64,000 nucleotides of DNA, taken from the NCBI GenBank assembly GCA_038087875.1, contig CM075988.1:9612001-9676000 (forward strand). Direction: 5' to 3'. Both the position numbers and the translations under genes were made by a program. The notes beneath the pieces were generated by a model. That model saw nothing but the letters and a program-made list of their open reading frames with translations. It was not told the DNA's origin and ran no database searches. Within the stretch, counting starts at the first letter, position 1; each line of letters begins with the position of its first letter. Source of the stretch: Malacoraja senta. Lineage: Eukaryota. This document shows, one piece after another, positions 1 to 64,000 of this stretch.

Positions 1-879
1 TTTCATAAATATGATTACATCCCCAACCTTGGAAGCATCTTGAGAAAAGATGCAATGAAGGTCGCATGTTACAGCTGAGTAGCAGCTCAACAATAATAGC
101 TTCAGCAAGCGTTTCAATGTGTGTACAATCGATAATTAGAATATGATTTGAGACAAAGCTGGTACCAGCGATAAACATGCTTCTCATAAATAATGCTGCT
201 ATTGTATGAGAGCTTTCTGTTTTAATTTCCTCGGGGCAAATTGATCAGTGGTGACTTCTGTCGATGGTGGGTGCTCTGACACAATTGGAGAGGAGAGGTA
301 CAAACAGCTGGAGTGGCGGCAGTGCAAGGTGAGAGGTTAGCTTGTGAATCAATATTAATTTTACTGCCATGTCACAGGATGGCTACGGCAATAATTTTCT
401 GTATAAGTAGATTATGCTTTTAATGATTTTTGCCCGTGCATTCCCTGTAATTGCTGCTTGAAGTGTAATGCTCCTCTCAAAGCTATTGGATGTTGTTCCA
501 GGCTTGCTCTAAGCAAATCAATTGCATTTGTTTATAAAATCTTAAGCAGAAATGAAAAGATGTGGATGAGTGCACAGATTATTGGAGTTCTGGTTGGTAA
601 TTTATTTGATGTATTGTAAATCTTCTTGCACCTTTTGATATGGTGCTGGCCCTTGGGTTTCAAGTCCCTTGGGCAACTGATGATAGCCAAGTTTGCAATA
701 TAATGTGACTGGCCTATAAACAATACAAAAGTTATTAGGATTCCATCTCGTGGTCTCCAACAGAAGTGCTTAGTTGCAATTACATTTCTATAATAATTAT
801 TTGGGGGGGGATCTTGGCATAATCAATATTTATTGTCCATCCTAAACTTCCATGCGCAGACAATTGTTCTTGTGGTAAA

Positions 880-1206
880 TGCACAGGGTCTTTTACCCAG
901 AGTAGGGAAATCTAGAACCAGGAGAAGGAGGTTTAAGGTGAGAGGGGAAAATGTAATAGGAACTTGAGGAGCAACTTTTTCACACAGAGAGTGATGGGTA
1001 TATTGAACAAGATGCCAGAGGAGGCAGTGGATGCAAGTACTATAGCAACATTTAAAAGACATTTGGACAGGTTCACGAACATGAAAGATTTAGGCATATG
1101 GGCCAAATCAGAGCCAAATGGAACTAGTGTAGATGGGGGCATCTTGGTTGGTATGGACAAGTTGCGCTGAAGGGCTCTTCCTGTGTTAATGGAACCTATG
1201 ACTCTA
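880..1206 (+). mobile_element. CR1 LINE 3' fragment
   Basis: Translates to the CR1 ORF2 C-terminus (RSNFFTQRVMGILNKMPEEAVDASTIATFKRHLDR), followed by a 3'UTR and a (ctatga) tail. Confidence 0.85.
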
Positions 1207-1527
1207 TCATATACTGGAGACAAATATGCCATTTAAAAAAAGTTCATGGTATATTGACATGTAACAATAATTACATGTAACAACACCTTGCTATTGCATC
1301 AATGTGCTGAGGCCAGGAGAGTACTTCACATATATGCACACCCAGGAGTTTGAAACTGTTGAATTTTTCCCACTGCCTTCCAATCATCTAAGACAAGTTT
1401 GTGGATCCCCAGCTTTCCCTTTCGGAAGTCCACAGTCGTCTCCAAGGTCCTGCTAATATTGAGAGCAAGATTAGTGTTCTGAAACCAATCACATTTTTAA
1501 CAACTTTGAAACTTGACAAGGCAGTGT

Positions 1528-2463
1528 TCTCTCACCCTGGCTATTTTCCCTTTACACAAACCAGCTCACATCCCACCACAGCTCCGTCAACCTGTACAAG
1601 TACGCGGACGACTCAACCATCATAGGATTCATCACCAACAACCAAGAAACTGAATACCGTGCACAGGTCAACCAAGCAGTGACCTGGTGCACAGACCATG
1701 ACCTCTTACTCAATTAATCAAAAACAAAAGAACTTATCATCGACCCAAGGCGCCAGCCATCCCCCAAAACTCCTGTGCTCATTAATGATGAATCCATCTC
1801 CATCACTGACACATTCAAACTCCTTGGAACCCACATCAGCAACAACCTCAAATGGAGGACAAACGCAGACCACATTTATGGGAAAGCCCAGCAAAGACTT
1901 TTCCATCTCCGACAGCTAAGGAAGTTCAGAGTAAGATCTCATCTCATGCTCTGCTTCTATACAGCCATCGTTGAAAGCATCCTCACTTCATCCATCACAG
2001 TCTGGTTCGGCAGTCTCGACTCACTCTCCCGGAATCATCATCGCATCAAGCGCATCATCAACAGAGCATCAAAAATTATTGGCTTACCCCTACCATCCCT
2101 TGAATCACTTTATCACAAACGGTCACTGCACAGAGCCCGCAAGATCATCTCTGATCGTACCCACCCTGCACACTATGCCTTTCAGCTACTGCCCTCTGGG
2201 AGGCGTTACAGGTCAATTGCCTCCAAAACAAGCCGCCTCAAAAACAGTTTCATTCCCACTGCAATTAACATTTTAAACTCTGTACGGTGGGGAATAAGAA
2301 TAAGCATGGCACTTATGTATTATGTAATGTGTCTGTCTGTATGTACATCTATGTTATAAGTTTAATGTTGATGAAATGTTGGAACCTGTACCGAGCTGTA
2401 CTGATAACAAATTCCACCAGCCTGGCTGTGTGGTCATTAAAATATACAATACAATACAATACA
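1528..2463 (+). mobile_element. Rex1/Babar-like LINE, 3' part of RT ORF (frameshifted) plus tail
   Basis: LSPWLFSLYTN...YKYADD (YADD at 1601-1612), FKLLGTHIS, KAQQRLFHLRQLRKF, LLPSGRRYRS...RLKNSF; (aatac)n tail at about 2443-2463. Confidence 0.85.
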
Positions 2464-2639
2464 AGATGGCACTAAAACCCTGTCTACTGCCTCAATGTAA
2501 TCTGCTATTCTTACACTCTTGCAATCAAGTATGATTGTGGGTTATGTATGGCAAGAATGTTATTGAACTTCATGCAAAAAGGAATCTCACTGTATTTAGG
2601 TGCTTGTGACAATAAAGTTATATTAAACCATTCAAATAG

Positions 2640-2890
2640 ATTATCAATCTCCCTCCTGTACTCTGACATCATTAGTGACTATTCCTCCAATAACGATGGT
2701 ATCGGCAGCAAATTTAAAGATAGTGTCGGAAGTGCGTCCGGCTACACAGTCATGAGTTTTGAGTAGAGCAGGAGCCTGAGCAGACAGCCGACAGGTGCTC
2801 CAGTGTTGATGGTTATCAATGAGGAAGCGTTGTTGCCAATTCATACTGACTGTGGTCTGTCGATGATTAAGTCAAGGATCCAATTGTATG
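2640..2890 (-). mobile_element. Rex1/Babar-like RT fragment
   Basis: Minus-strand translation contains THDCVA...IFKFAADTIVIG, resembling the RT catalytic region. Confidence 0.65.
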
Positions 2891-3324
2891 GCTGCTGCTG
2901 TGACAAAATCCTGCGGGAGGTGTTTCCTTTCAAACAATTGATACATAGATTCCAACCTGGGAAACAATAAAATTGATAATAAATATTTTAGTTTAATTTC
3001 CTAACTGGTTGAATTTGAACTGGGGTGGTAACCCTGACACTGCATTGAAACTCAAACATCTGATCAATAAGAGAAAACTACAACTCATGTTTGCTTTTAA
3101 CTCTTGCTTGTTACCCAGCGATTTCTGGGTAACTTTGATTCTTCACCATATAAATTAAACAGTTCAGTGAGGTGGTATTTAATTCACCAGCCTTTCCTTT
3201 GCATGATGTTCTTGTTATACGACTGAGGTGCATGGGCCAGATACTCAAATAATTGGAGTTAAGTTTATTTCAATTGATCATTAACTTTGTTACCTATTAC
3301 TTTTCTCCAGAGTCACATCCCTTT

Positions 3325-3430
3325 CCCCTGAATGTCGGTATGAAGAAGGGTCTCGACACAAAATGTCACCTGTTTCTTTTCTCCAAAGATGCTGCCTGAC
3401 CCACTGAGTTACTCCAGCTTCTTGTGTATA
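3325..3430 (+). mobile_element. Penelope-type short repeat with hammerhead-like motif
   Basis: ggtatgaagaagggtctcgacacaaaatgtcacc...gatgctgcctgacccactgagttactccagc; the same family recurs about 12 times in the window. Confidence 0.65.
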
Positions 3431-3721
3431 TTAACATTTAACAGATTATACTTCTGAATTAAAACAGAAGTCAGCAACACAGATAAATCCTGGTTCCGTG
3501 AAGATTGAACAATTTCTAAACAAAGAGATTAAATGAGCTGGATTGATAAACTGCATTAAGCTGCATCGAAGAACCAGGGAGGTTGATTCAAGTGCAAGGC
3601 CAGTTGGAATTGAATATGTCAGGGATAGATACGAGGTTCAGAAACTACAGGGCTGGGGACAAAGTAAACCACACGATTCCGTCTCCTCCTCAGACACCAC
3701 TCTGCTGATGCTTGCTGCATT

Positions 3722-3875
3722 ACATAGAAACATGGAAACATTGAAACATAGAAACATAGAAAATAGGTGCAGGATTAGACCATTCGGCCCTTCGAGCCAG
3801 GACCGCCATTCAATATGATCATGGCTGATCATCCAAAATCAGTGTGGCAGAGAATTCCACCGATTCACAGCTCTC
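3722..3875 (-). mobile_element. Short CR1 3' fragment
   Basis: (catagaaa)n tail and CR1 3'UTR in reverse orientation. Confidence 0.7.
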
Positions 3876-5384
3876 TGATCTCAGCACATTGCATTGAGAA
3901 GCATCCTTGCTCATTCACAAAGCGTTTCACGGTGGCCTCTCAGCTGTGCTGTTATCTTGTGCATTGTCAACTTGCCTGAAATTGAGTGCTTTTTCGACAC
4001 CATCTGCTTTTCCATGTTTTGCAGATTGGCACAATTAAACTCAGATCAAAAGTTTTATTTTGGAGACAAAAAATAATGCAAAGAGATAGATGCATTAAAT
4101 AGTTTGTGGAAGTCAAGGATGCCAACATTGTATTTCAAAGAAAAGGGGCAGATGGTTGTTGGAGGTTATACAGCCACACTTCTCTCCACTTCTCTCTTCC
4201 TTCCTTTTCATCCTCCTCATCTCACGACTTCCTTCTGCCTCCATTGTTTTCACCTCCTTATCATCATACCCTTGCCTAACCGCCTGCCTGTAACGATTAT
4301 TGTGGGTGAAGTTTGTCTTTTGCTGAAGAATCATGCAGATATTACAGACAGATGTCCACATTGGAGCACTGCAAGTTAGGTTTAATTTGAAAAAATCTAA
4401 ATTGCAAGCCGTAGCACTGCAAAATGTTGTATCTGCCCAGTGTTGGATTGCCAAGATTTTATTCTGATGATATTGGACAGGTTGTTGGCTGTGCTTGTTG
4501 CTGGCTGGGCTTATTGTGGGTAGAAGCTAAAATAAGTCTAATCACACAACAATAGATCCCAGACATAGCACAAACTCAAAGAACCAATCTCTTCTGTAAC
4601 CATGAATTATTGTATGCAATCTTCTTAAATAAACACAAAAGGGAAAAAGTATAGAAAATACAACACAGAGTTGCTAGTTACTTCTTCTTAAAATCTGACC
4701 TTTAACGTCTGCACTGCAGGTCTTTCTAAATGAGTGGAGAAAAGCTTGCAAAATCCTTATTGTTCACATCTTCCTCTCAAATATAAACTTGCCACCTCCC
4801 CCAAATCAGGAAACAACACACATTTATCCAGACTGTAAACTAAGACCACTAAGCCTCTATCCTGGCTTTAATTTGACCAACACGCTGCCTCACAATGTGG
4901 AACTACATTCTGCTTTCTTTGTTGTCACACCTACGATAGAGGGCAGAGTCAGGCATGGAGTGCTACAGAGGAAAGGCTCATAAAACATTCTTCAAAAGGA
5001 AATAAACAACAATAGCAACGCTGCTATAGTTCATCTTCAAAAGCCACCGTCCCATTCAGAATCAGCTCTATCTAGCAATCCCTACATGCGTGATTCTCTA
5101 ACAAGAGTAAAATCTATGTGTGAAGCTAAGACAGGATGGTGTATCAAAGAACCTCTCAGCTCATTGTCCTTCTAACAGCTCCTTAAAGGAGTTCTTTGAA
5201 ATACCAATTAATGCCATTGAGTCACCAGTCGCTCTCATTGGGCCCTGGTGTCTGGCTGGGTCCTAGTGTCCAGGTACTTTTTCCTGGCATCATGACTCTC
5301 AGGAGGCACAAGAGGCTGCAGATACAGAATCTGAGGGAAAGACAGAGAGCAGCTGAAGGAGCACAATGGTTCAGGCAGCATCAG

Positions 5385-5850
5385 GTTTACAAGAATTATC
5401 CCAGGAATGAGTGGGTTAACATATGATGAGCGTTTGACGGCACTGGCCCTGTTTAGAAGAATGAGGGGGACATCATTGAAACGTACAGGGTAGTGAAAGG
5501 CTTGGATCGTGCATGTGGAAAGGATGTTTCCACTAGTGGGAGATGCAAGGACTAGAGGTCATAGCCTCAGAATTAAAGGACGTTTCTTTAGGAAGGAGAT
5601 GAGGAGGAATTTCTTTAGTCAGAGGGTGGTGAGTCTATGGAAATGTTTGCCACCGAAAGTTGTGGAGGCCAGGTCAGTGCATATTTTTAAGGCAGAGATA
5701 GATAGATTCTTGATTAGTACGGGTATCTGGGGTTATGGGAGAAGGCAGGAGAATGGGGTTAGGAGGGAGAGATAGATCAGCCATGATTGAATGGCAGAGT
5801 AGACTCGATGGGCCGAATGGCCTAATTCTGCTCCTATCACTTATGACCTT
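5385..5850 (+). mobile_element. CR1 LINE 3' fragment
   Basis: ERMFPLVGDARTRGHSLRIKGRFFRKEMRRNFFSQRVVSLW; 3'UTR ending ttatgacc. Confidence 0.9.
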
Positions 5851-6288
5851 AAGATCTGAGGAGGGAAATGGACAGACGATGTTAAAGGTCGAGACCCTTC
5901 ATCTGGACTGAAAGAGTACAGGGAAGGTAGCCAGTACAAAGAGGTGGGAGTGAACGATGGGGTAAGAGCTCCAACACTGTTACACTACAATCTGTGCCAT
6001 CTAAAGAATTAGGGATGGACATTAAATGCAGGTCTTGAAAGTAATGGCTAAACCGTGAAAAATCAATATATGGAGTCCAACGAAAATTTGGTCATTATTG
6101 CATGGAAATAACAAAAACAATTTTGCCTTCACAAACACAATGGGCCAAAATATTCTTCTTCCGACGCAGTGCCATTCTGTGATTTCTTACGACAAAACTT
6201 TCGGATGCGTTGAAATTATCCTAAACATCTCACAATTTTATTATCGCCATTGATCAGCTCAACTGGCCACAAAGAAACATCAATACCA

Positions 6289-6600
6289 TGGGGCAGTAGG
6301 GTGTCGCAGTGGTAGAGTTGCTGCCTTACAGCACCAGATACCCGGTTTCGAACCTGACTATGGGTGCTTGTCTGAACAGAGTTTATATGTTCCTGCCGCA
6401 TGGGTTTTCTCCGGGTGCTCTGGTTTCCTCCCACAGTCCAAAGACATACAGGTTTGTAGGTTGATTGGCTTTGGTAAAGATTTATAATTGTTCCGCGTGT
6501 GCAGGATAATGCAAGTGTACAGGATGATTGCTGGTCGGTGTGGACTCAGTGGGTCGTAGGGCTTGTTTCCACACTGTACTGTATCTCTAACTAAACTGAA
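6289..6600 (+). mobile_element. tRNA-derived SINE (HE1-like)
   Basis: A-box-like gtcgcagtggtag, B-box-like ggtttcgaacc, core gggttttctccgggtgctctggtttcctccca, CR1-like tail ending in (ctaaa) repeats. Confidence 0.85.
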
Positions 6601-6761
6601 CATCATTTTACCCAGGAAATATTTCAAGCTAGAGTTACACTGGGAATCCTCCTAACATGCAATAACACATCAGTCACACATCAGAGGAGGTGGACAATTG
6701 CTGCTGGCAGTCGTTATACACCGATTGTAAAATAGCAGTGCAGGAGCAGTCACCATGTGTA

Positions 6762-7092
6762 CAAAACCATGAGAGGAATAGATCAGGTAAACGCACAATG
6801 CCTCTTGCCCAGAGGAGATAGATTTAAAGTGTGGGGAAAAAGATTTAATAGGAACCTGAGGGGTAACATTTTCACATAAAGGGTGGTGGGTGTATGGAAC
6901 GAGCTGCCAGAGGAAGCGGTTGAGGGAGGTGCAATCACAATGTTTAAGAAACATTTGGACGGGTCATGGATAGGACAGGTTTAGAGGGAAATGGGCCAAA
7001 TGCAGGCAGGTTGGACTAATGTAGATGGAAAATGTTGGCCGGTGTGAGCAAGTTGGGCCGAAGGGCCTGTAAGAATCAATGACTCTATGACC
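6762..7092 (+). mobile_element. CR1 LINE 3' fragment
   Basis: Same ORF2 end and 3'UTR as 880-1206; (gactctat) tail. Confidence 0.85.
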
Positions 7093-7721
7093 ATGTTTAG
7101 TGGATAAGATGGGAAATTATAATGGTTCTTGACAATATAGATGCATCCATCCCCTGCACCCCCATCCCTATTGAGTTAGCAGTGGAAAGAAGCCTGGGAA
7201 TATAGCGCCCAGCGCAAGTGACCTGGTCCAAATGCCACATAACCACTCAATGCAAATTCCACCTGTCAACATTTGCACACAACGTTCACACAATCAGCAC
7301 AACTCCACACGCAAACACTTGGACATAAATTGACAGCAAACAGCTTTGCTTCCATTTCATATGATCACTTTGAAATACATTAACCTTCTCCCTTATAAGA
7401 GAAGGAAGCTCGAAAATGCCAGCTGCAAAAGCAGTTTGGAGGGATTCCATTGTAAGCCCACAGAGGTTAATTATTTGCAGTAGAAAGTGGAGCACAACAC
7501 AATTGGTCTGGTGCAGGGAATCCAGGCACTGACTCAATCCACCAGGGTGATTCTGGTTGGATATATTAGAACATATGTTATGTATCCTTTTTTTTGTTCC
7601 AAGTTTCATTGTTCATGTAGAAAGGGTTACAAAGATCAGTAATGAAGGATGATAATGTTAATACTATCACTATGGTGATTTTGATCTCTCTTTATTCAAT
7701 GGGTAGATTCATTGATTTCTA

Positions 7722-7935
7722 GAGCTATTCAGCACAGAAACAGTCCAACCAAGATATTTGGCTACACGAATCCCATTTGCCTGGTTTTGACCAATATCCT
7801 ATAAAACCTTTCCAATCCATGTACCTGTCCAAATGTCTTTTGAATGTTACAATTGTACCTGTCTTTTCCATCTCTTCTGGAAGCTCGTTCCATGTACCTT
7901 CCACCTTCTGTGTGAAAATCTTGCCCCTCAGATCC
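7722..7935 (-). mobile_element. CR1 LINE 3' fragment
   Basis: DLRGKIFTQKVEGTWNELPEE...TFKRHLDRYMD on the minus strand. Confidence 0.8.
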
Positions 7936-8319
7936 CCTTCATTAGAAGGAAAGCTTTTGCTTGTACTAAGTACCATTGAAAGTGAGAGGAGCTACTTTAT
8001 GGACTGGCTACGGATATTTTAGTGAAGGTTCTCTGATGTTTTTCTCACTCGTAAATGCTTGAGGATTCAAAGAAACAAACAATATTGCCAAATGTGGATG
8101 CATGAACTGAAACCTGTTAAAGGACCCATGCCTTTATTCTGCCTCAACAGGTTATGACTTCTTCCTGCTAATGGGCAGGAATGAAGAAGACTGTGAAATG
8201 AAATGCGACTGCGGTGAAAGATTAGATTAGGTCCCACAGCGGTAATGAAACAGGGCCTTTGTTCTGAATGTGAGACAATGTTCCATGCTCTCAGGGCTGC
8301 AGTTATAGAAGACTGTGCA

Positions 8320-9222
8320 TGGTCGGTGGGGGCGCTGCAAGCCGGCAGCCCTGTCAGTAGCGTGTTAGTCTTTTCAACTTTGTAAATTTTTTTAGTGTGT
8401 TTTAAAGTATGTTTTAAATGTTTCTTTGTGTGTCTTGTGTGGGGGGTGGTGTGGGAGGGTGAGGGGGAAACCGTTTTGGTCGCCTCCTCCACGGAGAGGC
8501 GACTTTTCCCAGGTCGCCTCCCCGTGGCCTAACAACAAGGATCGGGCGGCCTTTCCCGGAGACGCGCCCGGGGCTTCAGCGGCGAGCGCAGCGCGGACTT
8601 TCGCCGTGGAACGGGCGAGCCCTCGCTGGGGCTCGCCGGAGGGGAGCGCTCCATGTCGCAGGCCCGCGGCAGCCGGCAGCCTGAGGCCTGGGTCTGCAGA
8701 GCTCAGGCCGGGGCGACGTCCGCAGCCTGGGATCCCTCGATGGGGGACCCGGGGAGAAGAAGAAGCTACGACTGCCGGCCCGGCGTGGACTTACCATCCG
8801 GAGCGGGGTCCCTCGCCGGGGACCCCTGGAGGGGAGCTTCGACTGCCGGCCCTGCGGTCTGTGGTGCTTCTGGCTGCAGCGCGGTGGGAACTTTAAATCT
8901 TCGACCGCCAGCCTGCGGCCTACACCAACCTGAAGCCGCGGTCTCCGGTGGGGAACAGCCGATTCTGGACCTACCTGGACTCTTACCTGTCTGTACAGCT
9001 GGACGCCCGCAGCGGCGGCTGCGGAGGGTTGAGGTCCCGACCACGGGGGAAAATGGAGGAGGACTGGCCAAATTTTGTGCCTTCCTCCACAGTGATGAAT
9101 GCTGTGGTGGATGTTTGTGTTACATTTTTCGTGTGTTTTTGTGTGTTCTTTATCATTGTACCGCTGCTGGCAAATTCATTTCACTTGCACTTTATGTGCA
9201 ATGTGACGAATAAAACTGATTG
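8320..9222 (+). mobile_element. GC-rich non-autonomous retroelement with LINE-type 3' tail
   Basis: CpG-rich body; 5' and sub-3' blocks shared with 36750-37520 and 58972-59705; ends gtgacgaataaaactgattgat. Confidence 0.6.
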
Positions 9223-9289
9223 ATAGAGGAATTTGCTTATCCTTTGGGGACTATTGAAAATTCATCCTGCAATCCAGACAAATCGTGCA

Positions 9290-9447
9290 CTAAACATTAC
9301 GCACATTATCCCTTTACATTGTACATGTACACTGTGCATGGCCTCGTTGTAATCATGTGTTGTCTTTCTGCTAACTGGTTAGCTCGCAACAAAAGCTTTT
9401 CACTGTACCTTGGTACCCATGACAATAAACTAAACTAAATTAAACTA
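9290..9447 (+). mobile_element. Rex1/L2-type LINE 3'UTR tail
   Basis: aaagcttttcactgtaccttggtacccatgacaataaactaaact, also present at about 58585-58640. Confidence 0.7.
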
Positions 9448-10189
9448 GAATCTTTGCTTCCTCTACTCATGTGTGTTCCTATTAACAGTGATAACCTCTG
9501 GAAAATTCGTCCATCCACTGTAATCAAGTGTTTGGTTTATGTACATCACCGGTCAATGTTGATCTCCAGAATGATAATGATAGGCAAAAGTGACAATGAT
9601 AGGCAAAAGTGTAAAACCTTGTTAAAAGTAGAAAAAACAGGTAAGCCTTTCACACCATGCGGTCATTGCCAATGTTGAGGGCAGTATGATGGCAACATGA
9701 TGCATGATTTTGCTGCCTTCATGTATCGACTGTTTATGGCTTATTGCTTTAACCTGGAGCAGGTAGAGCAAGATTCTAAAGCGAATAATACATATCTGTT
9801 TCGCACAGCCAGAGAATGCATCTTGCCTTCTTCCTCCATTCTTTTCTCCTCCTCCTCCTATTGATGACCATTTTATGCACAATTAGCAATGAATGAGGAA
9901 ACGCACAAGAGGGAATGCTTGATAATCCAGACAATGGAATCTCTTGAGAATCCCAATGAGGCACCACACCAAGCCATGAGTTGCCATCTGGTTGAAATGT
10001 TCTCAGCGGCGTGCCCAAGAACCCGAATTAGATTGAGGAGCCAAGAATGAACATTTGTCCAAACACAAACATGATGAACACTACTTCAAGATGAGACAGT
10101 AATGTGAAAGCATGGATATTTTTATTGATGGTCGCACACCATTTGTGCATTCATGGAAGATCCTTTGTGGTTCATGAAGATCCCTTGTT

Positions 10190-10322
10190 TCAGTCTGAAG
10201 AAGGATCCCGACCAGAAACGTCACCTATCCATGGCCTCCAAAGGAGGTGCCTCACCATTGAGTTACTCCAGCACTTTTTGTTTTACTCAAGATTCCAGCA
10301 TCTGCAGATCCATGTGTCTCCT
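10190..10322 (+). mobile_element. Penelope-type short repeat with hammerhead-like motif
   Basis: CTGAAGA at 10195-10201 and GAAACGTC at 10215-10222, followed by the family body gagttactccagcact. Confidence 0.65.
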
Positions 10323-10819
10323 TGTTTCACATGTAAGGTATCACGAACACAGTGTATCAGCACCCGAACCTCCAGGAGATCTGGCAAAGCTGCCGGCCAT
10401 AATCACTGGAGGTATTGAATTTGCTGGAACAGATACCAAGGAGAGGCAAATTGTTTGCAGCAGAATTTGGCTGCAAACAAGAGTCTGGAGTATTTTTCAA
10501 TTGCAGTTGTTTGGAATGACATGAATGACATGACGTTCTGACTGAGAGCGAACTTCAGCTTGATGAGCTGAGCGATGTGGCTGCTTGAACAAGTGGCTGG
10601 AGCACTGCCCATGGAAGGCAACTGGTCCCCACGAGTGTTCATCAGCTCATAAGCTCTTACCCCATCATAAGCTCTTGCCAGCTGCATCCACCTATTGCTT
10701 GCTAGCTCTAATCCCATCCTTCACTCCCATCTCTTTATACTGGCTACGTTCCCTCTACTCTTCCAGTCCAGATCAAGGGTCTCAACCTTTGACATCGGCT
10801 GTCCATTTCCCTCCACAAA

Positions 10820-10950
10820 TCATAAGGTCATAAGGTCTTAAGTGACAGGAGCAGAATTAGGCCATTTGGGCCATCAAGTCTATTCCACCATTCAATCATG
10901 GCTGATCTATCTTTCCCTCTCAACCCCATTCTCGTGACTTCTCCCCATAA
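10820..10950 (-). mobile_element. CR1 3'UTR fragment
   Basis: (cataaggt) tail; reverse complement of the 3'UTR at 5735-5850. Confidence 0.8.
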
Positions 10951-11049
10951 ATTGTGAGGTGGCTGTCTGGATTTGCAACAGACTCGTCACCAGAAAGAAG
11001 CTGCTTAGTTCTTCAAAATGGCGTGCTGCGCTGTTTCAATTTATGGGCT

Positions 11050-11126
11050 GTGGCGGGTGTGGGGGGGGGATGTGGGGGGGGGGGTGTGGGGGGTATGTGG
11101 GGGGTGGGAAGGGGGGGTGGGGGGTG
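11050..11126. repeat. G-rich low-complexity tract
   Basis: Multiple runs of G4-G11 separated by t/gt. Confidence 0.85.
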
Positions 11127-11611
11127 TTTATTGTTAGCAGCCTACGAACACTGAAACATGAGGATTAATTTTCGCCACCTCCTTAAGCTGGCAAAGCTGC
11201 CTTGTGGATTGGAAATGTAATTTGGTCAAATTTATGCATGGTATGCATTCCGAATTCCGTGGGTGTCAACACTGGCAGCATAAAGCCGGGATAAAACACT
11301 GAGATTGACATAAAAAGTATTCAGTTCCCATTTGGCATTCTGACCAAAAAAAAAACAGTTTTATTTCAGGGAAGTAAGAGGTGGATTCTGTCTTTAGTTT
11401 GCAGGCAGCATCTTGTATGGATTATAATTGAGCTCAATATGTTGAAAAGTCAAGGATGATGAATCTTTTCAATTATCATATCCACAATGCTTTTTATTAT
11501 CTGCATATGCAGTCAGATTTCCTACACTCAAGCAGTATGCACCGTTAAACCCTTGTAGATTGGAGTCCTGACTTCATCAGATAACTAATCTCATCTGGCA
11601 GCCCAGAGAAT

Positions 11612-11782
11612 TCTTCATTCTGAGTCAGAAGGTCATGGGTTCAAGAGACCAGAGATACAAATCCAGGCTGACAACTGTGTAATAGTGCTGCTCCACTAAA
11701 TGTAGTCTTTCTGATAAGCCATTAAACCAAGGCCTCATATCGCCCCTATTTCAGACTTATATGAAAGATCCCATGGCACTTT
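11612..11782 (+). mobile_element. Old Deu-domain SINE (SacSINE1/AmnSINE1-like)
   Basis: tctgagtcagaaggtcatgggttcaag head, then ttaaaccaaggcc...aaagatcccatggcact, matching my recollection of the DeuSINE core. Confidence 0.65.
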
Positions 11783-12093
11783 TGTTTAGTTTAGAGATTT
11801 AGTGTGGAAACCGGTTCTTCGGTCCACTGAGGTGACCAAAGATCATCCATTCACAAGTTCTATGCTATTCCAGTTTCACACCCTACGTACCAGGGACAAT
11901 TTTACAGAAGCCAATTAACCTACAAACCTGCATGCCTTTGGAATGCGGGATGAAACTGGAGTACCCAGAAAAAAACCCTGTGGTCACAGGGAGAACGTAC
12001 AAACTCCATACAGATAGCACCCGTAGTCACGGTTGAACCCGGGTCATGATGCTGTAAGGCAGCAACTCTACTGCTGCGCCACTGTGCCACCCC
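11783..12093 (-). mobile_element. tRNA-derived SINE (HE1-like)
   Basis: Full-length reverse complement of the family at 6289-6600. Confidence 0.85.
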
Positions 12094-12340
12094 CTAATTC
12101 TATTCAAAGGGCCCACAATTATGCCGCAACCAGTATTTGTAGCTCAACAAATGCCACAACAAATAGTATATCAGTTCATTGTAACCTTGCAGCTTGTTGC
12201 TATGTGCAAATTGGATGGTGGGTCTCCGTTATTATAAAAGTGATAACAATCCAACAGAACAGACTGCAGATATTGGGAATGCAACAGAAGTTTGAAAACA
12301 TTACGCCCCAAACAAATCATCTTTATATTTAAAAGTATAA

Positions 12341-12932
12341 AGGCTCTGTCTCACAGTGTTGCGGTCATCGGCGGTGAAGCGCGGTGAAGCGCGGCTTCGC
12401 CTGTAGAGGGGACCGCACGGCAACAGCGAGAGCGCCGAGCCTATGCCGCGGGAGCACCGCACGGATGCTGCGCGGGGGCCGAGTGATTTAAGTACGGCTG
12501 GTCCCACGAGCTTGCGGTAAGTAAAAAAAAAGGGCGGGCCGACTGCGATGACGTCATTTCAGATCTGCGGGGCTGTGGCGGCGGCCGTGCTGATCGCGGC
12601 GTTGTGGCGGCGGCTGTGGTGGCGGCCGTGCCACACACGTGCCTCACTGGCAGAGGCTGTGGCGGTGAAGGTTCTACTCGCGGCGCTCGTGCCACACTGG
12701 CGCCGGCTGTGGCGGCGGCCGTGCCGCACTCGTGCATTACTGGCGCCGGCTGTGCGGTAGGAACATATTTTTGAACAGTGTTGGGGGGTTTTTAGCGCCG
12801 TGCGGTGTTGGGAACAACGCCGCACGGCCCCGGAATTGTGTGTTTGACCGAGCCCGCGGTGTCTGGTGGCCCAGGAGCGGTAGATAGTTCCTGTTTCGCC
12901 GCCAATGACCGCAGACTCGTGTGACAGGCCTT
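12341..12932. mobile_element. PIF/Harbinger-like MITE, copy 1
   Basis: Imperfect TIRs of about 38 bp (AGGCTCTGTCTCAC..TGCGGTCATCGGCGG / CCGCCAATGACCGCA..GTGTGACAGGCCTT); TAA on both sides; empty-site equivalent visible at about 13620-13640. Confidence 0.8.
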
Positions 12933-13339
12933 TAAACTTGACCACTTCCTGTTTGCACTGAATATTGGTTAAAAAAAAACCCTACCACTTACCGCTGTGA
13001 TTTTTGGCCATCTTACTCAGAGTCCCCCTCCACTCATCAGGTACAGAGGATTTTTTTACCATCGATGGCAAATAAAAGAGTTATTAGTGTTTAAAAAATG
13101 TTGAGATTCTCTCTCCTGTCAATCATGCAGTGAAGCCCACGCCCCTTCTGGTGGGAGGGGGAGGGATTATAAAACACGGAAGTGTGGAGTGGCTCAGTCG
13201 CTGCAAGATGGGAAGGGAGAGGCCACGCCTCTCAGTCTGAGCTGTGAATCAACTGAACACATGTCTACTAAGTTGTGAGTGTGGTTTTAGGTGCTTTATT
13301 TGGAACTGTGTTTGGAAGGAATAAATGTTTTATGTACCT

Positions 13340-13607
13340 TTTAACTGTGCCTTTAAACTGTGCCTTTAAACTGTGCCTTTAAACTGTGCCTTTAAACTGT
13401 GCCTTTAAACTGTGTGGCTATTGGAAAACTGTGACTATTGGAAATGTGTGGCTATTGGAAATGTGTGGCTATTGGAAATGTGTGGCTATTGAAAATGTGT
13501 GGCTATTGAAAATGTGTGCCTATTGAAAATGTGTGGCTGAATGAAATGTGTGGCTACTGAAAATGTGTGGCTATTGAAAATGTGTGGCTGTTGAAAATGT
13601 GTGGCTA
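13340..13607. repeat. Minisatellites (13-bp ctgtgcctttaaa; 17-bp atgtgtggctattggaa)
   Basis: Direct tandem units. Confidence 0.9.
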
Positions 13608-13989
13608 TCTACATAATTAAAAGTCTAAACTTGGCCACTTCCTGTTTGCGCTGTATATTAATTTTAGAAAAAATGCTACCACTTACGGCTGGGATTTTTG
13701 GCCATCTTACTCAGAGTCCCCCTCTGCTCATCAGGTGCAGAGGATTTTTCCCATCGATGAAAAGTAAAAGAGTTATTAGTGTTTAAAAAGTGTTGAGATT
13801 CTCTCTCCTGTCAATCACCGCCATGGAGGCCACGTCACTTCCGGGGGAGCTATAAAACCTGGAAGTCTGGACGTGGCTCTGTTGCTGCAAGATGGCGAAT
13901 GAGAGGTCACGACTCTCAGTCTGAGCTGGAAATCTACAGATCACTTCGTGTCTACTGACCTGTGAATGCCCTTTATGTGTTTTTAAACT

Positions 13990-14602
13990 CTGCATTTTGC
14001 AACTGTGTCTGTTAAAATGTGTGGCTGTTGAAATGTGTGGCTATTGAAATGTGTGGCTATTGAAATGTGCGCCTTTTGCAACTGTGCCTTTGGCAACTGT
14101 GCATTTTGCAACTGTGCCTTTTGCAACCGTGCCTTTGCAACTGTGCCTATTGAAATGTGTGGCTATTGAAATGTGTGGCTATTGAAATGTGTGGCTATTT
14201 GAAATGTGTAGCTATTTGAAATGTGAGGCTATTTGAAATGTGGCTATTTGAAATGTGTGGCTATTTGAAATGTGTGGCTATTTGAAATGTGTGGCTATTT
14301 GAAATGTGTGGCTATTTGAAATGTGTGGCTATTTGAAATGTGTAGCTATTTGAAATGTGTGGCTATTTGAAATGTGTGGCTGTTTGAAATGTGTGGCAAT
14401 TTGAAATGTGCGGCTATTGAAATGTGCGGCTATCGAAATGTGCGGCTATTGAAATGTGCGGCTATTGAAATGTGTGGCTATTGCAACTGTGTGGCTATTG
14501 CAACTGTGTGGCTATTGCAACTGTGCCTTTTGCAGCGGTGCCTTTTGCAACTGTGCCTTTTGCAACTGTGCCTTTTGCAACTGTGCCTTTTCAACTGTGC
14601 CT
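13990..14602. repeat. Minisatellites (16-17 bp atgtgtggctattgaa; 15-bp actgtgccttttgca)
   Basis: Direct tandem units in alternating blocks. Confidence 0.9.
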
Positions 14603-14814
14603 GGAAGGAATTAACGTTTTATTAGGTCCGACCGTGTTTACTGCAAAAGTCCCGCTCATTTTGTAATTTACGCTTAGTTGACAGATCACGCTGATTGCGT
14701 CATTTCCAGTGAGTGCAGAGGTTGTGCTGAACGCGGAAGTGTTGCTGACTGCAGAAGACCCAAAGTGGACACACTCAGCCGTTGGAGCATTCAAAAAAGT
14801 TTACTGCCATATGT

Positions 14815-15320
14815 ATGGTGTGTGAGTGTGTCTGTGTGTGTGTGTGTGTGTCTGTCTGTGTATGTGTGTCTGACTGTGTGTGTGTGTGTGTCTGTGCGTG
14901 TGTCTGTCTGCACGTGTGTCTGTCTGTGCGTGTGTCTGTCTGCGCGTGTCTGTCTGCGCATGTGTCTGTCTGCGCGTGTGTCTGTCGGTGTGTGTGTCTG
15001 TCTGTGCATGTGTCTGTCTGAGTGTCTGTCTGTGTGTCTGTCTGTGTGTCTGTCTCTGTGTCTGTCTGTGAGTGTGTCTGTTTGTGTGTGTCTGTCTGTG
15101 TCTGTGAGTGTGTGTGTGAGTATCTGTGTGCGTGTGTGAGTGTGTGTACGTGTTTGTGAGTGTGTGTGTGTGTCTTTGTGTTTGTGTGTATGTGTGATTG
15201 TGTGCATGTGTCTGTGTATGTGTCTGTGTGTGTGTCTGTATGTGTCTGTGTGTGTCTGTGTGTATGTGTGTGTCTGTTTGTGAGTGTGAGCGTCTGTGTG
15301 TGTGTAAGTGTATGTGTGTG
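14815..15320. repeat. (TG)n/(TGTC)n compound microsatellite
   Basis: Direct inspection. Confidence 0.95.
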
Positions 15321-15630
15321 CACTCTGCTTGAAATGCAGTGAAATTGGATTTGCTGGCCTGCACTCCGCTTTGAGTGCTGTGAGGTTGGACTTGCTACCT
15401 GCACTCTGCTTGGAGTGCTGTGAGGTTGGACTTGCTGCCTGCACACTGCTTGGAGTGCTGTGAGGTTGGACTTGCTGCCTGCACTCTGCTTCGAGTGCTG
15501 TGAGGTTGGACTTGCTGCCTGCACTCTGCTTGGAGTGCTGTGAGGTTGGACTTGCGGCCTGCTGTCTGCTTGGAGTGCGGCCTGCACTCCCCTTCAAGTG
15601 CTGTGAAATTGGATTTACAGGCTTGCACTG
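15320..15630. repeat. 40-bp minisatellite, about 7 copies
   Basis: gcactctgcttggagtgctgtgaggttggacttgctgcct at 15401, 15441, 15481 and 15521, with degenerate flanking units. Confidence 0.9.
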
Positions 15631-16035
15631 AATGATGACTTTTGAGGTAAATTCTCAGATTTTCTTTGTTAAAATTTGACTGCTCAATCTCTCTATATTA
15701 AAATTGTCTTTTTCAACAGCAAAGAGAATCAAAAGGCAGTGAGCAGCAGAACACAACAAGAGACACAACAGGAAATAATGATAAATCTCATCTTTAACAT
15801 TTAAATAGTTGTTATATTTTAAGAGTCATTCACATTTTAAACTTTAATAAATCGTTTTTCCACTTGCTATGCCTGTGTGTTCTTCATCACAATGGGAACC
15901 TAATAGGCAGGAATGGCTGCGCTGTTGGAGAGCCACTAAGAGTGCATGGGGGAGAGGTTGAGGGGAGATGGACTGAATGCGTGGGGGGGAGGGGAAGAGC
16001 AAAGAGCAGAGTGGGGGGAGGTGAAGGGAGGTGGG

Positions 16036-16210
16036 GTGACTGAGTGAACTACAACCACATCAGCTGTGAGTGACTGGAATGCCAGCGCACCAGCCATGAT
16101 TAAGTGAACTGCCAACCCACCAGCTGTAAGTGACTGAAGTGCCAGCCCACCAGCTGTAAGTGACTGAAGTGCCAGCCCACCAGCCATGACTTAGTGAACT
16201 GCCAGCCCAG
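16036..16210. repeat. 30-bp minisatellite, about 6 copies
   Basis: gtgactgaagtgccagcccaccagctgtaa units. Confidence 0.85.
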
Positions 16211-16739
16211 TACCTGGATGTGGCGCTTACTGACGAGAAGCCGAAGCAAAGATGTCGAAGCAAAAGAACCGAATGGAAACCAGGCTGAAACGCCAAAAGA
16301 ACAAAAGAGTACGAAGATGAAACGCCAACTAACCGAATGGATGGGATGCCTAAATGCAAACTAACCGAAAAGTTGCGTTGCTTAAAAGCAAACTCACCAA
16401 ATGGCTGCTCTGTCAAAACACCATTCCTGTACCCGAAAGGTGGCGTTGCCTACAAGTCAACGAACCAACTGCCGCTCAACAGAAAAGTCCATAAAACGGA
16501 CATGATGTTGCTGGGGGGCGGGACTTGCCAGCGATTTGTCCAGACCCCCGCGACCATCACATCACTGTGGAGGGATGAACATTGTCCCACACCTCCGCTC
16601 CACCCGACCCACGGCCCGCGGAGGGTGGCGGTGGGAGAGTGGGGGCTGTCCCGAGGAATGCGCACCTTCGGCCGCTTACAACTTGGTGCTTTGGTTCAGA
16701 TTGCCCAGTCACCTATGGCTTGTGTGGAAAAATGACCCC

Positions 16740-17050
16740 CACCCTCCTGTCTCCCCCTTCTCTCTCCCCTCTTCTCTCTCCTCTTCTCTCTCTCCCCCTC
16801 TCTCTCTCTCCCTTCTCTCTCTCCCCATTCTCTCTCTCTCCTCCTCTCTCTCCCCATTCTCTCTCTCCCCCTCTCTCTCTCTCCCTCCCTCTCTCTCTCT
16901 CCCATCTCTCTATCCCCTCCTCTCTCCCCCTCCTCTCTCTCCCCCTCTCTCCCTCCCTTCTCTTCTCCCCTTTTCTATTTCTCTCCCCCTTTTCTCCCTC
17001 TCTCCCCCTCTCTCTCTCCCTTTCTCTCTCCCCCGTTCTCTCTCCCCCAC
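16740..17050. repeat. CT-rich polypyrimidine tract
   Basis: Direct inspection. Confidence 0.95.
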
Positions 17051-17457
17051 TTATGCATGGCGACTCTGGAAGTTGAGAAAACTGGCAGTGGTCCGTGTGA
17101 AAATACAGCACCTACCAACATTGAAGGCACTATGAAACCAGCTGCCGCAAACCCTTCCCACGGGACAGGGTTTTAACTCGGCATTAAAAATCAAAACAGA
17201 GCTACATAGATTTAAAAACAAAATGTTACATGTATAAATCGTTCTTACATTCGGGAACCTAGTTACTTAGCTGGTGGCATTATTTCCCTGTCCTGCCTTT
17301 GCTTTAGCCGGTGGTCACATCTATTCCATCCCTTCCTCGCAAAGATGTGAGATTTCAATTTGAGCGCACTTGGTTGAATAGATGCAAGCGGCATGTAAAG
17401 CGTCTCTTCTAGGCGCGCAATACATGGAGCCGATGAAATGAGACAATTGTCACACCA

Positions 17458-17605
17458 AAGATAGACACAAATGCTGGAGTGACTCAGTGGGACAGGCAGC
17501 ATCTCTGGAGAGAAGGAATGGGTGGCTGTTTCGGGTCGAGACTCTTCAGACTCAGTCTTCAGGTCTGAAGAATGGTCTCGACATGAAATGCCACCCATTC
17601 CTTCT
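17458..17605. mobile_element. Penelope-type short repeat, inverted pair with truncated right arm
   Basis: gacacaaatgctggagtgactcag...tttcgggtcgagactcttcagac followed by ggtctgaagaatggtctcgacatgaaatgccacccattcc. Confidence 0.7.
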
Positions 17606-17839
17606 GTGGAATTCTTTGCCACAGAAGGCTGTGGAGGCAAAGTCAGTGGATATTTTTAAGGCAGAGATAGATAGATTCTTGTTTAGTACAGGTGTCAGAG
17701 GTTATGGAGAGAAGGCAGGAGAATGGGGTTAGGAGGGAGAGTTAGATCAGCCATATTTGAATGGCAGAGTAGTCTTGATGGGCCGAATGGCCTAATTCTA
17801 CTCCTATTCCTTACGCATTATGACCTTATGACCTTATCT
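17603..17839 (+). mobile_element. CR1 3' end, inverted copy of 18094-18330
   Basis: Shares private variants and 4 bp of flank (atct) with the downstream minus-strand copy. Confidence 0.85.
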
Positions 17840-18093
17840 ACCAACAATAAAGGCACTATGAAACCAGCTGTCCCTTCCCACGGGACAGGGTTTTAACTCG
17901 GCATTAAAAATCAAAACAGAGCTATATTGATTTAAAAACAAAAGCCTTCAGGTCTGAAGAATGGCCTAGACATGATCACATTTTAGTCAAACACAAAGTG
18001 TGGGAGGAACTCAGCAGGTCAGGCAGTATGGGCGGAGGGAATGAACAGATGACATTGCGACTTGGGATCCTTCTTCAGTCTGAAGAAGAATGC

Positions 18094-18567
18094 AGATAAG
18101 GTCATAAGGTCATAATACGGAAGGAATAGGAGTAGAATTAGACCATTCGACCCATCAAGTCTACTCTACCATTCAAATATGGCTGATCTAACTCTCCCCC
18201 CTAACCCCATTCTCCTGCCTTCTCTCCATAACCTCTGACACCTGCACTAATCAAGAATCTATCTATCTCGGCCTTAAAAATATCCACTGACTTTGCCTCC
18301 ACAGCCTTCTATGGCAAAGAATTCCACAGATTAACCACCCTCTGACTAAAGAAATGTCTCCTCATCTCCTTCCTAAAAGAACGTCCTTTAATTCTGAGTC
18401 TATGACCTCCAGTCCTAGACATTCCCACTAGTTGACACATCCTCTCTACCCAAGCCTTTCTCTATTCTGTATGTTCCAATGAGGTCCCCCCTCATTCTTC
18501 TAAACCCCCGCGAGTACTGGCCCAGTGCCGACAAACGCTCACCATAGGTTAACTTACTCATTCCAGG
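18094..18567 (-). mobile_element. CR1 LINE 3' fragment
   Basis: Reverse complement of the family at 5385-5850. Confidence 0.9.
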
Positions 18568-18800
18568 ATACTGGAATCTTGAGCAAAACACAAAGTAGTA
18601 CAGGTACTCTGCATCTCAGGCAGTATTGGGGGAGGGAATGGAGAGGCATCATTTTGGATCAGGACTCTGACTCAGTCTGAAGAAGGACCCAACCCGAACC
18701 ATCACCTGTCCATTCCCTCCCCAGTTGCTGCCCTGCTGAGTTCCTCCAGCATTTTGTGTTTTGCTCACGTTGCCAGCATCTGCAGTCTCTTGTGTCTCAC
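18568..18800. mobile_element. Penelope-type short repeat, diverged inverted pair
   Basis: gatactggaatcttgagcaaaacacaaag ... agtctgaagaagg ... ttttgtgttttgctcacgttgccagcatc; the two arms are complementary. Confidence 0.65.
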
Positions 18801-19491
18801 GTTTTTGTCCACTTCTGATGTTTCACTTCATTAACTTCACATTAGCAGTGAATTCTTCCGTAGGATATATGTTTTAATAATGAGTAGGGAACAAAACCTT
18901 CTTCACCATGATGCCAAGTTGCAATGGATTTGCAATAGCATGTCAAGTTGAATTTATTGTCATAAGTACAAGAGGTAAGGTCGATGAAAATGTGAAAACC
19001 TTGTTTGTTGTGGCTTCACTGGCACAAAGACTTAGACAACTCGGAAACATAAATTATATATAAAACAATGAAAATAAAAAGACTGCAAAAAAGACATTAG
19101 TGTATAACAAAACACAATTTGTTTCTGGAAAATGAGAAAATAATATTTTTTCATTGCTATCTGGAAATGTTCAGTTGTTTCCAGTGAGGTGCATGCTGAC
19201 CATTGTACAGTCAGGACTGGGACACAAATCATAAGGGCCACTGAATATTTTACATTATCAGATACCACTGGCAAGCTCTAAAATGTTGGTTGTTTTTGGA
19301 TGTGCAAACACAGACCTTCCCATTCTGCTGGTGGGGCCCACTGTGAAACTATGATCATTGTGTAGGAATCCACTCCCCAATGAACAAAATAAGTTCCAAG
19401 GAGATGTGTGTGGGGCAAGTGGTTTTACACTTGGTTTCGATCCTGACTACGGGTGTTGTCTACACGGTGCTTGGATGTTCTCCCTTTGACC

Positions 19492-19691
19492 NNNNNNNNN
19501 NNNNNNNNNNNNNNNNNNNNNNNNNNNNNNNNNNNNNNNNNNNNNNNNNNNNNNNNNNNNNNNNNNNNNNNNNNNNNNNNNNNNNNNNNNNNNNNNNNNN
19601 NNNNNNNNNNNNNNNNNNNNNNNNNNNNNNNNNNNNNNNNNNNNNNNNNNNNNNNNNNNNNNNNNNNNNNNNNNNNNNNNNNNNNNNNNNN
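19492..19691. other. Assembly gap (200 N)
   Basis: Run of N, interrupting a SINE head at about 19410-19491. Confidence 0.99.
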
Positions 19692-20114
19692 TGCTGCAGT
19701 TAATTAGATTCGATTGCTGGGAATGATGAACACAACATCAGGTTTTGCTCTTTCATGAGAGCTGATGACTGAGTAGAATTTGTCATGAGCCACCTTGGCA
19801 TTGGCTTGGGGTGGCTTGAAGACCACCATCCCGATGGTAGAGGTGAATTCCCTCAGTAGATAAAAGGGACATTATTTCCGAACAGGTAACACAGGTGAGG
19901 GGAGGGAGATTGAGCCAACATCATAACATCAGTGCATCATGAAGCATTGATAAGAAAGTAGATACTGTTGCCTTACTCCTTTCGCAAGGAATCTATACGG
20001 TCCATCAATGATTATATAAAATGTATCTATCCTTTTTGAGGTGCAGTGCATAGTTAGTAGGGCTACTATCAAAGAGTATAGATATATTTTAAGGGGAGAT
20101 TGGATAAGCATGTT

Positions 20115-20400
20115 TACTTTAGTTTAGTTTAGAGATACAGTGCGGGAACAAGCCCTTCGGCTCACTGAGTCCGCACTGACCAACAATCCCCATACACTAA
20201 CGATAGGCACAATTTAGAATTTTTACCAAAGCCAATTAACCTATAAACCTGTGGGATGTGGGATGGAACCAGAGCATCCGGGGAAAACCTACTCAGTCAC
20301 AGGGAGAACGTGCAAACTCCATACATACAACACCCGTAGCCAGGATCGAACCTGGGTCTTTGGCATTGTAAGGCTGCAACTCTACTGCTGTGTCACCATA
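20115..20400 (-). mobile_element. tRNA-derived SINE (HE1-like)
   Basis: Reverse complement of the SINE family; (tttag) tail. Confidence 0.85.
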
Positions 20401-21814
20401 CTGCTTTTCTGAATTTTTGAAGGAATTGTGTGGTGGAAGGGAACAAAGGTAATGCTGATAGATTTAGCAATGGAAAGGTGGAAGCAAGGTAAAGTGGAGC
20501 AGAAATGCTGGAAAGGACTCGATGGGCCAAATGGCTTGTTTCTGCGCCATATATCTTATACAAGAAGATTCCTCAGTGTAGATTCCAAGACTCTTTAATT
20601 CCATGTGAAACCTAATAATAAAGTTGTAGAACCCAGTAAATGCGGCCAATAAATTCAGTGATTGATCCGGAACCTGCAGCGCTTATGAAGGAATGATCTG
20701 TGGGGAATTGCTGGCAAACTCCAGCACAATCCAGTCTGTAGCCAGGTCTGAATGGACAGGTTGACGTCCAAATTGTTTCTGGTGACATGATAGCCCGGGC
20801 ACACTTTGACAAACAACAATCCCAAAGACAACAGCAGTTTGGAATTATGTACGGCGAAATGTTCCAAGCTGCTTAATCTTGGTTACAAAGATACAATTTG
20901 CAATCATTATCCTTCCTCTGTGATGAAAAGAATGAAAAATAATTCAATAATTAAAAGAAGCAGCTGCTGGAGAATGAATAAGAGGCTGTTATGCAAGTAG
21001 AGTTGGTTAAAGATTTTATAATTCATAAACTTCCCAGACAAGCGACTCATTAAAGAATATTAAAAATTTTGCTTTTCGGCAAAGAATTTCATAGATTTTC
21101 TCAATGATCAATTACCCTCTCACAAGAGGTTATTGTTACAAGGCTCATTGCAGTCTGGCAAGTCATTTATCCTAATCAATAATGCATCAACGCAATGAGC
21201 TGAAAACTACCGATGTTTGGGTAATTGAATAAATGTATCTGTATTCCACATGTTTGCTGTGAGCAAAGGTTACCTCTCTATAGAATGGGGCTTAGATAAA
21301 AATTCCCAGCAGATTATGTGTGAATGTTCAGCTACACCTTGTTCTTAAAGCAACCTGTATTGACTTGGTTTACTTGGATACTCCCACTCCACGCTTGGTA
21401 GCTTTTCAATGTGCACCCTATTTCACTGTGTGAAATTAATGCTTTCTTTACAAAATAATCACATTCGGCCTTTTGCTTTCTCCAGCAATACAAGGCTTAT
21501 CTCAGCATTAATTTGAAAAGCAGCCCAAGTTAAAAAGAAATCATGATTGGTTTTGTGGGATGGTTTCACCACCGTTCCTTTATTGACTTTTGCTGCAATG
21601 TGCCCTTGACAGTTGGAACACAAAACCTGTGATATACCATCCCCTGCCTCTTGCTCTCCCATTTTCAACAAGTGGGAGGAACATGAACTTCACAGGCAAA
21701 CTGCCATCAGTTTTGCTTACTCTGCCATCCAACTTCTGCTAGGTACACTGACCTCCGAGCTTTCATCATTTCTCCCTTTGTGGCCTCTTTGAACTTGTCT
21801 TGCCAACTTTGACT

Positions 21815-22203
21815 TTCAGTGATTAACCTTAGGGATGAACCATTCCTTCCTGATGTGGAAGAACAGACTAGCGACTGTCCCTATTTCCACCAAGATGGGC
21901 ATACCAGCAGCAGAGCGCTTACCACCAGCTGCTGATGAACACTGGCTGAACTGGAGATGTCTCAACCGACTGTGAACCAGGGTCGGGCGGTCAAGGGTGA
22001 CAATGCACAAATGGGCTTCATTGAGGGTACAACAACCTGTGACTATGGCACACAGACCCAGACAATGCAACACCTACTGCAATGCCCATTGCTGGATAAT
22101 CCATGCACTACTGCAGACCTTGTACTTAACACTCCAATAGCACAATAATGTGTACAGCAGTCGTGAGCCACAATATAGCATAAGGACACAAAAGAAAAAA
22201 AAA
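21815..22203 (+). mobile_element. Vingi/Ingi-like LINE 3' fragment
   Basis: WRCLNRL*TRVGR...HKW-GFIEGTTTCDYGTQTQTMQHLLQCP (frameshifted C-terminal zinc knuckle); A-rich end. Confidence 0.6.
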
Positions 22204-22397
22204 TAACCTTCAGAGGAAGGGGGGGGGGGGGGGGGAGGGGGGGAGAACAAAGGAGACCTGGTATGAGATACTTTGTAACTTTGTCGGCATCCTTTATGTA
22301 GCGATTCTTTGCATACATTGGGTATGCAAAACAAGGAATTTTACTGTGACATGTAACAGTTTACACGTTTACACGTAACAATAATGTTTGAATTAAT

Positions 22398-22492
22398 TCT
22401 GAAGATGGATTCTGACCCAAAACCACATCTGATGCATGTTCTTCAGAGATGTTGCCTGACCCGTTGACATGCTCTAGCACTTTGTGTCCTTT
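22398..22492 (+). mobile_element. Penelope-type short repeat (diverged)
   Basis: tctgaagatggattctgacccaaaac...gatgttgcctgacccg...agcactttgtgtc. Confidence 0.55.
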
Positions 22493-23244
22493 TTTTTACC
22501 TTCTACTGCCTAACCTAATCCACACCAATTATCCTCCTCATCCTTATTTTAGTTGAATTTGACCATTTCAACACAACAGATACTCAATGTTTTGTTTCCA
22601 ATCTCACTTTTTTTCTCCAAAATACTTGAAAGTGCCTTCCATTCTCATTTTATTGACAACCCCATGTTTAATTCCCTCTTTTGAGTGTGCATCTTTGACA
22701 ATGTTTCTGGAACAGTGTTTATCAAATTCACACATGACATTTCTAAATGTCTGTGATCACTACCCAACCCATCATTGCCCTACATACACACATCGCTATG
22801 AATGTTATCCCTTTTAGATCATACCTTTGTTGCATCACTAAATTGGACAATTCTTGCTTCTTCCCATTCTTACCTATCCCATTGTAGCCTTAAGGTCATT
22901 TGCAAAGGTTTCTCTGACCAGTCTGGTAAGGTTAGATCTGTGATTTTCCCAACTGTTCCCCTCCATTGACATCCCCCCATTGAAGCGATCGATTAAGAAG
23001 CACTCACTCAAAAAGTCAGCTAACATTGTCAAAATCCACACCACTCTGGACACACTACCTTCTCACAGATATCAGCAAGAGCTTGAGAACCATTACATCC
23101 AGGTTCAAGATCCCTCCCATCTATCATTAGGTTCTTGAACCAGCCTGCTTAACCCTACTACAACCCTACCTCAGCACTGAACCACTGCAGATTTTCTGCT
23201 AGTATGCTTGCTTTATGTACTTTTGTTTTTATAATACCATGGTC

Positions 23245-23575
23245 TAGTTTTACTTAGTTTAGTTCAGTTTAAAGATACAGCATGGAAACAGGCACTTCAG
23301 CCTACCGAGTTCGCACCGACCAGCGATCCCCACACAGTAACACTCTCCTACAAACTAGGGACAATTTAGATTTATACCAATCCAATTAGCCTACAAACCT
23401 GTACATCTTTGGACTGTGGGAGGAAGCCAAATATCTGGGAGAAAACCCACCCGGTCACAGGGAGAACGTACAAACTCCATACAGACAGCATCCGTAGTCG
23501 GGATTGAACCCGGGTCTCTGAAAATGTAAGCGCTGTAAGGCAGTAACTACCATTATGCCACCGTCCGTGCCACCC
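23245..23575 (-). mobile_element. tRNA-derived SINE (HE1-like)
   Basis: Full-length reverse copy of the SINE family. Confidence 0.85.
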
Positions 23576-23729
23576 TAGAGTAATTGAGTGATAACATATT
23601 GCAAAATATAAATTACAATGAAAACACAAAGTATTTGTGCTAAAACTCCAGGATAAGCGCTCAATTAAGATAACCAAGCCCAAAACTATTATCTAACTAA
23701 ATACACCAACTTCCAATAAATTACTCCAA

Positions 23730-25520
23730 TTACGGCTTCCATTTCCTTCCACTTTGGTAGCAAAACATTTAACTTTAACTCTATCTCTACTAAGGGTGGT
23801 ATACAGTATCTGGAGGGAAACCCATTCCCCTTTTCTTTTCTGGATCCGAGTATGTCCTTTTTAAATTAACTCTTCCTTTGAAGCATTGAGCTTTCCACTT
23901 TTTTCATGACTAAACATTCTTTTAACAAATTTAAATGGATCCCTATAAAATGCTGACGTGACTTGTTCCTTCCTCTTTCTCTTCCTCTTAAGGTGTTCTC
24001 CACTCCTTAAGGCTCTGTCTCACGGTGTTGCGGTCATCGGCGGTGAAGCGCGGCGTCGCCAGTAGAGGGGACCGCACGGCAACGGCGAGAGCGCCGAGCC
24101 TATGCCACGGGAGTGCCGCACGGATGCTGCACGGGGGCCGAGTGATTTAAGAACGGCTGGTCCCACGAGCTTGCGGTAAGTTTAAAAAAAGGGCGGGCCG
24201 ACTGCGATTACGTCATTTCGGATATGCGGGGCTGTGGCGGCAGCCGTTCTGATCGCGGCGCTGTGGCGGCGGCCGTGCCGCACACGTGCCTCACTGGTGG
24301 AGGCTGTGGCGGTGAGGGTTCTACTCACGGCGCTCGTGCCACACTGGCGGCGGCTGTGGCGGCGACCGTGCCGCACTCGTGCATCACTGGCGGCGGCTGT
24401 GCGGTAGGAAAATATTTTTGAACAGTGTTGGTTTTATTTTAGCACTGTGCGGTGTTGGGAACAACGCCGCACGGCCCCGGAATTGTGCGTTTGACCGAGC
24501 CCGCGGTCTCTGGCGGCCCAGGAGCGGTAGATAGTTCCTGTTTCGCCGCCAATGACCGCAGACTCGTGCGACAGGCCTTTAAATATTTCTAACCGATTTC
24601 CCGACTCTTCTTGCAAAACATTAATTCCCTCTCTCTCATCAACTATCGCCTTTCTCCACTGTTTTCTCAACTGTCTTCTCTCCTTCACTAATCTCTTGAT
24701 TTCTCTTTCTCGTCTAGATCTAACCACCTGTAGAGCCTGCACCTTCTTTTTCTCAATAACACCAAACCCGTCTGCACCATATTGATAAATAAACTCTCAT
24801 CTTATCTAACTTGTTTCCCAATGTCCCTTTCAGACTCTCTAGTGCCTTTACCAAATCTATATTAACAGTTTCCCATTCCTTCCTTTCACTTGTCCTAGGC
24901 CATTTAATTCTATTTCATCCCACCGTTCTTCTCTCTGACTGGCAGATTAACCTCACCACCATCTACATCCCCCTCTACAGCGCTTGTTCCCCCCTCTTCA
25001 ATAACAGGGGTAATGATATCCTGCAAACTATGGTTTTCTACCCATCGCTGGACTTCACTCGACTGACTTCACTGACTTCTTGAGAATTGCTCAATTTCCC
25101 TGCACTCTCTCGAACAAGCACTTCTTCTTTCCATGATGTATTCTGAGCCCCTTTGCTGTTGTTACTTTCTGCCAACCACAAGAACAGACCTGGAGCTTAT
25201 TTCCCTCTACCATAGAGCCGCTGTCGTTCATTGATGCGCTGATCCTACTCATATTCTTTTCCATTCCGTGGTCTGTAGCCAGGTCTTCTTCCTCCCCAGC
25301 TCTCACAGACTCTAGGTGTATCTTTCTTTTATTTGTCTAGCCTTTTAGGGGTGCAGCAAGACTGTTTACAATCTATGCCACTACTGCAATGAGATGCTAA
25401 CCCATAACAGCTCCAGTGGGGTTTATTCACTCCAGTCAGCTGCCTTTCCAAGCTGTCACATTGACTTTCCTTAGTTGTCAGCTGCTCTGTTTCCAGCAGT
25501 CACTAGCTGGACTAGATGTT
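23730..25520 (-). mobile_element. Hero/NeSL-like (RLE-clade) LINE, 5' portion only, degenerate
   Basis: N-terminal zinc finger VCSCGWQKVTTAKGLRIHHGKKKC, then SRREREIKRLVKERRQLRKQWRKA, FYRDPFKFVK and PKWKEMEAVI; stops just before the RT domain. Confidence 0.75.
24010..24579. mobile_element. PIF/Harbinger-like MITE, copy 2
   Basis: Highly similar to 12341-12932; flanked by TTA/TAA; splits the Hero ORF. Confidence 0.8.
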
Positions 25521-25877
25521 AAATTACTATTAAAACACAAAGTACTTGTGCTATAAATCCAGGACAAGCACCAAGCCCAAAACCAAAGTATTATCTAAAT
25601 AAATACACAAACTTACAATAAATGACTCCATATGCAAAAAATATATATATAGCTGTCATTGTACTTAACGTAGCTATAAAGCCACAGCAAGTGTTCATTG
25701 TTCCGGTTTATATCCAGTGCCAATGATATATAAATACTTCTGAACTCTTGAAGCCTTGACCCCTCTTGTTTCTCACTTGATGCTTTCAAGTAACATTATC
25801 CAAAAACAGTGTGAAGTTCGATAGGACATTTAGTCTAATCGTTCGACTCTGCAACTGTGCAAGATTTATCCAAACAT

Positions 25878-25975
25878 CAGATAGACACAAAATGCTGGAG
25901 TAACTCAATGGGACAGGCAGCGTTTCTGGATAGAAGGAATGGTTGCCGTTGTGGGTCGATACCCTTCTTCAGACT
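25878..25975 (-). mobile_element. Penelope-type short repeat
   Basis: gacacaaaatgctggagtaactca...gggtcgatacccttcttcagact. Confidence 0.65.
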
Positions 25976-26344
25976 GGGTCAATCCAAACGTCATATTGGA
26001 AGAACAGGTATTTACACCAGTTAAATATTGGGATTGAAACCTTTAATGTCACTCCTTGCTAAAAGCTCCATTCCTTCATCACTAACCTTGCCTTTCCTTG
26101 TGGCTAAACCGGACCTTTTGCAACTTTATATTTCAATCCACAGCAAATTTTGAATTACACGTTCATTTCATTGTCATGATGGTTACTTACACCCTGGAAA
26201 CACTGTCTGATTCCACCTCTGCCTCAGCTCATCTGTTGTGAAATGTATTTTATCACCAGAAAATTATTGCAATCCTGCCCTCCGTTACATGAACATTCAG
26301 TGCACATTTTGCTTCTGGTACAAGGTAGAATTACTTACAATTTA

Positions 26345-27025
26345 TCCTGCACCAACTGCATCGGTGGAGAAAGCACACCAATGCCTCAAATTCTTCTGAA
26401 GAATAAGGTAGTTTGGGTTGTCTCTAACCACTCTCATCAACTTCCACAGATGCACCATAAAATGCTCCTTTTGGGATGAATCACAGCTTGGTTTGGCAGC
26501 TGCTCTTTTCAAGTGCACAAGAAATTGCAGACAATTGTGAATGTTGTCAATCACACATATCAATCACCTCCCCTCTCCTGCCATCGACTCCATCTACACC
26601 ACACAGTCTCAGGAAAGCAGCCAATATAAGCAAGGACCATTTTCCTTCTGTTCATTCGCTCTCCTCCCCTCTGCCATTGGGAAGCAGATATAAAAGCTTG
26701 AAAGCACAGGCCACAAGATTCAGGAACAGCTTCCTCCCCATTGTTATCAGACTGTTAAACGATCCTCCCATGAGCTAAGGCATAGTCCCGATCTTCCAAC
26801 CAACCTCATTGCGGACCTTGCACATTTTTACCTTCACTTTCTCTGTAATTGTAACGCTATAATGCTATAACACTATATTCTGCACTCTGGCATTTTCTCT
26901 TTGTCATATCTGTTTTATTTGTATGTGGCTGGTTGTATTCTTGGGTAATATGATTTGACTGGAAAGCACGCGGATTTTCACTGTATCTCAGTACACATGA
27001 CAATAGTAAATCAATACCAATACCA
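26345..27025 (+). mobile_element. Rex1/Babar-like LINE 3' fragment
   Basis: SPLPLGSRYKSLKAQATRFRNSFLPIVIRLLN, then a 3'UTR with cactgtatctcagtacacatgacaata. Confidence 0.8.
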
Positions 27026-27775
27026 TTAACCCATCACCTCCACTGCATCCTAACCCACAAAACTCCCTGTCCAAAGGTCTCTACTTTTTAAGTCTTTATC
27101 CTTCCTCCCATGTGAATTCAGTGAGTTCAATAGTTCTTGGTCTGTGTTCATTTATTTTCAGCATCTCTACTTGAATACTTACATCCCTTCTCTTTCACTG
27201 ATTATGGAGGATTAGTAACTGCCCAAGTCCTTGCAAAAGAAAATCAAATAACTCTGTGCCATAAGAAATCAACTGATCAACACCTTTTCACATGGGATTG
27301 CTAGCATTAAAAAAAAAGTACCTACAAACTTTTATCAAATGCAAATGTAATAAGAAAAATTGCAACCAAAAATGTTTTCAGTAATTGTCATTATAAGGGT
27401 TCAGTAATGAAATGGAGTGAAAACATAATTGTGAATAAATTCATCAGTATTCCGAGAGGCATAGACAGAACATACTTTCCCAATTAAATTGGCAGATACC
27501 TCAAGTGAGACATGAGAAGCCAAAAGTAGCTGAAATTCTGATAGTCCCAGTCTGTACATGAATGAGTTGGAACAGAACCTAATTATGATGAGGATGTGAA
27601 CTTAATTGCAAATTGTGGGGTTAGGGTGAAGGGAATATTTACATGCTCACCAGCTGCTGTTAAAGTAGTTCATTGACATAGAAACTTACCCACCCTAAAA
27701 AGATCAGACTTCCCAAATCAGATCTGTCTCATTGTGATGCAGAATACATACATAGCAGAGAGATAAAGAAAGCAG

Positions 27776-28135
27776 TGGGGGCACAATGGGGGCACAGTGG
27801 GGGCACAATGGGGGCACAATGGGGGCACAATGGGGGCAGAGTGGGGGCACAATGGGGGCACAATGGGGGCACAATGGGGGGCACAATGGGGGAACAATGG
27901 GGGCACAATGGGGCAGAGTGGGGGCACAATGGGGGCACAATGGGGGCAGAGTGGGGGCACAATGGGGGCACAATGGGGGCACAATGGGGGCACAATGGGG
28001 GAACAATGGGGGCACAATGGGGCAGAGTGGGGGCACAATGTGAGCACAGTGGGGGCACAATGGGCAGAGTGGGGGCACAATGGGGCAGAGTGGGGGCACA
28101 ATGTGAGCACAGTGGGGGCACAATGGGCAGCACAG
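27776..28135. repeat. 11-bp G-rich minisatellite (gggggcacaat)n
   Basis: About 30 tandem units with gggggcagagt variants. Confidence 0.95.
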
Positions 28136-28136
28136 A

Positions 28137-28310
28137 TTTTTATTTTTATTTTTTTATTATACAAATACTTTTATTCAAATAATAAAAATAAACATACAGT
28201 ATATTAACACAAAGGCTGCCTATGTTGACATTTTACAAACAAACGATCATCAAATTAATATAACGGCAACTTTATCAACAAAACACTCGACCTCCCGCGA
28301 CGACCAGTGT
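28137..28310 (-). mobile_element. L1/Tx1-like 3' end with poly(A) tail
   Basis: T-rich tail at 28137-28160; minus-strand EHWSSREVECFVDK..* ORF end; near-TSD caatgggcagcacaga / caatgggggcacaga. Confidence 0.55.
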
Positions 28311-28859
28311 TCAATGGGGGCACAGAGGACGGCACAGTGGGCAGCATGGTGGCAGAGTTGATGCCTTACAACGCCGGTGATTGCCGGTCGGCATGGACTC
28401 GGTGGGCCTGTTTCCGCGCTATGTCTCTAAACTAAAGTCTAAAAGACATTTTGTGGTATTGACGTTGATCCGTGGGACTAATACCATTTTCCTTCTAAAC
28501 TAATTATCAACCACCATACATTTAATATGTATATTATATTTCAGCTGGAAATAGTTTAACTGAGGTCTTATAATGGCATTGGGAGAAAATCCTGGGGAGG
28601 ACAAGTATTCACCAAGGCAAGGCTCACTTCAACTATCCAACACCCATGACTTTAGAAGTACCGACAATACCTGAAGGTAGATTTATTAGAAAGCATCTTT
28701 CTTTCACACTGTTATTATCCAAGCATTACCATGACATTTTCTGGAAATTGTTTTAAGTCTCCCGAAAATGCTGTGTTCGACAAACATAGGAAAACATTTG
28801 GAAGGTGTTGTAGAGAAATTTCATAGAAATGTGTTACTTATATAGTCATTGAGAAATAG

Positions 28860-29105
28860 GTCATGGAAACAGGACTTCGGCCCATCGAGTTTGCACCGAC
28901 CATCAACAACCCATTTACAGTAATTCTCCAGATTCTACCACTTGCCTCACACTGGAGGCATTTTACAATGACCAATTAACCAACCACCAAAACATTTTTG
29001 AGATGTGGGAGGAAATCCAAAGGAAACCCATGATGTTACAGGGGAAAAGGTGCAAACTCCACACAGACAGCACCCATGATCAGGATTGAATGCAAGTAGC
29101 TGGCT
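28860..29105 (-). mobile_element. Old tRNA-derived SINE
   Basis: Diverged reverse copy (ggaaacagga..., caaactccacacagacagcaccc). Confidence 0.7.
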
Positions 29106-30199
29106 TTGACCTCTTGCTCCATAAAAGTTGGACAGAAACTACTCTTCAATAGTGAGAAGAGCATGTAGAGGTTCAACTAGAAATGCCGATGAGACATAAA
29201 CACAAAACACGAAACATTGACACATTGAATTGACTTGGGATGATAATCCAACTGTGTGCCTCCAGCTAAAATGTGACTAGGTTGAACAAGACCTCTCCCG
29301 ATCTGCCATCCATTATCTGCTCGAGGGACAGAGCTCAACTGTCTAAAGTTTCCAAAAAAATATAAATCCATGTATTTTTGTCTGTCGCTGAGGATTTCAT
29401 GGTTAGTGGTTCCGCACGGTGTGCATTGTTGTTAATTTGTCAGGTTTTAATGAGGTGGTCAAAGCCAGCATGACAAGAAAAGGAGAGGGAGTGGGTGGAA
29501 AGGGAAAGGGCAACGTAAATGGTGACAAAATGTGAAGGAGAAAAATCAGCCTGACCTGCTCATCTCATTTATTCTTTCATGATTGTAGCAATCTGCTCTG
29601 AATAAGATGAACTTGGCCGGGATGTGCATCTCATGTTCAGAAAGCTGGCGACACTCAGAGTCCAATTGACGGATGAGTCCTGGTTGGAGTGCTAAAAGGC
29701 TGTTCTCCATCAGCGGATCATTTGTCAGGCAGTGTAATTTCTGGACAAGGTGGCTACAAATGAAGCCAGAATCCAACAGCAGGGGAAGAAATGATTGCTG
29801 TGAACTGGAAGAAGAATGACTTAGAGCATAACAAATGCACCTTGCAGCCTTCGGTATTCAGGGAGCTCTGCTGGAAACTAGTTCAACCAGAAATGTGTGA
29901 TATTGATTGAGACAAGCAGGCATGTTCTGAGTAATTCTTCACCATAGTACAGTTCCCTGAGAAATGGTTTGAATGTTACCACGTCTAAATCCTTGACCAT
30001 GGGTAAGATTATCTATTGTCTAAGCACAGCAGCAGTGTATTCTAAGTTATCCCTTAATGGTTATTCTGTATTGAAAGATTCATTTCCTGGACACAGCTGC
30101 AAGCAACCCAGGAGAAGTAATGTTATGTCGTCAAAATAATCATTTGTTCACAATAGTAATAATTTTTTAAGGAAAAACAGGCAGGTGAGCAGATAGGAT

Positions 30200-30540
30200 A
30201 AGAGTCATAGTTATAGAATCGTAGAGCGATACAGTGTGGAAACAGACCCTTCGGCCCAAATTGCCCACACTGGCCAACATGTCCCAGCTACCCTAGTCCC
30301 ACCTGCTAGCATTTGGTCCATATCCCTCCAAACCTGTCCTATGCATGTACCTGTCCAACTGTTTCTTTAGATTCCTTTATTGTCATTCAGACCTTTCGGT
30401 CTGAACGAAATTTCGTTGCCTGCAGTCATACATATAATAAATAACAAAACACACAATAAACACAAATTAACATTTGGGATAGTCCTTGTCTCAACTACAT
30501 CCTCTGGCAGCTCGTTCCATACACCCACCACCGTTTGTGG
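30200..30540 (-). mobile_element. CR1 3' fragment with a nested ~105-bp LINE-tail insertion (30368-30473)
   Basis: CR1 sequence resumes at ttgggatagtcc after the insert. Confidence 0.75.
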
Positions 30541-31029
30541 AGGATAGAAATTAAGCGATAAGAATATACCTTATTATTATACTCTGAAGATGTACCAACC
30601 AGAGTCATCAACTTAATTCTAAATAACCAGATTCCCAGTTATGAATTTCATTGAGAATTAATTGATTAAGTAAAATAACCAGAAAGAAATTCACCCTCCG
30701 TTAGTAAGGCAGTATGTGAATGTGATTAAGGGCTGCCAATGCAGAGAGATATATAGAATCAGGCATGACAAAGTTGATAAATATTCACTGTAAATTACGG
30801 AGTTTTGGAGAGAGGAATATTTTTAGCTCTTTACTGGAATGATGTGTAGAGCATTAAGGAGAATCAGGATCCCTACCAATCTCGTATGTTTCGTCCTCTC
30901 TATGTGTAAGACTGCTTCTCGTTCCCACATTCATGTGAATGAACTCCTGACCCTGCCCCATCTCCATAGCTTCAGTCTTGATCTCCTGACTCCTCCCATT
31001 CATGAGCCTGAATGTAGATCTCCGAAGCC

Positions 31030-32850
31030 AATGTCAGAAGATCCTTCATGACAATGAACCCTCTGAAACTCTCCAAGCCCTGATGTTGTACCTACTTGCG
31101 TTCTCAAAACCTGCACAGAGTGACTGGCTGGCAGTTTCGCGGACATCTTCAACCTTTCAGTACCACGGTATCAGATCCCCACTTGCTTTAAAAGAACAAC
31201 CAATACACTGATGCCAGGAGGAGCAAGGTGACATGCCTCAATGACCACTGACCGATGTTACTCACATCCATTACGATGAAGCACTTTGAGAGGTTAGATA
31301 TAACACAAATCAACTCCTGCCTCAGTAATGGACCCCATTTAATTTGCCTATTGCCACAACAGATCACAGCGGATACTAACCCCCTGGCTCTCCACTCTGT
31401 GCTGGACCACTTGGACAACAGGAACACATAGGTCAGGCTGTTGTTTATCAACTGCAGTTTGGTGTTCAAAACCACCATCCCTTCCAAAATCATTGTCAAA
31501 CTAAGGGGACGGTGCCTCTGCTGCTCCCTATGCAACTTGGATGTTGACTTCCTCATCAGCAGACCACAATCTGTATGGATTGGCAGCAACACATCCCCCT
31601 CGCTGACCATCAGCCCAAGGGCTCCTCAGGGCTGCACCCTCAGTCCTCTGCTCCATTCTCTACACCCAGGACTGTGTAAGGTCATAAGGCCATAAGGAAT
31701 AGGAGTAGAATTAGGCCATTCGGCCCATCAGGTTTACTGCACCATTCAATCAGGGCTGACCTATCTTCCCCTCCTAACCCCATTCTTCTGCCTTCTCCCA
31801 TAATCTCTGAGACCCGTATTAATCAAGAATCTATCTATCCCTGCCTTAAAAATATCCACTGACATGGCCACCATAGCCTTCTGTGGCAAAGAATTCCACA
31901 GATTCACCACTCTACTGGTGTACAGTAATGGTGTACTGTATATATCCATGACTGTGGAACCACGCACTGCTCTAACCTCTTTAGATATGCTGTTGATACC
32001 ACCATCGAGTATCAATGAGTAACGATGAGTCAGGGTACAGGAGAGAAATCAAGAATCTGGCTGAGTTACTTCAGTATTTTCCTCCCTACAAATCTCTCTC
32101 TCAAGGTTAGCAAGACCAGACTGCTGATTGTTGACTTCAAGAAGGGAAAAACAAGGAACCATTTTCCTGTGCTCATTGGTGGGACAACTTCATTGGAGAG
32201 AGTTGACAGCTTCAAGTTCCTGGGTGTTCACATCTCTGATGATCTATTCCATGCCAAGAATATTGATACTATTAAAGAAAGCTAACCAATGCCTGTACTT
32301 CCAGTGAATTATCCATGGAAATTCTCCAGGTGTAAAATGCAGATCATACTGACCATTTACATCATGGCCTGGTTCAGTAAGCTGAATGCTCAAGAATGAA
32401 TGAGGCTGCAGAAATTGGTGAACATTGCCTGGACCATCATGGATACTGATCTCCCCACCATCGAAGGGATCTACAGGAAGCTCTGCCTCAAAACGGGATG
32501 TTCTATTTAGCGGCTACCATCAGAAGGAAGATACAGAAAGGTGCCTTAGGACAGTTTCCTCCAGGATCAAGAACAGCTTCTTCCATCTTGAACTATCCTG
32601 TATAACCCTAATCGCAATCCTATCTCAGCACCAAACCACAAAAGAATTTGCACTCCTATGGTTGCTCCACGAACTATGGTTTCTGCACATTCATGGTTTG
32701 GTTTACTGAGAATAACTGATAATTTATTGTATATATAGATGTGTTGTTGTTATTGTTGCACCTACTGTATGTGCCTGCAAAGCTGCAACAAGAGAGACTT
32801 CCATTGTTCTGGTTCACATCCAGTGATGAAGACAAAAAGTAAACACTTCT
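31030..32850 (+). mobile_element. Rex1/Babar-like LINE RT fragment (degenerate), interrupted by a CR1
   Basis: LLFINCSLVFKTTIP, APQGCTLSPLL, LIVDFKK, ERVDSFKFLGVHISDDL, SRIKNSFF. Confidence 0.8.
31676..31912 (-). mobile_element. CR1 3' fragment nested in the Rex1-like element
   Basis: RVVNLWNSLPQKAMVAMSVDIFKAGIDRFL plus tail. Confidence 0.85.
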
Positions 32851-33144
32851 GAACCTTGAAACCATTGATCAACCACCTCCTTCCCTGACTGCAAGTCCAG
32901 GCATTGCCTCCTGCATCCACCTCTTCTATCTAACCTGCACGCACCTGGTCCATGAAACTGACCTTGTCGCAAGGCAGATTGCGATTCTTTCAGTGACCAA
33001 ACATCTTCTGGATTCCAATAATATCCTGATGACTGTATCCTGAAACTCTCCTACCAGGTCTTCACTCCTATATGCCACAGACCTGCAACTTCACTTCTTT
33101 CCTTCTCGATCTTCCAATGACAATATTCATAGAGTAGGTGAAAC

Positions 33145-33445
33145 GAGGACAAGAGCCCATTGGTTTAAGGTGAAGGAGAAAAGTTTTAATAGGAATCTGA
33201 GTGGTAACTTTTCACACAAAGGATGGTGGGGGTGTGGAACAAGCTGCCAGAGGAGGTAGTTGAGCCAGGGACTATCCCAACGTTTAAGAAACAGTTAGAA
33301 AGGTACATGGATAGGAAAAGTTTGGAGGGATATGGGCCAAACGCGGGCAGGTGGACTAGTGTAGTTGGGACATGCGGGCCGATGTGGGCCAGTTGGGTTG
33401 TAGGGCCTGCTTCCACGCTTCATCACTCCATGACCCTTTGACTAT
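33145..33445 (+). mobile_element. CR1 3' fragment
   Basis: VGVWNKLPEEVVEPGTIPTFKKQLERYMD. Confidence 0.85.
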
Positions 33446-34079
33446 AAACAAAGCCCATTCAATATCCAAAGCTTGCAAGGATCCTTGGGTGCCATGGAAT
33501 TTTTTGCAGTTGAAGCCCTAAAAAAAAATATTTGTTAACCCACTATAGGATTAAAGCCATTTCCAAAGGAATCAGGTATTTTCAAGACATTCATCGCTCT
33601 AAAGATCATGTCTGTGTGTCCATTTTAAAGCCATTGGACATTAAGTAAAAGTACAATAAAAGTAACTACTATTCCGAGTATAATCTAATCTTAAATCTGA
33701 ATCATTTAGATCAAATTATCTGGTGATCCAATTTCGTTTAACACTAGGTTTCCACTTCGGTCTTAATTATGTTGCTTAATTCAAATTATTGGAAACATAA
33801 TTTTTTTTAGAGCATTAATGACTTTAAATTAACAGGAACTGTGCATGTGTATCGCATAATCAGTTTGGTAAAATTAAAACGTGAGACTATGAACACCACG
33901 GTATAAAACAGAATTCAAGATATTTTGAAAGATGAATAAAGCTGGTTGTCCACACGTTCCATATTTTGTTACAACATTAAAGGAGTCCATTTGGCCCATC
34001 AAGTTTACGCCAGCTCCTAGAATAATCTGAATCCCCCACTCATTTTCGTTATAATCTATTCTTCTCATATTTCCCCAAA

Positions 34080-34410
34080 CTGGCGCAGCAGTAAGGTTGC
34101 TGCCTTGCAGCGAATGCAGCGCCGGAGACCTGGGTTGAATCCCAAGGTTCGATCCCGACTACGGGTGCTCTCTGTATGGAGTTTGTACGTTCTCCCCGTG
34201 ACCTGCATGGGTTTTCTCTGAGATCTTCGGTTCCCTCCCACACTCCAAAGACATACAGGTTTGTAGGTTAATTGGCTTGGTAAATGTAAAACAAAAATTG
34301 TCCCTAGTGGGTGTAGGATGGTGTTAATGTGCGTGGATCGCTGGTCGGCACAGACCCGGAGTGCCGAAGGGCCTGTTTCCGCATTGTATCTCTAAACTAA
34401 ACTAAACAAA
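34080..34410 (+). mobile_element. tRNA-derived SINE (HE1-like)
   Basis: tggcgcagcagt A-box, ggttcgatccc B-box, (ctaaa)n tail. Confidence 0.85.
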
Positions 34411-34971
34411 ACATAAACAAGCTATTTAGACTGACCAATACACCTAGCACTCCCACACATCTTTGGGATGTGGGAGAAATCCAGAGAACCTGGAGAAAAC
34501 TCACATAGTCACGAGAATAATGTGCAAACTTCATATGGGCGATAGGAATGAAATTGGTCCTTGGAGCTGTTAGGGAGCAACGCTTCTAGCTGCAACTTTG
34601 CACTACCCAAGAATCTTTAGCAGAAGAACAAAATAATAATCTACCCAATTCTTGTATCAGGCTCACCTCGTGATCAAAATGCAGTGTGAAGATTATTTGC
34701 TTTAAAATATGTTCAGCGTGTTTATAGAAATTCTCTACTGCAGAGGCTTTCTTTGATAGTTTGGGTACTTTGCCAAGTTTTATTTTGATTGCAACAATTT
34801 GTCAGGCAAATGTGAACCACATTAAAGAAGATAGCCATTCTATATTGGATGCTATCCAAAACATGAACCCTATACTAAATCCTGAAAGATTAGGATTTTC
34901 CACCAGCACTTTGTTTTTTACTAAAACTTGTAAATCAGGGATTAGAGCTGAGAAAGATCCTAATCTTGATT

Positions 34972-35292
34972 GGGCAGCACGATGGCGTAGTGGTAGAGCT
35001 ATTACCTTATAGACGCCAGTGACCCAGATTCTATCCTGACTACGGCTGCTTGTCTGTAGCGAGTTTGCACATTCTCCCCATGACCTGCGGGGTTTTTAAT
35101 CGAGATCTTCGGTTTCCTCCTAAACTCCAAAGACATGCAGGTTTGTCGATTAATTGGCTTGGTATGAATATTTAAATGTAAAATTGTCCCTAGAGTGTGT
35201 AGGATAGTGTCAATGTGCAGGGATAGCTGACCGGTGCGGACTCGGTGGGCCGAAGGGCCTGTTTCCGCGCTGGATCTCTGAACTGAACTAAA
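34972..35292 (+). mobile_element. tRNA-derived SINE (HE1-like)
   Basis: Full-length copy of the family. Confidence 0.85.
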
Positions 35293-35424
35293 GATGAGCT
35301 CAGTCTCTCTTTCCCCCGATGCTGTATGATCCTCTGTGTGTTTCTGGTCATTTTTTGTTTTTAGTTTGGATTTCTCCCATTGCATTTACTTTTAATTTTC
35401 TTTGCCTAATCCTACATGCCCATT

Positions 35425-35814
35425 ATGTGCAGAGGAGGTTTACCAGAATGTTGCCTGGATTAGGGGGTGTTCGCTACACAGGGAGGTTGGACAAACTTGA
35501 ATTGTTTTCTTTCGAATGGGGAGACCTGATAAAAGTATATAAAATGAGGAGAAGCATAGATAGGGTAGACTATACTAGAAATACTGGAACGCATAGCTTT
35601 AAAGTGAGAGGGGCAAAGTTTAACGGAAATGTGCGAGTATTTTTTGCTCAAAAGGTTGTGAGTGCTTGAAATGCGCTGCCAGGGTGGGTGTTTGAGGCAG
35701 ATACGATAGTGGATAGGTACACGGATATGCGGGGAATGGAGGGACATGGGTTTTGCACAGGTATATAAGACATGGTCTTGGCACTATGATCAGCACAGAC
35801 ATTGTGGATCGAAC
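35425..35814 (+). mobile_element. CR1 3' fragment (tail continues at 36712-36748)
   Basis: VQRRFTRMLPGLGGVRYTGRLDKLELFS. Confidence 0.8.
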
Positions 35815-36711
35815 CAAAGATCCTATAGCAGGCAAGATACTGCTAAAACCAATGGGCTGACGTGTAGTACACAACCGAGCGGAACGTCAGCCTTTACGTC
35901 GGCCATTTCAGTAACCCGACCCAACTTTGTTATATCCCTCTCGCAGTGTAAGCAGCGTTGCGGGGGAACAGTTTGTGTGTGTGATATAGTGTTAGATTCA
36001 TGATTCAAAGCGACTTTGAGTCCTGAAAAGCGCTATATAAATAAAATCTATTATTATTATTATTCATAATTCTGTTATTTTTTGTTAATGATTAATATGT
36101 TCATAAAATATAATTCTGTTAATTTTATTTTTTAATGTTTAGGATTCAAAGCCCCGGGATTGAATTAGACTGTGCAAGGGTGGAGGGGGCACTGAGGGCA
36201 AAGCGGCTGTGCCCACACAGCAGTGTAAAAGGGGAGACCTTTCCAATCCACGCTTCCCTCTTTCTGTCCAGCACTCAGCCATTTTGGCAGAAAGAGGAAT
36301 AAGTGTCCGACAGTCAGCGACGCAGAGGAGTAGTGAAGAGCAGACCGGTCCGGAGTTTGGGAGCCAGGCAGCGGGCGTAATGGGGGAAGAAACCAAAGGG
36401 CCGTCTGTTCTCAGCTTCGAATCTCATGCCCGCCCTCTTTCCCCCCCGTCATTGAGTCTCTTTAACGGGGCAGAGAGGCAGAGAGAAAATGAGGAGAAGA
36501 TTTTCACCAAAGATCTTTGATTTTTACGAGGATGTTTTCGGAACCCGGCTTACGTCTCCGTACCAGTATCTTTGCGCAGCTATGGCGGACAAAGATAGCG
36601 GAGACGGAAGCCGGTTATGGAAATGAGGCAGAAGATTACCCATGAATCTGCCCATGACCGTACTACGTCTTTTTCGTCGAGTGCACTATCTTGCTCGCTA
36701 TAGAATCATTG
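35815..36711. mobile_element. Non-autonomous DNA transposon with 8-bp TSD (hAT- or P-like MITE)
   Basis: TIRs CAAAGATCCTATAGCAGGCAAGATA / TATCTTGCTCGCTATAGAATCATTG; TSD GATCGAAC (35807-35814) / GACCGAAC (36712-36719); contains an L2-type 3' tail at about 36010-36065. Confidence 0.8.
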
Positions 36712-36749
36712 GACCGAACGGCCTGTTCTTTTTTTAACTGTTCTATGTT

Positions 36750-37520
36750 GGACGACCACCAGGGGCACCATACGATTGGCAGTCTTGCCAACAGTATGTC
36801 TGTTTTTTCATCTTTTCTTGTTATTTTTAGTGTGTTTTGAAAGTTTGTTTTAATTGTCTGTGGTTTGTTTTATGTGGGAGGGGGTTGGCGGAAACGTTTT
36901 TTTCAGTCTCTTACCCTGCCGGAGATGTGATTACTTTCTGGGTCATGTCTCTGGTCGCTCTGTGGCCTAACATCTTGGAGCAGGAGGCCTCGCTCGGGAC
37001 TGAATTTGGGCCCCACCACGGGGCATGAACTTACCATCGGGGCCAATCCCTTGCCTGGGATCGATGCTCCAACCGCGGCCTGCGGACTTTACCATCGAGA
37101 GCTCACAATCTCGGGAGAGACCGTGGATGTCGGGAGCTCCAACGACGCAAAAGGTTGGACGAGCTCCGACCCGGGGTCCAATCGCTCGGCGCGGGGGAGC
37201 TGAGATTCTCCCCCGATGCAATACCTTGATCACCCAGACATGGAGAACCCGAACGCCGCCAGCTAAGGGAGTCAAGATCGTCCCGTCAACGGAAGGCTTG
37301 AGGCCCCTGACCACGGGAGGACAAAGAAGGGAAGAGATTGAACTTTTTTTTCACCTTCCATCACAGTGAGGAATGTGGAGGAGTCATTGTGGTGGATGTG
37401 TATGTTAAAATGTATTTTGTGTGTTCTGTTGCTTTTTATTTGTATGGCTGACTTGGCAAATGAAATTCCTCGTATGTTGCAAAACATACTTGGCTAATAA
37501 AGTATTATTGTATGGTATGA
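36750..37520 (+). mobile_element. GC-rich non-autonomous retroelement
   Basis: Related to 8320-9222; ccttccatcacagtgaggaatg block; LINE-like tail ctaataaag. Confidence 0.6.
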
Positions 37521-38219
37521 CACATCATCTGTTCATTCCCTTCACAGATGCAGCCTGATCTGTTGAGTTCCACCAGCACTTAGTTTTTTACTAAAACTCG
37601 TGATTCGAGACAACAAGGTCAGGAAAGGGAACAGAATGCAAGGGGGTTCATTTCTAAAGGGATTAGAGTGGACAAAATGAAGTGATGCCAAGACACAAAT
37701 AATGCTTGGTTAGTTCACAGAGTTCAGCTACGGTCGTCATGTCATTTAAAAGGAGACCGACAAAATGGTGAAGCTGCAAAGAAGATTGACTAGCCGGTAC
37801 AATAAATGCAAGGGATAGGTATTGGAAAAGGTCACACAGACTGACCTTTCTATTGAGAAAGGAAAGCTGAAGAGGTCAGCTAATAAAGGACAGGTTTTGA
37901 CAGAATGGAACACAGAGAGAATATTTCCACTTCTGAAGAAGACCATAAGTCGGGGACAATGATACAAACTGTCTTTATGAAATCCAAGTAGGATTGAGAG
38001 GAAACATCTTATTTTACTTCGGAGTCACGTGAGTGACTACGTGAAGAAGCCCGTCAGTGCGCCTGCGCGTCATTACGTCAGACGCCTTGACGCAAACGGA
38101 CGTGAGGAGCAGTGCTCCTCGAGTGGTTTGTAGTTTTTCAACTACAAGGTAAGTAAAAACTTTTTTACAGGTTTTCCAGGTCCGTTTACTGTGGGTCTAT
38201 GGCGATTTTTTCCACAGAC

Positions 38220-39035
38220 GCCATGGGAAAAAACGGACAGGGGGAAGAGGCGAGCGACATAGCCGACAGAAGTCGGGAAAGTCGGGAGTCCGCGGTTAGA
38301 GACCAACCGCCTCTAAACCCCGGTACAGTCGCCAGCGGTGAGCATAGCGACTGTGGACCTGGGGCTGGTGAAAACACAGTCAGTGCCTGTCGGGCAAAAG
38401 ACAAAGTTTAAATCCCAACGGAGGGAGTTCCAGGCAATGAAGAAGCTCCAGGGCTAGGTACTGCTTTCGAGCGTATTGCCCAAATAGAAGCCTTTTTCAT
38501 AGGTTGTTGGAGCAAAGGTTCACTCAGGAAGGAGTGTACTGTAATCCAAGCTGCAGGAGCAGCTTAACAGCACCTGGCTCAGGGCTGATGGAATGCACCC
38601 TCAGGAATGAGGAGCGTGCTACGGGTCATGAGATTTCAGACCCCGACTCTGACGGTGAGGCTGTACAAGGCGATGAAATGCAGCTGCCAGATGTTCCAAC
38701 CCTGGTAGTAGGATTCGCTGCCCCGTCAGGGTCAGGAGAGCCATTAGGAAGAACTGGCCTCCTTAATAAATTACTTGGTTTACCATTAGCTGGAACAGCA
38801 TGAAATGGATGAGACTGCAAGAGTATCTGGAATCAGTTGCAGAGAATATTAAAGCTGCTGGGTTCTGGAATAACTGCTTTTACCAGAATAGCAGGTAACA
38901 ACCAAAAGATGACGAAGTTGCATCAGCAAGCACTGGGGTCGCTCATCAACGCAGGGACGTAGTTGGCGGCCTGCAGCGGGAGCAAGATCCAGTGGGCGTG
39001 CTTCCGGGAGAACCCAGGAATCTTAGGGTACTGAA
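38220..39035 (+). pseudogene. DIRS gag-like ORF1 remnant
   Basis: Broken hydrophilic ORFs between the left terminus and pol; called mainly by position. Confidence 0.5.
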
Positions 39036-40935
39036 ATGACTCAAGAGGTAGGTGGACCTGGTTCTCATGGGAACATACTAACTGGATTAAGTCCAAAAGT
39101 TGGAGGCAGGTTACATTTCTTCTATAATAATTGGAAGAAAATTACTTCAGATGTGGTAATCCTGAATAATATACAAGGATTTCGAATTGAATTCAATCCA
39201 AATTATGATTTGCCTGTTCAGCATGTTCCTAGCCGAACTCTGCACTTTGTACAAAAAGAAGTGATGGAGGTTCAGGTTGCAATTGAAACCCTATATAAAA
39301 AAAGGGGTTATTGAAAAATCAGTCTACCAAAGTCACCAATTTGTGTCAAAAATATTCCCTCGATCAAAAAAGGATGGAGGATGTAGGATTCTTGTAGATT
39401 TGATAAATCTGAATCCTTTTGTGCAATTTAGACATTTTAAAATGGAAACATTTGTGACTGCCAAACAGCTTATTTCAGAAGCATGTTATATGGCAACTAT
39501 AGACTTGAAAGATGCGTATTATTCAGTGTCTGTTCATTCAGAAGATAGGAAGTATCTTAAATTTAAATGGATGAACCAGTTGTGGCAGTTCAAAGCTCTG
39601 CCTAATGGGTTAATATCTGCACTCAGAATATTCACAAAAATTGTAAAAACCAATTCTGGGCTTGCTGAGTAGCCAGGGGCATGTACTAATGGCATATTTG
39701 GATGATGTCTTGATTATAGGAAAGACAAAACAGTCAACAGAAGTATCTGTTGCAGTTGTGAAATCAACTTTTGAAAAGTTGGGGTTTCTAATTCATCCAC
39801 AGAAATCTAGGTTAACACCATGTACCTCTATTAATTATTTGGGGTTCACAATTGATTCAGTCCAAATGAATATCACTTTGCCCAGGGAAAAGGGTGGATT
39901 TGATTAAAGATTGCAGTAATCTCCTAAACAAGCAAAAACCTTCAATTAGACAGGTGGCTCGTGTACTGGGAAAATTAGTAGCAGCATTCCCAGCAGTCCA
40001 ATTTGGACCATTACATTATCAACAGCTGCAGAGACTTAAAGAACAGGCACCGAGAATGCATGTTGGTCATTTTGATAGAACCATGCAACTAACAACAAAT
40101 GCTGTTTCTGGTCTGCAGTGGTGGATTCTACATGTCTCAAGCAGTTCCAGCAAAGTGCTGATTGAACAACCTTCCATGATATTACAAACTGATGCCAGTG
40201 CACCAGGATGGGGTGCAACTGACTTAACATCTAGCTGAGGAGGCAGATGGAATCAGGAAGAGTCATTGTTACTGCAGACATGGGGAATTAACTATTTGGA
40301 GCTTCTAGGATGTTTCTATGGGCTCCAAGCTTATTGTTCTAACACAACTAATAAGCATGTTCAAGTTCAAATTGATAACACAACAGTAGTTGTTTATATT
40401 AATGATATGGAATTAAGTCGGTGTCTTGTGACAAAATGGTTAATCAACTTTGGGCTTGGTGTATTGAAAAGAACATTTGGATTTCAGCTATCTATCTACC
40501 AGGTAGAATGAACGATAGCAGACACCAAGTCACGAAAAGTTCCATGATAATAAAGAATGGATGTTGAATCAAGAGGTATTCAATGATATAGTCATCAGAT
40601 TTGGAATGACCGACATCGACTTGAATCATCAGCTATCGAGATATGTCTCATGGAAACCAGATCCAGGAGCAGTGGCGATTGATGCTTTCTCGCTACATTG
40701 GGGTGGTATGTTTTCATATATATTTCCACCTTTCTGCCTCATAAGCCAATGTTTGCTTAAAATCAGGCAAGATGCTGCTTCAAGGGTATTGGTAGTACCA
40801 GATTGGCCTACACAGCCATGGTATCCGTTGATATTAGAATTAACAACACAAATGTTGATGAAAGTCCCAAAAAAGAGTAATTTATTGCTGCTCCCTGTAC
40901 AGGGGAACAACATCCATTATATGATCGTTTGGATT
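39036..40935 (+). pseudogene. DIRS pol: reverse transcriptase, RNase H and Dam-like methyltransferase domain (frameshifted)
   Basis: VGGRLHFFYNNWKKITSD; KKDGGCRILVDL; IDLKDAYYSV; ALPNG; AYLDD; YLG; LQTDAS..GWG; INYLEL; IDNTT; DAFSLHW..YIFPPF; VVPDWPTQPWYP. Confidence 0.92.
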
Positions 40936-40957
40936 TGTTGATTTGCAGGTTTTAAGA

Positions 40958-41920
40958 ATGCCTTTTCTGGGACGAGGACTGTCTGAGCATACTGTGGACA
41001 TGCTTACTGCAGCCTGGAGGAAGAGCACTCAAAAACAGTACCTTTCTTATATTAAGAAATGGGAAAAGTTCTGGGTACAAAAGAATGTGCAATAAAGTAC
41101 TGCAGATATTTCAAATGTTTAGAATTTCTGTCAAAACTTTATTATGATGAAGGTCTGAGTTGTAGTGCAATTAATTCAGCCAGAAGTGCATTGTCCTCAT
41201 ATTTGGTTCTGGATTCAGAAAGAAACTCAATTGGGTCACACCCAATTGTTTCCAGACTAATGAAAGGAATCTTTAATTCCAAACCACCGAAACCTAGGTA
41301 CGTGACAATCTGGGATGTAAGTGTGGTACTGAAACTACTTCGTGATGGTTATCAAGTGTGTCTTTACCTTTGGTCAAGCTCAGTATGAAAGTATTCATGT
41401 TTATGGCATGAGTGACAGCACAACGAGTGCAAACACTTGGAAAATTACAAATAGATAGTATGGAAGTAACTGAAGACAAGGTTACATTCTATATCTATGA
41501 CCTAATAAAGCAAATTAGGCCAGGTGTGACAGGATTTAAAATTATGCTGGCAGCATATCCAAATGATCCATGTCTTTGTATTAAGACATATTTATTACAA
41601 TACATTGAGGTCACAAAGAATTTGAGAATACGGAAACTGGGTTTTTGATCACACACAAGAAACCACACAAGAGAGTTTCAATACAGACTATTTCCAGATG
41701 GATAAAAGAAGTCTTAACAGCTGCTGGTATTAACACTTATGTTTTTACGTCTCACTCGACTAGGGCAGCAGAAATGTCGGCGGCCAGGGCAAAAGACGGC
41801 CCCGTCGACCATATCCTCGCAGCCGCCGGGTGGTCCAATGAGTTGATGTTTCAACATTTTTACCATCGGCCTATTGTTAATGCGGGGTTGTTTGCAGAAA
41901 CTATTTTAAGTTCTGTGTAA
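40958..41920 (+). pseudogene. DIRS tyrosine recombinase (frameshifted)
   Basis: AINSARSALS, HPIVSRLMKGIFNSKPPKPRY..WDV, TAQRVQT, QTISRWIK, HSTRAA, AAGWS..FQHFY (catalytic R-HxxR-W-Y pattern). Confidence 0.9.
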
Positions 41921-42984
41921 ATTCCTCTGGTTTAAAGGGGATCTGATTCATTTCATTCTTGAAATGAATTACTGCATTTGTGGTACAAATGTTATTATGA
42001 ATGCATGATTGATTATTCTCGTTCCGAGTCAATCTATGCAGTGAGAAGCCGGGATTGATCCACGGCATGAAATCACAAAGCTTTAAAATCTTCACGTAGT
42101 CACTCACGTGACTCCGAAGTAAAATAGTAAGATTAAACGAGAACTTACCTAAGTTTGAAGTTTGATCTTTATTTTATGAGGAGTTACGTAGGTGATTACG
42201 TGCCCGCCACGACCCTACCCTCTATCATAAAGGTCAGATGGAAGTTCTTGTATTACTCGTTTTAGTATGAGACTATATTACTTCGGTTCTTGTTTTTTGT
42301 GATTTCACACCGCTGCTTTGAAGATTGACGCGCAGGCGCACTGACGGGCTTCTTCACGTAATCACCTACGTAACTCCTCATAAAATAAAGATCAAACTTC
42401 AAACTTAGGTAAGTTCTCGTTTAATCTTACTAATCCAAAGCAGTGGGGAGACTATGAAACACGCTCCCAGAGGGAGTGTCTGGAGTGGTTGGGGAGAGTT
42501 GGACAAGTATTTGAGGCAGAAGGATGCTGACCGATTTAGGCAATGAAGGGCAGGAGTGGATTTGAATGGAGCGTGATAGTCAGCATGGATTAAATGGGCC
42601 AAATGGCCTGTTTCTCCGCTATTCAGTGTAGTGGTATGTACATTCAAAAGCGTTCTAATGATAGGAGCTATTCTGAAAAGAAACTATGACATATTTGTTA
42701 GTGAAAAAATAAATTAAAAAATAGTTACCCAAGCTAAATGACTATCCACTGCTTATACTAATTAAATGGTTAAAGAAAAATGTCAAGCTTCCATATAATA
42801 AATTCATTCAATTATAATTTAATATTAAATTGCATTGCACCTTTATGCTTCTTGGCTTCACATAAAATGTCACAATATAATTTCTTAAGCGTTGAAACGG
42901 CAAGAAGACTAGTTATGTGGGAACAAATTCTCTAAAAGCTTCCAACCACCACACACTCTTTTCAAGAGAAAGAATCCGAGAGCC

Positions 42985-43203
42985 ATTGAGCCATAAAGCA
43001 CAGAAGCATGCCCTTCAGCCCAACTTGTCCATGCCAACCAAGATGGACCCATCTAAGCAGTCCCATTTGCCCTCATTTGGCCCACATCCCTTTAAACCTT
43101 TCCTGCCAATGTACCTGTCCAAATGTCTTTTAAATGTTGTAATTGCGCCTCCCTAATTTATTTATTCTGGCAGCTCATTCTATACACCCACCACCTGCTG
43201 TGT
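42985..43203 (-). mobile_element. CR1 3' fragment
   Basis: Reverse copy of the CR1 ORF2 end and 3'UTR. Confidence 0.8.
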
Positions 43204-43585
43204 ATAAAATCATGAGAGGAATAGATTGTGTCGATGCACAGAGTCTCTTGTCCAGAGTCGAGGAATCGAGAACCAGAGGAGATAGGTTTAAGGTGAAGGG
43301 GAAAGATTTGATAGGAATCTGAGGGGTAACCTTTTTACACAAAGGGTGGTGGTTGTATGAAATGAGCTGCCAGAGGATGTAGTTGAGACAGGGTCAATTG
43401 CAACATTTAAGAAACAATTAAACAGGTACATGGATAGGACAGGTTTAGAGGGATATGGGTTAAACGCAGGCAGGTGGGTCTAGCTTAGATGGGACATGTT
43501 GGTCGGTGTGGAAACATTAGGGTGAAGGGCCTGTTTCCATGCTGTGAGACTGTGCTGTGACACTGTGACTCTGTGACTCTGTGAC
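43204..43585 (+). mobile_element. CR1 3' fragment
   Basis: Forward ORF2 end and 3'UTR with (gactctgt)n tail. Confidence 0.85.
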
Positions 43586-44286
43586 CCCCTGTAGGAAAAT
43601 ATCACTTTTCAGATTGCTATTAGATCTTTGCCTTCTCACGTTAAACCTATGTACTTGATTCCCCTGTCCTGGGGGAAAAAATATTACCATTCTATGAATG
43701 TATCCTATGAACAAAGTCCACAAATTCCTTTTCTGCTAACCCCTGAACGTACTTTCACCACACAGAACACAACAGTTCTCAGCAGCACATTCTCAAGTTT
43801 GCAGTGAGGGGTGGACAACGTGCTGACTTACCTAATATTGTCTACATCAGAAAAACAAAACATTATCGAGCACACTGGCACAGCTTGTACACCTGGAGGC
43901 TCAGTGTTCCAGTGACTCAGGTTCAATACTAAGTTCTGGGGCTGTCCGTGTGAAGTTTGCGTGACTGCATTGGCTTCTTCCAGGTGCTATAATTTCCTCA
44001 GACATACCAAAGGTTTGCAGATGGAGGGGTTAGTTCAGGTTTAGGTTTAGGTTTAGATATTGTCAAATGTACCAAGGTACAGTGAAAAGCTTTGTCTTGC
44101 ATGCTATACAAACAGATCGGGTATATCATTACATAGATGTAAGCGATTTGAACTCAATTACACAGATAAAAGAGATTTAGAACAATAAAGTGATAGTATT
44201 GGATGGTAGAAGAGCCTACTCTGGGAAGAGCACACAAAAAGTTGCCAGGCTCCAGTTCCATCTTGGTGAGTTTGCCATTGTTTACT

Positions 44287-44416
44287 GGGCAGCACATTAG
44301 TGAAGCGAAAGAATTGCTGTCCCACAGCACCAGAGACCAGGGTTCGATCCTGACTCCGGGTGCTCCGTATGGAGTTTGTACGTTCGCCCTGTGACCGCAC
44401 GGGTTTGCTCAGGGTG
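44287..44416 (+). mobile_element. SINE 5' half (3' half at 48039-48210)
   Basis: The SINE core reads through when 44417-48038 is removed; GGGTG is duplicated. Confidence 0.85.
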
Positions 44417-44746
44417 AAACATAGAAACATAGAAAGTAGGTGCGAGAGTAGACCACCAGGCCCATCGAGCCCGCACCGCCATTCGCTCATGGCTGAACAC
44501 TAAACAGACACCCTTACCCACAAACAGTAGACACAAGACACAGAACACAAGACACTACCCTCCCCTTTATATCGCTATCACCCCTCTCCACCCCAAGAAC
44601 CGCGTGATCTCCTGGGGGAGGCAAAAAAACGGATAAAAACCCAGGTCCAATTCGGGAAAAAAATCCGGGAAATTCCTCTCCGACCCCAATCCAGGCGATC
44701 GACACTTGTCCAGGAGATCACTCAGGTCTTACTATACTAACCATAC

Positions 44747-47641
44747 CTAGGTCCATATCCCTGCCCTCTCCCCGTAGCCCCTTATCCCCTTGGCAGCTAA
44801 AAAACCATCTATTTTAGATTTAAATATATTTAATGTTTCTGCTTCCACTGCTCCCTGGGGCAGTGAATTCCATAAATTAACCACCCTCTGGGTGAAGAAG
44901 TTCTTCCTCATCTCAGTTTTAAAAGAGCCCCCTCTTATTCTACAACTATGTCCCCTAGTTCTAGTTTCCCCGATCATTGGGAACATCCTCGGTGCATCCA
45001 CCCGATCAAGGCCCCTCACGATCTTATATGTTTCAATGAGATCGCCTCTCATTCTTCTAAACTCCAAAGAGTAGAGTTCCAGCCTACTTAACCTTTCCTC
45101 ATATGTCAATCCCCTCATTGCAGGAATTAATCTTGTAAACCTTCGCTGCACTGCCTCCAGGGCCAGTACATCCTTTCTTAAGTATGGACCCCAGAACTGT
45201 ACACAGTATTCCAAATGTGGTCTCACTAATACTGTGTACAGCTGCAGCAAGACCTCCGTGTTTTTATACTTAATCCCCCTAGCAATAAAGGCCAAAACTC
45301 CATTGGCCTTCCTGATTGCTTGCTGCACCTGCATACTAACTTTTAGTGATTCATGTACTACTACCCCTAGATCCCTTTGCGTTGCATTACAACGCAGCTC
45401 CACCTCATTTAGAAAATAACTTGCCCTATCATTTTTTTTCCCAAAGTGAATGACTTCACATTTATTAGTATTAAATTTCATCTGCCAAGTTGTTGCCCAC
45501 TCACCTAGCTTATCTATATCCTTTTGCAGACTCTTCCTATCCTCCTCATCCCCTACTTTTCCTCCCATTTTTGTATCGTCCGCAAATTTTGATATATTAC
45601 ACTTGGTTCCCTCCTCCAAATCATTTATATAAATTGTGAACAACTGGGGTCCCAGCACCGACCCTTGCGGAACCCCGCTAGTTACCGGTTGCCATCCCGA
45701 GTATGAACCATTTATCCCCACTCTCTGTTTCCTATTTGTTAGCCAATCCTCTACCCATGCTAATATATTACCCCCAATCCCATAATTTTTTATTTTTAGC
45801 AATAGTCTCTTATGTGGCACCTTGTCAAAAGCCTTTTGGAAGTCCAAGTATACCACATCCACCGGTTCCCCTTTATCCACCCGGGTTGTTACTTCCTCAA
45901 AGAATTCGAGCAGATTCGTTAAACAGGACTTCCCCTTCACAAAACCATGCTGGTTCTGTCCGATGAAGTCATGTTTATCCAAGTGCCCCGTTAGTGTTTC
46001 TTTAATAATTGTCTCTAACATTTTACCCACCACCGATGTTAGACTAACCGGTCTATAGTTACCCGCCTTCTGTTTACTTCCTTTTTTAAATATAGGTGTT
46101 ACATTGGCCATTTTCCAATCCACTGGGACCGTTCCTGCCTCCAGGGAGTTTTGGAAAATTATCACCAATGCATCCACAATCCCCACCGCTATCTCCCTCA
46201 AGACCCTTGGATGTAATCCATCAGGCCCAGGGGATTTATCCTCCTTCAGTCTCATTAATTTCCCTAATACCACCTCCTTGGTGATCTTAATAGTATTTAG
46301 CTCCTCCATTCCTACCGCCCCCTGTTTATCCAGCGTTGGAATATTTTTTGTGTCTTCTATGGTGAAGACTGATACAAAATACTCGTTTAATGCCTTTGCC
46401 ATTTCCATGTTCCCCACCAACAACTCTCCAGTCTCACCCTCCAATGGACCAACGTTCACCTTAGCCACCCTTTTTCTTTTTATATAGCTATAAAAACTCT
46501 TACTATTAGTTTTTATGTTGTTCGCTAAATTCCTTTCATAGTCTATTTTCCCCGTCTTAATTAATCTCTTAGTTATTTTTTGCTGACCTTTAAATGCTTC
46601 CCAATCCTCTACCCTCCCACTATCTCTAGCTACCTTATATGCCCTTGCCTTCAGCCGAATACTATCCTTTATAGTTTTACTGAGCCATGGCTGACTGTTC
46701 TTTCCCTTACCCCTTTTTTTCTTCATAGGAATAAATTTTTCTTGAAGGTTATACAGTAGATCCTTAAATGTACACCACTGCTCATGTACCGTCTTATTCT
46801 TGAGTCTGCTATCCCAGTCAACTTTGATCAGCTCAGTCCTCATACCTTCATAATCCCCTTTATTTAGACTAAGTACCCTAGCCTGAGTTTCAACCTGCTC
46901 TCCTTCTATTTGAATATGGAATTCGACCATATTGTGGTCACTTGTTCCCAACGAGTCCCTAACTATGACATTTTTAATTAATCCTGCTTCATTACACAGG
47001 ACCAGATCCAAGATTGCCTCCCTCCTTGTCGGTTCTGTGACATACTGTTCTAGGAACCCGTCTCTAATACATTCTATAAACTCTTCCTCTAGTCTACCCT
47101 GCCCAGTTTGGTTTGCCCAATTAATATGAAAATTGAAGTCCCCCATGATTACAGCAGTTCCCTTTTTACATGCGTCAACTATTTGCAGATTTATGTTCTG
47201 ACTAACAGCGTCACAGCTATTTGGAGGTCTATAAATTACACCCACTAGTGTTTTTTCCCCCTTGTTATTCTCTATCTGTACCCAAGCTGTTTCACTATCC
47301 TGATCCTTCAACGCAATATCCTTCCTCTCTATTGCCGTTATTCCCTCCCTTATTAAAAGGGCCACCCCTCCTCCCTTTCTTTCCTGTCTATCTTTTCTAA
47401 TTGTCGAGTACCCCTCTATATTTAACTCCCAATCCTGATCCCCTTGCAGCCATGTCTCCGTAATGGCCACGATATCATAACTATATGTACTTAATTGCAC
47501 CGTTAATTCATTTATCTTATTTCGAATACTCCGTGCATTTAGATACAGCACTTTCAGATGATTTTTACTACCCTTCCTTTCTGTTTTTGCCCCTTTTACA
47601 TCTAGAGCTTTATCTTCACACATTCTGGATCCTCCTGTCAC
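44747..47641 (-). CDS. CR1 ORF2 protein (APE endonuclease plus reverse transcriptase)
   Basis: 964 codons without a stop (first ATG at 47623); YLNARS, ITETW, GDFN, SDH; NYRPVSL, YLDFQKAFDKV, GVPQGSVLGP, FADD. Confidence 0.95.
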   Translation of the reverse strand: MTGGSRMCEDKALDVKGAKTERKGSKNHLKVLYLNARSIRNKINELTVQLSTYSYDIVAITETWLQGDQDWELNIEGYSTIRKDRQERKGGGVALLIREGITAIERKDIALKDQDSETAWVQIENNKGEKTLVGVIYRPPNSCDAVSQNINLQIVDACKKGTAVIMGDFNFHINWANQTGQGRLEEEFIECIRDGFLEQYVTEPTRREAILDLVLCNEAGLIKNVIVRDSLGTSDHNMVEFHIQIEGEQVETQARVLSLNKGDYEGMRTELIKVDWDSRLKNKTVHEQWCTFKDLLYNLQEKFIPMKKKRGKGKNSQPWLSKTIKDSIRLKARAYKVARDSGRVEDWEAFKGQQKITKRLIKTGKIDYERNLANNIKTNSKSFYSYIKRKRVAKVNVGPLEGETGELLVGNMEMAKALNEYFVSVFTIEDTKNIPTLDKQGAVGMEELNTIKITKEVVLGKLMRLKEDKSPGPDGLHPRVLREIAVGIVDALVIIFQNSLEAGTVPVDWKMANVTPIFKKGSKQKAGNYRPVSLTSVVGKMLETIIKETLTGHLDKHDFIGQNQHGFVKGKSCLTNLLEFFEEVTTRVDKGEPVDVVYLDFQKAFDKVPHKRLLLKIKNYGIGGNILAWVEDWLTNRKQRVGINGSYSGWQPVTSGVPQGSVLGPQLFTIYINDLEEGTKCNISKFADDTKMGGKVGDEEDRKSLQKDIDKLGEWATTWQMKFNTNKCEVIHFGKKNDRASYFLNEVELRCNATQRDLGVVVHESLKVSMQVQQAIRKANGVLAFIARGIKYKNTEVLLQLYTVLVRPHLEYCVQFWGPYLRKDVLALEAVQRRFTRLIPAMRGLTYEERLSRLELYSLEFRRMRGDLIETYKIVRGLDRVDAPRMFPMIGETRTRGHSCRIRGGSFKTEMRKNFFTQRVVNLWNSLPQGAVEAETLNIFKSKIDGFLAAKGIRGYGERAGIWT

Positions 47642-47730
47642 ATTTTGATTTTCCGTTTCCCCACTGATACCCTGCTCTATTTCCTCTACCCCTGCCGTTA
47701 TTACCCCCCTTGATACCTCCCCCCCGCTAC

Positions 47731-48033
47731 TTAGTTTAAAGACCTCTCTACTGCCCTAGTTATATGATTTGCCAGGACCCCAGTCCCAGCACCGTTCAGG
47801 TGAAGTCCGTCCTTACAGAACAGATCCCCCCTGTCCCAGTACTGGTGCCAGTGGCCCAAGAAACCAAACCCATTTTTCCCACACCAGTCTTTGAGCCACG
47901 CATTCAGCTTTTTAATTTTTCGTACCCTCGCCGATTTGGCCCGTGGCTCAGGTAGCAATCCGGAGATCAGTACCCTCGAGGTTCTGCTTTTTAATTTATT
48001 CCCTAACTGCTCAAACTCGTTCAGCAGATCCTC
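47731..48033 (-). pseudogene. CR1 ORF1 C-terminal part (SGNH esterase-like), 5'-truncated
   Basis: LLPEPRA..LNAWLKDWCGKNGFGFLGHW..LFCKDGLHLN (DxxH motif). Confidence 0.85.
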
Positions 48034-48313
48034 CTAGTGGGTGCTCCGGTTTCCTCCCACATTCCAAAGATGTGCAGGTTTGTTGGTTAATTGGCTTCAG
48101 TAAATTGTCCCTAGAGTGTAGGATAGAACTAGTGTATGGGGTGATCGTTGGTCGATGCCAAAGGGCCTGTTTCCACATTGATTCTCTAAAACTAAAACTA
48201 AAACTAAAAAAATAAAATAGTAAATTGGTCTATAGAGTTAGGGTGAAGCGTAGAAATGAGGGAGGATCAATTGGAAAGTTGAATTAGTGTAAGTTCAGTG
48301 TAGATAAATGCTT

Positions 48314-49488
48314 TTAATTTTATTTTTATTTTTTTATTTTTATTAGAAGTATTGTACAGTGCAATAATCTCAAACAAACTTAAAATTATACATTTCTTGT
48401 ACCACTTCTTATTTTAAACTTTAATAAGAAAAAGGATAGAAAGAGTTAGCAGAGATAGTAAGTGAGTGAGTGAAAGAGTGGTCCAAGAAACCCCATAGGG
48501 ACCTAAACCACAAGCAAGAGTTAAACAAAAAGAAAAAACCAAAAGAAGGAAAAAGAAAAAAAAGAAAGTAAGATAAGATAAGACAATATAAAAGGGATGT
48601 ACCTACTTCATATCTTTACTCGCCCCTCACCAGGTCCTGAAACCATTTATTATCAACATTTTGTTGCACCCTATGTTTGTAATAAGTCGATAAATGGAAA
48701 CCAAATCTTTTGGAAATGGTCTGGTTTACCTGCTAAGAGGAATCTCATATCTTCTAGGTGTAACAGCTCCGACATATTAGAAATCCACATTTTTATCGTT
48801 GGCGTGGGAGCGTTTTTCCAAAATTTCAGTATACGTTTTTTGCCATTATTAAGCCATAATTAAGAAAGCTCCTTTGAAACTAAGTCAGCTCCAAACTGGC
48901 TTTGATTGTTCCAAAAATGATCAGTTCTGCATTCGGCTTCAGTTTTATTTTAAATAATTTCGTGAAAATTTCAAAGATTTCATTCCAAAATTTTTGAATT
49001 TTTACACAAAAAACAAAAGAATGTGCTATAGTTGCTTCTTGGGTTAGACATTTATCACAGATTGAAGAGACATTCGGGTAAAATTTACTTATTTTAGCTT
49101 TTGAATAGTATAATCTATCTAAAACATTTATATTGAATTAGAATGTGTTTTACGTTAATCGAGCATTTATGCACATATAACAAGTGCTTATCCCAACTCT
49201 CTTTCGAGATTTTTATAGCTAGTTCTTGTTCCCAATCTCTTCTAATCCTATCGGATGATGGTATTTCTATATTTAGAATGGTATTATACAGGTATGATAT
49301 TAAATTAGTTGATTCCGCTTTTATTGTCTCATCTAATAGGTCTGGAGATATTTTGATATTCTTGTGTATAGTCACGTATTTGAAAATATTTAAAATATTG
49401 ATTACTACTCAAGTTGTATTTAAGTTGTAGTTGGTGAAATGATAAAAAAAACGTCCATTATCATACATGTCTCCAAACGTTTTAATTC
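48314..49488 (-). mobile_element. L1 LINE 3' fragment with poly(A) tail and 16-bp TSD
   Basis: TSD GTGTAGATAAATGCTT at 48298-48313 and 49489-49504; WEQEL..W..VHKCSIN, CDKC..HSFVFC zinc knuckle; T-rich tail. Confidence 0.9.
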
Positions 49489-50035
49489 GTGTAGATAAAT
49501 GCTTGACAGTCAATCTGAACTCAATTGGTTGAAGGGGTTTTCTCGTTATGTGTGACCGTGATCTCCATGACTCTTTAAAGTATCATTGTGTCGGATATTG
49601 TCAGGGCCGATGTAGTGAGTCACCAAAAGGTACATTTGTAAATGGGGTTCTCCTCTGAATTATTCTGCTATTGTGATGTAAAGGAAAGACAGGCATATTG
49701 TGCAGTTAGGATTTTGTCACTTCAAAAAAGTGTTGAATTTGACCATGATCTGGGGCAGTGCTGAGGGAGGGGTGCTGGTGGCAGGGATTAGCTAGCAAAC
49801 TAATCCCTGTTAATCCCTGCCAAAAATTAGTAAACAAATAGAAGAAAGAAAACAGGCCGACCAGAACTTTATTCAATTAATCACGTGGTTCAGTTGAATT
49901 GTGGATTTGCACAAATCACTTTCAAGGCAGAGTGGGAAAATTGCTCTCATCCAAGCAGCCAGTCCAAACTATTTGTGATAATGTGGAGGTGGCAATTAAT
50001 ACACTACCCTTCATCTACAGATACTTAAATTGATA

Positions 50036-50348
50036 TAGACTTTAGAGACTTTAGAGATACAGTGTGCAAACCGCCCTTCGGCCCACCGATTCCGTATCAA
50101 TCAGCGATCACCCCGTACACTAGCACTATTCTACACACTAGGGACAATATACAACTTACCAAGGCCAATTAACCTACAAACCTGTACGTCTTTGGAGTGT
50201 GGGAGGAAACTGGAGCACCCGGAGAAAACCCATGCGGTCACAGCCAGAACGTACAAACTCCATACAGACAGCACCTGTAGTCAGGATCGAACCTGGGTCT
50301 CTGGCATTGTGAGGCAGCAAGTCTACTGCTGTGCCACCGTTCTGCCCC
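50036..50348 (-). mobile_element. tRNA-derived SINE (HE1-like)
   Basis: Full-length reverse copy. Confidence 0.85.
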
Positions 50349-50444
50349 ACAGTGATGTACCTACTGCTCAAGAGAGCTTTAGTTTTCAACAACAGCATAG
50401 AGATTCAACATATATTAAATTAATATACAACATATATAACATTG

Positions 50445-50580
50445 TGTGTGGGAAGGAACTGCAGATGCTGGTTTATACTGAAGATAGACACAAAATGCTG
50501 GAGTAACTCAGCGGGACAGGCAGCATCTCTGGAGAGAAGGAATGGGTGACATATCGGGTGAGACCCTTCCTTCAGACTCT
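50445..50580 (-). mobile_element. Penelope-type short repeat
   Basis: ggaaggaactgcagatgctgg...gggtgacatatcgggtgagacccttccttcagact. Confidence 0.7.
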
Positions 50581-51794
50581 AAACAGTTGCATTGTCGCTG
50601 TCTTGTAAATAAACCTCCACCTCTTTGGAAATATCTATTGCTGCCTGTCTCTCAGTGCCTCCATGAAGACATTACAAAGTTTGTGTGAAGGCATTTTAAA
50701 CTCATCTATCCAAATGTTATCATGTTTTTCAAGATTAGTATGCTTTGCACCACTTCATCAGGAGTAGAAGGGAAAATGACAGCTGAAGTCGTGATTCATC
50801 TGCGTATAATCATAGCGCAGGGAACCGAGTCACGACGATGAACTGTTACTAGTCATTGTGGTGAGTGAGAAGCTCACACTCTCTAGAGGGCTGTAGCAGA
50901 TCCCAGACATATTATTTGATACCTACGTTCCGTATGGAAGCCATGACCCGTTCACTGTTATACCAATAAAGAGCAGAGGTACATTTGGGATTAAGAGGTA
51001 ACATATTTTTTGATTGTTTTCCAAATATCACAAACATCCATCACTTGAAAGGTTACCTCTAAAAATGTTATTGTAGTCTTTAGCTGCTATGATATTGAGC
51101 AAAGCCTTTAACTCCCAAGACCAATTAAGCTCAGCTGGACTCAGAAATTAGCCAGTTGCCTATTTTCTCTTTCCTTCATTCTACTGAATGACTGGTTGTG
51201 TTAGTTCTTGCCAGGTATTCAAGACAAGCCTTCTGAATATGTACTTTCCAAATATGACTTAGAAGATTAGTTGATGTCAGTGCAAGCAGAAAATAAAGTG
51301 GTATTGTGTTAATACTGTGAACTGCACTGAGTCAGGACCCTCATAAAAGGATAAGATGGACTTTTTGGTTTCAGTTCTTCAGCTATATCCATATTAAAAA
51401 TAAACGGTGAGAATTTTAATCATTCATATCTGGTAACAGGGAAGTCAAATGGCAACTAAGTGAAACACAATTCCTAACCCTTCCATTTCCATTGAACAAG
51501 TAAAGGTAAGTAATAAGCACCTGCAACTATCTTCATGTCTAGTGAGAAAGCAATTGAAACTAGTCCTGAGGGTCGTCTCTCTTGCTGAAATTCAATCTGT
51601 CATCAGTGTGGGATTCACATGATTGAAAACTTAACTCATTGTGGAAAGATGGTGCTATTTCCAGTACCAAATGAGGAAAGTGGGAGCGGGAATGTACCTC
51701 AAGTGATGTATGGTGCAAGATCCTATTTAGCTTTCCCCCAACTTTGTAGACAGAATAAACTTGTCTCTGTAGGCAAATGAGCAGTTCCTATAAT

Positions 51795-52113
51795 GTGGCA
51801 CGGTGGTGCAGCAGTAGAGTTGCTTTACCTTACAGCGCCAGAGATCTGGGTTCGATACTGACTATGGGTGCTGCCTGTACGGAGTTTTACGTTCTCCCCG
51901 TGACCTGCGTGGGTTTTCTCCGGGAGCTACGGTTTCCTCCCACGCTCCAAAGACGTCCAGGTTTGTAGGCTAATAGGCTTGGTATAATTGTAAATTGTCC
52001 CTCGTGTGTATAGGATAGTGTTAGTGTGCGGGGATCGCTGGTGGTTGCGGGCTTGATGGGCCGAAGGGCCTGTTTCCGTGCTGTATCTCCCCTCTCAACT
52101 AAACTAGACTAAA
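51795..52113 (+). mobile_element. tRNA-derived SINE (HE1-like)
   Basis: Full-length copy. Confidence 0.85.
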
Positions 52114-52629
52114 CGACGTAACCTTAAATCTATATCTTTAGATATAGCTTAAGAAAATTAAGATGCCACAATGTGTAAAATTACTCCTAGATATTTACTT
52201 GCATTGGCTACTTTTTTTCCCCAAGAACAATGAAAACTCTAAATGCTTATGTCACTGTCATTCGGACTAAAACCAGCATTAACTTCCTAGATAATTTTTA
52301 AATTAAACAGTCATAAAAGGAGCGCATATCTTAAAAAGAAACGCTATCAAAAATTCTCATGGTGAAGAGTTTTAAGTGATAAAGATATTTATCAGAGCAA
52401 CAGAAGTGGTCAAAGAGGAAAATGCATAGCAGGAAGGTGACTTTCATTCCAATGACTCATTTTAATTTTCGGTGAGTAAAAACCAGTGTGTACCATTTAG
52501 TTTTTTTTTGTATTCCCACTGTTATTCAGTGAAAACCAGGCCCACTGTTTAACATTTGGGATGGAATTTGATACCATTCACTCATCACATAATCTTTTTA
52601 GATATGTGATAGTGCTTAATAGGTAATCA

Positions 52630-53275
52630 TTCCTGCCTCCTCCCTTCATCCCTCACCATCTCCACCACCCACACCTCTCCACCCCCCATCATTTGCATCC
52701 ATGACCCTACTCACCCCCCCCCCCCGCTCCTCATCTCTCACCATCCCCACTTCCCACCCCTCTCCTCCCGGCACTCCTCACCATTCTTATCCCCGAAACC
52801 TCAGGTCCCCCCACCCCTCACCATCCCACCCCTCTCCATCAGCCACCACCATCACCCCTCACCCCAACCTCCAACCCTTACACCTCCCCTCACCATGCCC
52901 CTCATCATCCTCACCCCACCTTCACCTGCCCTATCAGCCACCCCTCTTCACCCCCATCTCACCCACAGCATTCCCAGCTCTCTCTCCCTTCCATTCCCAT
53001 CCCTCTTCCCACTCCACTCCCACCCCTTACTCCTCTCATCCCCATCCCTCTCACCGCATAACCTCAACCACTCATCCCTCATGCCCCACCCCTCTCCCCA
53101 TCCCACACTCCTCTCCCACCCTTCACCCCCTACACTCACTCCCTCTCCCCATCCCTTCCCTTCATCATTCTCCAACCCGTTCTCCCACCCCTCTAACCCC
53201 CTTCCCCCACCCCTTCATCCCCTACCGCAAACCCTCTCACCCTCTTCCACCACCTTTTCACCCCTCTCACTCCCT
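52630..53275. repeat. C-rich low-complexity tract
   Basis: Direct inspection. Confidence 0.9.
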
Positions 53276-53434
53276 ATACATTTGTATCAGAAAATTGCTT
53301 TCCTGAGATATTTTATCTTTGCATTCATTTAATCAATCTGCTTCTACAAAGATAAAAGGAAGCTCTTTGATTTGAAATCTACTATTTTTGATATGCTTTT
53401 TCTGGAAGAGGTGACCTTGTTAAGGCCAATTTGT

Positions 53435-53760
53435 TTTGGCCATTTTTAATTGTCTGATCTTAATTGCCTTTCTAAGTTAGTTCCAAGGGCAGTTATCAGT
53501 CAACAATGTTGCTGTGGGTCTGGACAAGAACAGCAGATGTCTTTATCCTGAAGAGCATCATTGGACCAGGTGGCATTTTTGCAACAGTCCAACAAGTTTC
53601 ACGTTCACCATTACTGAAACACCTATCAATTCCAGATTTGTTGAATTTGACCAGATTTAAGTTCCTCAGATGAGGCGTAGAGATGTGAACTCGTATTTCC
53701 AGTAGAGCAATCCAGGCTTCTGAACTACCTGTCCAGTAGGATAACCACTTTGCTACCATA
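53435..53760 (-). mobile_element. Older SINE of a second family
   Basis: Minus strand has a tRNA-like head ggtagcaaagtggttatcctactggac, body ccagacccacagcaac and tail ggcaattaagat. Confidence 0.55.
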
Positions 53761-54094
53761 CTTGAGGGCTTATTTAAAATTTTGAGTGCATCGGTTACAA
53801 TTCAGAGATTTTATAGTTTACAGTGAGATGATTTTACATTCCTGCACAATGCCATTGCTGTGGAGTAATATTCCCACCATAATAACCTTTTTGTTCATCT
53901 ATTCTTATCCCATTTGCCAAATGTATGTAAGTGCTGGTCTAAATGTCTTCTAATCAAAGTAATTGTATCGGATTCCACCACCTCCTCTGGAAGTGCATTC
54001 CACATATCAATAACTATCTGTGTAAAATACTTAACCTTTACGGCCCCCTATAAAACTCCTTTGACTCACTTTAAATCAATGCTCTCTTGTTGCT

Positions 54095-54250
54095 GAAGAT
54101 AGGCACAACATGCTGTAGTAACTCAGCGGGACAGGCAGCATCTCTGGATAGAAGGATTCCTTCTCTCCAGAGATGCTGCCTGTCCCGCTGAGTCACTCCA
54201 GCATTTTGCGTCTATCTTCGTTTAAACCAGCATCTGTAGTTCATTCCTAC
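54095..54250. mobile_element. Penelope-type short repeat, inverted pair with centre deleted
   Basis: actcagcgggacaggcagcatctctgga / tccagagatgctgcctgtcccgctgagt form perfect inverted arms. Confidence 0.75.
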
Positions 54251-54561
54251 GCTCTCTTGTTGTTGACCACCTTATCTTTAGATGCAGTTTTGGAAAAAAT
54301 CTTGCAGTGAGTATCAATGTATTTAGTCATCAGGGAATAGAATCATATGGCAGTGAAGGAGGCCTTTGACCATTTATGTATGCTGGCTCTGAAATTATTG
54401 AAAAAATGTGGAGGGAGGAACGAGATGCCGGTTTAAACCGTGCTAGGAACCGTGTTCTTTTTTTCTATTGCCTAGTGACCTTTTTCCACTTCAAGTATAA
54501 ATTCGATTACACTTCTGTACGTTAACATTGAACCTGTTTCCGTTAAACCTGTGTTATTTCA

Positions 54562-55700
54562 GCGAAGCCGTGCTGCAAGCGGAGTCTCGGATACGCCACA
54601 GAGTCCTGGTGGGAGTAGTGACTCGGACAAGAGCTGGTCTGGGAATCTTCCCAAATCCCCAAGGCCAAGGGGAAGGAGAGGCGCAGGCTGGTCCAGGAGG
54701 AAGTGAGGGCAGCGGTGGAGGAGGAGAGGTCTACCAGAGCGGTTGGCTTGAGGTAGCAGGGGGCCTGGACAAGGTGGGAGCAGGCCATGGACTGAAAAGT
54801 CACATGGACTGAGCTCTGGCAGGCTGAACCACAGTGCATTAAGTTCCTGGTCCAGGCAGTGTACGATGTCCTGCCCAGACCATCGAACCTCTTCATCTGG
54901 GGCAAAGCGGAAGTTCTGGATTGCCCGCAATGCTCAGGCAAGGGGATGTTGGAACACATCCTGAGCTGCTGCCAAAGGCTCTTGGGCAGGGCCGGTACAC
55001 CTGGCGTCACGACCAGGTTCTTAAACCCATTGCAGAAGCCATCAGCATGGGATTCAGCAGCTGCAGACGAGCAGGCCCCACCACCCAGATGATCACCTTC
55101 ATGAAGGCTGGAGTGCAGCTGCCAAGAACCACAGCAGCCAGGAATCAGTCAGGAATCCTGGCGACTGCGCAGGACTGGCAGCTTTCTGTAGACCTGGTGG
55201 AACAGCTGAAGTTCCCACAGCACATTGCCACGACCACCCTGAGACCAGACATCCTCCTGGTCTCAGAGGCGACCAAAAACATAGTCTTGTTGAACTGTTT
55301 GGAGGACAGTTTGGAGGAGGCCCACGAGAGGAAGATGACCAAGTACGAAGAGCTGTTCATAGACTGCCGTAAGCAGGGCTGGAAGGCAAGGTGTATGCCC
55401 ATCGAGGTTGGCTGCAGAGGTTTTGCAGGTCAATCGCTCTACAAAGCCTTGAGTGCACTGGGCATCAATGGAATGGAGAGAAGACCCATCATGAACACCA
55501 CAGAGGCAGCGGAGAAGGCCTCAAGATGGCTCTGGATCAGGAGAGGAGGTCCATGGGGAGGAGCGAATGCCACCTGGACACAAGTCGTGGTCTGATCAAC
55601 CACGGCTGGGTCGCCTGGGTGAGGGTATCTGATGTTGAAAGACCAGAAACACTCAATGACCCCCAGGTTACATCACTGGTGATGTGTTCAGGAACATCTA
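54562..55700 (+). mobile_element. Hero/NeSL-like LINE 3' fragment with restriction-like endonuclease
   Basis: VYDVLPRPSNL, CPQC..EHILSCC, GRYTWRHDQVL, LRPDI, EAHERK..KY, IEVGCRGF; frameshifted. Confidence 0.88.
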
Positions 55701-56382
55701 TAGATGTATTTTTTTTATCAACCACTATTTTAATTTTAAAATTCAAAAGCTAAATTCTGGTTTTACCACAAATGGAAGAATCAGAATAATTTGCTCATCG
55801 TAATTCTTCATCTGATATTCCCTCAGGTTTAAGGCTGAGAGACTCTTTGGAATTGTCAAGAATTTGATCTTGCAACCAATGTTTATTCTAATGACGGAAT
55901 AATCTACGGAGAGTAAAAATAATATAACTATCTTCGTCATTTGGCTTATTTATAGATGTTTCATATACTACACCACATTGCTTCTCCAAACTACCAAAAT
56001 AAGTGATCTGATTCACACTTTATTGAAACGAGTTTGCCTTTAGATCAATAAAGTGTTTATTTTATTATTTGGCGAATGACTGAAGAGCAGTAAACTTCAA
56101 TTCACTTTTGACATTATTCAGCAGGCCTACCTTAGAGAATAATAAAATGCATTATGCTGTCCATGTTGACAGCATATCAGTGCCGCATGTCATCTTCAGA
56201 GGAAGCAAGATTAGGCAAGGGTGCACAAATATAGCTCAAGCCGGAATTTAATATTCTACTTCCAATTTTGTGCCTGCCTGTTGCACTGGAGAGATGTGTA
56301 TAATTACAGAGTGATGTTTACGTCAGCTACTAAAATTAATGTTGATGAGAAATTTGCAATGTCAAATTGTGGATGTTAATGT

Positions 56383-56755
56383 GGGAGGGAGAGAGAAACA
56401 GAGAGAGAGTGCGAGGGAGGGAGGGGGAGAGGGAGACGGGGAGAGAGGGAGAGAGAGGGAGAGGGGGAGAGTGAGAGGGAGTGGGAGGGTGAGGGAGAGG
56501 GAGTGAGAGAGAGAGGGTGTGAGGGAGAGGAAGAAGGAGGGAGCGGGAGAGGGAGAGGGAGAAGGAGAAAGGGAGAGAGGGAGAGAGGGAGAGAGGGAGA
56601 GAGGGAGAGAGGGAGAGAGGGAGAGAGGGAGAGAGGGAGAGAGGGAGGGAGAGAGGAGGGGGGGAGGGGAAGGGGAAGGGGAAAGGGGAAGGGGAAAGGG
56701 AAGTGGAAGGGGAAGGGGAAGGGGGAAGGGGCGGGGGAGGGGGAAAGGGAATGAA
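56383..56755. repeat. GA-rich polypurine tract
   Basis: (gagagg)n and (ggggaa)n. Confidence 0.95.
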
Positions 56756-57257
56756 GGTTGAATTTTGTGAGGGTTCTACCTAAAAAGCAAAAGACAGACT
56801 GCTGGAAGAAGTCTGAAGTAGGGTCTCAACTCGAAACTTCACCTATCGAAGTTCATATATACTGCCTGACCTGCTGAATTACTCCAGCACTTTGTGTCCT
56901 TTTGCAAAAGGAAGTCAATGGATCAGGCAGCATCTGTGGAAGCAGAAGGATGGATGTACGTTTTTGCTCCACATTACAATGCAGTCTCCTGTGTTTTCAT
57001 TGAACCGATAGTATCCTGATATCACCCTTCACTGTCACATTCAAGCATCAGAATCAGTAACTCCTGCAAATTTGTGCCTGGCTGCAAGAAGCCATGTGCA
57101 ACAGACACAGATCTATTCAAAGTGGCTACATCAGTTGTATTTCTTTCATTTATCTTGATCTATGAACCCAGCCAACCAGGGTAAAACTGTAAAAATGAAA
57201 TAAATTCTGGAAGCCGGGCACTTGCATGTCATCTTGCTGGGAAGATTCATATTTTGT

Positions 57258-57565
57258 TCAGAGTTGCCGCTTTACAGCACTTACAGCACCAGAGACCCGG
57301 GTTTGATCCTGACTATGGGTACTTGTCTGTATGGAGTTTGTACATTTTTCCCGTGACCTACGTGGGTTTTCTCCAAGAACTTCGGTTTCCTCCCCCCATT
57401 CCCAAGGTTTATTGTATGTAATTGGTTTATTGTATGTAATTGGCTTGGTATAATTATAAATTATCCCTAGTGTGTGTAGGGGGGTGTTAGTGTACGGGGA
57501 TCGCTGGTGGGCATGGACTAGGAGGGCTGAAGGGTCTGTTTCCACGCTGTATCTCTAAACTAAAT
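57258..57565 (+). mobile_element. tRNA-derived SINE (5'-clipped)
   Basis: Family core and (ctaaa) tail. Confidence 0.8.
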
Positions 57566-58162
57566 TATGATCTGTTTCGTGATTACAAACATGGATAAAG
57601 CTACCTCCTAAATCTGCAAACTCCCCAAGTTCATTCACCCACAGATTTTCTGTTTGCCCAAAGGTGGCCACATCAAAATCCCAGATTTTCATCATTCCAC
57701 CTATTTTTAACTGCCTCAGCGCGAGGGCTTGAACATCGGACTGGCGGCAGTGGCGACTGCGGAGGGTTCAAAGGTCCCGACCATGGATGAACAAAGGAGG
57801 AAGATGACTGAACTTTAACTGCCTCAGCCCAAAATCCTGGAATTCTCTTTCCCAAATACCTATGCTTCTTTGTAACTTTAAATGCCAACCAAATTCTGCT
57901 CACGTGTCCTGACTTTATAATTGCTGTTGATATCAATTTTTTTAAAGGTTTACTTATTTCCTGGACCTCAGCATAAATATTTGCCATTACACAATAGACA
58001 TGCTATATTGGTAAATAAAATCCTGTATGATATGTGCTAATATTTATTTATATGTGTATCTGAGATATATGAGAGGAATAAATATATTTGTTCACACACC
58101 TTCAGTAAATAACCATGTTATTTTACTGGGATCAATCATACAGTAGTTCGAATTGTATTCAA

Positions 58163-58640
58163 GTTCGAATTGTGGACGCAGACCAGACCATCACACAAAC
58201 CAACCTCCCTTCCATCAACTCCATTTATAGCTCACGCTGCACCAGCAAGGCTAGCAGCATAATCAAGGATGAGTCGCGCCCTGGCCACTCCGTCTTCTCC
58301 CCTCTTCCATCGGGCATGAGGTATAGAAGTGTGAAAATGCACACCTCCAGATTCATAGACAGTTTCTTCCCAGCTGTTATCAGGCAACTGAAACATCCCA
58401 CCACAATTAGAGAGCAGTCCTGACCTCCCATCGACCTCACTGATGACCCTTGGGCTATCTTTGATCGGACTTTACTTGCTTTACCTTACACTGAATTCCC
58501 TTATTCCCTTATTATGTGTCCATATACTGTAAATGGCTCGATTGTAATCATGTATTGTCTTTCCGCTGTCTGGTTAGCACTTAACAAAAGCTTTTCACCG
58601 TACCTCGGTACACGTGACAATAAACTAACTGAACTGAACT
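58163..58640 (+). mobile_element. Rex1/Babar-like LINE 3' fragment
   Basis: KASSIIKDESRPGHSVFSPLPSGMRYRS..RFIDSFFPAVIRQL plus tail. Confidence 0.85.
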
Positions 58641-58971
58641 TACAAACCTGCTTTCAAAACCTTTCGGAACCTGAATGGTAATTTTCCTATCCCACCGGCA
58701 CTTTTAACAGCATAACTTTTCATTCACCGTAAGGCACCCTCAGGATAGTATATGCACACAATACGTTCAAATCTCAAGTGATTTTGAAGTCTGCGGCGGA
58801 GTTATGTTCTCTGTTAGCTATGCTGATAATGTGATGTATTGAGATCTGAACATCAACTCTTCTGAAATTCACTTCCATTAATGGACCTCAATCAATCTAA
58901 ATCTCCAATGCAGGGGTCAGTATATATGCATTATCACAATTATGCATTTAATACATAACAAAACATACATT

Positions 58972-59705
58972 TCAAGTTCAAATTCAAGTTCAAGTTAGCA
59001 TTTATTATCACTTAATCAATTAAGGTACAGTGAAATTTGAGATACCATACAGCCATACTAAGTGAAAAGAATCAATACACACAGCCACATAAAATAAAAT
59101 TTAACATACCTATCCACCACAGTGGAATCAACATTCCTCACTGTGATGGAAGGCAATAAAGTTCAGTCATCTTCCTCCTTTGTTCATCGATGGTCGGGAT
59201 CTTTGAACCCTCCGCAGTCGCCGCTGCCGCCGGTCCGATGTTTAAGCCCTCGCTTCCGGATGATTGAATCTCCGGCGTCAGGACAGATCAGAACACTCCG
59301 TGGCATGGAGCTCCCGAGTTGGCTTCTTCTTACCGCAGACCACGGGCTTCACTGTGTTAAAGTCCACAGGCCCCGCGGTTGGAGCACTTTCGCCGGTGAT
59401 CCTCGGTAAAGGATCGCCCACTCCATGATGTTAAAGTCCTCGCCTGGCCCGCGGCTTGAAGCTCCGGGCCAGTCTCCAGGTAAGGCCGCACCATTCCACG
59501 TTGTTAGGCCGCAGGGGGGACGGAGATGCGACATGGAGAAAATTTGCATCTCCGTGGAGGTAAGTGTCTGAAAAAAGTTTCCGCCGATACCCCCCACCAC
59601 CCCCCACATATAACATACCAAGAAACATTAAAACTTAAGATGTACTTAAAATAATAAAAACAGAGAAGGGACAAGACAGACTGTTGGCAAGGCGGCCATT
59701 ACGGC
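58972..59705 (-). mobile_element. GC-rich non-autonomous retroelement
   Basis: Reverse relative of 36750-37520; (ttcaag)n tail; an internal piece recurs at about 57715-57822. Confidence 0.6.
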
Positions 59706-61219
59706 CATTTTTACACATTTCGTGTCCATCCCATAAAACACTACACCTTGTCCATGATAGCAATGCATTGAATTACAGCGCCTGTAGCAAGGATTTTTGG
59801 CCCATCATGCTGACCATCAAGCATTCACTTATATTAGTCCCATTTTATTCTCCCCACATTCCCATCAAACTCTCCGTCCCCAGATTCTACCACTCACCTA
59901 TATACTAGGTTTTAAAAAGCAGTGACAAATGAAGATACGCCATTACAGGTGGCTAATGTGGAGAATGAGATTGGAAGCAAGAGAGGAGAGCAAGTAGATG
60001 GAGGGGATTGGTGAAAGGACAGGAAGCAGTGTAGATACAAACAGATGTGTGCAGATTGTTATACCATCACTAGCAGCATGCCATATGGATCTGCAATGGT
60101 CCTTTCTCTACTCCTGATTTAGATCAATGAAAGATGAAAAGCTGATAATGATTTTGATGATAATGACGCAAAGGCAGCTGGTTAACTGAGCTGGGAGGAA
60201 GTTGGCGTCCGGAGATGACCCAGCAGCGTTAGTGGAGAGGTCGGTGCGACGGCTGATGATGGCGCCGACCGACGGATGAGGACGGACCATGTGGACTTGT
60301 CACATGTGACAATAAAGTATTCAATTCAATTCAAATGATGATGGATGGACATGAAGCCAGAGTTGGAATTGTGCGGAATATTTTGAGGATGGCAAAGCTG
60401 GAGATAGTTTGGAAGGTAAAATCCCCATGACCATGAAGCAGTTAAAGGATGAGGCCAGGAGGGTATGCCACTTCTTGTCGGTAAACATCAATAGTTAAAG
60501 AATACTGAAGTCTAAAATGCAACTTGTGCACGTTTTCCAATATTTATAGAAAATCTTCCTTCTTCACAATTAACCGCACAGCTGGGGGATGGATCCAAGG
60601 GACGATGGAAGGTTAAGAATGCAGGTGAGAAGGTGGTTGAATAAGTACAAATAAATAAGTGTAAAAGTGCAACGACTGTAGACTTTACTGTGAAAGTGCA
60701 CAAAGAGGCGCCATGTTTCTGGCACCCACAAAGTTTCAATGATTTGAAGAATACAGTCTTATTTTTGGCCTTAAAGGCCCGTGGTCCGGGCAGCATCGAT
60801 CCCCTCCTCCGAAAACGACTCTTTGTCCAGCATCCTCTGCTGTCGTCGACACCCACCACAATCCTCTCCGGTCCTGGTCTTCGGCGTTGAGCAGGTGATG
60901 AGCCTCAGATGACTCCAGGTGGGTTCCCAGTTCTACGTCAGGTGAGCAAGGCTTGCTGTTGAGTTATAGCTATGGCTCGCCGGGAGACCCTGCCATCCAT
61001 TGGGGAGCTTGGACTGTATATTATAGCAGGGCAACCAAATGACCAGCGGTAATGGCTGGACTCTTGTTGAGAAGTTCAATGGCTGACACTTTGTGGCATG
61101 CATATTGTGCGTGGCTTTTCTCCTCAGCCTTCGAAATGTCTCTCGTTTGGTTTTGTTCACTTACAGATCACTTCATCATCTGAGCAATTGAAAATGAGAC
61201 CCAACACTTTGCAGTTATT

Positions 61220-61412
61220 CAGCGGGACAGGCAGCATCTCTCGAGGGAAGGAATGGGTGACGTTTCGGGTCGAGACCCTTTGAGTTTGAAGAAGGGTCTC
61301 GACCCGAAATGTCACCCATTCCTTCTCTCCAGAGATGCAGCCTGTCCCACTTAGTTACTCCAGCGTTTTGTGTCTATCCAGTTTAAACCAGCATCTGCAG
61401 TTCCTTCCTACA
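61220..61412. mobile_element. Penelope-type short repeat, inverted pair
   Basis: gggtgacgtttcgggtcgagaccctt / aagggtctcgacccgaaatgtcaccc arms; flanked by a direct repeat acactttgcagttatt. Confidence 0.75.
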
Positions 61413-62404
61413 CACTTTGCAGTTATTAGCAGACGATGCCACTTCTGAGCTTATAGTCATTTCTAAAGCTGAAAATTGGCTTGGGTTACTGCAACATGGA
61501 ACCATAGCAGCGATGTCCAGGGAAGCTGTGATAATTGGCCTATAACAACTGCTTTCCTATGTGGTCAGTATAACTCCAGCCAACCCTCTGAACAATATTG
61601 CCAGGATTCTGAAGTGCAGCACTTGATCAAGTTGTCTTTATGTTCAAGATTATTAAACAAGCATGGAATTCACTTACTATAGAAAATCCAATATTATAGA
61701 ATATCTTTCTTCTTCACCATTAAACACACAGCTGTCACCATGTAATATTGTGTATTGTAACAACTCAAAGTGCTCAAAAGTAAATGAGAAAAGAATCCAA
61801 GTCAACTTAATCTACAAATAAATTTCATCCTGTTGAAACACAGCAGAAATGCAAACTCCGCATTAGCATAATAATTAAATCATCAAAGAACCATAATGAC
61901 AGAATAAAGATCTTGTCCCCCAGCTTATAACATATTTTTTAATCATCTGCATTTGCATAAAAAATGAGAACAAATTAGCAAGTCTGAAATTTGATTTTCT
62001 TGAGTGCTAGTTTGAATCAAAAGGTAGAAATCCACATTACATAACTAATTTAAGTGGCTCTGTAGGTCGCAGTTCTCACTGGAGTGGTCAAGAACCATCT
62101 CATTGGTAAAATGAGAGATTGTACTGTGTGTTGTTCTCAAATGTTCGCTATCCCTCTCAAAAATGAGTGGACTGATCAGGCCACTACATGTCAATACCTG
62201 CTTAATGCTGCCAGATTTGCATTCCACAGGGATGGTAGCTGTGATCCTGCACAGAGCTTGTGGTGTGTTGTGTCATGTGACACTGTCACTATGCCACAGT
62301 GTGTGGGCACAGGTCCAACAGGGTACCTACGATACACCATGGGCCATCGGAAGAAATACTATTGCACACAACCACAGTCTGTAACCTCTTGGTTCAGCAT
62401 GTCC

Positions 62405-62837
62405 GATACGATATGATACAATACGATAGAACTTTATTTATCCCAGGAGGGAAATTAATGTGCCAACAATCATAAAAAACACAAAATACATGAAACATGA
62501 AATTAAAGTGACTAGTGGAAAGGCTTTGGGGATGTGCAAAGATTGAGGAGGTGAGGGGGGATGGGGGGAGGAGAGTCAATCTCAGTCTACCCCATGACAG
62601 AAGGGGGAGGAGTTGTAAAGTTTGATGGCCACTGGGAAGAAGGATCTCCTGTGGTGTTCTGTCCTGCATCTTGATGGAACCAGTCTGCTGTTGAAGGCAC
62701 TCCTCAGGTTGACCAGAGTGTCAGGAAGGGGGTGAGCTGTATTGTCCAGGATGCTCAGCAGTTTGAGGAACGTCCTCCCCTCCAAGACCACCTCACATGA
62801 ATCCAACTCCACCCCCAGGAAGGAGCCAGCCTTCCTG
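62405..62837 (-). mobile_element. Rex1/Babar-like LINE 3' fragment
   Basis: LLSILDNTAHPL...RCRTEHHRRSFFPVAIKLYNSS; (gatac)n tail. Confidence 0.8.
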
Positions 62838-63145
62838 ACTCCAGTTTAAGTCTCAAGCTTAGGAAACAATCCTCGTTTAAATAGGATTGGAGAACTGGAT
62901 GTCAGAGGTCACACCAAGCATATGTGAATATGAGATGCTAGCCAGGCAGTGCGACAACGCAGAACCAAATACATGCTAAGAATGAGAGAGACTGCATGCT
63001 GTAAAAAGAGATAAGAAATCCCACGTGCAATGGATCTGATCAAAGCTCCTGTATATCCAGTGGTGCAAGGTGGTGGAAAATTAAACAACTAACAGAAGGA
63101 GGGGTTATGAATATTCCCATTCTTAATGAGCGTAAAATACAAGTA

Positions 63146-63455
63146 GCTTTAGACTTTAGATATACAGCGCGGAAACAGGCCCTCCTGCCCACCTAGTCTG
63201 CGCCGACCAGCGATTACGCCATATGCTAGCACTATCCTACACACTTGGGATAATTTACAACTTTACCAAAGCCAATTAACCTACAAACCTGTGTGTCTTT
63301 GGAATGTGGGAGAAAACCGGAGCACTCTGAGAAAACCCACGTGGTCACAGGGAGAACGTACAAACTCTTTACAGACAGCACCGTATTCAGACTCAAACCT
63401 GGGTTTCTGGCGCTGCAAGGTAACAACTCTGCCACTACGCCACTGTACCGCCCCC
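63146..63455 (-). mobile_element. tRNA-derived SINE (HE1-like)
   Basis: Full-length reverse copy. Confidence 0.85.
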
Positions 63456-64000
63456 TAACTGTAAAGATCTTTAATTGCACGTGAATGATCCAATGTGTCC
63501 ACCTTTTGAAATTCTGAGTTTTCAGAAAATTCAATCCAGTTTATGTTACACTGGATACAGCAAAGGCTCTGGGATTCGACAAGGACCTATCTGAACTCCT
63601 ATGCCTTGTGCTCCAGTAATTACTCCACATTCAGGAAATGATCCGCCTCCCTGAACATTTGGAAAATTGCCCAGAATGACCTGTCCATGAAAATTCAAAA
63701 TAGTTCATTACTGCACTATTAGTCTATTTTCAATCATCGCCAAAATGTTGGAAATATCTTTGATAATGCCATCAGCAGCAATTAATAGTCAATAACCTGT
63801 TTACTGCTGCCAGGGACAGCTTCCACAATGATCACTCAGCTCTGCAACTCATTAGCATCCTGGTCCAAATATAGATAAAGTAAGTGAATTCCATGCTTGT
63901 TTAATAATCCTGAACATAAAGACAACTTGATCAAGTGCTGCACTTCAGAATCCTGGCAAGATTGTTCAGTAGGCTGGCCGGAGTTATACAGACCACATAG

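Follow-up and report, generated by a model that had tools for sequence, protein, structure and literature searches.

The biology of DIRS retrotransposons rests largely on one slime-mould system. Elsewhere in the order, TOC1 has TOC3 as its partner and carries ends of the PAT type. For DIRS-1 of Dictyostelium discoideum, the sections available of PMC7192593 describe a reverse transcriptase (RT) that works in trans and isolated cDNA that can be integrated by endogenous proteins; DIRS-1 cDNA is mostly linear and single-stranded, and the circle junction could not be amplified. A truncated DIRS-1 construct did not complete transposition in the same work, in an assay that is blind to the trans action of other proteins. 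According to the available portion of PMC9940879, TOC1 of Chlamydomonas is a non-autonomous element of the DIRS order. The role of the DIRS methylase domain is called unknown in the excerpt at hand of PMC9210276, and a test of its activity was negative as far as the accessible text of bioRxiv 10.64898/2026.05.21.726589 goes. An abundant animal family that spreads after the loss of its recombinase and methylase would be a natural experiment on trans action and on the role of the methylase, although the element class and its non-autonomous members are already known and the gain is incremental.

In the window (the whole stretch of 64,000 nt that was analysed) we describe what is very likely a recent insertion belonging to a DIRS1-like retrotransposon family that is high-copy and non-autonomous, with at least the recombinase and the methylase dead (Table 1). 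The family probably spreads on enzymes borrowed from intact relatives. As the preliminary description had claimed, the complementarity of the internal complementary regions (ICRs) to the termini is exact, as is the inverted repeat formed by the conserved parts of the inverted terminal repeats (ITRs). The two ICRs lie near the 3' end, are complementary to both extremities and overlap at the circle junction by TA (42125-42126), and the reverse complement of this region reads right end, TA and left end in that order. The ITRs combine conserved and divergent parts with a right extension, as in the DIRS1-like superfamily, and blastn pairs 38009-38072 with 42388-42326 at 89%. When the element was shuffled 200 times by mononucleotide, the longest exact inverted match never exceeded 24 nt (mean 12.8). 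The 3' 381 nt of the element fold with z = -17.5, and the right ICR and right terminus, with 152 nt between them, form a strong hairpin. Split direct repeats of the Ngaro-like or PAT-like kind are absent from the element, where the longest direct repeat is one of 27 nt at 85% identity, which exists because the ICR and ITR overlap.

Table 1. Coordinates of the element, its parts and its flanks in the window.
Feature	Position	Strand	Remarks
Left flank, old CR1 3' region, interrupted	37898..38009	+	weak match alone; joined to right flank in empty-site contig
Whole DIRS1-like element	38010..42432	+	4423 nt, TA at each end; limits set by exact ICR matches
Left terminus	38010..38047	+	38/38 reverse complement of left ICR 42089-42126
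Left ITR, divergent part (28 nt)	38010..38037	+	partial inverted match to ~42361-42387
Left ITR, conserved part (35 nt)	38038..38072	+	35/35 inverted match to 42326-42360
Probable gag-like ORF1 remnant	38220..38962	+	broken, indel at 38747; assigned from position only
Reverse transcriptase part of pol	39045..39892	+	YLDD 39695-39706; frameshifts near 39297, 39640, 39890
Segment of pol with RT connection and RNase H	39893..40535	+	stop 40236; frameshifts near 40407, 40511
Dam-like methyltransferase domain remnant	40540..40952	+	frameshift ~40536 at start; probable frameshift near 40899
Tyrosine recombinase (YR) ORF remnant	40967..41917	+	HSTR 41753-41764; stops 41093, 41409
Left ICR (38 nt)	42089..42126	+	exact reverse complement of left terminus
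Right ICR (78 nt)	42125..42202	+	78/78 reverse complement of 42355-42432
Right ITR, conserved part	42326..42360	+	35/35 inverted match to 38038-38072
Divergent right ITR (to ~42387) and right extension (~45 nt)	42361..42432	+	terms as in the available part of PMC3266345
Right flank, rest of old CR1 3' end	42433..42622	+	0/100 shuffles reach score for 4/5 CR1 references

Both genomic junctions lie at TA (38010-38011 and 42431-42432) and are covered with 0 differences by records 6 and 7 of X1, the host reads. An empty site, which had been proposed as a check, was found in record 15 of X12, a contig from another organism (G), where 37489-38009 is joined directly to 42431-43000 with one TA, giving a clean filled/empty pair for the 2-nt junction. 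X12 is the data set compared among those of organisms D-K, which gave shares of 0.08-0.10. The junction motif stands at both ends and once in the empty target, as in DIRS1-like elements, with 2 nt against the usual 3. The earlier statement that the insertion has no target-site duplication holds in the DIRS sense, one TA coming from the circle junction and the other from the target, and fails literally, as TA stands at both insertion ends and only once in the empty site. That the flanks rejoin into an old CR1 3' end is supported by the match of the right flank and by the contiguity of both flanks against the CR1 copy at 6750-7075 (reference 21-123, then 129-321); the left flank is weaker by itself, with no significant nucleotide match to any of the 5 CR1 references and, in one translated frame, a score above 200/200 shuffles.

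The collinear remnants of RT, RNase H, methylase and YR identify the element as a DIRS1-like retrotransposon: RT and RNase H are followed by a Dam-like domain, and there is a YR and no DDE integrase. Together with the ICR/ITR layout and the empty site, this collinearity with homologs upholds the original DIRS1 call and integration at a TA junction. The RT is recognised by Pfam RVT_1 in two pieces (E 3.3e-6 and 4.2e-10) and is collinear with homologs, while the RNase H region gives RVT_3 at E 0.047 and is collinear with homologs that have weak RT_RNaseH hits, its acidic motif residues having been identified by eye. The methyltransferase piece of the element itself has no direct Pfam hit; positions 40540-40900 align at 39-48% to the Pfam Dam region of four homologs (P0030, P0034, P0044, P0008), and the remnant is without five residues (15 nt) of the D-x-F-A-S motif at ~40620, a motif found in 72/75 homologs spanning that point. 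The YR, with frameshifts near 41118, 41344 and 41635, is detected by Pfam Phage_integrase (E 2e-5) and is collinear with P0121, P0122 and P0024. Fragmented ORFs stand where the gag-like ORF1 is expected; this region has no Pfam hit, no homolog for its 49-aa piece and Atlas hits of only 0.81.

The open pol and YR frames of an autonomous element are absent. Relative to homologs, pol and YR carry 10 frameshifts, 3 stops and one 15-nt in-frame loss, in agreement with the heavily frameshifted ORFs noted before, and a further indel in the 5' ORF region (38747) was detected from reads alone. Successive YR pieces adjoin in one protein in 81/81, 69/69 and 41/41 homologs and successive pol pieces in 73/73. 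The breaks that recur in other copies (below) are real by this measure, with 81/81 and 41/41 for YR and 73/73 for pol, and by the presence of the lost motif in 72/75. Programmed frameshifting was rejected, as the homologs read through every break uninterrupted.

Host reads show a very high abundance of the family: the summed X1 depth, which is not a copy number, is 1.4e5 to 9e5 over the body of the element versus 10-23 in unique flank bins. Family contigs 98-99% identical to this copy came from two low-depth runs, X4 and X6, whose material could be trace DNA or RNA and is not necessarily from other host species. These contigs differ from the window at 69/4002 letters (1.7%, from 14/16 listed records, with two diverged records left out), have the majority letters of X1 at the listed near-fixed sites and come from runs in which the unique flank bins have depth 0; we therefore take them to be other copies and not this locus. 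The contig comparison covers the best-supported or longest rows (12 of 67 indels, 40 of 680 substitutions and 31 of ~114,000 records); the sharing of lesions is judged from X4 and X6, the share of X1 at those sites lying outside these rows. More diverged copies may be behind a few loose ends of X1 at 40536 and 41408, and joints at 39077-42165, 40321-40660 and 42224-42378, with short sides of < 30 letters, weakly suggest internally deleted copies.

As read from short contigs, this copy has four lesions in common with others of the family: the 15-nt loss near 40620 and three frameshifts, at ~40536, ~41118 and ~41635. The ~41118 frameshift is crossed with 0 gap letters by X4 record 22 (40898-41301) and X6 record 29 (41016-41220). 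That at ~41635 is crossed by X4 record 23, again with 0 gaps, and by X6 record 30, whose single gap is the 41344 indel. The ~40536 frameshift and the 15-nt loss are both crossed by X6 record 28, with 2 gap letters, both at 40511, and X4 record 20 (4 gap letters, net 0) is likewise without the 15 nt; three of the four shared lesions are found in both runs. For a possible fifth, the ~40899 frameshift, the bridge has only 28 letters on one side, below the tool's 31. Many other copies do not have six of the indels (38747, 39297, 39636, 40407, 40511, 41344), so some of the decay is specific to this copy or to the small sub-branch that it represents. The proposal that the copy belongs to a lineage mobilised in trans after its ORFs decayed is thus largely supported, by the four common lesions but not by the six indels that are not shared. 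Another frameshifted branch that amplified is marked by a 4-nt loss at 39982, which the window does not have and which 9 X1 contigs carry (summed depth 50,691). CpG decay accounts for only 3/13 T/A-vs-C/G differences, with no clear signal, and the 13 listed coding differences divide into 5 synonymous and 8 nonsynonymous, a set too small and too selected to carry weight.

An ordinary autonomous DIRS copy might instead have been intact on arrival and have decayed where it stands, with ends kept alike by chance or through inverted-repeat conversion. We consider this unlikely, even though other copies do not have the six indels or some of the substitutions, the change at 39930 (a CpG loss) looks private to the locus, and the strong hairpin of the right ICR and right terminus could permit local conversion there. 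The left terminus, however, has its partner 4 kb away, and four lesions recur in contigs of other copies. Moreover, the termini and ICRs show 0 changes in 284 bases versus 4.9 expected for in-place decay at 1.7% (P = 0.0075, presuming a uniform rate and for ends that are themselves delimited by exact match), which argues that most of the divergence is older than the last insertion. A 2-nt indel that occurs in mirror image at 42150 and 42406 fits a concerted change of ICR and terminus; we give it little weight, as the contigs can be placed on either arm and related families have these ends too.

A highly improbable alternative is that the shared lesions spread by means other than transposition, through gene conversion among copies or segmental duplication: no contig is long enough to tie a lesion to a flank, but the flanks of this copy are at single-copy depth, a clean TA marks the empty site that belongs to it, and its junction contigs stop 21-25 nt into the element, which would be expected if the same ends had very many different flanks. 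Less probable still are assembly errors as the source of the lesions. Several breaks do fall in short homopolymer runs (39297, 39640, 40536, 41118), and the copy's own internal contigs fall outside the contig records compared; the shared lesions nevertheless recur in independent sequencing runs, other lesions are 2-, 4- or 15-nt events or stops, and a CR1 ORF2 of 1002 codons runs uninterrupted only 2.3 kb off. TA at both ends and the single TA of the empty site would also suit the TA target-site duplication of a Tc1/mariner-like DNA transposon, yet this is refuted by the coding content, since scanning 13 pieces of the element gave RT and YR hits but none to a transposase; the inverted repeat is also asymmetric, with a right extension, and the TA is carried by the ICR itself, which leaves this reading a negligible chance.

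For the reading that we prefer, a family moved by borrowed enzymes, the published DIRS model offers a route in which transcription and reverse transcription of the element would be followed by reconstruction of its ends on the ICR, after which a tyrosine recombinase would connect the circle junction, at its TA, with a TA of the genome; the circular DNA intermediate of that model is putative for this element, and because the ICR spells the junction, a circle and the ICR look alike in short contigs. The shared recombinase frameshifts indicate that a recombinase-dead lineage amplified, which would need recombinase supplied in trans, presumably from a related intact DIRS, because the amplified family has frameshifts in its own enzyme. 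For the sub-branch of this copy, RT would probably have been supplied in trans too. Re-copied from the ICR in each cycle, the ends would stay perfect, and coding lesions would be inherited and accumulate.

A more tentative possibility, which we hold to be rather doubtful, is that the dominant source element is semi-autonomous, with RT-RNase H in frame, a stop at the RNase H/methylase boundary and a dead recombinase. Such a source would make its own cDNA and borrow integration alone, from a DIRS family recognising the same ends. This idea comes from the shared ~40536 frameshift at the domain boundary and from the split of shared lesions, with 0/4 testable RT/RNase H frameshifts versus 4/5 lesions of the methylase and recombinase (p = 0.04 in a post hoc, one-sided Fisher test; the ~39890 frameshift and the stops 40236, 41093 and 41409 are left out of the scores); the basis for semi-autonomy leaves out the ~39890 frameshift, the 40236 stop and ORF1. 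The absence of the four RT/RNase H frameshifts from the contigs hints that the source may make its own cDNA. If true, a semi-autonomous source would be natural evidence for recombinase action in trans on a large scale and would make the DIRS methylase dispensable in cis.

Judged by identity, the database homologs are all too distant for any of them to be the helper element. Among long RT homologs the best (P0001, P0002) are 72-74% identical to the RT piece and P0123 and P0124 are 63-68% identical to the YR piece (best YR hit 68%), no intact partner element was seen among them, and the named hits, from the marine invertebrates Lineus longissimus, Dendronephthya gigantea and Paramuricea clavata, are 48-53% identical. 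A 25-nt ICR pattern had 0 matches in metagenome contigs, and P0003 had no match in viral contigs. Searching metagenome contigs with P0001 gave 3 distant loci at 29-35% identity. The family is absent from the titles and abstract openings of the literature on DIRS in cartilaginous fish and on semi- or non-autonomous DIRS (Repbase, subscription journals and supplements being outside this scope), and it may already be catalogued, e.g. in Repbase.

Among the DIRS1-like elements of Piednoel et al. 2011, in the part of PMC3266345 available, the closest end geometry is that of the molluscan LgDIRS1, LgDIRS3 and AcaDIRS1/2. The layout lITR-lICR-rICR-rITR-rE, the YLDD and HSTR motifs and the order RT-RH-MT then YR are common to our element and this group, and the molluscan elements resemble it in conserved ITR (31-36 nt, 35 here), ICR (39-86, 42-86 and 45-88, 38+78 here) and right extension (48-49 nt, ~45 here). 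Vertebrate elements in the same table have conserved ITRs of 102-148 nt, unlike the 35 nt here. The junction overlap of 2 nt (TA) differs from the usual 3-nt NTT; the 2-nt junctions in the table are CG in AmDIRS1 and AA in BfDIRS2, and TA is absent from it. At 4423 nt the element lies at the short end of the 3974-6283 DIRS1-like range, and all its ORFs are broken, unlike those of the DIRS1-like elements described there (PMC3266345). As in DIRS-1 of D. discoideum, where it is required for completion of the cycle, the ICR is complementary to both ends; DIRS-1 is autonomous, whereas here a naturally recombinase-broken family appears to have amplified (PMC7192593, sections available). The family is like TOC1 in being a tyrosine-recombinase retrotransposon that is mobile without working enzymes of its own (PMC9940879, available portion). 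Unlike TOC1, the element here is near full length, with remnants of all pol and YR domains and with ITR/ICR ends.

The left 38 nt of the element at 38010-42432 are the exact reverse complement of 42089-42126 and the right 78 nt that of 42125-42202, and 38038-38072 pairs exactly, in inverted orientation, with 42326-42360, which confirms all coordinates of the preliminary description. When the element was shuffled in 200 trials, the longest exact inverted match never exceeded 24 nt. Beyond the exact inverted terminal repeat (ITR) an imperfect inverted match extends outward for ~28 nt, and the right extension measures ~45 nt. In many related contigs 2 nt are missing at each of two exactly mirrored places, 42150-42151 in the internal complementary region (ICR) and 42406-42407 in the right terminus; this copy keeps them at both, and the mirrored absence fits a concerted change of ICR and terminus. 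Between ICR and right ITR, 42272-42286 repeats the circle-junction sequence at 14/15 positions, which may be chance or an additional recombinase site.

Of 13 pieces of the element scanned with Pfam, two gave reverse transcriptase (RT) hits and the last one a phage-integrase hit. The pol region (39045-40952) is collinear with database proteins (P0003, 332/633 identical), the tyrosine recombinase (YR, 40967-41914) aligns collinearly with P0121, P0122 and P0024, and 40540-40900 aligns with four homologs in their Dam methylase region. Searches with the region of the putative gag-like ORF, assigned from position only, found no homologs. Relative to homologs, frameshifts occur near 39297, 39640, 39890, 40407, 40511, 40536, 40899 (called from homolog alignment alone), 41118, 41344 and 41635, stops occur at 40236, 41093 and 41409, and five residues are missing near 40620, where 72 of 75 homologs carry the motif that the element lost. 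Consecutive pieces lie side by side inside single homologous proteins, for instance in 81/81 and 41/41 cases for the YR frameshifts near 41118 and 41635. An intact ORF2 elsewhere in the window (44747-47755) served as a check on assembly quality.

The family was sampled in four of 24 public runs, X1 (organism A), X4, X6 and X12 (organism G), which were aligned to the window. In X1, 56,341 contigs align. Their summed depth is 1.4e5 to 9e5 across the element body and rises to 1.9e6 in the ICR, compared with 10-23 for unique flank bins; summed depth is not equivalent to copy number, but the family is clearly abundant there. In X4 and X6 the unique flank bins are uncovered (depth 0), and depth is 4-40 across most of the element. 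In 14 of 16 of their listed records, 69 of 4002 letters depart from the window, a count that leaves out two records at about 88-90% identity, and the listed contigs have the X1 majority letters at the listed near-fixed sites. We take these contigs to sample other copies of the family, not necessarily in other species. In X12, depth is very high at the element ends with little in the body, so related elements there have ends in common more than genes. Over 41975-42388 the ICR/end depth is far above the body in both X12 (1.7e6 vs 0-18,000) and X6, which suggests other families or short derivatives with these ends in both runs.

The preliminary description had proposed a lineage mobilised in trans after its genes decayed, to be checked by looking for the same frameshifts in other copies; part of the lesions are shared in this way. 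The frameshift near 41118 is crossed ungapped by X4 record 22 and X6 record 29, that near 41635 by X4 record 23 and by X6 record 30, whose sole gap is at 41344, and that near 40536 is bridged by X6 record 28; the 15-nt loss behind the five missing residues near 40620 is likewise shared, by X6 record 28 and X4 record 20. Conversely, among the best 12 of 67 rows of the indel table, the indels at 38747, 39297, 39636, 40407, 40511 and 41344 are not shared, other copies differing in X1 and X6 and, at all but 39636, in X4. At the break near 40899 the bridging contig has just 28 letters on one side, and the frameshift near 39890 and the three stops carry no sharing score. The ungapped bridging at four lesions argues that the amplified family itself has a broken recombinase and methylase, to which this copy adds further lesions; the evidence consists of short contigs from the best-supported or longest rows of longer tables. 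Decay in place would have left about 4.9 changes in the 284 end bases and there are none (P = 0.0075; upper bound for in-place divergence about 1.1%). A 4-nt loss at 39982, which the window is without, occurs in 9 X1 contigs (summed depth 50,691) and, with the perfect ends, agrees with an amplified broken family. Against an amplified origin of the lesions counts at least one change apparently private to the locus, at 39930.

How such a family might have spread is best explained, and we think this quite probable, by a helper DIRS that would supply recombinase, together with end repair on the ICR that would re-match the termini in each round while passing coding damage on. The recombinase and methylase lesions common to other copies favour this trans-mobilised lineage; the six unshared indels do not. 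According to PMC7192593, the ICR is needed for completion of the cycle, RT is able to act in trans, and endogenous proteins can integrate isolated cDNA; the circle itself could not be amplified in that study. It is rather doubtful that the source had an intact RT-RNase H and had lost methylase and recombinase alone, a reading prompted by lesion sharing with family contigs in 0/4 cases for RT-RNase H vs 4/5 for methylase/recombinase (p = 0.04, post hoc).

Other features of the window
Feature	Position	Strand	Remarks
CR1-type ORF2, 1002 codons uninterrupted	44747-47755	-	endonuclease + RT domains; young LINE copy
Two CR1 3' ends, inverted orientation	43059-43481		150-nt arms, 75%
ORF, 213 codons, ALKBH8_N domain	1718-2359	+	E 4.5e-12; after RT-like stretch; probably end of another LINE
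ORF, 250 codons	54843-55595	+	no Pfam match; by eye, presumably like the restriction-like endonuclease end of a site-specific LINE
Scaffold gap, 200 N	19492-19691		far from element

Both element junctions are seen in X1 with 0 differences at depths of 22.6 and 28.5, compared with 10.1 for a neighbouring unique contig, and these depths suggest that the insertion is on both haplotypes; X1 is possibly the source of the window and so not independent. An empty site, as sought following the preliminary description, is present in one 1125-nt X12 contig, which joins 38009 directly to 42431 with one TA and differs from the window flanks at 63 of 1091 letters (5.8%). The two sides that this contig rejoins belong to the 3' end of an old CR1, which places the insertion at a TA inside that repeat; the element most likely arrived after lineages A and G had split. 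By the look of its CR1 and SINE repeats, the host is probably a cartilaginous fish. With a TA at each end of the element and a single TA in the empty target, the site fits recombination of a TA circle junction with a genomic TA, a model described in PMC3266345 and PMC7192593. Two-letter junctions have precedent (PMC3266345 Table 3), and from one copy the core may be 2 nt, or 3 nt with one mismatch. Separately, 37509 is joined to 42123 in four X12 contigs and one X1 contig, the short side being just 25 letters; these may be other DIRS copies, reversed, in an AT-rich LINE tail.

Literature searches, judged mostly on titles and opening abstract lines and with Repbase and supplements outside their scope, found no paper on this DIRS family. 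Non-autonomous DIRS-order elements are already known, such as TOC1 (PMC9940879, accessible text), and many Xenopus DIRS families are degenerate according to the accessible text of PMC9210276; that of PMC8498967 held nothing further on non-autonomous DIRS. The ends, junction, RT, methylase and recombinase present here all match the DIRS1-like definition, and the element is real and was correctly called DIRS, a class already known. Section 10 of PMC3266345 gives this same layout as the definition of DIRS1-like elements. The element shares it, and its end sizes are nearest the molluscan entries of Table 3 there, whereas its ITR is unlike the vertebrate entries, in which conserved ITRs are 102-148 nt.
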